From NCBI GenBank assembly GCA_964350985.1, contig CAYGLK010000001.1, positions 228,528 to 292,527 on the forward strand: a stretch of 64,000 nt of DNA. Reading direction: 5' to 3'. Both the position numbers and the translations under genes were made by a program. Every line of letters begins with the position of its first letter. The stretch's first letter is position 1. The notes below the pieces were generated by a model. The model was given only the letters and a program-made list of their open reading frames with translations, made no database searches and had not been told where the DNA came from. This DNA is from an uncultured Candidatus Saccharibacteria bacterium (GTDB lineage: Bacteria; Patescibacteriota; Minisyncoccia; Phycocordibacterales; UBA918). Positions 1 through 64,000 of this stretch are shown here, one piece after another.

Positions 1-33
1 TGGCTCAGATTTCATTATCCAGTATTTCATATA

Positions 34-654
34 TTAAATTTTTCTTACAATAAAGCTAAGTAAATGCCAGTGTAATTCAGTGCCGTCAGCAAGTTCATTA
101 CTTTTTTCAATTTCCTTAAAATATAATTCTTCAAACCCACTTAAAAGTTTTTCTGCTTCTTCACTAGTATGAAAGGTCATTCCAGGTTCATTAGACCAAG
201 CGTGTCTATCTCCAAAAAATTGTCCTGTAAAAACACCACCATTCTTTAACGCGTTTGAGATATTAGAAAAAACTCTATTAAACTCACTTGGTGCTATAAA
301 AGGTAATGATAGTTGGGCACTAATCAAGTCGTAGGAATTTTCCGGAAATTCAAGTTCCTCAAAGGAAGAAATCTTATATTGAAAATTAGCAGATGGTAAT
401 TTATTAGCTTTGTCGACGGCTACTGGAGCAATGTCGACAGCTGTTACCATTTTAAAACCATGTTCCAGAAGGTAGCTACACTCGACTAGTGCTCCAGACC
501 CTAGATCCAATGCACTATCAAGATTGCCTACATGTTCAAGAGCTTTAACCAGCAACCTTCCAGGAGGATCGTTTTCTGTGTCACTACAGTACTTCTCCCA
601 ATCATATGTAGGTGTGGCATTTTTTCTAGGTAGAAATTTATTTTCAGCTTCCAT
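34..654 (-). CDS. class I SAM-dependent methyltransferase
   Basis: Gly-rich SAM-binding motif LDLGSGAL followed by acidic residue spacing typical of Rossmann-fold MTases; 206 aa. Confidence 0.6.
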   Translation of the reverse strand: MEAENKFLPRKNATPTYDWEKYCSDTENDPPGRLLVKALEHVGNLDSALDLGSGALVECSYLLEHGFKMVTAVDIAPVAVDKANKLPSANFQYKISSFEELEFPENSYDLISAQLSLPFIAPSEFNRVFSNISNALKNGGVFTGQFFGDRHAWSNEPGMTFHTSEEAEKLLSGFEELYFKEIEKSNELADGTELHWHLLSFIVRKI

Positions 655-732
655 AGTAGTTTGATTATAACAAAATTATTGTTTGTGAAGTATCTGAAGG
701 TGTTTGGTTAATAGATAAAAAATACAATTATT

Positions 733-1992
733 TTACAACAAAGCTCTAATCTGGCTTAAAAAATAGAAGGAACCAGTTATCACCAAAAGATCCTCGGAAC
801 TTTTTAATAGCTGACCAACTGCCTCTTTAGGGTCAGTAATAATTTCTAAGTTTTGGAAATTATTATCAAAACAATATTGAGATATGTCTTTCGGGTTCAT
901 AGAGTTTGAAATCATGTCTTGGGTGGTTGAAAATGCTGTGATAATAAGTCGGTCTACTATAGGTAGCAGCTCATTCATAAAACTCTTGTATTCTTTGTCT
1001 TGCTTTAGGCTAAGTAAAACAACTGCTTTTTTATCTGGATACTTAGACTTAAAGCTTTGGACAAAGGCCCGTATTTTTTGTTGATTGTGTGCCCCATCCA
1101 TTACGATAGTTTTGTTGCCAATATTACGTGTTTCCATTCTGCCTGGGACTTGGATGGTTCGCGAGTTCAAGTATTGTTCTCTGCTCAGATTTGGTAAATT
1201 ATCCCTAACACGTAGGTGTTCGAAAACCTGCTTTGCTAATAGCCAATTACGTTGTTGGAAAAGCGGTATTGTTTCAGAAAATTTTTCAGTTTCACTTTTA
1301 AGTTCAGATTCTTTTAAGACATGTAGAGGGGCGTTAGAGCTACGACACTGCGTTTTAACTACCCGCATTACTTCTTTCGATTGCTCGTATATAAAAGTTT
1401 TGTTCTTCTCATGAATGATCCCTGCTTTTTGGGTAGCTATCTCTGATAAGGTGCTGCCGAGAATATTCATATGGTCGTACCCAATGTCAGTTATAACGCA
1501 TACTTTATCCTTACGTCTGGCAGCATTCGTACTATCGTGTAAGCCGCCTAGGCCTGTTTCGAGTACCACATAGTCAACATTAAGTTTGGCAAAAACCCAA
1601 AATGAAAAAGCTATCATTAGTTCAAAATAGGTAGGCTCAATGCCGTCAATTTTTCCTAAAAATTCAGTTAGATATTTACAAAAATCATCTTCACTAAGTT
1701 GGATAGAGTTTATTTGGACTCTTTCTGTAACGCTATCAATATGTGGAGAGACAGTCAGTCCAACTTTGAGTCCAGCTTCGGTTAACATCTTAGAAATATA
1801 ATAGGCTGTAGATGTCTTTCCACTAGTGCCTGCGATATGAACTACCTTTAAAGATTCATGAGGATTGCCAACTTTATTTAAAAGCGGAAGCATTCGCTCG
1901 ACAGTCATATTTTTACCCGTTGTAAGCTTCGATTGCAAGACATATTTGGCGAGTTCCCTGTTTGCTTCCGAGATAGTATTAATTCTCTGCAT
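733..1992 (-). CDS. folC: Mur ligase family protein, folylpolyglutamate/dihydrofolate synthase-like
   Basis: P-loop HIAGTSGKTST, DGAHN motif, about 420 aa Mur-ligase architecture. Confidence 0.65.
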   Translation of the reverse strand: MQRINTISEANRELAKYVLQSKLTTGKNMTVERMLPLLNKVGNPHESLKVVHIAGTSGKTSTAYYISKMLTEAGLKVGLTVSPHIDSVTERVQINSIQLSEDDFCKYLTEFLGKIDGIEPTYFELMIAFSFWVFAKLNVDYVVLETGLGGLHDSTNAARRKDKVCVITDIGYDHMNILGSTLSEIATQKAGIIHEKNKTFIYEQSKEVMRVVKTQCRSSNAPLHVLKESELKSETEKFSETIPLFQQRNWLLAKQVFEHLRVRDNLPNLSREQYLNSRTIQVPGRMETRNIGNKTIVMDGAHNQQKIRAFVQSFKSKYPDKKAVVLLSLKQDKEYKSFMNELLPIVDRLIITAFSTTQDMISNSMNPKDISQYCFDNNFQNLEIITDPKEAVGQLLKSSEDLLVITGSFYFLSQIRALL

Positions 1993-1995
1993 ATA

Positions 1996-2568
1996 TTATT
2001 TACTTTCCCATTTTTGCTTAAGTTCCTCAATTCTCTGTAGTAATACAGGGTGACTAATAAAATTAATTGAGTATTTAAGAAATTCATCAAACAAAGCAAT
2101 TCCTTGAGATTGTTCGTATTCTAAGGCCTTCTCAACAGCTTGATACTTATCTAGCTGCCGCCCAAAATTAGCCGCAGGGTCATCCGAGGTTTCAAATCTA
2201 AGCCATAGATTCATTATCTCTTCCCCATTAGGTAGGTCAGCGCAGATATGCTCCAAGGCTTTTTTTTCGTTTTCAAACTTTATCTTTTTTAGGGCTTTCC
2301 GGTCATCCGGGTTTAGTTCTAGAATTACTTCATCTCCATGAATTGCTTCTGGCCAATCATGTACTTCTAACATATCTGTTAAGTTGCCGTTTTCTTCTTC
2401 GGTTAAATATGATGCTAATTCTCTGGCTAAGATAATTAATGATTCAATATGTTCCTTAACTGATTCTGGATTTTTAACTCCATGATTAACCCAGCCAGTC
2501 CGCTTTAGTTTTTGCAATGAGTCATAGACCGTTGGGGCAATTTTTTCAAATTTTAGTACAGACTCCAT
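1996..2568 (-). CDS. HD-domain phosphohydrolase (YfbR-like 5'-nucleotidase family)
   Basis: H...HD...D metal-binding pattern (EHIESL ... VHDWPEAIHGD). Confidence 0.5.
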   Translation of the reverse strand: MESVLKFEKIAPTVYDSLQKLKRTGWVNHGVKNPESVKEHIESLIILARELASYLTEEENGNLTDMLEVHDWPEAIHGDEVILELNPDDRKALKKIKFENEKKALEHICADLPNGEEIMNLWLRFETSDDPAANFGRQLDKYQAVEKALEYEQSQGIALFDEFLKYSINFISHPVLLQRIEELKQKWESK

Positions 2569-2599
2569 AATATTTAATTATAACAAAAATAACCTTGTC

Positions 2600-3058
2600 C
2601 TAGTATCCTTTGGGAGGTATCGCCCTTTTACCTAATTTCTTTAAATTTAATGACTCAATTTGGTCTAGAAGCTGTTTAACATATTCTTCTAGCTTTAATT
2701 TATCTTCTGTATCTATACCTTCTAAAATAAAATTTAGCGCTGCTTCAAAATCATTATTAAATTTTTGATTTATATCTTTCCAAGCGATATCTTTAAGTAG
2801 CATACCCAGGTTCTCTTCGTATCTAAGGACATCTCTCCTTAGAAGAAAAGCGATAGCAGGATAACCTAACTCCCCTTTCCAGTACGAAACATTATCGTTT
2901 GACATAATTGAACTCGAATCAGGATCGTAACTGATGTCGTAATATTTATTTCTGCTTGAAGAGTAGCATTTACCAGCATTGCCAGATATCTCAACCCTAT
3001 CGTCTGCCACAGCTCCGAGAGCTTCGTAAATTTTAGTAACTGAAGGCAGTTTCCACAT
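2600..3058 (-). CDS. hypothetical protein
   Basis: 152-aa ORF in host-like AT-rich composition; no recognisable motif. Confidence 0.3.
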   Translation of the reverse strand: MWKLPSVTKIYEALGAVADDRVEISGNAGKCYSSSRNKYYDISYDPDSSSIMSNDNVSYWKGELGYPAIAFLLRRDVLRYEENLGMLLKDIAWKDINQKFNNDFEAALNFILEGIDTEDKLKLEEYVKQLLDQIESLNLKKLGKRAIPPKGY

Positions 3059-3073
3059 AAAAAAGCCAGATTG

Positions 3074-4309
3074 TTAACTCTTTATATTTCTATCACTCCT
3101 TACTTTCAACAAAGCCAGTAACCCGAAAACTACAAATACTGTAACGGCTAAAGTTGCAAACCTATATCTGTCACTGCCAACAGAGACTAAACTGGTCACT
3201 ACTAGGCCCCAGACAATTGGTCCAACGAACGATGACGCTCTCTCCACTAGTCCAAAATATGCAAAAGCTAGGTTATGACCTTTCGGAGGTGCAAGATAAG
3301 ACATTACAGATCTGGAAACGGCCCAATTAGATCCAAACCAGAACCCCATGATTGTTGTTGTTATCACAAACAAAGTAAAATTTGTTACAAGTCCAACGAG
3401 GGGTAGAATAAATATCCATCCGAAAACAATAAAGACCAAGGTTCTTTTATGTCCAAATTTATCAGCAATCAGACCGGAAACCAGTCCCCCAATTCCCGAC
3501 GTAACTAAAATACCCAATAGGATATAAGTTTTTATTGTATCGGAAACACCCCATACTTGTTCTAGAAAAATTGGGAAGTTATTTGCTGCTGTGAGTACTG
3601 CATCATTAAATAAAAAGTAGGAGAGCAAAAATAGTGCTACTCCAGGAAATAGAAAAAGTTTTTTGGTCTCAGACAAAAGATGTTTGATTTCTGCTTTAAT
3701 CTGAAAAGGAATCTTTTCTTTCTTCGGCTCCTTAAACCAAATCAGCATCGGTAGAGCACAAATCATGAAAGCTACAACTGCCGGTAATAAAGTCTCAGCT
3801 CGGGCAGATGAACCGAATATACTGAGGACTCCAGTTGAAAATGGAAGCACTAATAATAAGCCTGTAAATTGACCAAGATAGTTTGCGGCTATTCCTAGTC
3901 CGGAAATCCTCCCTCTTCTGTTAGTTTGTGAAATGTCATTCAATAGAGGGGTGTAAAAAGTAAAAGTCAAAAGGTATATGTATAAACCTAAAGTAAAAAA
4001 GATTAGTGCCAACATGCTCATGCCAGAGACAGCGAATAGAGCACAACATAAGTAAAATATAAAAGTGCCAACCGTTGTATATCTTAATCCAGTAATCCTT
4101 CTGAAATGTTTATCTAAAACAAAACCTGTAATAGGGGCGGTAAAAAGAAGTAATACGGCGGATATTGTAAAAGTAAGATTGAAGTAAATATCAGGAAAGC
4201 CTTGATCTACTACAATCCATTGAGCAAAGTATAAAAAGAACACAATAGAAACAAGGGAGTTTGCAAAGTCGTAGAGGGCCCACAGAAAGATGTTCTTTTT
4301 TGTATCCAT
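3074..4309 (-). CDS. MFS transporter
   Basis: about 12 predicted TM helices, 411 aa, MFS-like loop motifs (GxxxDKxGRR-like DKFGHKRT). Confidence 0.65.
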   Translation of the reverse strand: MDTKKNIFLWALYDFANSLVSIVFFLYFAQWIVVDQGFPDIYFNLTFTISAVLLLFTAPITGFVLDKHFRRITGLRYTTVGTFIFYLCCALFAVSGMSMLALIFFTLGLYIYLLTFTFYTPLLNDISQTNRRGRISGLGIAANYLGQFTGLLLVLPFSTGVLSIFGSSARAETLLPAVVAFMICALPMLIWFKEPKKEKIPFQIKAEIKHLLSETKKLFLFPGVALFLLSYFLFNDAVLTAANNFPIFLEQVWGVSDTIKTYILLGILVTSGIGGLVSGLIADKFGHKRTLVFIVFGWIFILPLVGLVTNFTLFVITTTIMGFWFGSNWAVSRSVMSYLAPPKGHNLAFAYFGLVERASSFVGPIVWGLVVTSLVSVGSDRYRFATLAVTVFVVFGLLALLKVRSDRNIKS

Positions 4310-4328
4310 TTTAATTATGTTAACTATA

Positions 4329-4922
4329 TCAAAGTTTTGTAGATTTCTTTTTAATAATCTGTAAAACTAGGAGCAGAACTAAACTATCAAAAAGGAATAA
4401 GTAGATTGGATAAGCTACTTCATAAAAAGCTAATGTCTCAATAGCAAATAAGCTTAAGAAACCAGAAACTGTAGCCATAATCCAAGCAAATGGAGTTTCA
4501 CTATCAGGGTCTTTATAACTCTTCATTATGGTTGGAAGTCCAAAAGCAAAGTCAGCCAGAATTGCACAAATTAAAGCCAAAATTGGCATATCTAATGTGA
4601 TCCATAAAATTAAACCAAATATTCCAAGACCAAAGAAAAAACCATCTGACTTAGAAGATTGCCAAACGCCAGAACCTCTAATCAATGAAAATAATACAAT
4701 CAGAAGACAAGCCAAGGTATTGGCTGCAACAATAGTTGCTAACCAAGTACTTCCCTCTGCATACATGGCGGATGCACCTAGTCCTGTTATAAAACTCCAA
4801 CCTAGCCAACTCAGTATGTGAGGCCGGGCTCTTTTAGTGTAAATATCTCTGATGTAAGGAACTACACCAATTAAGATAGCCAAAGACGAAAGTACTCCAA
4901 AAATTGCCGAATCAATAATCAC
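4329..4922 (-). CDS. polytopic membrane protein, unknown function
   Basis: 197 aa, about 6 hydrophobic segments. Confidence 0.4.
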   Translation of the reverse strand: MIIDSAIFGVLSSLAILIGVVPYIRDIYTKRARPHILSWLGWSFITGLGASAMYAEGSTWLATIVAANTLACLLIVLFSLIRGSGVWQSSKSDGFFFGLGIFGLILWITLDMPILALICAILADFAFGLPTIMKSYKDPDSETPFAWIMATVSGFLSLFAIETLAFYEVAYPIYLFLFDSLVLLLVLQIIKKKSTKL

Positions 4923-4950
4923 ATTTGTAAGTATACTCTAACTTTAAAGC

Positions 4951-5030
4951 AAAAGAAAAACGCCCGAAGGCGTTTTTCTTTATGGAGATTAGATGTTAAT
5001 CGCAAGAGTAGGGCTCCAACACGGGGCTGA
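4951..5030. repeat. 80-bp direct repeat copy 1 (contains bidirectional terminator hairpin cgcccgaaggcg + T-run)
   Basis: about 95% identical to 6091-6171; aaaagaaaaacgcccgaaggcgtttttctttatggagattagatgtt..agggctccaacacggggctga. Confidence 0.8.
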
Positions 5031-5102
5031 TACTTGCTGAGGGTATGTTAAGAGTACGATGTTGCCTGCAAACGTACTGTCCGGCTGAAGCCTGGGTTTT
5101 TT

Positions 5103-5135
5103 AGATATAGAAAAACCCCGGTTATTAAGCCGGGG
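5103..5135 (-). terminator. rho-independent terminator for the 5182-5892 gene
   Basis: ccccggcttaataaccgggg hairpin followed by T-run on the minus strand. Confidence 0.5.
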
Positions 5136-5181
5136 GTTACAATCGTAGTATTGGAGTAGATACCAGACTACCTGGTGCTAC

Positions 5182-5892
5182 TTAAGGACCTACGTTCTCC
5201 TTATTTTCAAAAATTGCTTCCGCGGACCACCCTCTATCCCAGAAGTTCATGGGGTAGTTGTCTCCTGTCTCCTCGAGGAGTTTTTGGCAAACCCGAGGAT
5301 CAGGGTTGGTGAGACGTTCCCTTATAACCACGAGCGCATCAAGCAGCACTGAATCATGCTGCGCGATGATTGCCAGTTCCCACACTTCATGGGAATGCTT
5401 GACCCTTGTTATAAGGGTTGGGATGAAAGGGTCACCTGTAGTGTCCCAAGGGTGCTTTGCCTCCGTCTCGAGTAAAATCTCTGACGCTTGGCGATGGTGC
5501 CAAAAGTGACGACCGATGTCCCCTGTGTTGTTCACGGCGAATGATGTTCGTGCCCCTTCGGCACTTACCTCAAACTCTCCCCACTCCGCCATTTTTTTTA
5601 TTGTTATGCAAGAGTTCAGAACCCAAACAACAAGGGTATCTCCCTTGAAGGAGATGCCGTCCGTGCCGAAGCTGTCCGTGTGACTGCGGCTGAACTCGAT
5701 GGGTGTATCATCGATCCATGCCTGTAAGGCTCTTCGGCATTCGGTGACATCCTCCTCACTTTCAAGTGGGGCAGTCGCGCACACACTGCCCGAAATCGCT
5801 TTGAAGAGATTTCGGGGGTCCGGCTTGCTTTTGAAAAAAACTTTCATTTGTTCCTCCCCACCCATCACTCGCATCAGAATTGATGCTGTCAA
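5182..5892 (-). CDS. hypothetical protein, GC-rich cargo gene
   Basis: 236 aa, about 50% GC versus about 38% flanks; Trp/His-rich; no family recognised; bracketed by 80-bp direct repeats. Confidence 0.5.
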   Translation of the reverse strand: MTASILMRVMGGEEQMKVFFKSKPDPRNLFKAISGSVCATAPLESEEDVTECRRALQAWIDDTPIEFSRSHTDSFGTDGISFKGDTLVVWVLNSCITIKKMAEWGEFEVSAEGARTSFAVNNTGDIGRHFWHHRQASEILLETEAKHPWDTTGDPFIPTLITRVKHSHEVWELAIIAQHDSVLLDALVVIRERLTNPDPRVCQKLLEETGDNYPMNFWDRGWSAEAIFENKENVGP

Positions 5893-6090
5893 TGTAGGTG
5901 TCCTGTATTCAGGACTTTATCTTATATAGACACATATAAAACAAAGTCCCAAATACAGAATTATAGAGAACACTGGTCAGAATTTTTTTAGCGTTTATAT
6001 AAAGAACGCTATATATATTGTATCATAAATATAGTCTCATGTCAAACATCGCGGCGCTAGATTCAACATTTAATGTCAATATTTAAACCA

Positions 6091-6171
6091 AAAGAAAAAA
6101 CGCCCGAAGGCGTTTTTTCTTTATGGAGATTAGATGTTCATCGCTAGAGTAGGGCTCCAACACGGGGCTGA
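6091..6171. repeat. 80-bp direct repeat copy 2
   Basis: copy of 4951-5030; overlaps the 3' end (last about 14 codons) of the 6130-6543 ORF. Confidence 0.8.
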
Positions 6172-6543
6172 GGCACTCCACGGCTGTGTTCCCTGCTTCT
6201 CATAGAGATGTCGGGCGTAGGCCATGTTCTCTTCGATCTTGTCTAAGTTGAGGTTCATAGAAATCGCTGTCTTCTCGTGGTAACGCTTGTTGATTTGCAT
6301 TACCCCAGTATCTGCTGGGTCAACCACGCCTTTCAGCACACTTCCATCCTCTAGTGTATGTCGAAACGTCGATTCACATCGAGCGATCTGGATCATCACT
6401 GGAATATCCTTGAAGTATGAACGAACAACTTGTTCGGTATCTACTACTGTTCTTGAAGTTTCCTCCACTAACGTACCGGTATTCTTGATCTGACCATAGG
6501 CCGCGTCTACGGGAATCGTTGATGAGATTGATGTCATCGACAA
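6130..6543 (-). CDS. small lytic transglycosylase-like (SLT domain) protein with N-terminal signal/TM
   Basis: catalytic-looking ARCES(T) plus GVMQIN motif typical of SLT/goose-type lysozyme fold; 137 aa. Confidence 0.45.
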   Translation of the reverse strand: MSMTSISSTIPVDAAYGQIKNTGTLVEETSRTVVDTEQVVRSYFKDIPVMIQIARCESTFRHTLEDGSVLKGVVDPADTGVMQINKRYHEKTAISMNLNLDKIEENMAYARHLYEKQGTQPWSASAPCWSPTLAMNI

Positions 6544-6692
6544 AACCGCAATGATTACGGTCGATAAAATAAGCCAATTGTCTTAACTAACAAATGTCAG
6601 CACCTAAGCTGACAACCGCAAAATGATATCACACATTACGGATATTTATGAGTATAGCATACTTTTGACTTACTGTCAATGTAGTACTGTAT

Positions 6693-7541
6693 CTATTTGC
6701 CTAATTTATCCTTAATATAAGCCATTCCACCGTATAATCCACCTTCATCTCTAAAGGCTGCTTTGGTAATAAATGGACTCTCAACAAACTCCCCAAGGGC
6801 TTCAACAGTGTATTTTCGGATTGCGTCAATTGGGATATTTGGGTCACCCATTATCATAGATCCGCCAAGTACAATCGCTTCAGGAGACCAATATAGGATA
6901 CTGTTACGCAGACCTTGAGCTAAGTAGCCTGCTAGTTCGTCCCAAACCAGATCTTCTTGAGGAATTTCGTATGGCTTCATACCTACTCTCGCCTCCAGTC
7001 CAGCGCCTGATACTAAGTTCTCCAAAGTAGGGTTAACATCTTCTCCTAAGATAGTACGGTCAATATCTAGTATCTGGTGTCCTGGCTCAAAGCCTGAAGT
7101 GGAGACGTCAATTTTACCGCACTCAATTTTTACTCCACCTACCCCAGTGCTAATGGTGTGATAAACAACGATGTCCATTCCCTTCCCGGCACCATAGACA
7201 GCTTCTCCAAGTCCAGCCAAAGCTGCATCGTTTTCCAAGTAAACAGGTACTTTAAAATGTTTATTCAATCTACCAGTGATAGATTTTTGTATCCAGTCTC
7301 TCAAGGTCGGGTCGTTTTCTGTACCAGTACCCTCTTCGTTTAGTCGTCCTCTAACACCTCCAGCAATAGTTTCGATTTTGGTTTCTGTCTTTAAGCCCTC
7401 TATATGTTTAATGATGGCTTCAATACCCTTATCAAAAGATTTAGGTGTTGGAAAAGAAGTATGGTCAGTAAAAACCTGTAAGTCTTCAGTTACTGCTACT
7501 CGGGTTTTTGTTCCACCAATATCAAAGACTGCGTAACTCAT
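6693..7541 (-). CDS. ROK family sugar kinase (glucokinase-like)
   Basis: N-terminal DIGGTKTR ATPase motif, ASKHA sugar-kinase length. Confidence 0.65.
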   Translation of the reverse strand: MSYAVFDIGGTKTRVAVTEDLQVFTDHTSFPTPKSFDKGIEAIIKHIEGLKTETKIETIAGGVRGRLNEEGTGTENDPTLRDWIQKSITGRLNKHFKVPVYLENDAALAGLGEAVYGAGKGMDIVVYHTISTGVGGVKIECGKIDVSTSGFEPGHQILDIDRTILGEDVNPTLENLVSGAGLEARVGMKPYEIPQEDLVWDELAGYLAQGLRNSILYWSPEAIVLGGSMIMGDPNIPIDAIRKYTVEALGEFVESPFITKAAFRDEGGLYGGMAYIKDKLGK

Positions 7542-8794
7542 ATGTTTAATATTTCTTTAGTCTTGTCCTTATAGAGTTCTACATTGGGTTGGTCAAAAGC
7601 ATTTACCCCTAGTAAGTGAGCGGTATACATTATTTCTCGTAGTCTCATTGCCATAAAGACACCTAAAGAGTACGGAAGAGCCTCTTCAAAAATCGTCGCT
7701 CGGTAAGGTAAGTTCTTTTCCTGATAGGCTGCTATCACTCCACCATATAAAGCAGTTGATATTTCTTCGATCGAATAGCCTTTAAGATTTTTTGCTAGTC
7801 GGTTACTGCGAGCTATTTTTATATCAACAACAGCATCATCAAAAGTAACAAAGTCAGTCAGAGTGTCCGGAACTCCACTCATATATAGCTGTCCAACTGA
7901 ATGTAACTCTACAGGAGTTGAGATAGTTGGGACCATGGCGGTCTTTAAAGCTTGGCCTTTGAGGTTTTTTTCTTTACCAAGGCTTTCAGCAAATAGCTGA
8001 CGGTACCAACGTCCTAGTTTTTCTAGTCGTGGTTCAAAAGCAAAGAAGTTGTAGTGTGGGTATTTTAGTTGATGGTAAATAGCAAGACGAGACGCACTTT
8101 CAGCTACCAAGGTCTCATACTGCTCTTCTGAGGCTTCTAGGTAGCCGCTGATGAAGTCATCTACGTCATGGCCAAGAAGTGTCAGTGGTACCAATCCAAC
8201 TGCTGTTGCGACGGAGTAACGTCCACCAATTACTTCTGGCATTGAGATCTCAAGTACCCCTTTCTTCTTTCCGTAAGTCATCAGATCTGTCTTTGGGTTC
8301 CCAATAAAAATCGTTTGTTTGTAGATGTCAGCTTTAAAACGTTCTTCTAGAGCATCTAGAAAGACAGCTGCATTAGCTAATGTCTCTGTCGTCTGTCCAG
8401 ACTTACTAATGACGCAGACTGCTAAATCTTTAACTTTCTTTACACTGTGTAGTTCTTTCAATAGTTGATCAATCTTATATGAAGAGACAGTGTCAAGAAT
8501 AGAAAGTTTGACCTTACCGGTATCTAAAACTGAATGGATCGCTTCAACACCCAAACTAGATCCTCCAATTCCAATTAGGACTAGGTGTTTAATATTTTTA
8601 AACTGATTTTTGATCTTATTTAATTCTTCATGTACAGCAAAATCCCGACAGTGATAGAGAGAGTACTCAGGGACTTTTTTGTCATCATTCTTCTTAGCTA
8701 ACTCTATTTCTGTTCGGTAATTTTTTAGTTTATTCTGATTTGTCTTCAGTAATTTTTCAGAGACTCGTTTGTCATCAAAATAAGTAATAAACAT
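7538..8794 (-). CDS. pgi: glucose-6-phosphate isomerase
   Basis: LIGIGGSSLG and GGRYSVATAVG signatures. Confidence 0.75.
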   Translation of the reverse strand: MFITYFDDKRVSEKLLKTNQNKLKNYRTEIELAKKNDDKKVPEYSLYHCRDFAVHEELNKIKNQFKNIKHLVLIGIGGSSLGVEAIHSVLDTGKVKLSILDTVSSYKIDQLLKELHSVKKVKDLAVCVISKSGQTTETLANAAVFLDALEERFKADIYKQTIFIGNPKTDLMTYGKKKGVLEISMPEVIGGRYSVATAVGLVPLTLLGHDVDDFISGYLEASEEQYETLVAESASRLAIYHQLKYPHYNFFAFEPRLEKLGRWYRQLFAESLGKEKNLKGQALKTAMVPTISTPVELHSVGQLYMSGVPDTLTDFVTFDDAVVDIKIARSNRLAKNLKGYSIEEISTALYGGVIAAYQEKNLPYRATIFEEALPYSLGVFMAMRLREIMYTAHLLGVNAFDQPNVELYKDKTKEILNI

Positions 8795-8803
8795 AAGTGG
8801 AAA

Positions 8804-9550
8804 TTAAACTTGTCTGGTATTACGGCAGTCAACGTTCTTTAAGATGTATTTCAAAGCTTCGTCAACATTGTCGACAATTTTGAAGAGATCAAGATCCTCT
8901 TTACTAATTGTCTTGTGTTTCTTCAGTAGTTCCTTCTCAAAGAATTTTACCAGCGGTTCCCAGAACTCTCGTCCGTAAAGTACAACTGGAATTTTTTCAA
9001 TCTTTTTGGTTTGGATCAAGGTGATGATCTCAAAGAATTCATCTAAGGTTCCAAATCCTCCGGGGAAATAAACGTAAACTTCAGAAGAGAAAGTAAGCAT
9101 TACTTTTCTTGAAAAGAAGAAGTCGAAGTTGAGTGATTCGGTGGTGTAGGGATTGAGCTTTTGTTCAAACGGAAGTTTGATGTTTAGACCGATTGAATTC
9201 CCTCCTACCTTAAAGGATCCAACGTTTGAAGCTTCCATAATACCCGGACCTCCACCAGAGATGATAGTGAAGCCTTTTTTGGCCATTTTAGAAGCTAGTT
9301 CTTCAGCTGCCTTGTAATACGGCTCAGTTGGATCAGTTCGAGCACTTCCCCAAAAAGTAGCCGCTAGGCCATAGCTTCTAAGTAGTTCAAAACCTTGGAC
9401 AAACTCAGACATTATTCTGAATACTCTCCAAGACTGGACTGCTCCATCATGACCTTGCGGATCAAGTAATTCATTTACTACCCTGCAGTGTGGTGCTTCG
9501 TTTTTTGCTTTCTTCTTAGCACCAAATAATTTATTTACCATATCAAACAT
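8804..9550 (-). CDS. LOG family protein (cytokinin riboside 5'-monophosphate phosphoribohydrolase / TIGR00730)
   Basis: GGGPGIMEA and PGGFGTLDE motifs. Confidence 0.75.
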   Translation of the reverse strand: MFDMVNKLFGAKKKAKNEAPHCRVVNELLDPQGHDGAVQSWRVFRIMSEFVQGFELLRSYGLAATFWGSARTDPTEPYYKAAEELASKMAKKGFTIISGGGPGIMEASNVGSFKVGGNSIGLNIKLPFEQKLNPYTTESLNFDFFFSRKVMLTFSSEVYVYFPGGFGTLDEFFEIITLIQTKKIEKIPVVLYGREFWEPLVKFFEKELLKKHKTISKEDLDLFKIVDNVDEALKYILKNVDCRNTRQV

Positions 9551-9567
9551 ATTGTAACATTAGTGAT

Positions 9568-10158
9568 TTACCAAGGCAGTTCGAAATTTGAAAATTCGGG
9601 GAGAAGCTTTGTATTATTTAATAGTCTTGAAGCAACTTCGGCGTGTGAGAGCGCACCTGTCAGTGCGTTGTGTGGTTCTGGTTCGTCTGGGATACCGCAG
9701 TAGTTGAGTACTACGTCTAAGTTAAGTGCGCTGCGACGGTGTTGTGGGTCTATTGGTGGAGTCAGTCCCCTTTTAACCATATGCATCCAACAGAGAGTGT
9801 GAGTGTCTATTGTTCGATAAGCTAAATCCCAAGAGATTCCTGCTCGTTCGCAAGCGGCTCTAGCCATATCACGATCAAAAGAAATATTTTGACCTAGAAG
9901 AGTCCTGTCTTCCATATGTTGAGACCATTCTAAGAAAGACTGGATTAGCTCAGCTTCAGTCTGTTTATTGGGATCATTAATTTCTGCTTCAGTATAACCA
10001 TTTACTTCCATGGCACCATCCATAATATGTGCTCCATCCCAGATACGGCATTCGCCATAAAAACGATTTTCCGGATTAGAAAAATCTAAAGCTCCAATCG
10101 AGACAATAGAATGTTTTTCATAGTTTGTACCCGAAGCTTCTATGTCGATGACGATCAT
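9568..10158 (-). CDS. DEDD-family 3'-5' exonuclease
   Basis: Exo I motif VIDIEASG; Exo III-like H..A..D near the C-terminus. Confidence 0.55.
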   Translation of the reverse strand: MIVIDIEASGTNYEKHSIVSIGALDFSNPENRFYGECRIWDGAHIMDGAMEVNGYTEAEINDPNKQTEAELIQSFLEWSQHMEDRTLLGQNISFDRDMARAACERAGISWDLAYRTIDTHTLCWMHMVKRGLTPPIDPQHRRSALNLDVVLNYCGIPDEPEPHNALTGALSHAEVASRLLNNTKLLPEFSNFELPW

Positions 10159-11012
10159 ATTTTTGTAAGAGAATTATTTTTTGCTAGTAGTCTTTCATTA
10201 CTCATTTTATCATAGAGGCCAGCTAAAGCCGCTCCGTAAAAAATGATGGCTGACAAAACATACACCCAGATCAATAAGACTAAGATTAATCCAGCTCCAC
10301 CGTAGAAGTTGAGTAATGGAGTACTTACTACATAAACATAGACTAGATATTTTGCAGCCATAAATAATGTAGCTGCCACTAACGCACCGATAAGACTACT
10401 TTTCAGATTGGGACTTCGTCTGTATAGAAAGCGATATAGAAAAGTGAATAATGCAGTAGTTGAGAGGAATAATAGAATTGAATAAAAAATGGAATCATCA
10501 TTCAAGTTAAAACGGCTTAAAACAACCTGAAGTCCAATGATAGTAATAAGATAGAGTTGTAGGACAAAGATAAAACCAATTGAACGTAGGCTGCGGAAGA
10601 TCCAGCTTATTATTCCTTGGTCTTCTATGCCCCACAGTCTTTGGAAGCCAGAACTAATTACATTTAAGGCTACAACAGAGATACTGGAGAAAATAATAAT
10701 ACCGATAATTGGGATAGTAAAAGAATTTGTCTGGATCGTCAGGTTGTCGACAGCTAGACCGAGGATCTTAGCTAGATCAGGACTGAGGACTTCTCCCCAG
10801 TTAAAGAATACCTGTGCTGTAAACTCTACTCCATATATTAGACCAACTAAAGTTAGCGAGATTAGGATCAGGGGAATAATCGCCAGTGGCGCGTAGTATG
10901 AAAAAGCGGCGGCGTAGTAAACCATCTCGTGATCAATCCAAAGAAGTGCGGCTTTATATAAATTATTTAGAAATCGAAACATGCCAGTACATTCTATTGT
11001 AAACCAGGACAA
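10155..11012 (-). CDS. YihY/BrkB family membrane protein
   Basis: 285 aa, 6 TM, typical YihY topology; overlaps neighbours by 4 and 19 nt (operon). Confidence 0.55.
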   Translation of the reverse strand: MSWFTIECTGMFRFLNNLYKAALLWIDHEMVYYAAAFSYYAPLAIIPLILISLTLVGLIYGVEFTAQVFFNWGEVLSPDLAKILGLAVDNLTIQTNSFTIPIIGIIIFSSISVVALNVISSGFQRLWGIEDQGIISWIFRSLRSIGFIFVLQLYLITIIGLQVVLSRFNLNDDSIFYSILLFLSTTALFTFLYRFLYRRSPNLKSSLIGALVAATLFMAAKYLVYVYVVSTPLLNFYGGAGLILVLLIWVYVLSAIIFYGAALAGLYDKMSNERLLAKNNSLTKI

Positions 11013-11362
11013 TTTGCTGCTGGTTTATACCCGGCTGCTTCAGCTTCGGATATTGAGGTAAAAGTAATTTTGTTTTCCTGCTTGATTTGTTTAGCTCCAG
11101 GACAGGTGCTGAGGTGATACTTGGTGCCAGATTTTGAGGCTATCAGGAGAGCACTCTGAGTGTCTGCAGACCTGGTATCCGCTGTGTTGCTCGGCTGAGG
11201 CACTACTCTTGTTTCAGTTACTTGAACCAAAGGCTTCTCTGTTACAGTCTCAGGAGCCGCTGTTAGCCTACCAAGACCAAAGGCTATAAGCCCAACGATG
11301 ATTATAAGACAGCTGTAAAAGAATTGGTCATTCCTTATTAGGGCCTTGAGTTTTTCTGACAT
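10994..11362 (-). CDS. small secreted protein with C-terminal Cys-rich (Ada-like metal-binding) motif
   Basis: N-terminal TM/signal; C-terminal YHLSTCPG...ANCPG pattern. Confidence 0.35.
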
Positions 11363-11408
11363 ATATCGTATACTCCACCAGTTATATTTCGTTTATTTAT
11401 TATATACT

Positions 11409-11690
11409 ATGGCAACCAAGAAAGCTGGCGGAACAGCTAAAAACCTCCGAGATTCACAACCTAAATATCTAGGTATCAAAAAAACTGCTGGTCAAGCGGT
11501 AAATCCAGGTAATATCATTGTTCGACAACGTGGGACAAAGATTGAAGCTGGTAAAGGCGTCTTGATTGGTAAGGACCATACTCTCTTTGCAGCTATTGCT
11601 GGTATTGTTTCTTTCCGGAACATGCGAAAGACTCGTTTCAATGGAGAAAAGGTAGTGAAGAAAGCAGTTGATGTAATCGCTGCAGCTTAA
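11409..11690 (+). CDS. rpmA: 50S ribosomal protein L27
   Basis: MATKKAGG...GKDHTLFA signature; the track ORF (11346) has a spurious 21-aa N-terminal extension; about 15-aa C-terminal extension relative to typical L27. Confidence 0.9.
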
Positions 11691-11704
11691 CCCAAAAAGT
11701 TTAA

Positions 11705-11743
11705 GCACAAAAAACGCCAGGCTTTGCCTGGCGTTTTTTGTGC
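11705..11743. terminator. perfect 17-bp-stem palindromic bidirectional terminator, copy 1
   Basis: gcacaaaaaacgccagg-ctttg-cctggcgttttttgtgc; identical 41-mer recurs at 13788-13828. Confidence 0.8.
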
Positions 11744-11752
11744 TCTAAATAA

Positions 11753-13738
11753 CTACCACCAAATTCTGTTCCCTAACGTCTTTTTCATCTCAGCTCTGGT
11801 CATTTCTCCGAAGTAGCCGGTTGCTGGAGTGATTCCATGAATTATCTGATAGTTTGATAACGCTTTAGCTGTCTCTGGACCAAAGTAACCAGTTGCTCCA
11901 GCAGGAATAGAATAGCTTAGCGAAATTAGTAGTTCTTGTAAGGCAGTGACATCAGGACCTTCATCTTCTAGGGTTAAGTCTCGGATAGGCAAAGGTACTG
12001 GAGTGAGGTCAATGCCGGTCAGGTCTCTATATCTAGCTATAATAAGAGCAAGATCTTGTCTGAGTCGATCAAGTGTAATACTAAGTGAGATCGGGGTTGC
12101 TGGAATATTAAATTTTTCTTCAAGTTCAACGGCCGCTTCGATGTTTCCGTTGTCTCTGAGATTTTTTGCTCTGCCTTTAGCTGAAGTGCCACTGCTGCCA
12201 CTTGACTCTTTAGCTTCACGAGTGACTGTTCTGGTGGTTGTCACTGTACTAGAAGCTGCGACAACTGGACTGCCATTAAAATCAACTACTGTCCCTGAGT
12301 CAGTGACACTATAGAGTAGTTCATAGACTCCTGGATCTTCTAATACTTCTCCTGTGACTTCAATATCGTCATTGAGGTTACCGTCTTTGATGTCATTTGC
12401 TGAGACTGTGCCGAAGTCAATGGTAAAGCTGTCATTAAAATCTATTTCTACATCAAGTGGAGTCACTGTGAGATTTGGGGGGTTGTCGATGAGGGTAAGT
12501 TCGTTACCACTGACATAGCCAGAAATATTTGAGTCGGTGATGAAGACATTGCCTTCGGTTCCGGAGTTTGTTGAAGCGGTAACCCCTCTAGAATAAGAGT
12601 TTGCAAAGACCGTTGAATTTATGACCGTAACGTCTCCAGAAGCACCAGAGTAACCGTATGAACTAACGTAATTACCTATTGTTGAGTTGGTTACAATAAC
12701 ATCCCCACCGTCGTTACCGTAGGTAAAAGACGAAACACCTAAGGTCACTTCTGAGTCGGTGACAGTAACATCACCAGCATCTATACCTCCTGCTGAATAT
12801 ATGTAGCCATCTACATACGAATCGTTAACAACAATAGTCCCTCCATTTCCAGAATAACCAACAGATTGTACTTGTCCTCCAATATCAGAGCCGTAGATGC
12901 TCACAGAACCTGAATTAAGTGAACCGTCTGATTCTACATAATCAGTTACGTTAGAGTCAGTGATTTCGATATCTCCAGAGTCACCACCAGTAGCTTCAGA
13001 TTGAACTAACTCAGTTACTTCAGAATCAGAAATATCGATGTCTCCGCTACTTAAAATACCAGACGCTCTTACAGAACCTGTAACAGTTGAATTATTGGAA
13101 ATGGTGATGTTGCCAGAATTGCTAGTATCTGAAACTGAAGCTATGGAACTATTAATTATTGAGTTTTCAATTACTACATTACCAGAATCATCGCTACCTA
13201 ATGATGAAACGTTGGAAACTACACTAGAAGATACACTGGAATCAATAACAGTAATATCACCAGCTGTACCAGCACTTGCTCCAACAATTGAGTATACCCC
13301 ACCTCCAATATTTGAATTTTGAATATATATCTCTCCAGCATTACTGTCATAAGAGTATGAACTAACATAAGCCCCAACTTCTGTATTTATCACCTCAATG
13401 TCTCCAGAATTTCCTGTAGCGTTATATGATTGTACAAAACCACTAATATTCACAACATCAGTGACTACTATATTATGTCCTCCAGTACTTTGAACATTTC
13501 CATTAATACTATAAAGTCCTTGTCCATCAATAGTGATATTATTGGCAGTAATAATACAGTTACCGGCAGTGGTGGTAGATAGTTGGTAGATGGTATCTGC
13601 TTGGTCTAAATCAGTACTACAGTCTGTGACAGCAGCCACAGCTTTAGGTAGTTCCCTGTTCCAGATAAGTGCGTAGACAAATATAACTATGATAGTTGAA
13701 CTACCTAATCGAAGAATAGTCTTTTTCATATTTATCAT
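11753..13738 (-). CDS. secreted parallel-beta-helix repeat surface protein with C-terminal peptidoglycan-binding (PG_binding_1-like) repeats
   Basis: N-terminal signal/TM; more than 15 degenerate repeats of the GDI/VTVxDSxV type; C-terminus has two ...TGYFGxxTxxA... motifs. Confidence 0.6.
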   Translation of the reverse strand: MINMKKTILRLGSSTIIVIFVYALIWNRELPKAVAAVTDCSTDLDQADTIYQLSTTTAGNCIITANNITIDGQGLYSINGNVQSTGGHNIVVTDVVNISGFVQSYNATGNSGDIEVINTEVGAYVSSYSYDSNAGEIYIQNSNIGGGVYSIVGASAGTAGDITVIDSSVSSSVVSNVSSLGSDDSGNVVIENSIINSSIASVSDTSNSGNITISNNSTVTGSVRASGILSSGDIDISDSEVTELVQSEATGGDSGDIEITDSNVTDYVESDGSLNSGSVSIYGSDIGGQVQSVGYSGNGGTIVVNDSYVDGYIYSAGGIDAGDVTVTDSEVTLGVSSFTYGNDGGDVIVTNSTIGNYVSSYGYSGASGDVTVINSTVFANSYSRGVTASTNSGTEGNVFITDSNISGYVSGNELTLIDNPPNLTVTPLDVEIDFNDSFTIDFGTVSANDIKDGNLNDDIEVTGEVLEDPGVYELLYSVTDSGTVVDFNGSPVVAASSTVTTTRTVTREAKESSGSSGTSAKGRAKNLRDNGNIEAAVELEEKFNIPATPISLSITLDRLRQDLALIIARYRDLTGIDLTPVPLPIRDLTLEDEGPDVTALQELLISLSYSIPAGATGYFGPETAKALSNYQIIHGITPATGYFGEMTRAEMKKTLGNRIWW

Positions 13739-13787
13739 TATAACTTTTTTTCTAGTTTTTCTAACAACTTTTCACCAAAATTAAAAT

Positions 13788-13828
13788 ACAAAAAACGCCA
13801 GGCTTTGCCTGGCGTTTTTTGTGCTCTA
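13788..13828. terminator. palindromic terminator, copy 2
   Basis: 41 nt identical to 11705-11745. Confidence 0.8.
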
Positions 13829-13837
13829 CTTCCCTAC

Positions 13838-14563
13838 TTATTTAACAATAGTAACTGATTCCATCACTACTGGTTCAACTGGAAGGTCTCGTTCGTTTCT
13901 TTCTACTTGAGCTATCTTGTCGACCACATCCATGCCAGAAACAATCTTACCAAAAACTGGGTGTTTTGATGATAGTGGTTGCTTATCAAAGTCTAGGTTA
14001 GCGTTGTCAGCTACATTGATAAAGAATTGACTACCGCCTGAGTTTGGACCGCTGTTAGCCATTGAGATAGTACCGCGAACGTTAGTTAGGTATTCCCCGG
14101 CTACGTGTTCGTCTGGAATAGCATATCCTGGACCACCAGTTCCATAACGACCAGTATCGGCTTCTTTAGTTAACGGGTCTCCTCCTTGAATCATAAACCC
14201 TGGGATCACACGATGGAATAGTACTCCGTCGTAGTAGCCAGATTCAGCTAGTTCAATGAAGTTTCCAGCAGTTACCGGCATTGTGTCTGCAAATAGTTCT
14301 AGTTCAAATGTTCCTAGGTTTGTTTTTACCTCTGCTACTGGGTTTGATTCGTTTGTCATATTTTCTTGATAAGCTGCTAATTCGTCTATATTAAGTGGTG
14401 CAACGAAAGGTTGTTCATCTTCTTCTGTTTCGCTAGAAAGCTCATTATTTATTGCAACATCAGTTGAGGCTTTTTCAGGTCCCAACCAGACACTTAAAGC
14501 AGCTACTAGTAACCCACAGACTACTAAGTAAACAAAAATTGTTAATAGATTCTTTTTATCCAT
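13838..14563 (-). CDS. ppiB: peptidyl-prolyl cis-trans isomerase, cyclophilin type, membrane-anchored
   Basis: HRVIPGFMIQGGDP and FFI motif; N-terminal TM. Confidence 0.85.
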   Translation of the reverse strand: MDKKNLLTIFVYLVVCGLLVAALSVWLGPEKASTDVAINNELSSETEEDEQPFVAPLNIDELAAYQENMTNESNPVAEVKTNLGTFELELFADTMPVTAGNFIELAESGYYDGVLFHRVIPGFMIQGGDPLTKEADTGRYGTGGPGYAIPDEHVAGEYLTNVRGTISMANSGPNSGGSQFFINVADNANLDFDKQPLSSKHPVFGKIVSGMDVVDKIAQVERNERDLPVEPVVMESVTIVK

Positions 14564-14564
14564 G

Positions 14565-15005
14565 TTATTTAGCTACTACATTAGTTATTAATTCAAATTT
14601 CTTCCCCTGATACTGCAAGGTAATTTTATGCGTACCGACATCTTTTATCGGTGACTCCATTACTAAATATTCCTTATGAATATTTAAACCTACTTTTTTA
14701 CCAGCGCCCATTATATCTTCGGCGTGGACACTTTGGAAAAGATGTCCTTGTTCGTTTGCTTGCATTGGTACTACAAGCGGAGTTTCTTCAGTCTTAGTAG
14801 CAATTTCTTTTAATGTTTCCAGTACTTGAGCCTGGCTATTCTCATTGACCACATTCAAGTGGGTAATTTTCTTTAAGTTGGCTGCAGTTGCTGGTTCAGC
14901 GTCTTTCTTTGGAATCAGCTTATTTAAAGCAAATCCATCAGGTACTTCAACTATTTGGTTTCGACGACCAATTTTGGCCACGTCGCGTAACAGGATTACT
15001 TTCAT
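14565..15005 (-). CDS. rplI: 50S ribosomal protein L9
   Basis: MKVILLRDVAKIG...VEV L9 N-terminal domain. Confidence 0.85.
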   Translation of the reverse strand: MKVILLRDVAKIGRRNQIVEVPDGFALNKLIPKKDAEPATAANLKKITHLNVVNENSQAQVLETLKEIATKTEETPLVVPMQANEQGHLFQSVHAEDIMGAGKKVGLNIHKEYLVMESPIKDVGTHKITLQYQGKKFELITNVVAK

Positions 15006-15064
15006 ATTTCTTTTAATTAAGTCTTAACAAAGGAATTTTAACAAAAGAGCAAGGTAAACACCAC

Positions 15065-16369
15065 TTACTCAGATACTACTTCTTCACCTCTAAGAAGTTT
15101 TAAAGCTGCATCTTGTTGAGGGTCTACTTCATTGATTCTGTCTTCTGGAGTTCGGCTGATCAAAATATCAGGAGTTAGACCACCATTTGAAATCGAAGTA
15201 CCGTTTGGTGTTAGCCACCTTGCGATAGTGATTTTAACTGATGAAGAGTTATCTAGTTGAACAAGCTCTTGAACAGAACCTTTACCAAAAGTGTTTACAC
15301 CGATAATAGTAGCTACATCATGTTCACCTAGTGCTCCAGCTAAAATTTCTGAGGCTGAAGCTGAACCTCCGTCAACTAATACTACTAAGTTTTCAGGTGT
15401 AAAGTCTCGCACCTTTCGTCCCTGGCTTCGGTAGAGCTTTTCTTCGTCGTTATCTCTAAAGCTTTCTCGGACAACCACCTTCCCTGTTGGTAGGAAGTAA
15501 CCAGCGATAGAAACAGCACTTTGTAGATAACCTCCTGGGTTGCCACGTAGATCAAGAATAAGAGATTTAGAATCACTTGCTAGGAATTCACGAAGAGCGT
15601 CCTGCATTTTTTCTTCTGAGATAGCGTTGAAGCTAAATAATCTAATGACAAAAGTATCACCAATTTTTTCAGTAGCTATAGTTGGAATATCAATCGTGTC
15701 TCTAGTGACTACAAGATCTTGAAATTCTAGATCTCCTTCACGATAGATAGATAGTCGTACGTCAGTCCCCTTTTCACCTCGGATGAGACGGACAGCTTCG
15801 TCTACACGCATTCCGTCTGTTGAAGTATCATCAATCTTAACAATCTTGTCTCCAGCCATCAGACCCGCTTTTTCAGCTGGGGTACCCGGTAGTGGTGCGA
15901 TCACTGTCACGATATCGTCTCGCATTCCAATCTCCATACCGACACCACTAAAGTTGCCAGAGATGTCTTCTGTAAAAGCAGCATTTTCTGCTGGTGGGAA
16001 GAAAGTTGTGTATGGGTCACCATAAGCACCAACCATGCCTTCAATAGCGCCATTTATCTTATCTTGAGGTGAAATAACTTGGGTTGAACTAGCGCTTACG
16101 AATTTTTCATCCATTAGGTTCCAGACATGCCAAAACTGCTCTAACTCAACATCCTCAGCTGCTTTAGGAGCATTGAATTTAGTAAAGAAGGAGAAGATAC
16201 TAGCTTCTTGGTTTTCGACATTGTTTAGCTTATTAACTTCTAAACCAGAAATAAATGAACCGGCGGCCAATAATAAAGCTAGGGTTATTCCTAAAAAATT
16301 ATTCTTTTTTACTTTTCTCGGTCTGTTAACAGATGTGTGTTCTGCCGCTTGTGGTTCTTGCATGAGCAT
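15065..16369 (-). CDS. ctpA: S41 family carboxyl-terminal processing protease with PDZ domain
   Basis: PDZ (GLMAGDKIVKID) plus catalytic-region GASASASEI and TFGKGSVQ. Confidence 0.8.
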   Translation of the reverse strand: MLMQEPQAAEHTSVNRPRKVKKNNFLGITLALLLAAGSFISGLEVNKLNNVENQEASIFSFFTKFNAPKAAEDVELEQFWHVWNLMDEKFVSASSTQVISPQDKINGAIEGMVGAYGDPYTTFFPPAENAAFTEDISGNFSGVGMEIGMRDDIVTVIAPLPGTPAEKAGLMAGDKIVKIDDTSTDGMRVDEAVRLIRGEKGTDVRLSIYREGDLEFQDLVVTRDTIDIPTIATEKIGDTFVIRLFSFNAISEEKMQDALREFLASDSKSLILDLRGNPGGYLQSAVSIAGYFLPTGKVVVRESFRDNDEEKLYRSQGRKVRDFTPENLVVLVDGGSASASEILAGALGEHDVATIIGVNTFGKGSVQELVQLDNSSSVKITIARWLTPNGTSISNGGLTPDILISRTPEDRINEVDPQQDAALKLLRGEEVVSE

Positions 16370-16450
16370 TATTATCGCACAGTCTTAAAAGATAGCCAAA
16401 AGACAATAGTGGCTTTCTGTTTTGAGTTCCCTTTGCTACACTGTCCCTAT

Positions 16451-17905
16451 ATGTTTATGGATTTATTTAAGAGTAAAAAGGAGCCTGTTAAGTTGCCGCA
16501 AATCAACCTCTACAACACTGAAAGTAGGTCAATGGAGCTGTTTAAACCAATCTCAGGCAAGGTAGTAACTATGTACTCTTGCGGACCAACTGTTTACGAC
16601 TATATCCATATTGGTAATCTCCGACCTTACGTTTTCTCTGATATTCTTAAGCGCACTTTGATGCTCCATGGTTATGAAGTAAAACACACCATTAATCTAA
16701 CTGACTTTGGTCATCTAACAGATGATGGTGATATTGGTGAAGATAAAATGATGAAGGGCTTAAAACGTGAAGGATTACCTGTCACCTTGGCAGCGATGCG
16801 CCAATTGTCTGATACGTATATCAGTGCCTTTTATGATGATATGGATTCTCTCCGAGTGATGTCTGCCACTACTTGGTCTAGAGCCAGTGATTATGTGGCC
16901 GAGCAGATTCGCTTAGTTGAGAGTTTGAGCGAAAAAGGTTTTACCTACGAAACCAGCGATGGAGTTTATTTTGATATTCAGAAGTTTCCTAAGTATGGAA
17001 GATTGGGCAATATTGATTTGGAACAACTAAAAAGTGGTGCTCGGGTTGAGGTAAACAGTGAAAAGAAACACCCAGCGGACTTTGCTGTTTGGAAAAAAGG
17101 CCTACTTGGTTGGGAAAGTCGCTGGGGTAAAGGCTTTCCTGGGTGGCATATAGAATGTTCTGCTATGGCGATGGCTACTCTAGGTAAAGAGATTGATATC
17201 CATACTGGCGGTATCGATCATATTCCAGTACATCATAACGCTGAGATCGCTCAATCTGAGTGTGCTACGGGTAAACAGTTTGTTCGCTATTGGCTTCACA
17301 ACGCTTTTATTACCATTGATGCTCAGAAGATCGGCAAGTCTCTTGGTAACTCTATTACTTTGCGTCAATTAGTCGACCGTGGCTTTTCCGGTGAAGACTA
17401 CCGCTACTGGCTTTTGACCGCTCACTATCGTTCAACCGTTAATTTTACTTGGGAAGCACTAACGGCAGCTAAACAAGCTCTCTACCGTCTGAAAAGATTT
17501 GTCTATGAAGACTACAAGCAAATAGCTGGTGAGCCTGACGCTGTTTACCAAGAAAAGTTTAGAAATTTTATTGCCGACGACTTAGATACTCCAGGAGCTT
17601 TGGCTTTGTTGTGGGAAGTTACCAAAGATGAAACTTTAGATAACAAAACCAAGTGCGCCACAATTCACTATATGGACAGCGTGCTTGAGATTGGACTTAG
17701 TGATGATGTTGATGAAGGAAAAAAGAATCTAGGAATTCTTACCAGCGAAGAGGTTCCAGAAGAGATAAAAGAGTTAGTTTCAAAACGTGAAGCTGCTAGA
17801 GTGGCTCGCAACTGGCTAGAGGCTGACCACTTCCGCGAAGCTTTGAACCTAAAGGGTTATACTGTTGAAGATACTCCACATGGTCCGAAGGTGGTGAAGG
17901 TGTAA
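16451..17905 (+). CDS. cysS: cysteinyl-tRNA synthetase
   Basis: HIGN and KIGKSLGN class-I motifs; start taken at an internal ATG (the track ORF starts at 16337, overlapping the divergent ctpA start). Confidence 0.9.
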   Translation: MFMDLFKSKKEPVKLPQINLYNTESRSMELFKPISGKVVTMYSCGPTVYDYIHIGNLRPYVFSDILKRTLMLHGYEVKHTINLTDFGHLTDDGDIGEDKMMKGLKREGLPVTLAAMRQLSDTYISAFYDDMDSLRVMSATTWSRASDYVAEQIRLVESLSEKGFTYETSDGVYFDIQKFPKYGRLGNIDLEQLKSGARVEVNSEKKHPADFAVWKKGLLGWESRWGKGFPGWHIECSAMAMATLGKEIDIHTGGIDHIPVHHNAEIAQSECATGKQFVRYWLHNAFITIDAQKIGKSLGNSITLRQLVDRGFSGEDYRYWLLTAHYRSTVNFTWEALTAAKQALYRLKRFVYEDYKQIAGEPDAVYQEKFRNFIADDLDTPGALALLWEVTKDETLDNKTKCATIHYMDSVLEIGLSDDVDEGKKNLGILTSEEVPEEIKELVSKREAARVARNWLEADHFREALNLKGYTVEDTPHGPKVVKV

Positions 17906-17989
17906 CTACCTCCCTATTTAATACTAGCCTTATTTATCAAGGAGTAATTTAAACTTGTACCACTAGGACTTGACAAGAATTGTATAGTA

Positions 17990-18445
17990 TGCAATACTAT
18001 ATGAGTAACACGTTCCATTCTTTCTGTTTTGTTCTGTGTGGTTTGAGCGTTACATGTTCCTTGTTTGTCGCTGCTACAAAGTTGTTTAGAGGCGGATAGC
18101 TCTCGACAGATTTCAACCGGTATTTGGTAAAATTGTGGTCCGTGCCGGTCCGCAAACCAATCATACTGGTTTTTGATCCAGTCGTTAAAAAGATTTGTAT
18201 GTTGCTGGCGTTCGTGAAATCACGTCTGCAGCCTCTGCAAGTTGCGATTCCCTGTCTTGATTCCATGGGATTCCACTAGATTGCAGCCTTTGGTCGCAAG
18301 CTGCTAATCGAAATTTGTTTTTAAGCCGACGCTTTCAAAAACTGAAAGTAACACCTGGCAAACGCCAGTCGAGTTTGTACGATACACCCTCCGCGCACAC
18401 GAACCCCCGGTTCGGCACGCCGGGGGTTTTCTTTTTGCCAAATTT
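17990..18445 (+). ncRNA. candidate noncoding RNA (unclassified)
   Basis: strong sigma70-like TTGACA -35 at about 17971 and GC hairpin cccccgg..ccggggg + T-run at about 18405-18445 in a 630-bp convergent intergenic gap; no RNase P, tmRNA or SRP consensus found by eye. Confidence 0.3.
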
Positions 18446-18534
18446 TTTATTAGAACTGTTATTAATCTCTAAGTGCTGGTAAATAAAATTGACCATCAGT
18501 TGTCTGATATTTGCTCCATGATGAAGTCCATTTT

Positions 18535-19806
18535 TTAAATTGATGTTTTATACGTAAGTATATTCTGAAAACCTAGATCGTCGATAAATACGAGGACACC
18601 ACGACGAACAATTAATTCTTGTGCTGTAAGAGTATAACCACGTAACTCTCCAGTTTTTTCATCGTATTCAACAAAGGTATTAGGCTCTTTTCCCGTAACT
18701 CTCGTAATCAGGGGGTGTTCTGGGCTGATTAGATTGTAAATTTTCCTTCCATTACTGGTTTTGCCGACCACTTCTAGATCTGATTGAGGTATGTCCTTAA
18801 GAGAGATTTCTTGTCCTGAGGTATGAAAGCCTGTCGAATATTCCTTCGTGTTTTTGCTACCGTCGTTCCAGGTTATATCAGGAACAGGATAAGACTCTGC
18901 TGAGAATAGTTTTTTCGGTAGGTCTAATTCAAATGGTACTAAAAGGCCACCTACAGTCCTAACTGCATACATAAATATTGCTGTACCTTCTTCTGAAATG
19001 TTATAGCCTCGAAATAATGGTCCGAATTCAGTGTCTTCAATAAACTCAATAAATTCATAAGGTTCACGCTCTCCTTCAACATTAGGATTGAAACTTGAAT
19101 TAGCAAAAATTTCTGGATGCTCGAGTCTAAAAAATCTTGAACCAACAGTAAAGGTTGCTTGACCTAATGATATTTCATTTAATCTCAATGCATCAAAAGA
19201 TAAATTTTCATCTATAGATACACCTTCATGAAGTTTGTAAAAGTTAGTATTTTCGTCGAATTGGGAATGTGTCTTAATTAAACTAACATCACTTGTAGTC
19301 GTCCCTAGAAAAAACAAGTCCTCACCTATACACACAGATTCAGAGCAATCAGCGTTAACATAAACTATCGGTTTGTCATTGAAATTTCCGATTTGAAAAT
19401 AATAGGATATCTGATCAATATAATCGCCATCTGCGTCTATGTATTTGTTTTCAGTTATTAAACCTAAATCACCAAGAGGTACTGGATTTAAAAACCATTC
19501 AATGCCGGGTTCCCTATTTATATTTTTATAGTAAATAGAATAGTCAGTGTTATCTGGGTAAATATATCTAGTCACTTCAGTCGCAGCTGTGTCGTTGCTG
19601 TCTCTAAGTGACGATCTCCATGATTCAGAATTCTCAGTATTAATACCAGTATCTCTTGTTGTGATTACAAGAAAAGCTAAAATCGCAATAACACATACAG
19701 TTCCAACGACAACTAAAGTAGACAAAGATTTTTTTGGCTTGAAAGATGAAGCGGACTCTTCTGTTGCGGTTTCTGGAGCGTGTTGTTCTTGCATGTAATT
19801 TAACAA
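18535..19806 (-). CDS. membrane-anchored extracellular protein, unknown function
   Basis: N-terminal single TM then about 370-aa Asn/Tyr-rich ectodomain. Confidence 0.4.
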   Translation of the reverse strand: MLNYMQEQHAPETATEESASSFKPKKSLSTLVVVGTVCVIAILAFLVITTRDTGINTENSESWRSSLRDSNDTAATEVTRYIYPDNTDYSIYYKNINREPGIEWFLNPVPLGDLGLITENKYIDADGDYIDQISYYFQIGNFNDKPIVYVNADCSESVCIGEDLFFLGTTTSDVSLIKTHSQFDENTNFYKLHEGVSIDENLSFDALRLNEISLGQATFTVGSRFFRLEHPEIFANSSFNPNVEGEREPYEFIEFIEDTEFGPLFRGYNISEEGTAIFMYAVRTVGGLLVPFELDLPKKLFSAESYPVPDITWNDGSKNTKEYSTGFHTSGQEISLKDIPQSDLEVVGKTSNGRKIYNLISPEHPLITRVTGKEPNTFVEYDEKTGELRGYTLTAQELIVRRGVLVFIDDLGFQNILTYKTSI

Positions 19807-19951
19807 TAATTTTTAATATAGCTAATCATATATTGTAAATGGTACAAAAACCACACTGATAAAAATAGGTCACAAAAGTTTAAAACTTGACTAACTCTAA
19901 TTTTAATAGTAAAGTTTTGTCAGCTGTTCCCTACCTACATGGAGATATCTC

Positions 19952-20257
19952 ATGCAAAACAGCAAGGTGTCCTTGCTCAAAAAGTTTCTTGCTGACTACA
20001 GTCTGCCGATTGCGGCAGCCTTCGTCATCGCGGTGGTTAGCATGATCGCCGCCTGTACCGTCTCCGGCACGAAAGAGTGTGGCTATGAACTCGTTGTCAC
20101 AAGAGTTCAGACAAGCAGCGCTCTGGGACATCAATTGCCGGAGCAGGCCTACCTCGTTCTTGAGCGACCAATTATCGTTCAGATGGAGGGCACTTCGGAG
20201 GGTCAGAGGTTCGTCCTGAATGGCTGCAATGTTCTGCCGCTGCCTGAAGAGCGCTGA
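19952..20257 (+). CDS. small putative lipoprotein/secreted protein (GC-rich islet)
   Basis: signal-like N-terminus with Cys (IAACTVSG); about 52% GC; antisense ORF 19931-20134 judged spurious. Confidence 0.35.
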   Translation: MQNSKVSLLKKFLADYSLPIAAAFVIAVVSMIAACTVSGTKECGYELVVTRVQTSSALGHQLPEQAYLVLERPIIVQMEGTSEGQRFVLNGCNVLPLPEER

Positions 20258-20431
20258 TTTAATCTTTTAGCATGGTCCACTGCCCAAGCCGTCTGAGTTC
20301 ATACTCGGCGGCTATTGTTTTATCTAAATTTCAATATAAATAAAGCTATTTCACTATGCACACTTTGCACAGGGCTGTGTAAAAACTGCAAAAACTGACT
20401 AGTCTCTATTCGTGATACAATCTACCTACTT

Positions 20432-21814
20432 ATGGCAGACAAACTCGTCACAAACCGAAATCTTCGTACTCCACCGCATAACGTTGATGCTGAAAGAGCA
20501 TTACTTGGAGCTATTATTTTGAAACCTGACGTCATGCACGACGTTTCAGTTTCTGTTTACCCTGAGAGTTTTTATGCTGACAAACACCGAGCTATTTATG
20601 AAGCAATTTTATCTATTTTCTCCAAAGGAGATCCAATTGACGTTGTCTCTTTAGTATCAAAGCTTAAGAGTAACAACACCCATGATCGAGTTGGTGGCGC
20701 TAGTTATATAACTGAACTTATCGAGACTGTTCCCGCAGCTGGTAACGCTAACTACTACGCAGAATTGGTTCAAGGAAAATCTGCGCTTAGAAACCTGATC
20801 TACGCTGCTGATGATATTGCTGAGATCGGTTACTCAGATCCAGACAGTGTTGACGAGGCTTTGGATCAAGCTGAGAAAAAGATTTTTCATGCAACCCAGT
20901 CGCCAACTGCCCAGAAGTTTAAGACTATTGGTAATTCCCTTTCTGAAGCTTGGGAGCGTTTTGAATATCTAAGTGCTAACCAAGAAGAAAGACGTGGTGT
21001 TCCTTCTGGCTTTACCGCTCTAGATAACCTCTTGGCTGGATTCCAAAAATCTGACCTGATCATTTTGGCTGCTCGTCCTTCTATGGGAAAGACTACTTTT
21101 GCGCTTGATGTGGCTCGAAATGCTGCTTTGAAGTTCGGTGCATCAGTGGGTATCTTTTCTCTGGAAATGAGTGATCAACAGTTAGTTGATCGTATGTTGG
21201 CAGCGGAAGCTGGAGTGGACTCATGGAAACTGCGTACTGGTAAGTTATCAAACGACCAAGAGTTTGAAGCGGTGCAAAAAGCGATGGCTAAGCTTTCTGA
21301 TGCTCAGATCCATATCGATGACCAAGCCGGAAATAATATTTTAAAAATGCGTTCCGCTGCTCGTCGTCTTAAGAACGAACATGGACTAGATCTACTTATT
21401 GTCGACTATCTTCAGCTTATGTCCCCTACTGCGACTAAGTCTAGTGATTCAATGGTACAACAAGTAACTGAAATCTCTCGTTCACTTAAGATTCTGGCGC
21501 GGGACTTGGAAGTACCAGTTATTGCTTTGTCACAGCTTTCGCGTGCTGTAGAACAACGAGGTGGTAAGCCACGCCTTTCTGACCTTCGTGACTCAGGTTC
21601 TATTGAACAGGATGCTGACGTGGTGATGTTTATTCACCGTGAAGATAAAATAAATAAAGAATCAGAAAGACCAAACATTGCTGAGATTTTGGTAGAAAAA
21701 CACCGTAACGGTCCAGTTGGATCTTGTGAGTTATACTTCGATGGAACACATGTTCGCTTCCTTAACCTGGATACCAAACACCATAGTGTGGCTGGTGGAG
21801 GTGATGACTTCTAA
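20432..21814 (+). CDS. dnaB: replicative DNA helicase
   Basis: Walker A ARPSMGKTTFALD, DnaB N-terminal domain, RecA-like C-terminal domain. Confidence 0.9.
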   Translation: MADKLVTNRNLRTPPHNVDAERALLGAIILKPDVMHDVSVSVYPESFYADKHRAIYEAILSIFSKGDPIDVVSLVSKLKSNNTHDRVGGASYITELIETVPAAGNANYYAELVQGKSALRNLIYAADDIAEIGYSDPDSVDEALDQAEKKIFHATQSPTAQKFKTIGNSLSEAWERFEYLSANQEERRGVPSGFTALDNLLAGFQKSDLIILAARPSMGKTTFALDVARNAALKFGASVGIFSLEMSDQQLVDRMLAAEAGVDSWKLRTGKLSNDQEFEAVQKAMAKLSDAQIHIDDQAGNNILKMRSAARRLKNEHGLDLLIVDYLQLMSPTATKSSDSMVQQVTEISRSLKILARDLEVPVIALSQLSRAVEQRGGKPRLSDLRDSGSIEQDADVVMFIHREDKINKESERPNIAEILVEKHRNGPVGSCELYFDGTHVRFLNLDTKHHSVAGGGDDF

Positions 21815-21836
21815 TCGTTGTAGTTGTAAATAGGTC

Positions 21837-21877
21837 GTATCATACATGATATGACTTTCGTATCATGTATGATACGA
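21837..21877. promoter_or_regulatory. perfect 16-bp inverted repeat (cgtatcatacatgata / tatcatgtatgatacg) between dnaB and recR
   Basis: seen directly; no T-run, so more likely a protein-binding site than a terminator. Confidence 0.4.
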
Positions 21878-21908
21878 AAACATAATTTAAAATCAGAAAA
21901 ATTTAAAC

Positions 21909-22532
21909 ATGACCCCGCTCGATAAACTTATAGCTTATTTTGAAAAATTTCCTGGTATTGGTGCTCGCCAAGCTAAGCGTTTTGCTTTTCATATTTTAAC
22001 TCTCAAACGTGAACAGGTTGATGAACTTGCTTCCCTTATTACTTCCCTACCAAGCTCAGTTTCAGAATGTTTTGATTGTCATCGGTTTTTCTCCTCTTCA
22101 TATAACTCAAACAATAACCTCTGTAATATCTGTGATAGTACTTCAAGAGACAAGAGTAAGTTGATGGTTGTGTCTCGGGACAGTGATATTCAAGCTATCG
22201 AGAGGAGTAATGTATATAACGGACTTTACTTTGTCTTAGGCGGCACTATATCGCTTCTCAATGGGCCTGAAACGAATTCTAAGCTACGTAGCGGTGCCTT
22301 TCGTGCCTTATTAGATAAAAGACTAAAAGAAAGTCTTAATGAAGTTATTTTAGCCTTTTCAATCAATCCTGACGGAGAAAATACTAGTCGTTACATTGAG
22401 ACTGTTTTGCAAGAAATTCCTGAAGCCAGCAAGTTAAAAATTACCCACCTTGGTCGCGGCCTTTCAACCGGTAGTGAGCTTGAATATGCTGATCCTGAAA
22501 CTATCAAAAGTGCTTTGAGTAATCGAAACTAA
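21909..22532 (+). CDS. recR: recombination protein RecR
   Basis: HhH N-terminus (FPGIGARQAKRFAFH), C4 zinc finger, Toprim domain. Confidence 0.9.
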   Translation: MTPLDKLIAYFEKFPGIGARQAKRFAFHILTLKREQVDELASLITSLPSSVSECFDCHRFFSSSYNSNNNLCNICDSTSRDKSKLMVVSRDSDIQAIERSNVYNGLYFVLGGTISLLNGPETNSKLRSGAFRALLDKRLKESLNEVILAFSINPDGENTSRYIETVLQEIPEASKLKITHLGRGLSTGSELEYADPETIKSALSNRN

Positions 22533-22539
22533 GCTAATC

Positions 22540-22572
22540 AAAAAGAACGGCGCCCATGGGCGCCGTTCTTTT
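22540..22572. terminator. palindromic bidirectional terminator
   Basis: aaagaacggcgcccatgggcgccgttcttttt. Confidence 0.75.
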
Positions 22573-22581
22573 TGATTTGTA

Positions 22582-22914
22582 TTAGATAGACTTGATTTCG
22601 ATCTCAGCGTAGTGCTGTCTGTGACCAATTCTTCGGTCTCGGTTACTCTTAGCTTTGTAGCGAACAATAGTAAGCTTTGGACCCTTCTTCTCTCCTAAGT
22701 AAGTTGCCTTAACCTTTGAGCCTGTGTGAGGTGTGCCGATTTTAGCCGCTTTACCATCATCAGTCATTAGGACAGTATCAAACTCGATAGTATCTCCTTC
22801 TTTGTATTCACCAAGAAGTTCAACTAGGATTTTGTCGCCCACTGAAACCACGTATTGCTTGCCGCCAGTTGCGATAACTGCGAAGGCGTCTTTGTTAGCT
22901 GTTTTTGTTGCCAT
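22582..22914 (-). CDS. rplU: 50S ribosomal protein L21
   Basis: FAVIATGGKQYVVSVGD ... GHRQHYAEIEI. Confidence 0.85.
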   Translation of the reverse strand: MATKTANKDAFAVIATGGKQYVVSVGDKILVELLGEYKEGDTIEFDTVLMTDDGKAAKIGTPHTGSKVKATYLGEKKGPKLTIVRYKAKSNRDRRIGHRQHYAEIEIKSI

Positions 22915-23118
22915 AGTGCGGGCTATAGTACAAGAAAACCCCTAAAATTGCAAGGGAATCTAGCTTCTCCATTTTTTAACATTATCTTCAGGTTCGTTGA
23001 TGTATGGTTCTAATGCGTTCAGTCATTTTTTGAATATTTACATTGTAAAACACCGCCTCTGGAGAAGCGGCGTTTTTTTTGGGTGTGGCATTCCCAACAT
23101 TTAATATCACACCCCTTG

Positions 23119-23403
23119 CTAATCTGCCGACCAAGTTCCTAACGCGAGGCTGAAAATGCACAGCAAGGTGATGTAGGAGTTGATAATGAAGACAACTACC
23201 CCAATAGCCGCAAGAATCCCCTCTCCAAAGAACATCACGATGAAGTAGACAGACAGAGCAGCGATGGACATTCCCAGACCGGTCCATACTTTTTTTTGAT
23301 CCCTCAAGGGAGGGATCAACTCGTCCCATTTTTGGTCGACTACTGAGTACATGAATCCTGGGAATGTCACCCAGGCCACAATTTTCCAGAAACGTTGTGC
23401 CAC
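23119..23403 (-). CDS. small 2-TM membrane protein (GC-rich islet)
   Basis: 94 aa; own terminator (gccgcttctccagaggcggtgtttt at about 23045-23085); the overlapping 22988-23329 ORF is judged spurious. Confidence 0.4.
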   Translation of the reverse strand: MAQRFWKIVAWVTFPGFMYSVVDQKWDELIPPLRDQKKVWTGLGMSIAALSVYFIVMFFGEGILAAIGVVVFIINSYITLLCIFSLALGTWSAD

Positions 23404-23504
23404 GTCGCTCTCCTCGTTACTCCGCGAAAACGAAGTATTCTATAATTACAATGTCACATGAATACCTAAAAGTCAATAAAACTGATTACGCTGTAGGGCT
23501 AATT

Positions 23505-24620
23505 TTACTCCTTTGTAGGCTTGTCCAAAACCAAGGTCTCATGTCCGGTACTTTCTCCAGAGATACGCACTACATCCTTATCTACCTTGGCTAATTCCTT
23601 GCTGGCAGCGTTGTAGTGATTGACGGTAGTACCAAGACTGTTCCCTACTTTTTCAAAATATTCATTATAAGCACTCAGATGTCGCGAGAGTTTTTCGACA
23701 TTAGCTTGTATCTCTTTTGCCCCCTCTTCTACCTTAAAGGCTCTAAAGCCGTAGAGGACTGACTGGAGATAAGCGGCAAAAGTAGTTGGTGACACAATAA
23801 TGACGTTCTTGTCTCTGTAGGCGTAGTCAATTAGTGAACGAGTGTTTACTTTAATAGAACCTACTTCATTTACAAGTAAGTCGTAATAGATCGCTTCAGC
23901 TGGGATATACATAAAGGCAAATGGTAAAGTACCATCCTTTGGTCGGATATATTTTGCTGTTTCATCAATTCTTTTCTTGAGGTCGTTTTTAAATTCTTTT
24001 TCTAACTCCAAACGACGCTGATCATCAGTTTCATCTACCAGACGACGATAATTATCTAGTGAAAACTTAGCATCAACCGGGATCATTCCGTCTTTGGTGA
24101 TAATGACAGCATCAACAGTTTCCCCTCCTTCAAAAAGGTATTGAAATTTATAAGCGCCAACCGGAAGGATATTCTCTAGAGCTAACTGCAGACTGGCTTC
24201 ACCGAGGTTCCCTCTTTGTTTTTGGTGCTTGAGTACCTTCTCAAGATTTTGTAGTTGCTCGGCGATGGTAAATACCTGCTTCGAACTCTCACTTACTTCT
24301 GACACGTGTTTCTGTACACCAAGTAGTTTTTCATTGATACTTTCTTGAATAGCACGAATTTGTTCGTTAACGTCTTTGTTGATCTCTTGCATCAGTTCCT
24401 TACTGTCTCTAAATTGCTGACGACTCCCTTCTTGCGCTAGACGATTACTCTCGCCCATCTGCTCACGCATACCACGAGAAAGTTCTTGAATCTGTTGCTG
24501 CATCAAAAGCAGGCTATCGTTATCAGTCGCTTTTTTCTCCGGACGGAAGAAAAAAACGTAAACTAGTAAGCCGAGAATTGCTACTAAGAGTAGCAAAAGA
24601 ATAATAATGATAGTGTCCAT
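23505..24620 (-). CDS. rmuC: DNA recombination protein RmuC
   Basis: N-terminal TM, long coiled coil, C-terminal RmuC nuclease-like domain. Confidence 0.75.
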   Translation of the reverse strand: MDTIIIILLLLLVAILGLLVYVFFFRPEKKATDNDSLLLMQQQIQELSRGMREQMGESNRLAQEGSRQQFRDSKELMQEINKDVNEQIRAIQESINEKLLGVQKHVSEVSESSKQVFTIAEQLQNLEKVLKHQKQRGNLGEASLQLALENILPVGAYKFQYLFEGGETVDAVIITKDGMIPVDAKFSLDNYRRLVDETDDQRRLELEKEFKNDLKKRIDETAKYIRPKDGTLPFAFMYIPAEAIYYDLLVNEVGSIKVNTRSLIDYAYRDKNVIIVSPTTFAAYLQSVLYGFRAFKVEEGAKEIQANVEKLSRHLSAYNEYFEKVGNSLGTTVNHYNAASKELAKVDKDVVRISGESTGHETLVLDKPTKE

Positions 24621-24772
24621 GCCGACTATTTTACCATGATAGCAAGCGAAGCTTGCTGTCCACTCTACATTGACAATAATGATATTTTCTTATTTAATTA
24701 AAAAAGAATCGCTAGGGATCGACTACAACACTCCTAAGATCTTTTTCACCCACCTGACAAGAGGGGTTTGTC

Positions 24773-25024
24773 ATGAAAAATGTGTTGGCCAAGATGGTCA
24801 AGTTCTTCGCTTTTCTGCTTTACCGCGGAGGAGTCTTTCTCTTCGTGGCAAGTCTGCCTATTTACTTCTCCAGGCAGTTTCCAGCCTTCGAACTGTCTTT
24901 CTTCGCTTTTTGCGGCCTCTCTGCTGTTGCTGGGGAGGTTTTGCGGGAAGTATACGAATACTATACCGCAGAGGAGTTGGACTGGAGACTTTTTCCAAAA
25001 AGGAAACGAGCGACCAGCCAATGA
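24773..25024 (+). CDS. small membrane protein, first gene of the GC-rich cassette array
   Basis: RBS gagggg 7 nt upstream; 83 aa with 2-3 hydrophobic helices; overlapping ORFs in other frames judged spurious. Confidence 0.4.
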   Translation: MKNVLAKMVKFFAFLLYRGGVFLFVASLPIYFSRQFPAFELSFFAFCGLSAVAGEVLREVYEYYTAEELDWRLFPKRKRATSQ

Positions 25025-25061
25025 TTTTACCGGTTTTGGCTGTGTCGACCAACCAGCCCAC

Positions 25062-25145
25062 GATCGCCGCTCTCCACGAGCGGCGGTCTTTCTTTTTTTC
25101 TTTTAAATATTAGTCACAAATATTGACTTTAGGTATAATTTATGT
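25062..25145 (+). promoter_or_regulatory. cassette junction module R1: terminator hairpin (cgccgctc-tccac-gagcggcg + T-run) fused to promoter-like ttgact..tataat
   Basis: near-identical copies at 26115-26197 and a degenerate copy at 27106-27185. Confidence 0.7.
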
Positions 25146-25222
25146 TATTATCTCAAAAGATCTGTATCTAACAACAGCTATGCTTATCTCATTCTATCTC
25201 TGCACTTTGACAAGGAATAAAG

Positions 25223-26086
25223 ATGAAAAATATAAATTGGAACGTTCTTTGGGACATTCTCTGCGAAGACATCAGTAGCAAGAATCTGAGGGGTCCAGAA
25301 ATTGTCAATTGGCAAAAGGTCTGCTTGTTTCACGCGTCTCTCCAGGCCATCGGAGTAATGTTTCTCTTTGCTTTAGGGGAAGCAAGCTATATCCCGGTAA
25401 TTGCAGGCCTGTTGTTTCTCTTAGCTGGCATAGCACCTACTGTGCTGGCATTTGCTTTGGATCTTTCGACAGTCGTGTCGGAGAGAGTACCTTCTTTTTT
25501 GGCACGAGCCAAAATGACTATCGGTCAATGGCGTCAGCAAAAGCGAACAGCTAAACATTTTGAGACACTCGGACAAAGAAAAATCAGTCCATATGTCTCA
25601 ATGGAGGGATCAATTGATCTGACGTCCATGTCGCAGTTGTTGGCAATTTGTCGCTCAGTTGTCCAGCAGCATTTCCGGTCACTTACTCTGGAGGAGCAGA
25701 TTTCCCTGATCGAAGTCTCGCACAAGTTTAAGGAAGGAAAGAAAGAAGTGATTTCGGTCACTGTCACCTTCCTTTATGAACGCAGTTTGAAAGTCCGTCG
25801 TGACGGCGTCGATCGTGATGTGCTAGTGCACTCCGGTCACACTATTCAGCTTTTTCCAGACGGGACAAGGATCGTTGACATTGAGCACGTGCTCTCGCAA
25901 GGCACCAGGATGCTGAGCGGTTTAGACGATGTACGAGCGCACGTCTTGAACGTAGCTCACCGACTGCTGGATAATGACATCGACGTCGGTTCGGCCGAAA
26001 AAGATGCGTCGTCCGTGGTGATGTTGGCTTCAATGCCAACTGGCCAAAGTCGGAAGAGCTCATCTTCAGATTCTGTTCTTGAGTAG
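25223..26086 (+). CDS. 2-TM protein with about 190-aa soluble C-terminal domain, paralog A
   Basis: about 52% GC; shares a block (VTVTFLYERSLKVRRDGVDRDVLVHSGH) with paralog B (VTVVTFVYRRCEQTVEDGVSHDRLVASAH). Confidence 0.5.
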   Translation: MKNINWNVLWDILCEDISSKNLRGPEIVNWQKVCLFHASLQAIGVMFLFALGEASYIPVIAGLLFLLAGIAPTVLAFALDLSTVVSERVPSFLARAKMTIGQWRQQKRTAKHFETLGQRKISPYVSMEGSIDLTSMSQLLAICRSVVQQHFRSLTLEEQISLIEVSHKFKEGKKEVISVTVTFLYERSLKVRRDGVDRDVLVHSGHTIQLFPDGTRIVDIEHVLSQGTRMLSGLDDVRAHVLNVAHRLLDNDIDVGSAEKDASSVVMLASMPTGQSRKSSSSDSVLE

Positions 26087-26114
26087 CCGGCACCGCTGGC
26101 TACTCACCACCATT

Positions 26115-26197
26115 GATCGCCGCTCTCCACGAGCGGCGGTCTTTCTTTTTTTCTTTTAAATATTAGTCGCAAATATTGACTTTAGGTATAATTTATG
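26115..26197 (+). promoter_or_regulatory. cassette junction module R2
   Basis: about 97% identical to R1. Confidence 0.7.
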
Positions 26198-26281
26198 CTA
26201 TAAACTAAATAGCAATTGTATTAAACCAGCACCCCGCTGTTTTTTGAATCGATCTTTAACAACAAACCTAGGAGGTGTCAG

Positions 26282-27070
26282 ATGAGTATCACTGGCGATT
26301 TTTATGAGGAGAGGTCAGACGACCTGGACACAAAGGAAGGAGGGCTGTTGTTATCGGTTCTTATTCTTTGGTTTGGCGCTGGAGTTGCTGCATGGCTAAG
26401 CTCTGATCCTGTGACTGGGTTTCAGACGGTCCTTCATGTTGTGAGCAGTTTCCTCTTCTTTCTCCCGTTCATCCCACTCATTGTTACTATACCGGCCGAT
26501 TTCTTGGTCGGTGTGCGTAATCATATCGACGGATGGTGGAATGACATCCAAGGATTCCTTGGGTCACGTCGGAGAAAAAAAATGGAATCTAGTACGCTTG
26601 AGCGGCTTGATCCAAGCAAGATTGAGCCGCACATTTCGAGTCCCTTGCCGGACCTGGGCAACGCTACTCACCTCAAGGAGATCTGTGTTGAGATTGTCCT
26701 GGATCAGTTGGGACGTAAGCTGGTCAGGGATGAGGAGGTTTATGTCCTCAGTTCTGAGCCGAAACCAGGTGGCAAAGTGACTGTTGTCACTTTTGTCTAC
26801 CGTCGGTGCGAACAGACGGTAGAGGACGGCGTCAGTCACGACCGTTTGGTTGCGTCGGCACATGTGGTCAGGCTTTTGCTCAACAGCTTGGCTAAGTGTG
26901 TCGACATATCTTGGGTCACTTCACTCACTCATAAGGAATTGGGTGATCTGGAGGATCCGGAGAGCTTTGTGACCAACGTCACCCAGAGGCTGGAAGGAGA
27001 CTTGCTGCCATGTTCGGCTGTACCAGCTACAGTCAGAAGCATGACTTCCAGGATTCCTCTCTCTGAGTGA
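26282..27070 (+). CDS. 2-TM protein, paralog B
   Basis: RBS ggaggtg; same architecture as paralog A and a homologous C-terminal domain. Confidence 0.5.
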   Translation: MSITGDFYEERSDDLDTKEGGLLLSVLILWFGAGVAAWLSSDPVTGFQTVLHVVSSFLFFLPFIPLIVTIPADFLVGVRNHIDGWWNDIQGFLGSRRRKKMESSTLERLDPSKIEPHISSPLPDLGNATHLKEICVEIVLDQLGRKLVRDEEVYVLSSEPKPGGKVTVVTFVYRRCEQTVEDGVSHDRLVASAHVVRLLLNSLAKCVDISWVTSLTHKELGDLEDPESFVTNVTQRLEGDLLPCSAVPATVRSMTSRIPLSE

Positions 27071-27105
27071 TTGCTCTCGTCTTGCGATGCTCGCGCACCG
27101 CCCCC

Positions 27106-27185
27106 GATCGCCGCTCTCCTCGAGCGGCGATTTTCTTTATTTAAATATTGGATGCAAACATTGACTAAATACATATTTTATAATA
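27106..27185 (+). promoter_or_regulatory. cassette junction module R3 (degenerate)
   Basis: gatcgccgctctcctcgagcggcga + T-run + ttgact, diverged from R1/R2. Confidence 0.55.
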
Positions 27186-27213
27186 TAAAATATCAAGTTC
27201 CTTAATTTTCAAT

Positions 27214-27267
27214 GATGAGACGAGCGAATTGCGGCTTATTTTATAGGCCTTAGCTCGCTCGTCTCAT
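27214..27267. other. long hairpin (11-bp stem gagacgagcga / tcgctcgtctc, about 29-nt loop) upstream of the repeat-peptide gene
   Basis: seen directly. Confidence 0.5.
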
Positions 27268-27314
27268 TCTGGACAAGTCGTTGCCGAACGGTTTTCGGTA
27301 TTGAGGACCATCAC

Positions 27315-27518
27315 ATGAACCAAAGCTTAAACCACCAACCGACGCTGGATCAGCTGGTTGCAAACGGTGAGCCTTTCCATGGCTTCTACCCGAAGCCGGC
27401 ACCTCAACCGCTGGTTGCAAACGGTGAGCCTTTCCATGGCTTCTACCCGAAGCCAGCGGCTCCGCCACCGGGACAGGATTGCTTCGACTACGTGACCCGC
27501 CCGATATTTGACGAATAG
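27315..27518 (+). CDS. small Pro/Gly-rich peptide with internal 19-aa tandem duplication (LVANGEPFHGFYPKPAxxP x2)
   Basis: 57-bp DNA tandem repeat at 27353-27397 and 27410-27455; GC-rich. Confidence 0.3.
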   Translation: MNQSLNHQPTLDQLVANGEPFHGFYPKPAPQPLVANGEPFHGFYPKPAAPPPGQDCFDYVTRPIFDE

Positions 27519-27642
27519 CGGCGTTCTTGCTATTCGAAATCGGACTGCTTTCATCTCATTCATTTGGGGTGGGCAGTCCATTTTTTATATTTCAATCAAA
27601 ATCTCCCTCTGTGATATAATTTCAATATTAAATTTGTTTTAT

Positions 27643-28095
27643 ATGTCAATTCACACTGATCTTAGAGTTAGCCTTAAAGAAGCGATGAAAGCTAAGGATG
27701 ATGTTACTTTGCGTACTGTTAGAGGTATTATGACTGCTTGTACTAACGAACTAGTCGCTACTGGAAGAACTCCACAAGACGAACTTAAAGACGAAGAAGT
27801 CCTAGCTGTTATTAAGCGTCTAGCTAAGCAGCGAAAAGAATCAATCGTTCAATACGAAGCAGCTAACCGTCCTGAACTAGCAGTACCAGAAAAAGAAGAG
27901 CTAGCTGTTTTGGAAGCATACTTACCTACTTTAATGTCTCAAGAAGAAATCAGACCAGTAGCAGAAGCACTTAAAGCTGAGCTTGGTATTGAGGACAAAG
28001 CGAAAATGGGAATGCTCATGGGAGCTGTTATCAAGAAGCTGGCTGGCCAAGCTGATGGAGCTGATGTTAAGGCTGTTGTTGAAAGTCTATTCTAG
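27643..28095 (+). CDS. GatB/YqeY domain protein
   Basis: YqeY-like sequence; extended -10 TGaTATAAT at about 27611; the track ORF N-terminal extension is judged spurious. Confidence 0.75.
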   Translation: MSIHTDLRVSLKEAMKAKDDVTLRTVRGIMTACTNELVATGRTPQDELKDEEVLAVIKRLAKQRKESIVQYEAANRPELAVPEKEELAVLEAYLPTLMSQEEIRPVAEALKAELGIEDKAKMGMLMGAVIKKLAGQADGADVKAVVESLF

Positions 28096-28237
28096 ATAGA
28101 ACCGTCGCAAACGGAAAATTTCTTTGTTGTCCTACGTAAAATATCCCTCACCGTACAATTAGTACAGCTCGTCATATTTTCCTTGTCCGCCGCGAACTTT
28201 CCTCGCTTACAGCGATTCTGGAAGATGGAAAATGAAA

Positions 28238-28272
28238 AAACCCTCGGACTCAAAGTCCGAGGGTTTTTATTT
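28238..28272 (+). terminator. rho-independent terminator
   Basis: aaaaaaccctcggactcaaagtccgagggttttta. Confidence 0.7.
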
Positions 28273-28374
28273 GTTCACTAAACTAGCGCTATTGACAACA
28301 CCTATAAAAATCGGTACTTTATGGAAGAAAAAGTTCCAATCCGTCCCAGTAGGGACTTTGAACGGAGTCAGGCC

Positions 28375-28980
28375 ATGAAAGCCAATAGTTATTTGATAGC
28401 GTTATTTCTCCTCGGGCTGATGTTTGGGCACGAGGCCTTCGCCGCTGAAGTGGAGTCAAAACCACAGGACGAGGTTGTGACTAGTACTGGCGAAAGATTT
28501 CAGTACTGCTCTGCCGACCGATGTTTGAGTGAGGGAGAAAAAGTAATTGTCTTACCCTCACGGTGCGAGTACGTCAGGCAGTCACTCTTCTTCCAGCAGA
28601 AGAACTGCTACTCGGCTGAAGTGGTGTATGTCACAGAAGCAGATCTGGTACGTGAAACTTCTGTTGCAGAAAAGCCAGAACACGTAATTCGAGTCCCTAT
28701 AGTGGTGGTGATGTTATCAATGATGCTGATGGTAGCAACGATGTTATTGATACGGTTTGAGCCAAGGGCCGAATCTCTCTCCTTCATCGCCTTTATGGCC
28801 ACCAGCGCTGCTCTCCTATTCACTTTAACTGAACCCACATCTCCTGTATTTGCTGTCTTAGGCGGCTGCATTGCCTCCGTCGCCGCCACCGCCACCGCCG
28901 ATCTAACAAAATTAAGATCGTTCTATACTTTCGCGACCATACACTTGGTCTCGATGACGAGTTATCTGTATTTGGCTTAG
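28375..28980 (+). CDS. secreted/membrane protein, unknown (GC-rich islet)
   Basis: signal peptide MKANSYLIALFLLGLMFGHEAFA, Cys-containing ectodomain, 2-3 C-terminal TM helices; about 50% GC. Confidence 0.4.
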   Translation: MKANSYLIALFLLGLMFGHEAFAAEVESKPQDEVVTSTGERFQYCSADRCLSEGEKVIVLPSRCEYVRQSLFFQQKNCYSAEVVYVTEADLVRETSVAEKPEHVIRVPIVVVMLSMMLMVATMLLIRFEPRAESLSFIAFMATSAALLFTLTEPTSPVFAVLGGCIASVAATATADLTKLRSFYTFATIHLVSMTSYLYLA

Positions 28981-29038
28981 TAAGATCCACCAAATCAAGA
29001 TCGCTTTCGCCGTCCTGCTCATGCAGGGCGGTTTTCTT

Positions 29039-29764
29039 TTATTCGCTTGATTTTAAATCTTCCAAAGTAAAATCGTCGAGCAAAAATGCCTCGGCGATTC
29101 TGTATTCTCCGATACTGGTGCGGCATAGGTCGGACATCACTGCTGGGTAGTTTAGTTTGCGTCCGATCTCTTCAGCTAGTGAGCGAATATAAGTACCGCT
29201 TCCGACGAAGAAATCAACCTCAAGCTCCAAGCGCTTTTTACCGTCTTGTGACACTTCTTTTACATCAAGTAACTTTGCACTATAAACTTTCATTTTTCTA
29301 AGTGGAATATCTGCCACAAACTCCCCTACTCTTTCAGCGGCTCTAGCACGTTTATACATCGGTACTCCATCTTTCTTAATGGCACTATAAGCTGAGACTG
29401 GAAGTTCTATCTCACCTATTAGACTAGTGAGTGCATTCTCAACTTCCTCTTTACTAATATCATTTTGATATTCTTTCTCATCTAGAATCTCCCCTTCCAT
29501 ATCACCAGTGGATCTTTTTTCTCCGATGAGAATTTTGGCAACATAGGTTTTATCTAGTCCGACCAAGTCAGCTAGTAGTTTTGTTCCCTTTTCGACACCA
29601 ATCAACATTAGTCCTGAAGCTAGTGGATCTAGAGTGCCGGCATGGCCAAACTTTCTTATTCCTGTTTTTCGTCTGAGTACACGAATAACTGTAAAAGAGC
29701 TAATCCCTTTAGGTTTGTCTATTAAAAGTAGGGTTTTATTTTGTTGTTGGTTGTCTGAGGGCAT
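29039..29764 (-). CDS. truB: tRNA pseudouridine(55) synthase
   Basis: catalytic GHAGTLDPLASG motif. Confidence 0.85.
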   Translation of the reverse strand: MPSDNQQQNKTLLLIDKPKGISSFTVIRVLRRKTGIRKFGHAGTLDPLASGLMLIGVEKGTKLLADLVGLDKTYVAKILIGEKRSTGDMEGEILDEKEYQNDISKEEVENALTSLIGEIELPVSAYSAIKKDGVPMYKRARAAERVGEFVADIPLRKMKVYSAKLLDVKEVSQDGKKRLELEVDFFVGSGTYIRSLAEEIGRKLNYPAVMSDLCRTSIGEYRIAEAFLLDDFTLEDLKSSE

Positions 29765-30197
29765 AATATGAATCTGCGTCTGGTTCTATTACCTTACTCT
29801 GTCCAAGTATTTTCTCAAGTTTTCGAAGCGTAGTTATATTTTCATGATACTGCGGTAACACCTTAGCAACCTCGGCCCAGAAGTTTGGTCCGTGATTCAT
29901 TTCTTTTAGATGACACAGTTCATGAACAACAACATAGTCACAGAGCTCTTGAGGTAAGAAAACCAAACGATAACTAAAGTTTAGATTTCCTTTTGAAGAA
30001 CAACTACCCCAACGACGTCGCTGGTTGCGTATCGCCACTCTTTTAAAAGTGACCTCACAAAGCGGTTGCCAAAAAGCTAAGCGTTCTTTGATAATAATAC
30101 GAGCTATCTCTTTGTGGTCCTCGTAATGTTTATCTGGCTTAGCTTTTTTCCTAACTCTTCTTTTTTGAAGCCTAACTAAAAACTTTCGCAGTCGCAT
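29736..30197 (-). CDS. DUF45/YgjP-like M48-type metal-dependent hydrolase
   Basis: HELCH...NHGPNFW motif. Confidence 0.6.
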   Translation of the reverse strand: MRLRKFLVRLQKRRVRKKAKPDKHYEDHKEIARIIIKERLAFWQPLCEVTFKRVAIRNQRRRWGSCSSKGNLNFSYRLVFLPQELCDYVVVHELCHLKEMNHGPNFWAEVAKVLPQYHENITTLRKLEKILGQSKVIEPDADSYYALRQPTTK

Positions 30198-30217
30198 GGT
30201 AAATCTAGTTTGAAATA

Positions 30218-31912
30218 TTATTGCTTCATTTGTTCCATCGCTCTAACCAGTCGAATTATATTGTAGTCGTACTTCCCTTTAGTTTCTTCAAACAGTGGCT
30301 TTAGAATCTCACTACCCTTCTTGGCTATCGCCGCTTCAATATCTTTTTTTGCTTTTGTACTCCAACCGGGTTCATTTTCAGCAATTGTCTTAAGTTCAGC
30401 TAAGGTCAAGTCTCCGTTTTGCGCTAGAGTTTCTACATGGCTGATGATAGTAGAGACGGTAAACTTCCTTGCTTCAGCTACTTTTTTAATACTCTTTAGT
30501 TTTTGGAGTAGTTGCTTTGTTTCCACTTGAGTACTCTCCTTTCGAATCCTTTCAACTGGATTTTTTGCTGCTACTAAGTCAGCTTTGGTTGGGATTCTTC
30601 CGCCATTAGCTAATACAAATCTTTCGTGCATTTTAGCTAACTCAGCTTGTTCTATTTCGGCAAAAGTTTCTTCAGCGTCTTCAGATTCACTATTAAAACG
30701 TTTATCTTGATTTAGAACTTTTGGATCTACCATCAGGGCGTTGGCGTTCATTCCTAGTACCTTAAGGCCAGCTAGTGAACGGACACGAGAAAGAGCTACA
30801 TAGCCTTGTCCGTAGACAAATGACTTAGATAAGTCTACTTCAGCAGCATCTAGCGACATTCCTTGACTTTTGTGGACGGTAATGGCCCAAGCAAGTCTAA
30901 GTGGCAGCTGCTCAATTGAAGCTAGGATTTTTCCTTCTTCGGCCAATTCCCAACTAGCTGGTTCAATTGTAATTTTTCTTTTGTCAGCCGTCTCAATGAT
31001 CGGATGTCCGGCATAGCTATCAAATCCGACAACTCGAGCTAAAGTCCCGTTTACATACCCGGCTTCAAAGTTATTTTTGGTACACATCACCATGGCGTTT
31101 TCTTTGAGGAAAAGAGTTTCTGGAGAAAGACAGTTACGAGCTAAAGATTCATGGTACACCTTACTTCCTCTGGTAGTCATCTTATATGACTTACTACTAG
31201 TAGTTAATTCTGCTAGTTTGGCAGAATTAACAGCATCAACGTCAGCGTTGTGAGTATATAGACGAGTTGGTTCAATTTCTTCGTATTCGATGGCAGTTTG
31301 TTCATTAAGTAGAGTGTAGTGTTCTTCTTCAATCTCTCCTCTACGGATAGAACCAAGCAGACTCAAAAGAAGTTCATCCTCTTGTCGGTATTGTTCAGTG
31401 ATGTAGCACACTAGAGGTCGTAGGTGTTCCCAGGCACGAGATTCAAAAGCGTAACGCATCATATCGCCTTGTCTAGCGATCGGTGGAAGTTGGAAAAAGT
31501 CACCCACGCAGATGACCTGCATACCGCCAAAAGCTTCTTGTGAGTCACGGATCGTGCGACAGATAATGTCGACCATATCAAGGAGCTTGCCATCAAGCAT
31601 TGAAATCTCGTCGATGATCAGAACTTTATTTTTCTTAACTCGCTTCACTAGTTTTTCACGAGAGACAATCTGATCAAGATCATAGGCAGTGAGAGTGTCT
31701 CGTGCTCCTACTCCACTCCAAGAATGAATCGTCATTCCCCCAATGTGAGTAGCTGCAATTCCGGTTGAAGCTGTGACAGCGACTGATACCTGAGCGGCAT
31801 CTAGCCACTCAATGTACTTATTGATGACGTAAGTTTTTCCAGCTCCAGGTTCTCCAGTAAGAAAAACGTTAGCACCAGTTTTTAGAATTGATAAAGCAGT
31901 CTCTTGTGTCAT
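30218..31912 (-). CDS. PIF1/RecD-family ATP-dependent DNA helicase
   Basis: Walker A GEPGAGKT, Walker B LIIDEISM, SF1 motifs, C-terminal helical extension. Confidence 0.7.
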   Translation of the reverse strand: MTQETALSILKTGANVFLTGEPGAGKTYVINKYIEWLDAAQVSVAVTASTGIAATHIGGMTIHSWSGVGARDTLTAYDLDQIVSREKLVKRVKKNKVLIIDEISMLDGKLLDMVDIICRTIRDSQEAFGGMQVICVGDFFQLPPIARQGDMMRYAFESRAWEHLRPLVCYITEQYRQEDELLLSLLGSIRRGEIEEEHYTLLNEQTAIEYEEIEPTRLYTHNADVDAVNSAKLAELTTSSKSYKMTTRGSKVYHESLARNCLSPETLFLKENAMVMCTKNNFEAGYVNGTLARVVGFDSYAGHPIIETADKRKITIEPASWELAEEGKILASIEQLPLRLAWAITVHKSQGMSLDAAEVDLSKSFVYGQGYVALSRVRSLAGLKVLGMNANALMVDPKVLNQDKRFNSESEDAEETFAEIEQAELAKMHERFVLANGGRIPTKADLVAAKNPVERIRKESTQVETKQLLQKLKSIKKVAEARKFTVSTIISHVETLAQNGDLTLAELKTIAENEPGWSTKAKKDIEAAIAKKGSEILKPLFEETKGKYDYNIIRLVRAMEQMKQ

Positions 31913-31961
31913 GTGGGAATAAGATTAACATATTTTGTCTTGGGTAGGTTAAAATAGAATT

Positions 31962-33881
31962 ATGAAAAACAGTTCTTCTTTTAGTATTCCGATTACTAAC
32001 GCAACAGCTAATAGTACTAAGCCTGTCTTACCTAAAAAGGCACCGGCACCGAAGAAAGTAGCTAAGGCTAAAACAGTACCTAAAGCTCCGGCTACAAAGC
32101 CCAAAGCAGTTAAGGCGGAAAAACAAAGTAGTAAAACTAATGCTACTAAAAAAGCTAGTTTAGATATATCTAAGCAGCCTATTATTAAGCGAAACCCACT
32201 CGGCCACCTCTTGATTGAAAAAATGTTCCGTGAAGCCGGCTTTCGTGGTGGCATTTCTAGTGATAAAAAGATTTTAGATAAGTACAGTACTGACGAAAGT
32301 ATCTTCTCTATTCGACCACAGGTAGTAATTCAACCTAAGAATAAAAAAGATGTTGAGGTGGCTGTAGAAGTTATTGCTAGAGAAACTAAACGCTTCTCTT
32401 CCCTGTCTCTGACTCCGCGAGCTGCTGGTACTGGTCTCAGTGGAGGCTCACTAACTGACTCTATTGTAATGGACGTCTGTGCCCACCTACATAAAATTGG
32501 AGAAGTAATCGAGAAAAAAGACGAAGTCTATTTTAGTTGCGAACCAGGAGCGATGTGGCGTGATGTTGAGAAGAAATTAAAAGCTCATGGAGTTTATTTA
32601 CCCTCTTATACTTCCTCAAAAGATATTTGTAGTATCGGCGGTTCTATTGGTAACAACGCAGCTGGTCCTGATTCACTACGTTATGGTCACTGTGCTGATT
32701 GGGTGAAGTCACTTGACGTTGTCTTAGCAGATGGAAAGACATATACGATTGAGCCACTTTCATATAAAGAATTTAAAACCTTGACTAAGGGTAAAAACGA
32801 ATACGCGCGTATTGCTCGGGAGGTATTCGCTTTAATAGAGAAAAACGAAAAGGCTATTTTAGCTGGAAAACCTAAGACTAAGAAAAACACTGCCGGGTAT
32901 TCACTGTGGCATGTATTTAGTGACGGAGTCGCTGCTTTTAAGAAAGGAAAAGGTACTTTTGATCTCACTCGTATTGTCTGTGGTAGTCAAGGATCAGTTG
33001 GTATTGTTACCAGTATCACAATGCGTACTATACCAATTCAAAAAGACACCACTCTTTTGGTTGTGCCAATCTTTGATCTTGATGAAGCTGCTAAAGTTGT
33101 TTTGAAGACACTCAAGTACAATCCAATTAATGTCGAATTATTTGACGGTCTTTCGTTCGATTTGGCGTTGAAAAACCCTGACTTCTTTAAGAAGCGTCTT
33201 TCAGGCATGGATTATTACCGAACAATGCTAAATATGTATGCTACTTATCATATTCGCTATGGCCGCAAGACTCCTGAGTTCACCATTTTGATTACTTTAG
33301 ATAAAGAAACGGTTGATAAAACTCCAAAGGCAGAAATTATTAAGAGTATTAGTACACTAAAGACTCGAGCTCGTGTTGTTACAAACAAAATTGAAGCTGA
33401 GATGTTATGGCAAATCCGTCGAGCCAGCTTTACTCTTTCTAAGTTCCAAGATGTCACTAAGCGTCCGGCAGCCTTTCTTGAAGATATGACGGTACCTCCA
33501 GAAAATCTGTCAAAGTTCTTTACAGAAGTTAAACGACTACTTAAGGAATTTAATGTTACAGCGGCCGTGCATGGACATGGTGCTAACGGACACTTCCACT
33601 TCTATCCCCTACTTGATTTCACTAATAAGACTACGCCGCTATTAGTAGAACGTATGGCTGAAAAATTTTATTCAACAGCGGTAAAATTTAAGGGAGACTT
33701 CTGTGGTGAACACAATGACGGTATTATCCGTACTCCTTTTCTAAATAAAATGTTTTCAAAACAAGTTTTAGAACTGTTTGTAAAGACTGAAGATATCTTT
33801 GATCCTGAGGATATATTTAACCCAGGAAAAAAGGTCAATCCACGCTTTGATATCAAGACCACGATGCGTAAGACGAACTAA
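31962..33881 (+). CDS. FAD-linked oxidase (GlcD / D-lactate dehydrogenase family) with Lys/Ala/Pro-rich N-terminal tail
   Basis: FAD-binding PCMH-type motif PRAAGTGLSGGS; about 60-aa KAPAPKK-type low-complexity N-terminus; antisense ORF 31949-32254 judged spurious. Confidence 0.65.
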   Translation: MKNSSSFSIPITNATANSTKPVLPKKAPAPKKVAKAKTVPKAPATKPKAVKAEKQSSKTNATKKASLDISKQPIIKRNPLGHLLIEKMFREAGFRGGISSDKKILDKYSTDESIFSIRPQVVIQPKNKKDVEVAVEVIARETKRFSSLSLTPRAAGTGLSGGSLTDSIVMDVCAHLHKIGEVIEKKDEVYFSCEPGAMWRDVEKKLKAHGVYLPSYTSSKDICSIGGSIGNNAAGPDSLRYGHCADWVKSLDVVLADGKTYTIEPLSYKEFKTLTKGKNEYARIAREVFALIEKNEKAILAGKPKTKKNTAGYSLWHVFSDGVAAFKKGKGTFDLTRIVCGSQGSVGIVTSITMRTIPIQKDTTLLVVPIFDLDEAAKVVLKTLKYNPINVELFDGLSFDLALKNPDFFKKRLSGMDYYRTMLNMYATYHIRYGRKTPEFTILITLDKETVDKTPKAEIIKSISTLKTRARVVTNKIEAEMLWQIRRASFTLSKFQDVTKRPAAFLEDMTVPPENLSKFFTEVKRLLKEFNVTAAVHGHGANGHFHFYPLLDFTNKTTPLLVERMAEKFYSTAVKFKGDFCGEHNDGIIRTPFLNKMFSKQVLELFVKTEDIFDPEDIFNPGKKVNPRFDIKTTMRKTN

Positions 33882-33968
33882 ACACCCTGCCCCTTCACTA
33901 TTTTGGCATTTTCTGCTATAAATATGCCACCTTACAAAAAGCCCAGAGCTTATTGTAATGAGTATTAT

Positions 33969-34040
33969 GGTCCCATCGTCTAACGGTCAGGACATCAGGT
34001 TTTCATCCTGGAAATCGGAGTTCGATTCTCCGTGGGATCA
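33969..34040 (+). tRNA. tRNA-Glu (anticodon UUC)
   Basis: hand-folded cloverleaf: acceptor ggtccca/tgggatc, anticodon loop ttTTCat, T-arm cggag-ttcgatt-ctccg; followed by a terminator hairpin gcaccc-gttt-gggtgc + T-run. Confidence 0.75.
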
Positions 34041-34218
34041 CGAGTACAAAAATGCGCACCCGTTTGGGTGCCATTTTTGTACGTGACCCAAGAGAAAAGT
34101 GCATTTGCACTTTTCGTGAGAATCGAACCGCCGGAGCGATGTGAGCTTGCGAACGAGTGAGGTGTATCCCGCGGCACTTGCTAATTTATGAGTGGAACGA
34201 AATAAACTAGCTTTGTGA

Positions 34219-34244
34219 CCGTCAGGATCATTCTCCGTGGGATC
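34219..34244 (+). repeat. duplicated tRNA-Glu 3'-end fragment (att-like scar)
   Basis: ccgtcagga..attctccgtgggatc reproduces 8 nt of the D-loop plus the last 15 nt of the tRNA. Confidence 0.5.
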
Positions 34245-34303
34245 TAATTTAAAAAAGGACCCAGACCTAAGCCTGGGTACCCTTCACCAACAATGGTGAT
34301 GTT

Positions 34304-35143
34304 TCAACGGTTCGGAGTAACTCGCAAAAGCCGCACTGACACAATTTCGTAGTTGATCACCCCAAGGATTGCACCGGTGACGGCGCCAATGATGGCGCTG
34401 CCAAACGAGTATCCAATGACAGCGCCAATCGTTGCATCAACGAAACAGACTGTACGTCGTTGTGAGTGGATGAAGACAAACACACTAACGGCAAATTGGG
34501 AGGTTGCCCGCCACACTTCGCGCCCTCTTGTGATTACAGTTGGCACCGCGCGTTTGATTGCTGGCGGCGACTCTACTGCAGCCTTCTTCAATCCGCGCAA
34601 GGCTGCAACTGTCACAGCGATTGGATTGAATTTGAGAAACAGGCTCTTTCCTGTCTCAACGATAGAACTAAGTAGCTCGTCACGCCTAGCCGGGCTAGCG
34701 TCCTTCTCGGATTGCAAAATCATAGCTATTACACCCCAGGCGTAGAGAACTGCAAACGCTGAAATCCATAGCACGCAATACAACGTGAACAAAATACCCG
34801 ACATAGGAATGTCGTCATTGAAAAACACAAACACTGGGCAGACAAGAGCTGACAAAGAACAAACTGTCGTGACTGTGCCGCCTGCGAATGTTCCGAAGGC
34901 CTTCCACCAAAGCCGATCAGGGCGCCAGGTGATCGTGCTGTGGTATGAGTGAGCAACTCCGGAGCAGAAGTGCCTAAAGTCGATCGCGACGTATGCCGCG
35001 ATACCGCCAGCTAGTGCACCAATGCCCCACAGACTTGATCCATACTCGAATCTTATCGAGATCTCAAGAGCCGTCAATGTGCCGATGAGAGCGCCGAGAG
35101 CACACGCAAAGGCGATCGAAAGCCAACCACTTGTCATCTTCAT
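34304..35143 (-). CDS. polytopic membrane protein, unknown (GC-rich islet, about 53% GC)
   Basis: 279 aa, 6-8 hydrophobic helices; antisense ORFs judged spurious. Confidence 0.45.
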   Translation of the reverse strand: MKMTSGWLSIAFACALGALIGTLTALEISIRFEYGSSLWGIGALAGGIAAYVAIDFRHFCSGVAHSYHSTITWRPDRLWWKAFGTFAGGTVTTVCSLSALVCPVFVFFNDDIPMSGILFTLYCVLWISAFAVLYAWGVIAMILQSEKDASPARRDELLSSIVETGKSLFLKFNPIAVTVAALRGLKKAAVESPPAIKRAVPTVITRGREVWRATSQFAVSVFVFIHSQRRTVCFVDATIGAVIGYSFGSAIIGAVTGAILGVINYEIVSVRLLRVTPNR

Positions 35144-35357
35144 GGTTTCCTCTACTTTTCTTATCTAGGCACATGCCTAGATTTCTATAATTTTATACCA
35201 CACTTAATCTAACCCTTCAATAGCTACGTAATAGTTCGATATCTAGGTGACCGTCATCACATTGTTGTCATGACGATCTTCTGCGCCACCGACGAATGAA
35301 CTCAACGCCGGTGCGTCACCCCCCGCATATTTGCGGATGTTGTTGTTTATTACATCT

Positions 35358-35812
35358 TTTACAATCCGGTTCCAATTCGTACTACATAGGGTCACAGAGG
35401 TAAGAAAATAACCACAAAGCAAATGCTTTGTGGTTATTTTCTTAGCAAAGCAACTTGAGTCGCTTGCGGCCTCTGTGACAGACGGAGACATGTTTTGACT
35501 ATTCCTAATGTCAAAACAACCGAGTCCGGGTAGGTGAGAAATGGGACTGTCACAATTATTTAAAACGTTAAAATTCCACACTTGTTTTACAATCCAGTTT
35601 CAATTCGTACTACATAGGGCCACACAGGTATAAACAAAGGCACTACTTCTTAAGAAGCAGCGTTTTGTTTAATAGAAAGCAAATGACTTTGCTTTCGTAC
35701 CGATGTGATTAGCGGAGCGATCTTTTCTGCTCTTCCCTAAAGCAGAAAAGGAGTGAGCTGGGTGAGAAATGGGCTTGGACCTATTTCGCAAGACTCATTG
35801 AGGTATATTTTG
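35358..35812. repeat. two tandem about 228-bp noncoding units, each with a conserved 46-mer (ttttacaatccRgtTYcaattcgtactacataggg..cacaSaggta) and different hairpins
   Basis: 46-mers at 35358-35403 and 35585-35630; ggtgagaaatggg at 35533 and 35761; terminator-like hairpins aaccacaaagc-aaat-gctttgtggtt and cttcttaagaag. Confidence 0.6.
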
Positions 35813-36033
35813 AATTTATGAAAAATTACCCAATGAGTGGACAGAATCTGTAAGATTCGAGAACGCTTAGTAGAATCTGCACGAAGTGTAAGATTATACT
35901 TAGTAACTCGTGACCACAATTACACAATAAATTATTGAAATATTGTCTCTGTCCCCTTTTACTCTAAACTGAAAGAGTAAAACAATTTTGTAATCGATTA
36001 AAAAGATCTTTTGATGAAACTTTAATCCTCTTT

Positions 36034-36558
36034 GTGGAGTTAAATTATATACAAGATATGAGAAAAATTATTTTAATTCGAGGAGCGATAGCAGCTGGAA
36101 AATCGAGCCTAGTGAAAGAATTGCAAAGACTTCTTAATGACGTCAGTGTTATTGATATGGATGCTTTTAAGAGAATGATTGATTACAAGTCACCGTCACT
36201 ATGGAGGACAAGTACAGCTTTTAATACAGCACTATTTCTTGCCGAGAAGCTAATGTTACTAGACAGAACTATTGTAGTAGACATACATTCTTCCAAAGAG
36301 TATCAGTTTTTAGAGTACCAAGCATTAGCAAAGAAAAATAATTACGAGATGGTATCTTTTTTATTATACCCTCCCCTGCAAGTATGTTTAGAACGTAATA
36401 GATCCAGGATAATCACGGATGTTATTTACAAAATTACTGATGATACTGTTAAGGAGTATTGGGAAGAGTTATTTAAGGTTGAGGGTGAAAAGGTATATGA
36501 CACAAGTGATTTCACCCCAGAAACTGTAGCTAAAGATATTGTTACTTACTTAACTTAA
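36034..36558 (+). CDS. P-loop NTPase, AAA_33/zeta-toxin-like kinase fold
   Basis: Walker A RGAIAAGKSS; AT-rich. Confidence 0.5.
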   Translation: MELNYIQDMRKIILIRGAIAAGKSSLVKELQRLLNDVSVIDMDAFKRMIDYKSPSLWRTSTAFNTALFLAEKLMLLDRTIVVDIHSSKEYQFLEYQALAKKNNYEMVSFLLYPPLQVCLERNRSRIITDVIYKITDDTVKEYWEELFKVEGEKVYDTSDFTPETVAKDIVTYLT

Positions 36559-36620
36559 CTTTCACTTATATTCATCAGATCCTTAATATTTTATAGAACT
36601 TGGGCCAAATCAGTACTAGA

Positions 36621-37061
36621 TTAGAGCTCGCCAAATAATAATCTATAAATAGCGACTACTAAAGTTGGTTTCTGTTTAAAATTTAAATGATTGTTTTCAT
36701 TATTTGCAAAATTTCGTAAATCTTCTCTGGTCCAACCTCTATACTTTGACATCTGCTCTTGGACTTTTGCCTCCATGGGCTTTGAACTTTTTGCAGTCTG
36801 ATAAATTTTTTCAAAAGCAACATTAGTTCCAGATATGCTCTCTCTCGCCTGTCTAAACACTTCTTCAAAAAAATTCTCCTTGTTTGCAACTGATCCAAGT
36901 ATTGAAGATACTTCTGTGCTAACACTATCTGCTTCACTTTCATCTGTACTCCTTGCCTCAGCTGGAAGGTGTTCTTTTTTAAGCGGTTTTTCTCCCCAAG
37001 GACCTTTTATTACGTTGTTAGGATTATTAAATTTTTCAGACATGATGAATTTTATTAACAT
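36621..37061 (-). CDS. hypothetical protein
   Basis: 146 aa, no recognised motif. Confidence 0.3.
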   Translation of the reverse strand: MLIKFIMSEKFNNPNNVIKGPWGEKPLKKEHLPAEARSTDESEADSVSTEVSSILGSVANKENFFEEVFRQARESISGTNVAFEKIYQTAKSSKPMEAKVQEQMSKYRGWTREDLRNFANNENNHLNFKQKPTLVVAIYRLLFGEL

Positions 37062-37275
37062 TATTATAACATCAAGATGTAGTGTTAATAAATTTATTAT
37101 CTAAATTTTGGTAATAACACTGTTTGAACAACCCAGGAACCCCACGTTATTGCAAATAAATAGAGCTTTTATCCTATTGGTGCAACAACCTCATTTATTA
37201 TTATATCCAAGCATTGGGAAGGTTTCCGATTGATTTATCGTAAAGAAGGTAGGGATCTCACAGTTACACAAAAGA

Positions 37276-37303
37276 TTGACATGATAGCATTTATATGCTA
37301 TCA
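37276..37303 (+). promoter_or_regulatory. promoter with embedded perfect 9-bp inverted repeat operator (TGATAGCAT-ttata-ATGCTATCA)
   Basis: TTGACA-N17-TATCAT with the palindrome filling the spacer, 35 nt upstream of the 37339 ATG. Confidence 0.5.
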
Positions 37304-37338
37304 TTTTAGAGAATCGAACTTCAACAAGGAGAGTTCCG

Positions 37339-37770
37339 ATGAGGTCTTTTACACGATTTGTTGACAAACTCCCCTTTGCTGGGAAAATGTCAATCAAACC
37401 ATTGGTCTTTAGCTTGTATCAGAGCACAACACGATTTGAGAGAAAAAAGAAGTATCGCAATCTCAGTATTTTCTTGTTTCTCTTTGCTTTGCTACACGTC
37501 GTTCAGCTGAATATGGGCATTCAGGCACTGCACTTTACCTCGCCTGTGTGGGCAAAGGTAGTCAGCTTCCTCTACGCAGCTGCGAACTTTGCCGTTGTCG
37601 TCACACAGTTCCATTTGCTTTATCGTGTAACTCGTTTTTACTTCAAGGGTTCATACCCTCGTGGTAAAGTAAGTTATTGTGAGCATACTGGGACCGAGAT
37701 GCTTACAATGTTGGCAGTAACATTGATAGGGCAAATCATTTTTCTCTCACAGTACAATTGGTACAACTGA
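37339..37770 (+). CDS. membrane protein, unknown
   Basis: 143 aa, 3-4 TM; strong GC hairpin terminator at about 37780-37818 (cccggacggcccgcc..ggtgggccgtccgg). Confidence 0.4.
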   Translation: MRSFTRFVDKLPFAGKMSIKPLVFSLYQSTTRFERKKKYRNLSIFLFLFALLHVVQLNMGIQALHFTSPVWAKVVSFLYAAANFAVVVTQFHLLYRVTRFYFKGSYPRGKVSYCEHTGTEMLTMLAVTLIGQIIFLSQYNWYN

Positions 37771-37904
37771 TCCTCACTGTTCCCGGACGGCCCGCCTTTA
37801 AGGTGGGCCGTCCGGAGATTCAAAATTGCTCTACCTTCTAGGTACGAGCGTTTTTTTATATTATCTATATAGACCTTTCTAAGAGCATTAGTTATCTGTC
37901 ATAT

Positions 37905-38483
37905 TCAATCCAAACACTCCTCCAACAATTCTGGAAACTTATCAGTACCCATGTTTTCAAGACAAAAATGGCCATAGTCTTTGAACTCCTTATATTTAAT
38001 ACCGCTTACCTTTTGTTTGAGTATCTGTACTGATTTTTGGACTTGCACATGGTCGTCACTTGAATTAAAAATTGTGACTCCCTTCGTGCGATCTACAAGA
38101 TTAGAGTCAATCTCAAAATGAAAGAAATCAGCCGTGTCGGGCTTTGCTTTATCTTGTGGATTTATCCAGGGTGCCACTAATACAACCTTCCCTACTTTTA
38201 CATTTTTATTTTCACTTAACCAACGCACCAAAAATCCCCCACCGCAGCTATGTCCAACTAATACTGTGTCTGGCCCAATTTCAAATCTCTCTAACTCTTT
38301 TTTCCAGACGTCATATCTTGGCTGCCAAGGTCTAGGTATTTCTAGCGCTACTGCAAAAACTTCATTAATTTGAAGATGTTTTGAAAGCCAAGGAAACCAA
38401 AGGCTATTGCTATTTGTTGGAAAATCTGGAGAATAATATTCTTCTTTATCTGGGCTTCCTGGAACCAATATTGCATTTCTCAT
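37905..38483 (-). CDS. alpha/beta serine hydrolase, YdeN/RBBP9-like
   Basis: GHSCGG nucleophile elbow, about 190 aa, C-terminal DYGHF. Confidence 0.6.
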   Translation of the reverse strand: MRNAILVPGSPDKEEYYSPDFPTNSNSLWFPWLSKHLQINEVFAVALEIPRPWQPRYDVWKKELERFEIGPDTVLVGHSCGGGFLVRWLSENKNVKVGKVVLVAPWINPQDKAKPDTADFFHFEIDSNLVDRTKGVTIFNSSDDHVQVQKSVQILKQKVSGIKYKEFKDYGHFCLENMGTDKFPELLEECLD

Positions 38484-38588
38484 AATATAGATTCTAGCAG
38501 GTTGGCAAGTCGCAAGAAAGCCTTAATTGAAATTAAAAAACCATGGGACACTTTCGCGTCCTCATGGTTGCTGGCCTCATGAACCTTG

Positions 38589-38807
38589 TCAGAGTTGGTG
38601 CAGGAAGCGGTTGATTCGTTCCTGATCCTTCTCTTTCCATTGCTCGTAAGTCAGTCCGCCGGAGCCAACTGGATTTGAGCAGGGTTGTCTACCTTTCTGC
38701 CCCCATCCTCCTGGAGTAGAATCCTCCGCTCCGCAGTTGACACAGACGGCGTCACGAAGTGACGAGTCCGAAAAACGTGTTACGTGGCTTGGGTGTAGCT
38801 CATTCAT
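38589..38807 (-). CDS. small GC-rich ORF, possible zinc-ribbon peptide
   Basis: CVNCG...C; about 55% GC; weak. Confidence 0.2.
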   Translation of the reverse strand: MNELHPSHVTRFSDSSLRDAVCVNCGAEDSTPGGWGQKGRQPCSNPVGSGGLTYEQWKEKDQERINRFLHQL

Positions 38808-38943
38808 GTTGCTCTCCTTGCACGGTAAATAACTGCAAATTTATCGTATATCAACATGTCTTCCGTGTAAAGTTTTTGAGTTTTGACAAAAGACTCTCTG
38901 TTGTTAGTATAAATATATTACTCCTCACTAAATAAATCTAAAT

Positions 38944-39483
38944 ATGCATACAAAATACGATCTAGAAACGGTAAAAGCATTAGTAGTTGTCTCAGCTAAG
39001 GAACACGGAAAGATATACGTCCTTGAAAATGGAGGCCTTAAAGGATTGTCGTACACAGAAGAACATCCGCCTACATACAGTGATAATGAAGGATTCTTAA
39101 CTCGTTCAACTGGAGGTCAACAACTAGGAAGTGGTAACGTGCTAGAAGATGCCGATGAACATAATTTACAGAAGTACATAAAAGCAATTACTACAGAATT
39201 GCGTGAAGTCGTCTTGAAGCATTCGCCGGAAGTTGTTTTTGTGATTGAACCAGAACATCTAAAGGGTCAGATAAAAACAAACTTAGTGGTTGATAATAAG
39301 ACTGCGGTAGAAGAGATTGCTTATGGTAACTATGTAGAAAAAGACACAGAAGTGATTTTTGATCTGGTACGTAAAGCTTTGACTGAAAGTAAAGATCCGA
39401 CTGACCCAGACTCAGTAGCTGCCGGAGAAAACGCTGAAGAAAAAAGAAAAATTCTAGAAGTTGGAAAAGAAGTTTCCGGGTAA
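38944..39483 (+). CDS. hypothetical protein
   Basis: 179 aa, acidic, no recognised motif. Confidence 0.35.
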   Translation: MHTKYDLETVKALVVVSAKEHGKIYVLENGGLKGLSYTEEHPPTYSDNEGFLTRSTGGQQLGSGNVLEDADEHNLQKYIKAITTELREVVLKHSPEVVFVIEPEHLKGQIKTNLVVDNKTAVEEIAYGNYVEKDTEVIFDLVRKALTESKDPTDPDSVAAGENAEEKRKILEVGKEVSG

Positions 39484-39676
39484 TTTGTAACTGAAACAAA
39501 AATAAAAAAACCACGCAACGAGGTTGCGGGCTGTTTCTCTCGAATCCTTTGATTGAGAGACTGCTTTTGAATTGTAAATCAAGTTTAGGTGTTCGGCGGG
39601 AACGGACTTTCGATCCGTCCCGCCGAACATTTGGCTGGCTTAGCTACTCACATGTAGCTTTGCCGACCAGCAGTGG

Positions 39677-40276
39677 TCAGACCAGGTCTGCGTTGGCGCG
39701 AAGCATTGCTTCGGGCGTGTACTTTCCGCCGGTGATCTCGAAGAGATCTCCGCCAGGCTGAAGCCGCGGCATGAGATGCTCGTAGGTCTTGCCGATGATG
39801 TGCGATTCGGTGACCAGATCGTTGGCAGTGATCACGATCCCGTGCATGCCCAGGTACTGCTCGGGCGAGACCAAGAGTCCAGCGTCGGTGAGTGCGTTCT
39901 GCACGCCGAACTTGATGGTCTGCTCGATGCGGTCCTGCGTCGTGGCTGCCACTTCGAGTGCGGCCATCTTCAGCGGATTGTAGGTATCCGCGTCGCGGAA
40001 AACCATGATCTTGACCGGTGGATTGACCATCCGGACCAACTTGTTCATGCCGCCGGAAATGTCGCTCACGATGACCGGACTGATGTTTCCGAAACGCTCG
40101 CTGATCGGGGCTTCAACCGCACCGATGCGTATGCCGTCGTGGTTCTTGAGACCGATCTGCTGGTCGATGTCACAATCGGTGATATTGGTAACCATGAGAT
40201 CGCCGGCGAACGAGGTGGCAGAAACGCCCGAAATCAGAGCGGCCACAATGAATGTGGCCAGGGTATTCTTTTGCAT
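39677..40276 (-). CDS. secreted protein, unknown (GC-rich island, about 58% GC)
   Basis: signal peptide MQKNTLATFIVAALISGVSATSFA; antisense 39776-40282 ORF judged an artefact of the high GC. Confidence 0.45.
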   Translation of the reverse strand: MQKNTLATFIVAALISGVSATSFAGDLMVTNITDCDIDQQIGLKNHDGIRIGAVEAPISERFGNISPVIVSDISGGMNKLVRMVNPPVKIMVFRDADTYNPLKMAALEVAATTQDRIEQTIKFGVQNALTDAGLLVSPEQYLGMHGIVITANDLVTESHIIGKTYEHLMPRLQPGGDLFEITGGKYTPEAMLRANADLV

Positions 40277-40539
40277 GGTTGATTCCTTGAATGATAGTCG
40301 AATGCCCCTGCGACGAAATGAAAGCCTCGTAGCAAGTAGCAGGATAAGTACCTAAAAAGATACACATTCTGCTACTCGCTACTATCTAAACTTGATTTGT
40401 GAAAGAGCTAAACAAAATTGGCTCGCTTGAGCCGACGAGAAATATAGCACGTATTAAATCTATGTCAAGCGGTTTTTACTGTGTTTAAAAAACACCCGGC
40501 CTCTTTCGAGTACCGGGTTAACTTTGGGGTTTTGTACCA

Positions 40540-41214
40540 TCACCGTCTTGCTCGATTTCGTTCTGCTCGTGCCAAGCGTGCGGCACTCGGCTGCCCTCCT
40601 TTTTTCTTTACCCTCTTGTTGTAGGCTTTCCGTTCGTTGCGGAATTTTCGTACAAACGGCATTGCCTCTTCTGGCATACAGTCATCCCACCCGAGGTTTA
40701 CTCGTTTGGCGTGCCTGAAGCAGCGCCAGAAACGCGATCCAATGCCACCACCCCGTACTATTTGCATAAACCTTCCACATTCGGGACATTGTGGACGGTT
40801 TTGTATTCTCACCTGGGCAATGGCTGCGCAGAGGCGTAAGCGGTACAAGAAGTTCTCAGTGCGATTCATTGGGTGGGAAAAATACAGAACTTCATTCCCT
40901 CGCTTGATGAGGACCCAGCCATTGTCACTGTCTCGAGCTTGCTCCATCGATTCGATGTAGCTTGTCCAGACAATTACTGTTAGACCCTTGGTCCTGAATA
41001 TGAAACCGACTTCCCGCTGGTCATGAGTCTCGGGAGGAATATCTGATTCTTTCACACCCTCCTCTCTTGCAACAATGTCCGGCCTCCTTTTCTTGCGGGC
41101 AATCCTCTTAAACCCTCTTTTCAACATTTTCCTTTCAAACTCTTGGAACCTTTCCTTGCCGAATAGGACTAGCGCTGGCATTTGCCTTCTCCACAAAGAG
41201 CACGAACAATACAA
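40540..41214 (-). CDS. Arg/Lys-rich protein with CPECG...C zinc-ribbon, possibly DNA-binding (transposase/phage-like remnant?)
   Basis: CPECGRFMQ...RFWRC; C-terminal KRVKKKGG..RARR tail; GC-rich. Confidence 0.35.
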   Translation of the reverse strand: MYCSCSLWRRQMPALVLFGKERFQEFERKMLKRGFKRIARKKRRPDIVAREEGVKESDIPPETHDQREVGFIFRTKGLTVIVWTSYIESMEQARDSDNGWVLIKRGNEVLYFSHPMNRTENFLYRLRLCAAIAQVRIQNRPQCPECGRFMQIVRGGGIGSRFWRCFRHAKRVNLGWDDCMPEEAMPFVRKFRNERKAYNKRVKKKGGQPSAARLARAERNRARR

Positions 41215-41268
41215 TAATCCTGATTTTCTCTATTGTAAAGATTATTATTGCTTGATAGATAGCTAAAC

Positions 41269-41967
41269 TTATTGATTTAGCTTTTCCAGTACTTCAGTTA
41301 ATGTTGGCACTAAATACAGTTCTACTACCCTGCTGTATCCTAACTTGTTCAAATGGATGCCGTCTGAGAGCTTATTTTCGGCTTTTAAGAAGATTTCTGT
41401 GGTTAGGAAAGGAATCAATAGGGTATTGTTTTTTTGGGCCAAATCAGGGTAAATAGCGTCAAATTCTCTCTTGTAGCTAAGACCTGCATTTAAAGGAGAT
41501 TGCATCTGGAGCAAAGCTACAACCGGAGGATTTGTTCCACTTTGTAATATTTCAATAGTCTCAGAGATATTTTTCTTGGTGTCTTCAAGTGGAAGGCGTC
41601 TAAGGGCGTCATTGCCGCCGATACCAACTAGTATTATGTCTGGGTTTTGACTGCGAATAAACTGAGCGCGCTCTAAGTTACCTCTTGTAGTTTCACCACT
41701 GACACCAGAGTTAATTACTTCCACATCTTGTCCTTGGACTCGAAGCGCTACTTCTAACTGAGCAGGGTAAGACTCACTGGCCGGTAGTCCAAAGCCGGCT
41801 GTTAGACTATCTCCAAAAGCAATAATCTTGATAGCTGCTTCAGCAGCGTTTTCTCTCGGCTTGATATCGGATACAACATTAGAGTTTTGGTTGTTAGGCC
41901 ACAAGAAATAACTCATCAAGATAATGAGTATTAAAGCCGGTAGTCCAAATTTAACGAGAGGAGTCAT
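41269..41967 (-). CDS. SGNH/GDSL hydrolase, TesA-like lysophospholipase/arylesterase
   Basis: IIAFGDSLTAG, GGNDALR, DGIHLN blocks; start chosen at an internal Met (track 42021) to limit overlap with the upstream permease. Confidence 0.7.
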   Translation of the reverse strand: MTPLVKFGLPALILIILMSYFLWPNNQNSNVVSDIKPRENAAEAAIKIIAFGDSLTAGFGLPASESYPAQLEVALRVQGQDVEVINSGVSGETTRGNLERAQFIRSQNPDIILVGIGGNDALRRLPLEDTKKNISETIEILQSGTNPPVVALLQMQSPLNAGLSYKREFDAIYPDLAQKNNTLLIPFLTTEIFLKAENKLSDGIHLNKLGYSRVVELYLVPTLTEVLEKLNQ

Positions 41968-44443
41968 AAGATAATAGTTGGCGAAGTTGCATTGTATCAG
42001 TTTTAAATAAATAAAATCCAATTAGAGCTACAAGTAAGACAATTAAAGCTAAGCCACTAATAAGTTGAAGATCAAAAAAGACAGTGCTGTCTAATTCCAG
42101 ATAATATTTAGTAATGATAAACGTGATAGCTAAGCTGAGAACATATGACACTATTGCTGCCACTAAGGTTAAAGATATTGTTTCGCTTAAGTAGTGTTTT
42201 AAGACCATTAATCTAGTAGCACCAACAGCGCGCATCTTGGCTCCGTCTCTTTTTCGAAGTGAGTATGAAGAAATAACTAAAGTAGTTACTAGCAGAGTTG
42301 CTATCAGAAGTGGTGGTAGGGTCACAATAAAGATGAGTATCAGAAGAGTTTGAATTAGTCCGATCAAAGCTTCACCAATATCACCGGTTTCGATCAAGGT
42401 GACATTCGGCATTGTTTCAGCCAAGAAGTTTCCTAACTCTCTTTGGGTAGCTTCCGGATAGTCTGCGTAACCAAAATAAACACCAGGGAAGAGCTCAAGA
42501 TCAGTTGGAGATAGAATAAAGTAGAAAAATGGTAGACCAGAACGTGATTCTGTTTGCCTAAGGCTGGTTACTTCCCCACTAACTTCAAAACCTTGTATTA
42601 AGAAAGTAATACTAGAACCAAGTTCAACTCCTGCCCTACCAGCTAGTTCTTCATCAACTGAAATTTCACCAGTTCTGCCTTCGTGCCAAGTTCCATTTGT
42701 TATTTGTTCACCATCTTGTAGTTCTGCACTAGAAGTGATGTTAAATTCCCGTCTGAGTTCGCGATCAATTTCAGTATTTCCACTCTCTATTTCTTCTTGG
42801 ATAAGTACACCATCTATTTCAATGATCCGAGCACCAATATTTGAATATAATTCTATTTCATTAAACTCCTCTAGGAGTTGATCTTTCTGTGATGGTTGAA
42901 CATCAAGTACGTATGTTGTCGGAATTGAACCTGAGAGATCGTCGGTTAAGTAACGTTCAAGGGAGATCTGTAGTAGTGCTAAGGTACTAAGTGCTGTTAG
43001 GGCAATAAATAGTGAAGTGAAAGAAACGATACCAAAAAGACCATCAGCTTTCTTTTGACTGATAATACTTTTGATAAAGAATGAAAAACGATTACGACTT
43101 TGATAAAGTCGATATAAAAGATAGCTAAAGGCTAAAGCAATCAAAATATAGACAGCTGCAATAATTGCGATAGTAATAATTCCCTGGGTAATACTCTGTA
43201 GTAGAAAACTAGCCAAGAACATTAGGGGTAGCAGTGAAGAAACTGAGGTCAGAAGTAAAGATTTGGTGTCGGCCTTTTGGTTTGTGTCGACTTCCCCATC
43301 AACCAGTATTTGCTTAGGGTTTAGTGACAAACTTTTTTGAATAGCAGGGATAAATGATGAGATAGAGACAGCGATAATTAGACTAAGACTAATAGCTAAG
43401 TAAATAAAGATATCCGGAGTCGGTAAAGTAATCTGGTAAAGGTTTAAAACCGTGTCACTGATGACGTAAAAAATACCAATACCAAGAATACTTCCAAAAA
43501 TCCCAGCCACTAGCACTGCGTATGCTAGTGTAGTCGCCAAAACAGCCACCAGAACCTTTTTTCTCATACCAAGCGACAACATCACTGCTAAGCTCTTTCT
43601 TTCAGTTGTGATCAAGTACAGAGTGCTTGAGTAGACGTTAACAGCAGCTAGTACCGCCGTAATTAAGACAGCAATAATAAGAAAGTCAGAAACTAGCTTG
43701 AGGCCAAACTGTAAGCCGGTAGATCCTTCTGCAGCTACCCTAACTCGGAGCTCGCGACCATACTCTTCTTCAACTTTATTGATAGTCTCGATATCACTGT
43801 TACTAAGAGAATCAAATCTGGCAGCATACTGATATTCGAGTCTCAAAAAAGCCGGGTCAATTTTTGTATTTGTAAAACCGGTCTGATTAAGAATGGCTTT
43901 TGGTAAAAAGTTAAAGCCACCCAAAAGAGAGGTTGGATCATTTTTTATAATCCCAGCTAAAGTAAACTCACTCTCGCCAAAGACAATTTTGTCTCCGATG
44001 TTTATGTTTAATCTCTCAGCACCGTTTTTGTCTAAAAGGATCTCATTGTCATCGAGTGATTCGTATACTCGATCTTCTAAAACTAACTCACCGTAAAGTG
44101 GGTAGTTTTGATCAACAACCTGAATCGAAAATGAAGCTGTCTCTTCTGTTGATTGAAGAGTTCCGTTTAGAAAAATCTGTTCAGATTCTGTCTGCGGTAT
44201 TAAACTTGTCTCTTCCCAAAAACTCTGAATATCAAAAGGAACACTGCTTTCAACAACAACATCACCACCAAGAATAAACTTAGATTGCTCGCTAAGTAGT
44301 AATGAACTTGAGCTAGTCAGAAGTAGAATCAGTACTAAAACAACCGCTGTTACAGCTAGTGAAGCAAACGGCAAGACAAAGTGTCGCCATTCTCGTTTTA
44401 TCAGTCTTAAGCTGTAGGTAAAGACAAGATTAATTACGTTCAT
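41951..44443 (-). CDS. ABC transporter permease with two FtsX domains (YbbP/MacB-like)
   Basis: 830 aa, two 4-TM FtsX modules separated by large periplasmic domains. Confidence 0.7.
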   Translation of the reverse strand: MNVINLVFTYSLRLIKREWRHFVLPFASLAVTAVVLVLILLLTSSSSLLLSEQSKFILGGDVVVESSVPFDIQSFWEETSLIPQTESEQIFLNGTLQSTEETASFSIQVVDQNYPLYGELVLEDRVYESLDDNEILLDKNGAERLNINIGDKIVFGESEFTLAGIIKNDPTSLLGGFNFLPKAILNQTGFTNTKIDPAFLRLEYQYAARFDSLSNSDIETINKVEEEYGRELRVRVAAEGSTGLQFGLKLVSDFLIIAVLITAVLAAVNVYSSTLYLITTERKSLAVMLSLGMRKKVLVAVLATTLAYAVLVAGIFGSILGIGIFYVISDTVLNLYQITLPTPDIFIYLAISLSLIIAVSISSFIPAIQKSLSLNPKQILVDGEVDTNQKADTKSLLLTSVSSLLPLMFLASFLLQSITQGIITIAIIAAVYILIALAFSYLLYRLYQSRNRFSFFIKSIISQKKADGLFGIVSFTSLFIALTALSTLALLQISLERYLTDDLSGSIPTTYVLDVQPSQKDQLLEEFNEIELYSNIGARIIEIDGVLIQEEIESGNTEIDRELRREFNITSSAELQDGEQITNGTWHEGRTGEISVDEELAGRAGVELGSSITFLIQGFEVSGEVTSLRQTESRSGLPFFYFILSPTDLELFPGVYFGYADYPEATQRELGNFLAETMPNVTLIETGDIGEALIGLIQTLLILIFIVTLPPLLIATLLVTTLVISSYSLRKRDGAKMRAVGATRLMVLKHYLSETISLTLVAAIVSYVLSLAITFIITKYYLELDSTVFFDLQLISGLALIVLLVALIGFYLFKTDTMQLRQLLSYDSSR

Positions 44444-45170
44444 GTAGGGTTAGATTTTTTATTTCAAAGACTCGATCCATGCGAGCTGCAATACTTTCGT
44501 CATGGGTGATGATAACCAAAGTCTTCCCTTTTTGACTCACTGTATCTAGAAGTAGGTTTAGAACCTTCTCTCCAGTTGCCCGATCGAGACTACCGGTTGG
44601 TTCGTCAGCTAGGATTAGGTCTGGTTGGTTAGCTAAAGCTCTTGCAATAGCAACTCGTTGTTTTTCCCCGCCTGATAAAGTAGAAGGTAGTGCATTCTTT
44701 CTTTCTGTGAGTCCAACACTCTCAACTAAGTTTTCAACTAAACTTGGGTCAAATTTTTTGGCCGCAATTTCTAGCGGGACAGCGATATTTTCGGTAACTG
44801 TAAAAGGAGTGATTAATTCAAAAGCTTGGAAAATAAAACCAATCTTTTGATTACGTAGTTTAGCAAGTTCATTTTCATTCAGTGAGTTAGTCAAAGTTCC
44901 GTTTAATACTATCTCCCCGCCAGTTACGTCGTCCAATAAACCAATTAGAGAAAGCAGTGTCGATTTACCAGACCCTGAAGGACCTACTATGGCGACCTTC
45001 TCACCTTGAAAAACCTCGAAGTTAATATCTTTTAGTATTTCTAACTTCCCTTTCTGAGTGTTAAAAGATTTTGAAACTGACTTTAGTTTTATAATTGAGG
45101 TTGGATTATTGTTCATAAGTGCATTATAACATTTATTAATAAAACTCCTGAATCTTGCATCGGGTAACAA
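44430..45170 (-). CDS. ABC transporter ATP-binding protein (LolD/YbbA-like)
   Basis: Walker A GPSGSGKST, signature LSGGEKQRVAIARAL. Confidence 0.85.
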   Translation of the reverse strand: MLPDARFRSFINKCYNALMNNNPTSIIKLKSVSKSFNTQKGKLEILKDINFEVFQGEKVAIVGPSGSGKSTLLSLIGLLDDVTGGEIVLNGTLTNSLNENELAKLRNQKIGFIFQAFELITPFTVTENIAVPLEIAAKKFDPSLVENLVESVGLTERKNALPSTLSGGEKQRVAIARALANQPDLILADEPTGSLDRATGEKVLNLLLDTVSQKGKTLVIITHDESIAARMDRVFEIKNLTLHERN

Positions 45171-45175
45171 AAAAC

Positions 45176-45203
45176 TCCGTGCGAAGCACGGAGTTTTTTT
45201 GGA
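45176..45203. terminator. bidirectional terminator
   Basis: aaaactccgtgcgaagcacggagttttttt. Confidence 0.7.
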
Positions 45204-45614
45204 TTAACGCTTTGACCAAGCTGGTCGCTTTCGAGACTTTCTGAGACCGAACTTCTTTCGTTCAACTGAACGTGGATCTCGCTTAAGGAAACCTTCTCGC
45301 TTAAGTGGAACACGACGATCAGCCTTTTCTTTTACTAGAGCTCGAGCGATTCCAAGACGAATAGCTTCAGCTTGTGAAGAAATACCTCCACCAACTACCT
45401 TTGCAGTAATTGAGTAGGACTCAATACCAGCGTCTTTTGTATCCAAGACAGAGTTAATAACTCCTTGAAGTGAAGCGTGTTGGAAGTACTCTGTATGAGC
45501 TTTGTTATTTACAGTAATTGAAGTTGCTTTCGCAGGTGTGATACGCACTCGAGCAGTAGCTGTCTTTCGACGTCCAATTCCTTCAATGTATACTTCTGAT
45601 TTTGTAGTTGCCAT
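45204..45614 (-). CDS. rpsI: 30S ribosomal protein S9
   Basis: GGGISSQAEAIRLGIARAL ... KSRKRPAWSKR. Confidence 0.9.
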   Translation of the reverse strand: MATTKSEVYIEGIGRRKTATARVRITPAKATSITVNNKAHTEYFQHASLQGVINSVLDTKDAGIESYSITAKVVGGGISSQAEAIRLGIARALVKEKADRRVPLKREGFLKRDPRSVERKKFGLRKSRKRPAWSKR

Positions 45615-45619
45615 AATAA

Positions 45620-45982
45620 TTATTCTGAAATGATTAGACGCTTCAAGAGTTGTTTCTTGAGCTTGTTGTTTGGTAGCATTCCGCCAATAGTACGACGAAC
45701 TACTTCAGCGTAACCACGACGATCAGCTAGGTGACCTAGAGTTTCTGTCTTTCGTCCACCTGGGTAACCTGAGTAAGATTGATAGATCTCAATTTTCTTC
45801 TTTTCTGGGATATCTAGCTTACTCACGTTAGTGATAGTCACAGTTACATCAGCGATTAGATTTCGAGCGAAATCTGCACTGTCTTTACCATTTAGTACCA
45901 TTGCAGCTTCAGTCGCCAAAATACCCAAACGCTTTCCTTTTGCGTCGATTGTGTGGTTTCGAGTTGTTGTTTCAGTAGTCAT
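45620..45982 (-). CDS. rplM: 50S ribosomal protein L13
   Basis: L13 family sequence. Confidence 0.85.
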   Translation of the reverse strand: MTTETTTRNHTIDAKGKRLGILATEAAMVLNGKDSADFARNLIADVTVTITNVSKLDIPEKKKIEIYQSYSGYPGGRKTETLGHLADRRGYAEVVRRTIGGMLPNNKLKKQLLKRLIISE

Positions 45983-45987
45983 AATAT

Positions 45988-46344
45988 TTATTCAACAAAT
46001 TCAATTACCGCTTCATCACGTCCAGAAGGCATACGTCCCATCTTGATGATGCGAGTGTAACCACCGTTTCTTTCAGAAAACTTTGGTGCAATGTCAGTAA
46101 ATAGTTTTTTAATAATAGCGTCAGTTGGTTCACCGAGTCTACTTGCAACAATTCTCCGTGCAGCAACATCGTTTTTCTTAGCTGTAGTAACAAGCTTTTC
46201 AATACGAGGTTGCAACTCCTTAGCTTTAGCTAAAGTAGTAGTGATTTTGTTGTCTCGGATTAGAGATACAGAAAGACCACGTAACAAAGCTGTTCTTTGG
46301 TCTTTGTCTCTTCCTAGGGTTCTGTTTTTATTTGAATGTCTCAT
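45988..46344 (-). CDS. rplQ: 50S ribosomal protein L17
   Basis: MRHSNKNRTLGRDKDQRTALLRGL. Confidence 0.9.
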   Translation of the reverse strand: MRHSNKNRTLGRDKDQRTALLRGLSVSLIRDNKITTTLAKAKELQPRIEKLVTTAKKNDVAARRIVASRLGEPTDAIIKKLFTDIAPKFSERNGGYTRIIKMGRMPSGRDEAVIEFVE

Positions 46345-46346
46345 AC

Positions 46347-47312
46347 TTATTCTGTGAGTGATAGACTCATTTGGTCTAGCATTGCTTCTATTTCTTCTAG
46401 ACCTTTTGGTCCAATCCCGTCAAGCGCTAGAATATCATCTTTTTTCTTTCGCACAAGGCCTCCGAGAGTTCGGATGCTAGCTTCTTCTAGAGACTGCAAA
46501 GTTCGAGATGAAAGATTTAGAGTTTCGATTCGAGTTTTTAGGATGTCTGGATTTGGTTCTGAAGCAGTATCTTCTGCTTTTTCAGGTACGGCTTCTGGTG
46601 CTGATTGTGAAGGGTATTCTTCTTGGAAGCCAATAACTGACTTCAGCTGATGAATCATGATCTCAATAGACTTTTCTAGAGCAACTTTTGGTGTAAAAGT
46701 ACCATCTGTTTCAATAGTAACTCGCAATCGGTTGTAATCTGTTCGATCACCTACACGCATGTTCTCTACTTCGTAGTTTGCTCGTCTGATTGGTGTAAAG
46801 ACTGCATCTAAAGCAATAGTGCCGATTTCAACCTTTTCCTTTTGGTGAATTTCTCGAGGAACATAACCAAGACCTTTTTCAACTAGAAGCTCCATTTCGA
46901 AGTTAGTTGATTTTGCTGTTACTTCAGCGATGTGTTGTTCTGGGTTTAGTACTTCAACTTGTGATGGTGTAACCAAGTCAGCTGCAGTAATGTTACCAGC
47001 GCCACTTTTTTTGATAGTAATCTTCATTGGTTCATCACCATGAAGAGTAAGTCGTACACGACGTAGATTTAGAAGAATAGTGATCACATCTTCTTTAACT
47101 CCAGCTAGAGTTGAGAATTCGTGTTCAGCTCCTTCGATCTTTACTTGTGTAATAGCAGCTCCAGGTAGTGAAGAAAGAATAATTCTTCGTAGTGAGTTAC
47201 CTAGAGTGTGGCCGTAGCCAGGATATAGGTTGTCAATTTCAAATACTCCTCGTAGTCCATCCTCAGATACAACTCGTGGCTTTGAAGGTAGAGTGACGTT
47301 TGTTTCTAACAT
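46347..47312 (-). CDS. rpoA: DNA-directed RNA polymerase subunit alpha
   Basis: NTD motif LYPGYGHTLGNSLRRILLSS; C-terminal HhH CTD. Confidence 0.9.
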   Translation of the reverse strand: MLETNVTLPSKPRVVSEDGLRGVFEIDNLYPGYGHTLGNSLRRIILSSLPGAAITQVKIEGAEHEFSTLAGVKEDVITILLNLRRVRLTLHGDEPMKITIKKSGAGNITAADLVTPSQVEVLNPEQHIAEVTAKSTNFEMELLVEKGLGYVPREIHQKEKVEIGTIALDAVFTPIRRANYEVENMRVGDRTDYNRLRVTIETDGTFTPKVALEKSIEIMIHQLKSVIGFQEEYPSQSAPEAVPEKAEDTASEPNPDILKTRIETLNLSSRTLQSLEEASIRTLGGLVRKKKDDILALDGIGPKGLEEIEAMLDQMSLSLTE

Positions 47313-47346
47313 AGTTTTTACAATTACACTTATTAACTTCCTACCC

Positions 47347-47952
47347 TTATCGACTGTAGTATTCCATCACTTGTTCAGGGTCAAACAAAGTTTCTGCAGG
47401 ATTGTATACAGGGACACCGGTTACAGTAGCTGATAATTTTTTGATATCGAGCGCAAGCCAAGTTGGAACTCCTGCTGCTTCATGTGTATCAGCAAGCTGA
47501 ACAAAGATTCCTGTTTGTTTACTTCCTTCTCGAACTGTGATCACATCACCTACTTTAACTTTGTGAGACGGGATACTTAGTCGCTTTCCATTTACAAAGA
47601 TGTGACCATGAGAAACAACTTGTCGAGCAAAACGTCGAGTTTTAGCTAATCCTAGTCGGTAAATAGTGTTATCTAGTCTTGATTCTAGACGTTCCATTAG
47701 TAGAGAGATTGGTTGGTGACTCTTAGCTAGTGATTCATCAACATATCGTCGCAGTTGCTTTTCGGTAATACCATATGTAAAACGCATCTTCTGCTTTTCG
47801 ATAAGCTGTCGTTTGTAGTCACTTGATTGACCTGGTCGCTTTGGTCGTCGTCCACCACGAGCTTGTGATAGAGCAAACTTTTGCGTTTGTGTTTTTTCGA
47901 AGATTGGAGCACCTAGGCGCTTAGCAATCTTAAATTTAGGACCTATTTTCAT
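47347..47952 (-). CDS. rpsD: 30S ribosomal protein S4
   Basis: S4 N-terminus and S4 RNA-binding domain. Confidence 0.9.
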   Translation of the reverse strand: MKIGPKFKIAKRLGAPIFEKTQTQKFALSQARGGRRPKRPGQSSDYKRQLIEKQKMRFTYGITEKQLRRYVDESLAKSHQPISLLMERLESRLDNTIYRLGLAKTRRFARQVVSHGHIFVNGKRLSIPSHKVKVGDVITVREGSKQTGIFVQLADTHEAAGVPTWLALDIKKLSATVTGVPVYNPAETLFDPEQVMEYYSR

Positions 47953-47966
47953 ATAATATAATAAGA

Positions 47967-48398
47967 TTAAACACGCCGAGGCTTAGGTGGTCGTGGGCCA
48001 TTAAATGGAACTGGTGTTTTATCACTAACTCGAGTGATTCCGATTCCCTTTCCTGTGAAAGCACGCAGTGCAGATTCGCGACCAGCGCCAACTCCACGTA
48101 CTACCACTTCAGCATCCTTCATGCCCATTTGCTGAGCTTTATCGCCGATGATCTCACCTACCTTAGCTGCTGCAAAAGGAGTACTTTTTCGTGAACCTTT
48201 AAAACCAAGAGCTCCACTAGAAGCACTAATAATAGCGTTACCTTTGTTATCACAAAGAGTTAACAAAGTGTTGTTGAAAGTAGCTAGGATGTTTAGTCTT
48301 CCTGAAGCATACTTCTTTTTTGGAATACGATTAAGCGCTCTGGATGTACCAGCAACGTCAGAACCTCCTCCTTTTTTTATGATACGTTTCTTACCCAT
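47967..48398 (-). CDS. rpsK: 30S ribosomal protein S11
   Basis: S11 signature GFKGSRKSTPFAA. Confidence 0.9.
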   Translation of the reverse strand: MGKKRIIKKGGGSDVAGTSRALNRIPKKKYASGRLNILATFNNTLLTLCDNKGNAIISASSGALGFKGSRKSTPFAAAKVGEIIGDKAQQMGMKDAEVVVRGVGAGRESALRAFTGKGIGITRVSDKTPVPFNGPRPPKPRRV

Positions 48399-48429
48399 AT
48401 GTCATTACGTAATTAAATAATAATAAGTT

Positions 48430-48807
48430 TTAAGTCTTTTCTAACTTACGACGTCCACTTCCCATAGTCTTCTTAGCTCCCTTTAGAGTACGAGAGTTAG
48501 TTTTTGTTCGTTGACCACGAGCTGGTAGTCTTTTTGCATGTCGTGAACCGCGGTAAGACTTAATATCCTTTAATCGCTTGACGTTTGAGGCAATTTCTCG
48601 TTTGAGATCTCCTTCAATTGTAAATGATTCAACTTTTTCTCGAATTGAGTTTTCTTGATCAGTAGTAAGAGTGGTTGGCTTAACTGTAGGATCAATTTTT
48701 AGTTCTGCCAAGATTTCTTTAGATCGTGACAGACCTACACCGAAAACAGCAGTAAGGCCGTAAGCGATTTGTTTTTCATCTGGAATTGTTATACCTGAAA
48801 TTCTCAT
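48430..48807 (-). CDS. rpsM: 30S ribosomal protein S13
   Basis: MRISGITIP...YGLTAVFGVG. Confidence 0.9.
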   Translation of the reverse strand: MRISGITIPDEKQIAYGLTAVFGVGLSRSKEILAELKIDPTVKPTTLTTDQENSIREKVESFTIEGDLKREIASNVKRLKDIKSYRGSRHAKRLPARGQRTKTNSRTLKGAKKTMGSGRRKLEKT

Positions 48808-48810
48808 ATT

Positions 48811-48927
48811 TTATCCTTGACGTTGTTTATGGCGGGGCTTCTTCTTGTTGATGACAAATACTGTTCCTCTTCTTTTTACAATAATGTCATCAGGGCTCAT
48901 TTTTTTGACTGATGATCTAACTTTCAT
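48811..48927 (-). CDS. rpmJ: 50S ribosomal protein L36, Cys-less (non-zinc) variant
   Basis: manually translated 38-aa [41 protein letters not shown], absent from the ORF track (below the 60-aa cutoff), exactly between infA and rpsM. Confidence 0.75.
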
Positions 48928-48936
48928 ACTATGTAC

Positions 48937-49164
48937 TTAGAGTCTCTTGGTAATACGCGCTTTTCCTCCGTATGGATCTAGTACCATACCGACTTTGTCA
49001 CCGACGAGAACTCTAATGCGATATTTCCGCATTTTACCCGCCAAGTAAGCAATAACCACTTTTTTAGAATCGTCAAGAATAACACGAAAAAAAGCATTAG
49101 GTAGAGCTTCCTCTACAATCCCGTAGGCTAAGTCTTCTTTTGTGGGTATTTCTTGTTGATCCAT
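48937..49164 (-). CDS. infA: translation initiation factor IF-1
   Basis: S1-like domain GKMRKYRIRVLVGDKV. Confidence 0.9.
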   Translation of the reverse strand: MDQQEIPTKEDLAYGIVEEALPNAFFRVILDDSKKVVIAYLAGKMRKYRIRVLVGDKVGMVLDPYGGKARITKRL

Positions 49165-49227
49165 TAAACGAGGCTGAGTGTAACAAAATTACCTAAACGA
49201 GTCAAGGGTAGTTACTGTTAATTACTA

Positions 49228-50586
49228 TTATTCCTTTTCACCAATTACCTCAATTATGACAATTTCCTCTGGTTCTTCCGGAAATGAGGTTCGCCAGAAT
49301 GGTTTGCTTGATACTCTTGCACTTTTGATACCAGGATGAGCTGTTAGTACAGTACTAATAGAGGTTTTTGACTTACCTGCTAGGTCTTTTTGTAGTTTTT
49401 CTGCATCAAACTCAGATACAATCAAAGGTCGCCCAGTAAGTTTAAACTTTAGTGATGTTAAGTTAGCGATATTTGCTGAGTTAGTACCGATATCAGTGTA
49501 ACTAAAATCAAGGGCCTCAGTGTCTACTATTCTCACTGCTTCACGTCCATAAGTAGAGATGGTTTCTTTTGCAAGGTAAGCGGCAAATTCTTCTTGTTTA
49601 AACAGCGGTAGCTGAAGGACTGCCTGCTCTCGGATAGTTACTAAATTTTCACCATATGAAACAGTTGGTAAGGCAGTGTATGAGATGGCTACCGATTCTT
49701 TGAAGCTTGTGAAGCCGGCTGGTTTTTCACTCTCAATTCTTTCTAGGAGTTTAGTCCTCAGGCTCAGTTGTAGTTCTTGTCTAGCAGTACTAAGCTCAGC
49801 ATCGTTGATTAAGAACTTTTGTCCCTTGTAACCACCAGTCATTGCTTCTTTGTTAGTGGCGTAGATAGAAGTGTAAAGTTCATCTAAGTTACTTTCTTTA
49901 AATCCTGGTACTGAAAAACGAGTGTTGGCAGCTAAGTTATATTCTTGCCCGACAGCGTCAGCAAAGACTTCAGCTCTGATGGTGCCTGGTACAGTTACTC
50001 CAGCGCTATCCTTTAGAGCTCCAGGAACAACAACAGATTCTTGAATTCTGAAAACTATACCATCAGGTGATTCAAAACGAGTATTTTTAATTAGTCTTTC
50101 TGATCCTGGGGTAGTTTTAACTATTTCAATGAATCCTTTAGCTTGTGTCTCAACATATTCTTCTCCAGTAGCAGCTACTTGACGCTCAGCCACTTCATCA
50201 ATAGTGATGATTTCGTAGCTTAGAGACGAATCTCTCCTGTCTGGATAGGCGGTAAATTCTGCATTGACTACCGGTTCACGATATTCTGGAAAAACTGTTA
50301 ATGTTGTCTTTGATAATACGGCACTCATAAAGAGCACCAAAACAATCAATAGTGTGACAACAGAGGTTAAAATCAAGTATTTCTTCTTATTTGATTTGTT
50401 ACCGTCTCTGACTTCTATATTCTCTACCTCATCATCACTACTTTCAGTATTAACGTCTCGTTCTCCCTCCGCTTCTTCAGAGTATTGTTGTGGCCTTTTT
50501 AAGTTTAATGGACGCTCAGAAGAGGTTCTTTTTTTTGATTCAACTGGACGAATGTCCTGCAAGTTCCATTTTTGTGTCATAAGCAA
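49228..50586 (-). CDS. membrane-anchored protein, unknown (charged N-terminus, single TM, large ectodomain)
   Basis: 452 aa. Confidence 0.4.
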   Translation of the reverse strand: MLMTQKWNLQDIRPVESKKRTSSERPLNLKRPQQYSEEAEGERDVNTESSDDEVENIEVRDGNKSNKKKYLILTSVVTLLIVLVLFMSAVLSKTTLTVFPEYREPVVNAEFTAYPDRRDSSLSYEIITIDEVAERQVAATGEEYVETQAKGFIEIVKTTPGSERLIKNTRFESPDGIVFRIQESVVVPGALKDSAGVTVPGTIRAEVFADAVGQEYNLAANTRFSVPGFKESNLDELYTSIYATNKEAMTGGYKGQKFLINDAELSTARQELQLSLRTKLLERIESEKPAGFTSFKESVAISYTALPTVSYGENLVTIREQAVLQLPLFKQEEFAAYLAKETISTYGREAVRIVDTEALDFSYTDIGTNSANIANLTSLKFKLTGRPLIVSEFDAEKLQKDLAGKSKTSISTVLTAHPGIKSARVSSKPFWRTSFPEEPEEIVIIEVIGEKE

Positions 50587-50607
50587 TTGTTTATACAGTA
50601 TAGCTTT

Positions 50608-51837
50608 TTATAAATGATCAAACCGTTCATGCAGGTCCTTCGTGTGGAAAAACTGTGCTGTTATTAATAAAGCAGTGTCCTGGTCTTTTAGGGCTATGTT
50701 TGTATCTTTATCAGCAAAGTTTTTTGTAAGTAGTTCACTGGTTATATTATAAGCGGCGTGGTCTAGGCGCGTAGCTACTTTAGCTGCCCTCTTAACTTGT
50801 ATATTAAAGAATGGTTCGCTTGCTAGGTTTCCATGAATGTAAATCTTTTTTGGTATAGCAAGACTGTCGCCAGTTTCATGAAAAAGTTCGGTCAATTTCT
50901 TTTGATATTTTTCGAGTAAAGCTTCTACTGACTTAATTTGAGTCTCAGTAGCTGATTGCATGAAAGAGAAGATGTCTTCATTTCCAAGATAGCCAAAAGC
51001 TTCGTCTGAAGTAATAGATAAAATATCAGCCATTTCTCTAGCTAAGGTGTATGAACCATACGGGACATGAGTACAGTAGTTTAAGACTCCATTTCTAACA
51101 ATACCGATCTCAGTGCTTTCATAAGTTATATCAACTAAACAGTATTCAGAACTAGTTTCGTTGAGACTATTGATAACATGAAAATACGGCAACATAAATG
51201 AATGTTGAGCCATAGTTGTTTTGGGTAAAATTTTGCCTTTAATTTCAACTATTGCTTCGGTCAGATTCTTTTGAACTACCGAACTAGCCTCTACGATTTT
51301 GAGAACTTTCGCTTTTTGTTTGCCAGTAACGTTAATTATATAATCGTTTGCAGTGATTTGTAGAGTTTTTTTAGCGATAACTGCTAAACCATAATCACTA
51401 ATTTTTTCTTTTTCTTCTAATTCTTCTTGTGCTTTCTTATGAGCCGTTCTTAGTAATTCTTGCACTAGTTCTATTGATACTTCGAAATCGTCTTTGTTTT
51501 CATAAACTATTGTCTTGGTGGTGGTATATGACCAAGGAGCAGCAATTGTTACCTGTAAAAATTCGATGTCATTAGTTTTATGAGTTTCATATAACTTTTG
51601 TCTTCCTTGTGAATCAAGTAGCATCATAACGCCCATCAATGAAGTCAAGATTCCTTTAGTGTTGTTTGGAGAAGCGGTGTCTTTTTTGATCGGAGTATAT
51701 TCACGTTTTGACCAGATTATTTCGGGAGCTTTTTTGCTTGGATCAGAAGCTACAATTGCCGCCAAAACACTACCTGAACCAATATCAAGTAATGCTCCAT
51801 ACCGGACATCTTTTTTTTGAGATACAAAAAAACCCAT
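50608..51837 (-). CDS. actin-like (ASKHA) ATPase, FtsA/PilM/Ppx-like
   Basis: N-terminal phosphate-1 motif ALLDIGSGSV; about 410 aa; the family is uncertain. Confidence 0.4.
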   Translation of the reverse strand: MGFFVSQKKDVRYGALLDIGSGSVLAAIVASDPSKKAPEIIWSKREYTPIKKDTASPNNTKGILTSLMGVMMLLDSQGRQKLYETHKTNDIEFLQVTIAAPWSYTTTKTIVYENKDDFEVSIELVQELLRTAHKKAQEELEEKEKISDYGLAVIAKKTLQITANDYIINVTGKQKAKVLKIVEASSVVQKNLTEAIVEIKGKILPKTTMAQHSFMLPYFHVINSLNETSSEYCLVDITYESTEIGIVRNGVLNYCTHVPYGSYTLAREMADILSITSDEAFGYLGNEDIFSFMQSATETQIKSVEALLEKYQKKLTELFHETGDSLAIPKKIYIHGNLASEPFFNIQVKRAAKVATRLDHAAYNITSELLTKNFADKDTNIALKDQDTALLITAQFFHTKDLHERFDHL

Positions 51838-51899
51838 GTCTTTTAATTATACAGGGTTTTACTGTGGATATTAGTTTTATTTATTTTTGTCGTGGATAG

Positions 51900-53852
51900 T
51901 TATTCTAAAATCGCTTTAATTCGACGAACTCCCGCAGAAGAAGATTCTTCTTTTGTAATTCTAAATTTCTTTTTGATATCTTCTAGTTTTTCTACATGTG
52001 GGCCACCACAAAGCTCTCTTGAAAAGACAGTCCCATTATTGCCAGTCATAGTATAAACTTTCACCTCGTCTGGGTATCTGTCCCAGAAACTAGCTTCAAT
52101 ACTCTTGTCTTCCTGAGCTACTGACTTTGGCATCATTTCAACTGTTACTTTTCCACCGATACTTAAAGCACTATTTACAAAGGTCTCTACCTTATCTAGT
52201 GCTTCTCTTTCAATCTTTTCTCCGTGAGTGAAGTCAAAACGTAGTCGTTCAGCAGTGATGTTTGAACCGGCTTGGTGAATATCCTTACTCACTTCTTGCT
52301 GCAGTCCAGCTAACATTAGGTGTGTAGCTGTGTGAAGTTGAATTACTTGCTCAGAAGTGTCTGCTAAGCCTCCTTTAAACTTTTGTTCTGCTCCAGCTCG
52401 AGATTTTGCCTTATGTTCTTCCATGAGCTGATCAAAACCGCTCCTGGCTACTTCAATTCCCTGTTCCGCAGCTATTTCTTCAGTTAGTTCAATTGGAAAA
52501 CCATAAGTGGTGTAAAGATCAAAAGCTTTTTCAGCGCTAATTACCTTTTTCCCTACTGGTGGGATTGATTTATCAATTACCTTATTGCCCTCAACTTCTT
52601 TAGTCTTAACGTGAATTTGAAGTGAGATTTTATTAAATTGTTTTAGTCCACTTTCTAGTGTCTTTCTGAATTGCTCTTCTTCTTTGGCAATAGTTTCAGT
52701 TATATAGCTCTCTTTTTCCTTTAAATTAGGATAGTGAGCACTATATGTTTCGATAACGCTTTTAGCTAGTTCTGAAAATTGTCCAGGTGGAATGTTTAGT
52801 TTGTCAGCGTAGCGAACTGCCCTTCTGAGTAATCGACGGACAAAGTAATCTTGGTCTGTACTTCCAGGATTCACACCGTCACCAATCATAAACACAGCAC
52901 CACGGATGTGATCTGCAATAATACGAAAAGCTAAAAGCTCGTCATCATATTTTTTATTTGAGAGTCTTTCTATTTGTTTAATAGTCTCAGTAAAAAAATC
53001 AGTTAAAAAGACGTCAGAAAAACCCTTAGTGCTATGCAGGGCAGCAGCCGCCATTCGTTCTAATCCACCACCAAAATCAATATTTTTTTGTTTAAGTTCT
53101 GTAAATTCACGTTCTCCAGTTTTTACATATTGCATGAAGACATTATTTCCAATCTCCATAAAACGACCACAGTCACAGTTTGGATGGCAGTTCTTGCCAT
53201 ATTTAGTATTGTGCGGAGTACCAAAATCATAAAACATCTCTGAATCAGGACCGCCTGGCTCGCCAATAGGCATTTTGGCTGGTGTTCCTGCTCTACTCCA
53301 CCAATTCTTTTTGGATTCGTAGTAAAAAATACGCTCACCAGGATTGATGCCTCGTTCATAGCCTGCTGCTTCACTGCCAATCTCAGCTATCTTTGCCTCT
53401 ATATCTATTTTATTAAATAATTTTTGCCAGATTTGAGGAGCTTCTTCATCCTTCGGTAAATTATTTTCCTTGTCACCGCCGAAGACACTAATATAAAGCC
53501 TCTCAGGATCAATACCAATTTCGCTTGTTAAAAAAGTAAACATCCAAGTAATTTGCTCTTCTTTAAAATAATCACCAAAGGACCAGTTGCCTAACATTTC
53601 AAAAAAAGTTGTATGGCGGTTATCTCCAACTTCTTCTATGTCTTCAGCCCGGAAACAACGTTGACTGTCAGCAACCCGTGTTCCTTTTGGATGTTTTTCT
53701 CCAAGTAGATAAGGAACCATTGGCTGCATGCCACTGCCGGTAAAAAGTGTTGTTGGATCATTCTCGGGCACAAGAGCAGAGCTAGGGATGATGGCGTGTC
53801 CCTTTTGTTCCATAAACTCTAAGTATTTTTTCCGGACTTCGTTGCCGTTCAT
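51900..53852 (-). CDS. alaS: alanyl-tRNA synthetase, short form lacking the C-terminal C-Ala domain
   Basis: AlaRS catalytic N-terminus (HAIIPSSALVPENDPTTLFTGSGM), editing-domain HxxxH motifs; only 650 aa. Confidence 0.8.
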   Translation of the reverse strand: MNGNEVRKKYLEFMEQKGHAIIPSSALVPENDPTTLFTGSGMQPMVPYLLGEKHPKGTRVADSQRCFRAEDIEEVGDNRHTTFFEMLGNWSFGDYFKEEQITWMFTFLTSEIGIDPERLYISVFGGDKENNLPKDEEAPQIWQKLFNKIDIEAKIAEIGSEAAGYERGINPGERIFYYESKKNWWSRAGTPAKMPIGEPGGPDSEMFYDFGTPHNTKYGKNCHPNCDCGRFMEIGNNVFMQYVKTGEREFTELKQKNIDFGGGLERMAAAALHSTKGFSDVFLTDFFTETIKQIERLSNKKYDDELLAFRIIADHIRGAVFMIGDGVNPGSTDQDYFVRRLLRRAVRYADKLNIPPGQFSELAKSVIETYSAHYPNLKEKESYITETIAKEEEQFRKTLESGLKQFNKISLQIHVKTKEVEGNKVIDKSIPPVGKKVISAEKAFDLYTTYGFPIELTEEIAAEQGIEVARSGFDQLMEEHKAKSRAGAEQKFKGGLADTSEQVIQLHTATHLMLAGLQQEVSKDIHQAGSNITAERLRFDFTHGEKIEREALDKVETFVNSALSIGGKVTVEMMPKSVAQEDKSIEASFWDRYPDEVKVYTMTGNNGTVFSRELCGGPHVEKLEDIKKKFRITKEESSSAGVRRIKAILE

Positions 53853-53883
53853 ATTTGTCTAGACACTATAGCAAAAAATAGGA

Positions 53884-54162
53884 TTATTGCGAAAGAAGGC
53901 TTCCAATCCCTAACGCAGCACATTCAGCACCACTGCAGTGAAAAAAGGCGGTTGGTGAGTAGAAATACACCTCCAAGATATAGCCAATAGCAATCAAAAT
54001 CAAACCGATAAAGGTTAGGATCCTTTCTTGTCTGTAAGATAAAATAACCTTTTTATCAATGCGATGCTCTTTTATAAGAGAATGGTGCATATGAAGCACG
54101 GCCAAGATGACCAAAATTTTTCCTAATGCTCCTAAAGTAATTCCCCAAAATAATAAATTCAT
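53884..54162 (-). CDS. small membrane protein
   Basis: 92 aa, 2-3 TM. Confidence 0.3.
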   Translation of the reverse strand: MNLLFWGITLGALGKILVILAVLHMHHSLIKEHRIDKKVILSYRQERILTFIGLILIAIGYILEVYFYSPTAFFHCSGAECAALGIGSLLSQ

Positions 54163-54193
54163 AATTTCCGATTATTATAGCAGATGTTCTAGG

Positions 54194-55501
54194 CTATTTT
54201 TTAAAGGCTAACAATTCTTTTTTTACTTTCTCGATTGGACCAGCTGCGCTAATCAGTATTTTATCTGATCTTAAATATTTCTTTAAAGCTAGGTTTATTT
54301 CTTTCATAGAGCAATTTAGCAGTTTCTGATAAAAAACCAGATACTCATCCCAGGTTACATTTGTGGAAATTTGACCATGAACTAGAGCGGTTGCTTTACT
54401 GAGCGAGTCAAACACTAAAGTATTACTTGTTTTAATAATCTCCTGAAAGCGTGTAAATTCTGATTTGGTGATCCCCTTTTGACTGATTAGGTCTATTTCT
54501 CTTAAGGTTGAAGCGAGGCCTTGTTTAACATCTTTTGGTGAGAAGAAAGTCATAATGCGCCAATATCCTGTATCAGATGAAGAAACTTTTTCTGTTTTAG
54601 CATAGATACCGTAAGTCAGGCCTTCTTTTTCTCTCACAATACTCATTAATCTGCCTGAAAAGCCGCTCCATTTTCCCAAGACAGCCAAGCCAAAAATAAA
54701 AGCTGGTAGTTCTGGGTCGTTAAGCGTCAAAGGCAGTTGTCCGCCAATAGCTATTTCAATATTTTGTTTACTTTTTACTTCTGTCAAAACAACTTCTCTT
54801 TTGGATAGAGATTTTGTTTTAATACCTTTAGGTGAGATTAAAGAGATTGAGTTAATTGGCTTAATCTCTGAAACTTTTTTAAGAAGGTTGGAAACAGTTT
54901 TTTTGTTACCGCTCACTGTTATAGACCAATGGTTTTCTAGAAGTAGTTGATTGTAGTTTTTTAACTGAGCAGTAGATATTAAGTTAGTTTGCTTGATTAA
55001 TTCCTCGGGTAAAAAGCTGTACTGATGATCTGAAGATTGGTAAAAAGAATTTTTTAGTTTTACGTCAGCAAGTAAGCGTGAATTTTCTTTTACTAGTTCT
55101 AATCTATTAGTTAAAGAATTTTTCGCTCGCTTTATTTCTTTGCTTGAAAAAGTGCTGTTTATGAGAATGTCACTTAATATACTTAGCAGTTTATTTTGGT
55201 TTGCCTCTAGACTAGTTGCTGTTAACTTTATTTTTCCGTCCTCTAGACTAACATCAATGTTTGCCCCTATTCTTTTAAGATTATATTGAATATTTTCTCT
55301 TGTTTGGCTTTTTGTGCCAGAGAGTATGAGATCTTTATAAAGTAGACCAAGAGCCGCAGTGCTGGCTGAGTGATGGTTTAGGTAACTAAAACTGAGAAAA
55401 ACTATAGCTGTCCTGGAATCATCTTTGGTGATACTAGAGGTTGATATTTCTAAACTGATGTTTGTTTTGATATTCATACTAAAAGCTTTTATAAAACCCA
55501 A
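54194..55501 (-). CDS. M16 family peptidase, non-catalytic partner subunit
   Basis: M16 fold length and pairing with the upstream active subunit; lacks HxxEH. Confidence 0.55.
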   Translation of the reverse strand: MGFIKAFSMNIKTNISLEISTSSITKDDSRTAIVFLSFSYLNHHSASTAALGLLYKDLILSGTKSQTRENIQYNLKRIGANIDVSLEDGKIKLTATSLEANQNKLLSILSDILINSTFSSKEIKRAKNSLTNRLELVKENSRLLADVKLKNSFYQSSDHQYSFLPEELIKQTNLISTAQLKNYNQLLLENHWSITVSGNKKTVSNLLKKVSEIKPINSISLISPKGIKTKSLSKREVVLTEVKSKQNIEIAIGGQLPLTLNDPELPAFIFGLAVLGKWSGFSGRLMSIVREKEGLTYGIYAKTEKVSSSDTGYWRIMTFFSPKDVKQGLASTLREIDLISQKGITKSEFTRFQEIIKTSNTLVFDSLSKATALVHGQISTNVTWDEYLVFYQKLLNCSMKEINLALKKYLRSDKILISAAGPIEKVKKELLAFKK

Positions 55502-56810
55502 TTGTCATATTGTCCTCTCTAAACAACACATCGATTCTATCTTTTATCTGTTTAACTGAAATGTTTTTCATAGTTTTCTCAGTTCTCGAATAAGCCGTCC
55601 AGTCACCTGCTGCTACAAACTCAGTTAGCTCAGCGGCAATATTTAGACTACTGTCTCGATTAAATATTTCGTCGGTCAATGATTTAGTTACAAGTGTAGG
55701 TAGGTTTCTTTTAATATATCTTTCTTGTGTCTGGCTGACAATTTTTCTAACTAGAGCTTCCATTTTTTCATGAGTAATTTTTTTAGTGAGAGTGATATAG
55801 ATAACAGCAAGATTTGTGTCTCTTGTTGGTTCTTGGCTAACGACAACACTTGTTGCTAGCCCCTTATCAACTAATTCACGATGCAGAATATTGTCCTCTC
55901 CATCTGCCAGTAGCTCTAGACTAAGTGCAGTTTCGTACCAGCCGGCAGACGGTAGACCAGGGTGTTTTAAGCCTATAGCGACGATCTGAGTTGTTCCTGG
56001 ACGCTTTACTTCAACACGTCTAATCCCTTCTTGTTTTGGTTCAATTATTACTGGCTTTGGAATATGTGAGGTGACTTTTAGATGACTAAAGTTTTTAGCT
56101 ATTTCATCCAACGCTTCTTTTTCTTCAATGTCACCGATAATCATCAAAGTAGCATTATTTGGAGCATAGAATTTTTCATAGAAACTTCTCAGTTTTTCTA
56201 CGGTATAAGCCTCAATATCCTCTCTAAAACCAATAGTTTCATGTCCATAAGGATGACTTAAGAAAGCACATGAACACATAGTAACCGAAAGAGCGAATTT
56301 TGGATCGCCATTGTACATATCAAACTCACTCAAAACATTAGTTCGTTCAGGTTGGAATTCTTTATCTGAAAGTACTACGTCTCGCATTCTTTCAGCTTCT
56401 ATTTTAAGAGCTCTAGAAAAATGACTTTTCTCATAAGAAAAATAGTATGTGGTTCGGTCTAGCCAGGTATTTGCATTTAATACAACTCCAACCTCCCTTT
56501 CAAACTGCATAGCTGCAGAGTCAGATTTGTTCTTTAAGTCAAAACTGGTCGGTTTAAACAGCATATGCTCAAGCATGTGTGCTACTCCGGTTTCGCCCGC
56601 TTGTTCATCTCGAGCACCTGCTAAATAAGTAATATTAGTTGTAACTACTTTGGTATCAGGGATGTATTTGTATAAAACTCTCAAGCCATTTGTTTTTAAA
56701 ACAAATTCTGAAATATCGTTTACTTTTTGGATTAGTTTAAAATTTTTAGAGACGGTACTTCTCGTCTTCGCTTTTTTTGACATTATGTAAAAAGTTTTTG
56801 TATTCTTCAA
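55479..56810 (-). CDS. M16 family zinc peptidase (insulinase-like), catalytic subunit
   Basis: inverted zinc-binding motif HMLEHMLFK (HxxEH). Confidence 0.75.
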   Translation of the reverse strand: MKNTKTFYIMSKKAKTRSTVSKNFKLIQKVNDISEFVLKTNGLRVLYKYIPDTKVVTTNITYLAGARDEQAGETGVAHMLEHMLFKPTSFDLKNKSDSAAMQFEREVGVVLNANTWLDRTTYYFSYEKSHFSRALKIEAERMRDVVLSDKEFQPERTNVLSEFDMYNGDPKFALSVTMCSCAFLSHPYGHETIGFREDIEAYTVEKLRSFYEKFYAPNNATLMIIGDIEEKEALDEIAKNFSHLKVTSHIPKPVIIEPKQEGIRRVEVKRPGTTQIVAIGLKHPGLPSAGWYETALSLELLADGEDNILHRELVDKGLATSVVVSQEPTRDTNLAVIYITLTKKITHEKMEALVRKIVSQTQERYIKRNLPTLVTKSLTDEIFNRDSSLNIAAELTEFVAAGDWTAYSRTEKTMKNISVKQIKDRIDVLFREDNMTIGFYKSF

Positions 56811-57366
56811 ATACGTGATTAAACTCAGCTAGGATATTTCCAGAGAGTCGGTTGTTAATGACATTTGCTACTAGCTGGTAAGACTCTAACCTTTCATCAA
56901 AGTTTTTTCCAAAATCTTGTATAAATCTTTCAGAGGCATCAGTATAATCTTCAATAGACGTTCTAAAATTATGCATTTTGTCAGCAGCAGCAACTAGAAC
57001 AGCCTCTTTTGGACCTTTCTTTAGTTGTTCAACATATTTTCGCTTTCTGTCCTTAAAGGAAAGCCTGTCTTCTACTTCCCCTCTTGGTTCAGTCACCGCT
57101 TCTACAATGTCGCGAACTTTACCACCAAAATCTTCTTGTAGCTCATCAACGGTGTAGTCTGTGTCTTCAAGTGTGTCGTGAAGTAGGGCTGCAATTATCA
57201 CGTCCTCATCTTTGGTGTAATCAAGTAAGGTAAAAGCGGTAGCCATTAAGTGGGTCACATATGGAAATGGCATTGAACCTTTTCGTAATTGATCTTTGTG
57301 CAGCACAGCAGCAGCTCTGATGGCTTGTTCAATACGATAGGAGTACATATGGCAATAGTGTATCAC
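56746..57366 (-). CDS. HD-domain (p)ppGpp hydrolase-like protein (SpoT/Mesh1-type HD)
   Basis: HLMATA...LLHDTLEDT motif; the real start is probably an internal Met (about 57348). Confidence 0.55.
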   Translation of the reverse strand: MIHYCHMYSYRIEQAIRAAAVLHKDQLRKGSMPFPYVTHLMATAFTLLDYTKDEDVIIAALLHDTLEDTDYTVDELQEDFGGKVRDIVEAVTEPRGEVEDRLSFKDRKRKYVEQLKKGPKEAVLVAAADKMHNFRTSIEDYTDASERFIQDFGKNFDERLESYQLVANVINNRLSGNILAEFNHVFEEYKNFLHNVKKSEDEKYRL

Positions 57367-57391
57367 CTCATAGCAAGCCTGGAAACAAGTT

Positions 57392-57679
57392 TTAGACTTT
57401 TTGCTTCCAGCCCTCTTCTTTTAATTTTTTGTACTTCTCGCCTGCCCCGCCGCGATTATAGCCACCAAGGGATCCGTCACTTTTAATAACTCGATGGCAA
57501 GGAATGTTTAAATCGAAGTTTTTAGCCATTATTTGTGCTACTGCTCGAGCTGCTAAGGGATTTTTGGCTTTTTGAGCTACTTCCTTATAACTAAGTGTTT
57601 TTCCTTTAGGAATAGCTTTCACAATCTTTTCCACAGCAATTCTAAAAGTGCTTTTGTCAGGGTTATTTTTTGTTGGCAT
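57392..57679 (-). CDS. ogt: methylated-DNA--protein-cysteine methyltransferase
   Basis: active-site PCHRV; start placed at an internal Met; 17-nt overlap with the upstream nuclease gene. Confidence 0.8.
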   Translation of the reverse strand: MPTKNNPDKSTFRIAVEKIVKAIPKGKTLSYKEVAQKAKNPLAARAVAQIMAKNFDLNIPCHRVIKSDGSLGGYNRGGAGEKYKKLKEEGWKQKV

Positions 57680-58451
57680 GGTAGATAGCTTGTAACTTTT
57701 TACCAGCATGTTCACGATAAGGACAGTACTCACAGTTTTCACCAGTTGGAGGTAGGTCATTTTTCTGAAGGCAATCCTTTATCTTTAGTAGAGTCTCGTC
57801 TATCCATTCTGTCTCTCCAGTACAAGGTACTAGTGTTGTTTGGAAACTAAGCATGTCATCGAAAGTTCTTGAGTCTCCAACGATAGCGTTGGCATAGACA
57901 AAGTAACCTGTGTTATCGACTTCAAAGCCATTTTTTCGTAGTAACCATTGATAAACCCCCATCTGTCGCTTGTAAGAGTCCTCCCAACTACTGTCGCTCA
58001 ATGTTTCGATCTTAGATTCCTTAGAAGTAGCTTTGTAATCAATAACGATTAAACTTCCATCAGGTTTTTGCCAGATATCGTCAACCGCCCCAGAAATAGT
58101 AAAACCAGTTTCTTTGTCATTGTAGGTAATACCAACAAAATTTTCTCGCCAATCATCTAGAGATTTGTGCGTAAAAGGAATTGCATCGATATCATATTCC
58201 AACATTATTGGATGTGGCTCTTTTGATTCCCGATAGCTATCAAATTCTCTTTTGAATAGCTCATCCACTGCAATGTTAAGTGTAAAGGAGGGACCTCGAG
58301 GTCGTGCTGTGCCAAGTTTATTGTCTAAATAGAAGCAGCGGGGACATTCTGTAAAAAGCTCTATTTTTGAGCGTGAAAGCTTCCATTTTCCTCCACCATA
58401 GTTCCAGTCTTTGTGTCGATTTGGATTATAATACTTTTTTGTTTCAGCCAT
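57663..58451 (-). CDS. Cas4/RecB-like PD-(D/E)xK nuclease with Fe-S cysteine cluster
   Basis: N-terminal CPRCFY, central VIDYKATSK (D..K of PD-DxK), C-terminal C..CEYCPY cysteines. Confidence 0.6.
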   Translation of the reverse strand: MAETKKYYNPNRHKDWNYGGGKWKLSRSKIELFTECPRCFYLDNKLGTARPRGPSFTLNIAVDELFKREFDSYRESKEPHPIMLEYDIDAIPFTHKSLDDWRENFVGITYNDKETGFTISGAVDDIWQKPDGSLIVIDYKATSKESKIETLSDSSWEDSYKRQMGVYQWLLRKNGFEVDNTGYFVYANAIVGDSRTFDDMLSFQTTLVPCTGETEWIDETLLKIKDCLQKNDLPPTGENCEYCPYREHAGKKLQAIYHANKK

Positions 58452-58496
58452 ATCAACTTAGTATAACATCCCCATCACCGAACCCAACTTACAATA

Positions 58497-58525
58497 AAAC
58501 CGGCACTAAGGCCGGTTTTATTACT
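58497..58525. terminator. terminator
   Basis: aaaaccggcactaaggccggtttta. Confidence 0.6.
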
Positions 58526-58539
58526 TCAATAAGGGTTGA

Positions 58540-59073
58540 TTACTTAGCTGTGAAAGTAGCAAAGATTGAATCTAGTTGAACATCGTCTGCCATACTAAAT
58601 TGTCGATCTCCATTTTCAGTATAGATTACAACAGCGTAAGTCTTTCCTGCTTCAGTTGATCGCTGTAGGAAAACTTCAGTTGGAACAAGTCCTTGTGATT
58701 CACTAAATCGTGATACTCCAAGAAGACCACCCAATTGTCCGTCTGTGTAGTCTCGTACACCAATCCATCCTTCACTGATTGGATAAGTAACACTTTCAAG
58801 AGCAAGAGAACTTCCAGCTTTTGTATCTACAACACTTACGTCACCTTCTCCTACTGATAGCGCTGGTGCAACTTCAACTTCTTCATCCATTTCTTCGTCA
58901 GAGTCATCTTCATCCATTTCAGCTTCCATTTCAGTTTTGTCGTCCATCTCTTTTTCCATATCGTGTTTGTCATCAGCTGGACTTGAGAATGCCCAAACTA
59001 AAAGACCACCGATTAATAGACCAACAACAAATGAAACTATAGTCTTTTGTCCCTCCTGTTTTTCTTCTGTCAT
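58540..59073 (-). CDS. membrane-anchored protein with acidic Met/Glu/Asp-rich linker
   Basis: single N-terminal TM, EMDxxxEME repeats. Confidence 0.4.
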   Translation of the reverse strand: MTEEKQEGQKTIVSFVVGLLIGGLLVWAFSSPADDKHDMEKEMDDKTEMEAEMDEDDSDEEMDEEVEVAPALSVGEGDVSVVDTKAGSSLALESVTYPISEGWIGVRDYTDGQLGGLLGVSRFSESQGLVPTEVFLQRSTEAGKTYAVVIYTENGDRQFSMADDVQLDSIFATFTAK

Positions 59074-59163
59074 AATGCTTATATGAATATCTGAATATAA
59101 TAATAGCGAATTATATCACAAGCAAAATAAGGGCGATATTGACACTATGCCTGTTTCGAGCGG

Positions 59164-60003
59164 TTATTTATTAACGTTACAGACCTGTTTTGCCTCATTT
59201 AACACTCTATTTTGCTTAGTTGCGGAAAGATGAAGGAAGTTTAGGATGTGTGGCTTATCAAGTAGATCTCGACAAATTATGACGTCATGGCTAATTAAAA
59301 CTGTTATTTGACTGGTTGAAAGTGACTGAAGGACTGATATTGGATAGACACGCGCTTTTTGGATCCGGTCATGTAGGTTGTTGTTTTTAGGATAGTCCCA
59401 GCTAAGAAGTTTTAGTCCAACGCATGCACCGTATTTTTCGGCCGTAGAAGTAAATTTTGTGTTGGTTATTAGCCAAAAATCAGTAATGCTGCAGATACTT
59501 TCGTTGCAGATTTTGACTCCCTGTAGGTCAATCAGGCGTGCATATGAATACATTGCCACTTGTAGATCTGTCTTAATACCGGGTCGGGCATGAAATTTAG
59601 CTTCACCAACAAAACTATTAGATTCTTTGTAAGCGGCAATATCAATTTCGTGTGGAGCACACTTCCCTTGTAAGATTATTCCTGTTTGTGTCTCATAACC
59701 TTCACTTTGAAAAAGTTTTGCCAAAAACTTTTCAAACGGAAAGCCAGTCGGACCGAGTCCAAGTAGTGCCCTTCTAAGTGAGTATCGAGTTGCGGCCGGG
59801 GTTTTACTTTGTCTAAGTAAGGTAAAAGCATGACGGTAAATTTCTTGGGTTCTAATGCCGTCATGTAGGATTTTGTTGATTTCAGAAACAATAAAATTAC
59901 TTTCTTCAGGACTAGCCCCAGCTCGTCTGAGTGAACGTCGAAGTTTTTCAACTTTGAAAAACTCTTGCTTCCCATCGGCCTTAGTAATTTTAAAGTGCAT
60001 CAA
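59164..60003 (-). CDS. ATP-cone domain fused to Mrr-like PD-(D/E)xK restriction-endonuclease fold
   Basis: N-terminal ATP-cone-like MMHFKITKADGKQEFFKVEKLRRSLRRAG; central HEIDIAAY...VGEAKF (D-EAK) nuclease motif. Confidence 0.5.
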   Translation of the reverse strand: MMHFKITKADGKQEFFKVEKLRRSLRRAGASPEESNFIVSEINKILHDGIRTQEIYRHAFTLLRQSKTPAATRYSLRRALLGLGPTGFPFEKFLAKLFQSEGYETQTGIILQGKCAPHEIDIAAYKESNSFVGEAKFHARPGIKTDLQVAMYSYARLIDLQGVKICNESICSITDFWLITNTKFTSTAEKYGACVGLKLLSWDYPKNNNLHDRIQKARVYPISVLQSLSTSQITVLISHDVIICRDLLDKPHILNFLHLSATKQNRVLNEAKQVCNVNK

Positions 60004-61058
60004 GTTATGATACCACCACCGACACAGACTTGATCGTTATATAGTACACAGGATTGCCCTACAGCAGCCGCTTCAGTTTCGTCCAATACTTGCAATTCAA
60101 TCTGGTCAAAAGCTACAGATAAAACTCTGACGGAAAATGGAGTTTGCCGATAGCGAGTCTGCGCTAAGTATGTCTCACCAAGTTTTAGTTTATTTCGTAA
60201 AACAGATTTTCTTAAAGTAATAGTCTGGCTCAAGTCCATAGCAGGCTTTTCAGTACTAACAACAATAGTATTAGTGTTGATATTTTTACTTTTTACATAG
60301 TAAGCCAACCTTGAGTCATTTTTTGTCGCGATAGTAAAACCGTGCCTTTGACCAATAGTGTAAATTAAAGCTCCTTCATGCTGACCTATCATTTCACCAT
60401 TCATGTTTAGGACTTCTCCTGGTATTAAGTTTGTATAGTGTGATAAGAAATCTTTAATATCAATGTGTCCCAAAAAACACACCCCTTGGCTATCTTTTTT
60501 TTGAGCTGTCGGTATTCCGGCTTTTTCTGCTTCTTCTCTGATAGTTGATTTTTCAGATGAACCAACTGGTAACAAAGTGTAGTCCAACTGTTCTTTTGAT
60601 AGTGACCATAAAAAATATGACTGGTCTTTGTTCTTGTCTAAGCCTCTAACAAGATTGTCATGATCCCCACTATTAATTTTTTGAGCATAGTGTCCGGTGG
60701 CAATAAAATCAGCTTTGTGTTCACGAGCAAAATCAACAAAGGCTCCAAACTTAACGTGTTTGTTACACATCACATCAGGATTTGGTGTCCGACCAGCTAG
60801 GTACTCTTCGATAAAGTACTTAGCCACTTCGTCGCGGTAAGCTTTTTCTGCGTCGCAAGTTAAAAATGGTATATCAAGATGAGCGGCTACTCGCATGGCA
60901 TCAAGTCTCTCCTCTTCCCAGTTACATACCAAAAAATCAGGGTGCCAGACCTTAATAAAGACTCCAATGACTTCGTAACCCATCTTTTTTAAGCGCAAGG
61001 CCGCTACAGATGAATCAACTCCACCGGAGAGTCCCACAAAAATTTTTTGTTTCTTCAT
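60000..61058 (-). CDS. mnmA: tRNA-specific 2-thiouridylase
   Basis: PP-loop VGLSGGVDSSV. Confidence 0.85.
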   Translation of the reverse strand: MKKQKIFVGLSGGVDSSVAALRLKKMGYEVIGVFIKVWHPDFLVCNWEEERLDAMRVAAHLDIPFLTCDAEKAYRDEVAKYFIEEYLAGRTPNPDVMCNKHVKFGAFVDFAREHKADFIATGHYAQKINSGDHDNLVRGLDKNKDQSYFLWSLSKEQLDYTLLPVGSSEKSTIREEAEKAGIPTAQKKDSQGVCFLGHIDIKDFLSHYTNLIPGEVLNMNGEMIGQHEGALIYTIGQRHGFTIATKNDSRLAYYVKSKNINTNTIVVSTEKPAMDLSQTITLRKSVLRNKLKLGETYLAQTRYRQTPFSVRVLSVAFDQIELQVLDETEAAAVGQSCVLYNDQVCVGGGIIT

Positions 61059-61087
61059 GATTAAAGTCAGGTTACTACTCTTAAAAA

Positions 61088-62110
61088 TTAACGCAAGTAT
61101 CGAGCGATATTCAGGCGATGTTCGTCAAAACTTTTGGCGTAATAAAAAGTACCGTCAGAGTCTGTAATATAGAATAGGTAGTCTGATGGTTCAGGATCTA
61201 ATACAGCCATAATAGCCTCTAGGCCAGGATTTCCGATTGGATGAGGCGGTAATCCAGTGTTGAGGTAGGTATTAAACGGAGAGTTGATTTTTAGGTCTTC
61301 TGGAGTTAGTTCTGAGAGTGGCTTATCTAGCACATATTCAATAGAAGCATCTGCTTGAAGTGGCATGTTTATCTTTAGACGATTTTGTAATATTCCAGAG
61401 ACAAATCTTTTGCTTTCTTTTGTATTGGCTTCTCTTTCAATAATTGACGCTAAAGTGATGATCTCTTCAAGAGTGAGTGGATGAGTATTTATTTGTTCAC
61501 TCAGTTCATTTATTTTTTCACTAAAGGTCAGTTGTAGTAATTCAAGTAAGTCTGTAGCTGTGTATGTCAGTGGAATTAGGTAGGTTTCAGGAAAAAGTTT
61601 ACCCTCATTACCTTTTGCTAAAGTAATGAATTCTTCAATATTAAAATCAGGTAGTTTTTCTGCAGCCCTTTTAGCTAGAAGTTCAATTGGTTCGCCTTCA
61701 ATATGGGTAAACCGAACCAACTCACCTTTTGGGTTTCCTTCTACCAGAGCATCAGCTAGCTCTGAAACATTTACAGGCTCAGTAAATGAATAGCGCCCGG
61801 CTTTGATAGTTTCGTTACTCAAAACTGTACGAAACTTCAAATACAGCGGAATGTCTGAGCGGATGAAATTATTCTCTGCCGCTAGTCTGGCTGCTTCACG
61901 TAAACTTGTCCCAGGTTCTATTACCAGGTCTTGATTGACAGGAAAATCACTTGGTGGGGTTTGTAAAAATTGCCACCAGCCATATAAAAGAATGCTGGTT
62001 ATAAAAAGCAACACTAATCCTAAAGTCAGGTATGACTTTAGTTTTGGTTTGGTTTCAGAATCAAAATCTGACTCTTCTCCATCGATGTCAATAAAATTCT
62101 CCTCAATCAT
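61088..62110 (-). CDS. mltG: endolytic murein transglycosylase MltG (YceG family)
   Basis: N-terminal TM plus YceG domain ending LPPHPIGNPG...HRLN; the track ORF starts at a TTG at 62320 and the real start is probably an internal Met. Confidence 0.7.
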   Translation of the reverse strand: MIEENFIDIDGEESDFDSETKPKLKSYLTLGLVLLFITSILLYGWWQFLQTPPSDFPVNQDLVIEPGTSLREAARLAAENNFIRSDIPLYLKFRTVLSNETIKAGRYSFTEPVNVSELADALVEGNPKGELVRFTHIEGEPIELLAKRAAEKLPDFNIEEFITLAKGNEGKLFPETYLIPLTYTATDLLELLQLTFSEKINELSEQINTHPLTLEEIITLASIIEREANTKESKRFVSGILQNRLKINMPLQADASIEYVLDKPLSELTPEDLKINSPFNTYLNTGLPPHPIGNPGLEAIMAVLDPEPSDYLFYITDSDGTFYYAKSFDEHRLNIARYLR

Positions 62111-62120
62111 GGACAAAATA

Positions 62121-63458
62121 TTAATTAGCAAACGGGATACCAGTTGGTAAGTTTCCTGGGGCTTCTTTTCTGGCTGCTGTGATACGTCCGAGTGAAGGCG
62201 TAACGACTGTACTTCCCGGAATATGATACATAGTCGCCAGTTCTTCAACTGACATGATTTTTGCGGCATCAAGAGAGTCTTTGCGGTCCCGGTAATAATA
62301 ATAACGTGACTTATAATCAAAAAATTCTTCTTTTTTCCACTTCATTATTTTTTTTCCTTTTGGATCAGAAAATACCTTGTAGTTAAAGTCACTTCTCCAT
62401 CTCACTCCAATACCATTTCTTCCAATAACATCGTATTGTGAAAAAGCTCTAATAAATGGTGAAATAATATCGCCATTAAATTTACCCTTTTCTGTAATGT
62501 AATACCATCGTATTCCAACTTCGTAAGCATATTTTGCTGTATTCCTTTCTATTGCTGCTATTGTGTCTCTTTCACCCATGGTCAAGGTAGGAGCTTTTTC
62601 ATAAGTGTCAGGATCAATACTAGCTCTCTCATCCCTTTTCATTATTTTATTTATGTGTTCTTTTCCAGCCGTATCCCAAGTTGGTACATTACGGAAAGGA
62701 CTTCCGTTTTTAAATTCTTTCTTTATGTGTGGTACCGCCAAGAATTGTACCCAAAGTCTCTCATGAGGTTTCAATTGACTTAATTGTTCAAGGATTGGAG
62801 CCATCGGTTCCACCTTTTGCTCCTCTTTTGGAAGTCTGTCCATACCCATGTCAATATAAGTCTTTAGTGGCAGGACATCTGCTTCTTTTTTAGTCATATG
62901 AAAAACCATGTATTCATATTTTTCAGGATTCCATTTAATTTCATCTACATAGTCAAACTCTTCTTCAATTACTTCAATTCCAGGATATTGAGCGTAAAGT
63001 TGAGCTTCCAAAGCATTTTTTACTTTTTTTGTCGGTACATTTATATAAAAACGGACTTCCCCACCGATTGAAACTAATTCAAAACTGTTGGTTAAGGGAC
63101 TTTTTCCGTCAATATATGTTTGAAAAATATTATCAGGAGTTTGTGCGTTATGGATTTGAGCTAATACTACTTCCATTGCTTCCGGGGATTTAAACACTTC
63201 AGGTGGTAATTTTATTCGGAGTGTAGTTCGGCCATTATATGCAGAGTATTCGTTGGTTACGTAGTACATCCATCGATCAAAAGTCACAGTCAGCAACGCT
63301 AGTGGTAACCAGATTGGGGTCAAGGCGATCATTACTGATATTACCGGACCCGCATCAACATTTACTAGATTTAGAATGAAACTAAAAAAGAAAAATCCTA
63401 ATACTAAAAATACCGGTCCACCAAAAGCTCCTAGAATTGTTTTAAATATTTCTACCAT
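62121..63458 (-). CDS. membrane protein, unknown function
   Basis: 445 aa, 2 N-terminal TM, Lys/Tyr-rich soluble domain. Confidence 0.4.
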   Translation of the reverse strand: MVEIFKTILGAFGGPVFLVLGFFFFSFILNLVNVDAGPVISVMIALTPIWLPLALLTVTFDRWMYYVTNEYSAYNGRTTLRIKLPPEVFKSPEAMEVVLAQIHNAQTPDNIFQTYIDGKSPLTNSFELVSIGGEVRFYINVPTKKVKNALEAQLYAQYPGIEVIEEEFDYVDEIKWNPEKYEYMVFHMTKKEADVLPLKTYIDMGMDRLPKEEQKVEPMAPILEQLSQLKPHERLWVQFLAVPHIKKEFKNGSPFRNVPTWDTAGKEHINKIMKRDERASIDPDTYEKAPTLTMGERDTIAAIERNTAKYAYEVGIRWYYITEKGKFNGDIISPFIRAFSQYDVIGRNGIGVRWRSDFNYKVFSDPKGKKIMKWKKEEFFDYKSRYYYYRDRKDSLDAAKIMSVEELATMYHIPGSTVVTPSLGRITAARKEAPGNLPTGIPFAN

Positions 63459-63494
63459 TTTGTTTTTACATTGTACTATATAAAATAACAGCCC

Positions 63495-63527
63495 ACACGG
63501 TTACGTGTGGGCTGTTATTTTATCTGT
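63495..63527. terminator. bidirectional terminator
   Basis: aacagcccacacggttacgtgtgggctgttatttt. Confidence 0.7.
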
Positions 63528-63530
63528 GTA

Positions 63531-64000
63531 TTATTCAGCGAGAGCGTAAGTTCCGTTTCCAAGGCGTTTAAAGATGTTGGCGTCTTGTAGATTAACTATA
63601 ATCGTATTGTCTTTAACGTATCTTTCTTTACGAACTCGATCAATTAATTCTTCTCGAGATAAAGGACCTTCCTTTTCTAGTATTTCTCGTAGAACTTCCT
63701 TAACTACACCAGCTGTGTACCCCCATTCAGTTAGCGCGTATAGTCCACGTCCTACTAGTACAAACCGATCATCCTTGATTAGTTCGTTGTGAGTCGTAGC
63801 AACGTGCGCCTTGTGTTTGAAGAGAGTATTGATAGCTTCAGCTACTTCCTTAAAGTGAAGTGGTGAACCGTGACGCTTAACTGCCAAGTAGGCGTGGTCG
63901 CGGATTCCTTTTACTCGAACATTTGGACTGTCAGCTCTCCCCCAGTCTCCTAGTGGATTACTACCAATTTGTTTTGAGATCTGTAACCATCGCTTTAGGA
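63531..64000 (-). CDS. 3' part of a gene running off the window; C-terminal HARE-HTH-like domain
   Basis: the reading frame stays open upstream of the track start (TTG at 63887) to the window edge; DDRFVLVGRGLYALTEWGY resembles the HARE-HTH motif. Confidence 0.35.
   Translation of the reverse strand, partial: LKRWLQISKQIGSNPLGDWGRADSPNVRVKGIRDHAYLAVKRHGSPLHFKEVAEAINTLFKHKAHVATTHNELIKDDRFVLVGRGLYALTEWGYTAGVVKEVLREILEKEGPLSREELIDRVRKERYVKDNTIIVNLQDANIFKRLGNGTYALAE

Follow-up and report, generated by a model that had tools for sequence, protein, structure and literature searches.

The gene located on the minus strand at positions 59164 to 60000 of the window, i.e., of the whole 64-kb stretch of DNA that was analysed, is read as encoding a single-chain nuclease of the AF1548 family which would be gated by adenine nucleotides and may serve in energy-linked nucleic-acid turnover, a reading considered to be evenly poised between right and wrong, with binding, regulation and substrate being predictions. 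Three domains were identified within the protein, namely an ATP-cone, a PD-(D/E)xK core and an AF1548-like helical C-terminal domain, and the AlphaFold model (pLDDT 96, pTM 0.92) reveals all of them to form one compact, confidently modelled unit. In the list of open reading frames the respective frame covers 59164..60003 (minus strand) with a TTG start at 60003 and 279 aa, while the likely gene start is the ATG at 60000, yielding a 278-aa version which agrees with P0001 (100% identical, 278 aa) and with the N-termini of the homologues; this ATG and the mnmA TGA stop have one base in common. The gene and its parts are as follows:

59164..60000, minus strand: ATP-cone / PD-(D/E)xK / AF1548-C nuclease gene, 278 aa
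59770..59991, minus strand: ATP-cone domain, aa 4-77 (Pfam match, NrdR superposition and residue mapping)
59725..59769, minus strand: linker plus the beginning of helix alpha1 of the nuclease, aa 78-92 (...LGPTGFPFEKF)
59401..59745, minus strand: PD-(D/E)xK (Mrr/Hjc-like) core, aa 86-200 (with TNTKFT as a motif at aa 179-184)
59641..59652, minus strand: codons of H117-E118-I-D120 (cac gaa att gat, sequence read directly) with the catalytic Asp
59596..59604, minus strand: codons of E133-A-K135 (gaa gct aaa), the ExK of the catalytic motif
59182..59346, minus strand: AF1548-like C-terminal helical domain, aa 219-273 (PF22357, 1Y88 coverage)

An N-terminal ATP-cone had been proposed in the first-pass annotation, and this proposal holds. 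The pattern K7-x2-G10-x2-E13-x-F15-x3-K19-L-x2-S23-x3-A27 is present, and the Pfam ATP-cone profile (PF03477) matches aa 4-77 with 25.9 bits at a cut-off of 25.8, so that the call from the single sequence is marginal; at the level of the family it is solid, with a match in 116 of 125 diverse relatives (best E 2.9e-11), and the family profile, when compared with the PDB, matched NrdR and NrdD cones with E 0.005-0.03. The modelled N-terminal domain superposes onto the E. coli NrdR cone with an rmsd of 1.9 A for 81 residues (for the NrdR cones compared, the rmsd is 1.7-2.0 A with 81-83 residues aligned), RNR cones superpose as well, and the AF2 elements, i.e., strands 4-6 and 12-14 plus four helices (pLDDT >90), make up the fold of a beta-hairpin roof and a four-helix bundle. 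In S. coelicolor NrdR, the nucleotide-contact residues were identified as K50/E56/F58/K62 (PMC9110341), and by mapping via this work their equivalents are K7, E13, F15 and K19. K7 is kept in 125/125 relatives, K19 in 120/125, F15 in 114/125 (with Tyr in the other 11) and E13 in 92/125, the latter thus being substituted in about one quarter of them; the residue equivalent to NrdR R51 is Ala in the window protein and Ser in E. coli NrdR. The cones of the ribonucleotide reductases (NrdA, NrdD, NrdB) possess the same fold and motif and exert allosteric on/off control of the attached enzyme depending on ATP versus dATP, whereas here the cone is a single one and the enzyme to be regulated would be a PD-(D/E)xK nuclease. 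Fusion of cone and nuclease is near-obligate, as almost all relatives have about 260-290 aa and carry the cone. Both domains are equally conserved, and the linker between them is the best-conserved segment (commonest-residue frequency 0.71 versus about 0.5), whereby G83, G86, F89 and E90 are invariant in the relatives' alignment.

The Mrr-like PD-(D/E)xK motif, HEID...GEAKF, which had likewise been pointed out from the sequence, was borne out. It comprises aa 117-120 and 132-136, and its residues E118, D120, E133 and K135 are, together with E90, invariant in 125/125 relatives. E90 is likely the first catalytic acid, and in the model it lies within helix 87-99. For AF1548, D38, E51 and K53 were predicted as catalytic residues (PMC1821046), of which D38 aligns with D120, and E51 and K53 with E133 and K135. 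The Mrr_cat profile (PF04471) gave 17.6 bits on the window protein, which is under the cut-off of 21, and matched 120/125 relatives with a best E of 9.8e-11. In the model, the restriction-endonuclease-like alpha-beta-beta-beta-alpha-beta core is formed by helix 87-99, strands 103-111, 116-125 and 128-135, helix 146-158 and strand 174-179, and Foldseek matched the model to 1Y88, MspJI, AspBHI, Can2 and Cdn1. The C-terminal domain, which had escaped the first-pass annotation, matches PF22357 (AF1548-like_C) with 27.5 bits at a cut-off of 23.9; as HHH_5 matches occur in a few relatives, it is probably a nucleic-acid-binding module of the HhH type.

The closest structurally described relative is AF1548 from Archaeoglobus fulgidus (PDB 1Y88), which shows homology to the window protein in both the nuclease and the C-terminal domain and possesses the same D/E/K residues (phmmer E=3e-32 over aa 93-275 of the window protein; E=1.5e-53 by family profile; E 3.4e-16 by fold). 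The deposited structure contains neither the ATP-cone nor the conserved linker, because the AF1548 ORF or construct starts internally; the full-length form, P0391, also carries the cone, and with this archaeal orthologue the window protein shares 37% identity over 272 aa, all three domains being aligned. AF1548, with which the CPR protein shares about 37% identity, was never given a function, and the record is hereby corrected for a 20-year-old "PDB ORFan", the structure of which lacks its regulatory domain.

Adenine-nucleotide gating is the most economical reading of this domain anatomy. When occupied by ATP, dATP or ADP, the cone would move its last helices, as NrdR does, and as these helices are predicted to be joined via the invariant LGPxGFPFE linker to helix alpha1 bearing the catalytic E90, the nucleotide state would therefore act as an on/off switch of the active site and/or of the oligomeric state. 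The role of such an enzyme would be a chromosomal housekeeping or stress function coupled to the adenylate or energy status, and most likely it would make the first, endonucleolytic cut by which nucleic acid, probably RNA, enters turnover and nucleotide salvage. In bacteria outside CPR, its partner may be an adjacent beta-CASP RNase-like enzyme, often joined by AMP-phosphorylase-like and PRPP-synthetase-like enzymes.

Within the window, the gene is part of a co-directional string at 54-63.5 kb (DUF8128, YceG, MnmA, nuclease, acidic TM protein, Cas4-like, Ogt, HD and M16 peptidases) that is syntenic in 45 CPR loci. The genes next to it, which on the basis of the window ORFs and Pfam proved to be as the first-pass annotation had described them, are the following, with mnmA added:

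60000..61058, minus strand: mnmA (tRNA 2-thiouridylase), directly upstream in 43/45 CPR-type loci
58540..59073, minus strand: acidic protein, single TM helix at the N-terminus, without a Pfam family, downstream in 31/45 CPR-type loci
57663..58451, minus strand: Cas4-like PD-(D/E)xK nuclease (PDDEXK_1) that carries Cys motifs, downstream in 34/45 CPR-type loci
57392..57760, minus strand: minimal Ogt/MGMT-type protein, DNA_binding_1 only, with intact PCHRV motif

A promoter-like site was found at 59121-59094, just upstream of the gene for the acidic TM protein, and the true start of the Ogt-type gene is probably internal to the called frame, since its homologues have about 90 aa. The median identity is 67% for the nuclease and 63% for MnmA, i.e., the nuclease, which is about 70% identical across genera, evolves as slowly as MnmA. 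In this CPR genome, we infer the gene to be a vertically inherited core gene that is transcribed together with mnmA, and no mobile module of defence. Gene order is generally well kept in CPR genomes, so that synteny within CPR is weak evidence for functional linkage.

The neighbours outside CPR are of a different kind. A beta-CASP RNase-like gene with an RMMBL domain, for which aCPSF1 and Cas14 RNases are the best models, locates downstream at +1/+2 in 53/90 non-CPR loci from 10 independent lineages. In 14/74 loci, belonging to Bacteroidota, Chlamydiota and Acidobacteriota, AMP-phosphorylase-like and PRPP-synthetase-like genes follow the nuclease, and further non-CPR neighbours encode Usp, PFK, type II GAPDH, class I FBA, a lactate-type dehydrogenase, Fe-ADH, enolase, PPK2, Hsp20 and a PAS-kinase/Crp-type regulator. 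These arrangements resemble the archaeal nucleoside (pentose-bisphosphate) pathway of AMP phosphorylase, R15P isomerase and form II/III RuBisCO, which is reportedly used by CPR as well. The phosphorylase is of the archaeal type and near AMP phosphorylase, but stays under the equivalog cut-off (TIGR03327, 476-506 bits versus 535), and neither R15P isomerase nor RuBisCO was seen in the loci; the window contains no gene of this set. The beta-CASP, phosphorylase, PRPP-synthetase and Usp genes are absent at all 45 CPR-type loci, and a search of the 64-kb window for these as well as for PFK, GAPDH, FBA and PPK2 gave none; the salvage role is thus transferred from relatives that are only about 42% identical. 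Archaeal contexts are heterogeneous and contain chiefly transporter or channel genes. A reading in terms of Mg2+ homeostasis, considered in view of neighbouring CorA and MgtC genes, was dropped because the P-type ATPase that often lies nearby belongs to the copper-type P1B pumps and is not MgtA.

The tRNA-modification and DNA-repair-type genes in the CPR neighbourhood fit a role in repair at least as well, and a structure-specific repair or recombination nuclease (Hjc-like, flap or end-processing), licensed by the ratio of dATP to ATP and working with the Cas4-like, Ogt and UDG proteins in CPR, is a live if unlikely alternative. The repair flavour of this neighbourhood is real, as the Cas4-like gene in CPR loci is adjoined by Ogt or a family-4-type UDG; HhH-like domains such as the C-terminal one are typically found in repair proteins that bind DNA, some archaeal members are named "Holliday junction resolvase" by JGI, and dATP is the classical ligand read by ATP-cones. 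Hjc (PF01870) itself, a small homodimeric resolvase of about 130 aa, differs from the three-domain window protein, which gave no match to it, while 9/125 relatives match weakly. Moreover, the non-CPR partners are an RNase-type beta-CASP (RMMBL) protein and nucleotide-catabolic and energy-stress genes instead of repair genes, and the CPR synteny may be historical, not functional. For the defence reading, the balance is poorer. The first-pass annotation had suggested an anti-phage or stress effector within a small defence or repair island at 57.4-60.0 kb, according to which the cone would detect a phage-induced shift of dNTP or ATP and free the nuclease. Whilst the repair-type neighbours of this island stand, its defence part is unsupported because of the 45-locus synteny, the MnmA-level conservation and the lack of any PADLOC, phage, IMG/VR or CRISPR association: no PADLOC model matches the window protein, no homologue was found in 50,697 phage records, IMG/VR contigs contain no relatives, viral structures gave no full-architecture match, only 2 plasmid copies occur among 72,556 records, and the window is free of CRISPR or tandem arrays. 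The mnmA overlap and the metabolic and stress genes found as neighbours elsewhere also argue against it. What speaks for defence is the common design of a sensor fused to a PD-(D/E)xK nuclease, with Can2, Cdn1 and MspJI among the fold neighbours, furthermore the Cas4-like neighbour and a second paralogue in Flavobacteria that adjoins PycTM and SLOG/LOG genes. The CARF/SAVED-nuclease effectors (Can1/Can2, Card1, Cdn1) indeed share this design of small-molecule sensor and PD-(D/E)xK core, but their sensor is CARF, reading cyclic oligoadenylates, whereas the ATP-cone would read housekeeping adenine nucleotides, and the window protein has no CRISPR or CBASS association; an anti-phage or abortive-infection effector is considered quite improbable.

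Still less probable is a modification-dependent, i.e., type IV, restriction enzyme resembling Mrr, in which the ATP-cone would be an accessory domain. Mrr_cat is the best nuclease-family match, MspJI and AspBHI are fold neighbours, the Mrr/MspJI nucleases belong to the same catalytic-core family and share the trailing T-x-x-F-[TS]-x-x-A motif, and many family members are named "restriction endonuclease" by NCBI; however, the place of an N-terminal winged-helix or SRA-type modified-DNA reader is taken by the ATP-cone, and vertical inheritance, the high identity across genera and conserved operon membership in genome-reduced CPR are unlike the mobile and variable restriction genes. Hardly credible, finally, is a catalytically dead, NrdR-like regulator that would sense nucleotides and bind DNA, as all catalytic residues are invariant. 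The combination of an ATP-cone with a nucleic-acid-binding module mirrors NrdR logic, and one member is even named "transcriptional regulator NrdR family" by JGI; with NrdR the window protein shares the sensor domain including the K/E/F/K ligand residues, and the logic to be expected is that nucleotides drive a change in conformation or oligomeric state. Yet NrdR has a Zn-ribbon DNA reader as output, a C-terminal cone and a connection to RNR operons, whereas the window protein has a nuclease as output, an N-terminal cone and no Zn-ribbon, and there are no RNR genes among its conserved neighbours.

Returning to the adenine-nucleotide-gated nuclease, experiments have to our knowledge shown ATP-cones to act as switches only in ribonucleotide reductases and in their repressor NrdR, and the widespread cone-nuclease family would carry this regulatory logic over to nucleic-acid cleavage. 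A bolder version, which is regarded as unlikely, assumes a third functional class of ATP-cones after those of RNRs and NrdR, i.e., an endonuclease gated by energy charge or dATP that would open a route by which nucleic acid (ribosomal or other RNA) is catabolized and salvaged, and would serve as a core gatekeeper of CPR and DPANN, whereby the route, where partners are present, would continue via a dedicated beta-CASP exonuclease and the NMP/AMP-phosphorylase-like and PRPP-synthetase-like enzymes. CPR bacteria and DPANN archaea are not known to synthesize nucleotides de novo; if the bolder version were true, the nuclease would decide in these organisms when cellular or scavenged nucleic acid becomes nucleotides and carbon. 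The tight linkage to beta-CASP, phosphorylase, PRPP-synthetase and energy-stress genes leads to the testable hypothesis that adenylate status is coupled to RNA/DNA turnover, which bears on the supply of nucleotide pools in genome-reduced symbionts.

The family to which the protein belongs is large, ancient, slowly evolving and uncharacterised, a membership that the first-pass annotation had missed as well. It comprises 430 clusters at 50% identity (E<1e-30) from Patescibacteria, Bacteroidota, Chlamydiota, Acidobacteriota and Archaea, and the three-domain architecture is kept in Archaeoglobi and DPANN archaea as well as in CPR, Bacteroidota and Chlamydiota. A full-text literature search gave no paper on the fusion of ATP-cone and nuclease and no experimental characterisation of the family. 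In one relative, P0198, an N-terminal extension annotated as "histone HC2" was considered as a DNA-targeting fusion; it consists of a low-complexity Cys/Ala/Arg repeat and scores under the cut-off, so that a wrongly called frame is the probable explanation, and the fusion was discarded. In the annotation tables of Saccharibacteria (Southlakia), the sole possible counterpart is SEML1_0737, a protein consisting of the ATP-cone only.

The ATP-cone/nuclease gene, listed as an open reading frame at window positions 59164-60003 on the minus strand, likely starts at the ATG at 60000, yielding a product of 278 aa to which the database protein P0001 (278 aa) is identical. One base of this ATG is also part of the TGA that ends mnmA, the gene upstream, and because of this shared base both genes are almost certainly carried on one transcript and translated in a coupled manner. 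The first-pass annotation had described the product as an ATP-cone fused to an Mrr-like PD-(D/E)xK nuclease, thereby overlooking a third, C-terminal domain:

aa 4-77, ATP-cone (Pfam, 25.9 bits, cut-off 25.8)
aa 86-193, Mrr_cat (Pfam, 17.6 bits, under the cut-off of 21)
aa 219-273, AF1548-like_C (Pfam, 27.5 bits, cut-off 23.9)

None of the NCBIfam and PADLOC models matched the window protein. When each member of an alignment comprising the window protein and 124 representatives of 50%-identity clusters (125 sequences) was scanned, the ATP-cone was found in 116 (best E 2.9e-11), Mrr_cat in 120 (best E 9.8e-11) and AF1548-like_C in 84 of the sequences. Within the PDB, the alignment profile identified AF1548 from Archaeoglobus fulgidus (E=1.5e-53) and its N-terminal part the ATP-cones of NrdR and NrdD (E 0.005-0.03), while a sequence search with the window protein matched the AF1548 entry 1Y88 across aa 93-275 (E=3e-32). 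The AlphaFold2 model derived from the 125 sequences (pLDDT 96.1, pTM 0.92) indicates a single compact body of three domains. Foldseek comparison of this model with the PDB revealed 1Y88 as top match (E=3.4e-16); NrdR cones fit at an rmsd of 1.7-2.0 A over 81-83 residues, ribonucleotide reductase cones match too, and for the nuclease core the nuclease domains of MspJI, AspBHI, Can2 and Cdn1 were obtained. The earlier domain reading thus stands, with a cone-like N-terminus and a complete catalytic triad.

This triad, D120/E133/K135, corresponds to the D38/E51/K53 that Yooseph et al. (PMC1821046) predicted in AF1548, and belongs to the residues that are invariant in 125 of 125 sequences (K7, G83, G86, F89, E90, G112, E118, D120, E133, K135, R155, D158, N180 and P220). 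In the model, E90 marks the start of helix alpha1, which would place it where Hjc/Mrr-type enzymes have their first catalytic acid. As to the sensor, in Streptomyces coelicolor NrdR the inner nucleotide is contacted by K50, R51 and E56 and the outer one by K62, with F58 forming the adenine pocket (PMC9110341). K7, A8, E13, F15 and K19 of the window protein are spaced as NrdR K50, R51, E56, F58 and K62, whereby K7 is found in 125, E13 in 92, F15 in 114 (Tyr in a further 11) and K19 in 120 of the 125 sequences. The cone is conserved to the same degree as the nuclease (commonest-residue frequency 0.48 vs 0.51), the best conserved segment being the linker LGPxGFPFE (aa 78-92; 0.71). In NrdR the last two cone helices shift by up to 6 A upon nucleotide exchange (PMC9110341). 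Since in the model the last cone helices of the window protein lead through the invariant linker straight to the E90-bearing helix, a mechanical path is plausible, in which a ligand in the cone would move these helices and, via the linker, the E90 helix and the active site. As the most secure part of the interpretation, the window protein is probably an active PD-(D/E)xK nuclease controlled by adenine nucleotides bound at its ATP-cone.

Among 1.84 billion cluster representatives searched, 1159 relatives were obtained at E<1e-3, 430 of these at E<1e-30, nearly all of them being 265-295 aa long and matching end to end. The close relatives (67-80% identity) are exclusively Patescibacteria (Paceibacterota, Kaiser- and Nomurabacteria). 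Flavobacteriaceae and other Bacteroidota commonly have members at about 42% identity, and further ones come from Rhodohalobacter, Pyrinomonadaceae, Criblamydia and Pontibacter. A search with the AF1548 sequence revealed the cone to be present in archaeal members as well (Archaeoglobi, Hadesarchaea, Aenigmarchaeota, Nanoarchaeota). One relative, P0391 (265 aa, L168:7001-7798), is 99% identical to the crystallised 1Y88 chain; it starts with a canonical cone (MLRVRKRDGRLEEFSRAKI...) followed by LGPSGFGFEKF, and its alignment with the window protein covers all three domains (37% identity, 272 aa). By this sequence comparison, 1Y88 represents an N-terminally truncated protein, whose full-length A. 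fulgidus-type form carries cone and LGPxGFxFE linker ahead of the solved part. Members are named "ATP cone domain-containing protein", "restriction endonuclease", "ATPase", "Holliday junction resolvase" or "NrdR family", all of which are domain-based annotations, and a full-text literature search returned no paper on the ATP-cone/nuclease fusion or on the function of the family. Database names already show the two domains together, and a portion of one member was crystallised; the window gene is therefore a further member of an existing family without assigned function.

The CPR setting of the gene involves the following window features:

56746-57366, minus strand, HD_4/HD protein of 206 aa, RelA/SpoT-type HD, small-alarmone-hydrolase-like
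57392-57760, minus strand, Ogt-like gene, C-terminal DNA_binding_1 domain only, PCHRV active-site motif intact
58540-59073, minus strand, acidic protein, single N-terminal TM helix, Glu/Asp/Met-rich spacer, conserved C-terminal domain of about 100 aa
62121-63458, minus strand, membrane protein of 445 aa, no Pfam match, L083 homologue recorded as DUF8128
63531-63887, C-terminal part of a Sigma70_r4 and HARE-HTH protein

Gene order is maintained across 45 CPR-type loci, with the Sigma70_r4/HARE-HTH protein, DUF8128 membrane protein, YceG and MnmA (43/45) preceding the nuclease gene, and the acidic TM protein (31/45), Cas4-like nuclease (34/45), Ogt and/or UDG, HD_4 and two M16 peptidases following it. 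In close loci, median identity to the window proteins is 67% for the nuclease, 63% each for MnmA and the Cas4-like protein and 52-55% for the others. The C-terminal domain of the acidic protein matched no known family; more distant CPR loci lack this protein and have the Cas4-like gene directly after the nuclease gene. About 20 CPR loci retain the HD gene a few genes after the nuclease gene, and the DUF8128-type gene is always located upstream, alongside YceG/MltG and the Sigma70_r4 and HARE-HTH protein. The listed Ogt-like start runs about 100 nt into the Cas4-like gene and homologues have about 90 aa, so that this gene probably starts internally. In a CPR Amesbacteria locus, two P1B P-type ATPase copies flank the nuclease gene, one overlapping it by 4 nt.

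The suggestion of an anti-phage effector within a small defence island could not be upheld. Neither a tandem nor a CRISPR array was found in the window, homologues were absent from phage records and IMG/VR, viral structures gave partial-domain matches only, and plasmid copies amounted to two among 72,556 records. Together with the conserved gene order and the slow divergence, this pattern is typical of a housekeeping gene under vertical inheritance and not of a defence island, and it is well supported that the window protein is not a mobile anti-phage module.

Outside CPR, 112 loci from GTDB genomes and a metagenome scan were compared. Where two or more downstream genes are available (90 loci), the nuclease gene is followed in 53 by a co-directional beta-CASP metallo-beta-lactamase gene, often after 2-12 nt or with overlap; of the 45 independent lineages (<60% identity), 10 show this linkage. 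The product of the beta-CASP gene comprises Beta-Casp and RMMBL domains, and the models of RNA-cleaving aCPSF1 and Cas14 give it the best scores. The string continues in 14 of 74 loci, including Criblamydia, Pontibacter and Pyrinomonadaceae, with a phosphorylase gene (archaeal-type "thymidine phosphorylase" NF003338, 682 bits; AMP phosphorylase TIGR03327, 476-506 bits, cut-off 535) and a ribose-phosphate diphosphokinase-like gene (NF005537). Nearby are Usp arrays under PAS kinase and Crp-type response regulator, genes for PFK, type II GAPDH, class I FBA, D-2-hydroxyacid dehydrogenase, Fe-ADH, enolase, phosphoketolase and acetate kinase, and PPK2, Hsp20, MgtC and P1B copper ATPases, i.e., an energy/oxygen-stress, fermentative setting in which the nuclease gene appears to head a nucleic-acid/nucleotide-catabolic sub-cluster. 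These partner genes were sought in the CPR-type loci and the 64-kb window, and none was present. In Archaeoglobi the gene whose 3' end the nuclease gene overlaps encodes a membrane transporter or channel, namely an AA_permease-Usp fusion (L166), CorA (L167) or MscS (L168).

Based on these neighbourhoods of relatives about 42% identical, the less secure, tentative suggestion is that the protein may start RNA (or DNA) turnover endonucleolytically and thus serve nucleotide salvage at low energy charge. The main rival, a role in DNA repair, would suit the Cas4-like, Ogt and UDG neighbours in CPR and the HhH-like C-terminal domain, and is considered rather unlikely. As a kind of system, an ATP-cone switching a nuclease would newly vary two known principles, namely ATP-cone allostery and the gating of PD-(D/E)xK nucleases by a sensor. 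As the family is broad, strongly conserved, near-core in CPR and coherent in its neighbourhood, it is a good experimental target.

Further observations concern individual neighbourhoods. In 10 of 45 lineages, the nuclease gene has P1B (copper-type) P-type ATPases at a distance of at most four genes (L069:3528-8966 and 22 further loci), and CusB-like HlyD, DUF411 and RND genes also lie close by. Between nuclease and beta-CASP genes, 12 marine Bacteroidota loci (e.g., L109:8862-9116) carry a conserved 84-aa ORF ending in CCGGH, which has no Pfam family. In Aequorivita genomes the first copy is accompanied, at a distance of about 5 kb, by a second paralogue (ATP-cone and Mrr_cat; L081:14239-15081 and L082:13760-14578, both minus strand), whose string on the opposite strand, encoding a PycTM (Pycsar-effector-type TM) protein, two unknown proteins and a LOG/SLOG (LDcluster4) protein, may represent a nucleotide-signalling or conflict module.
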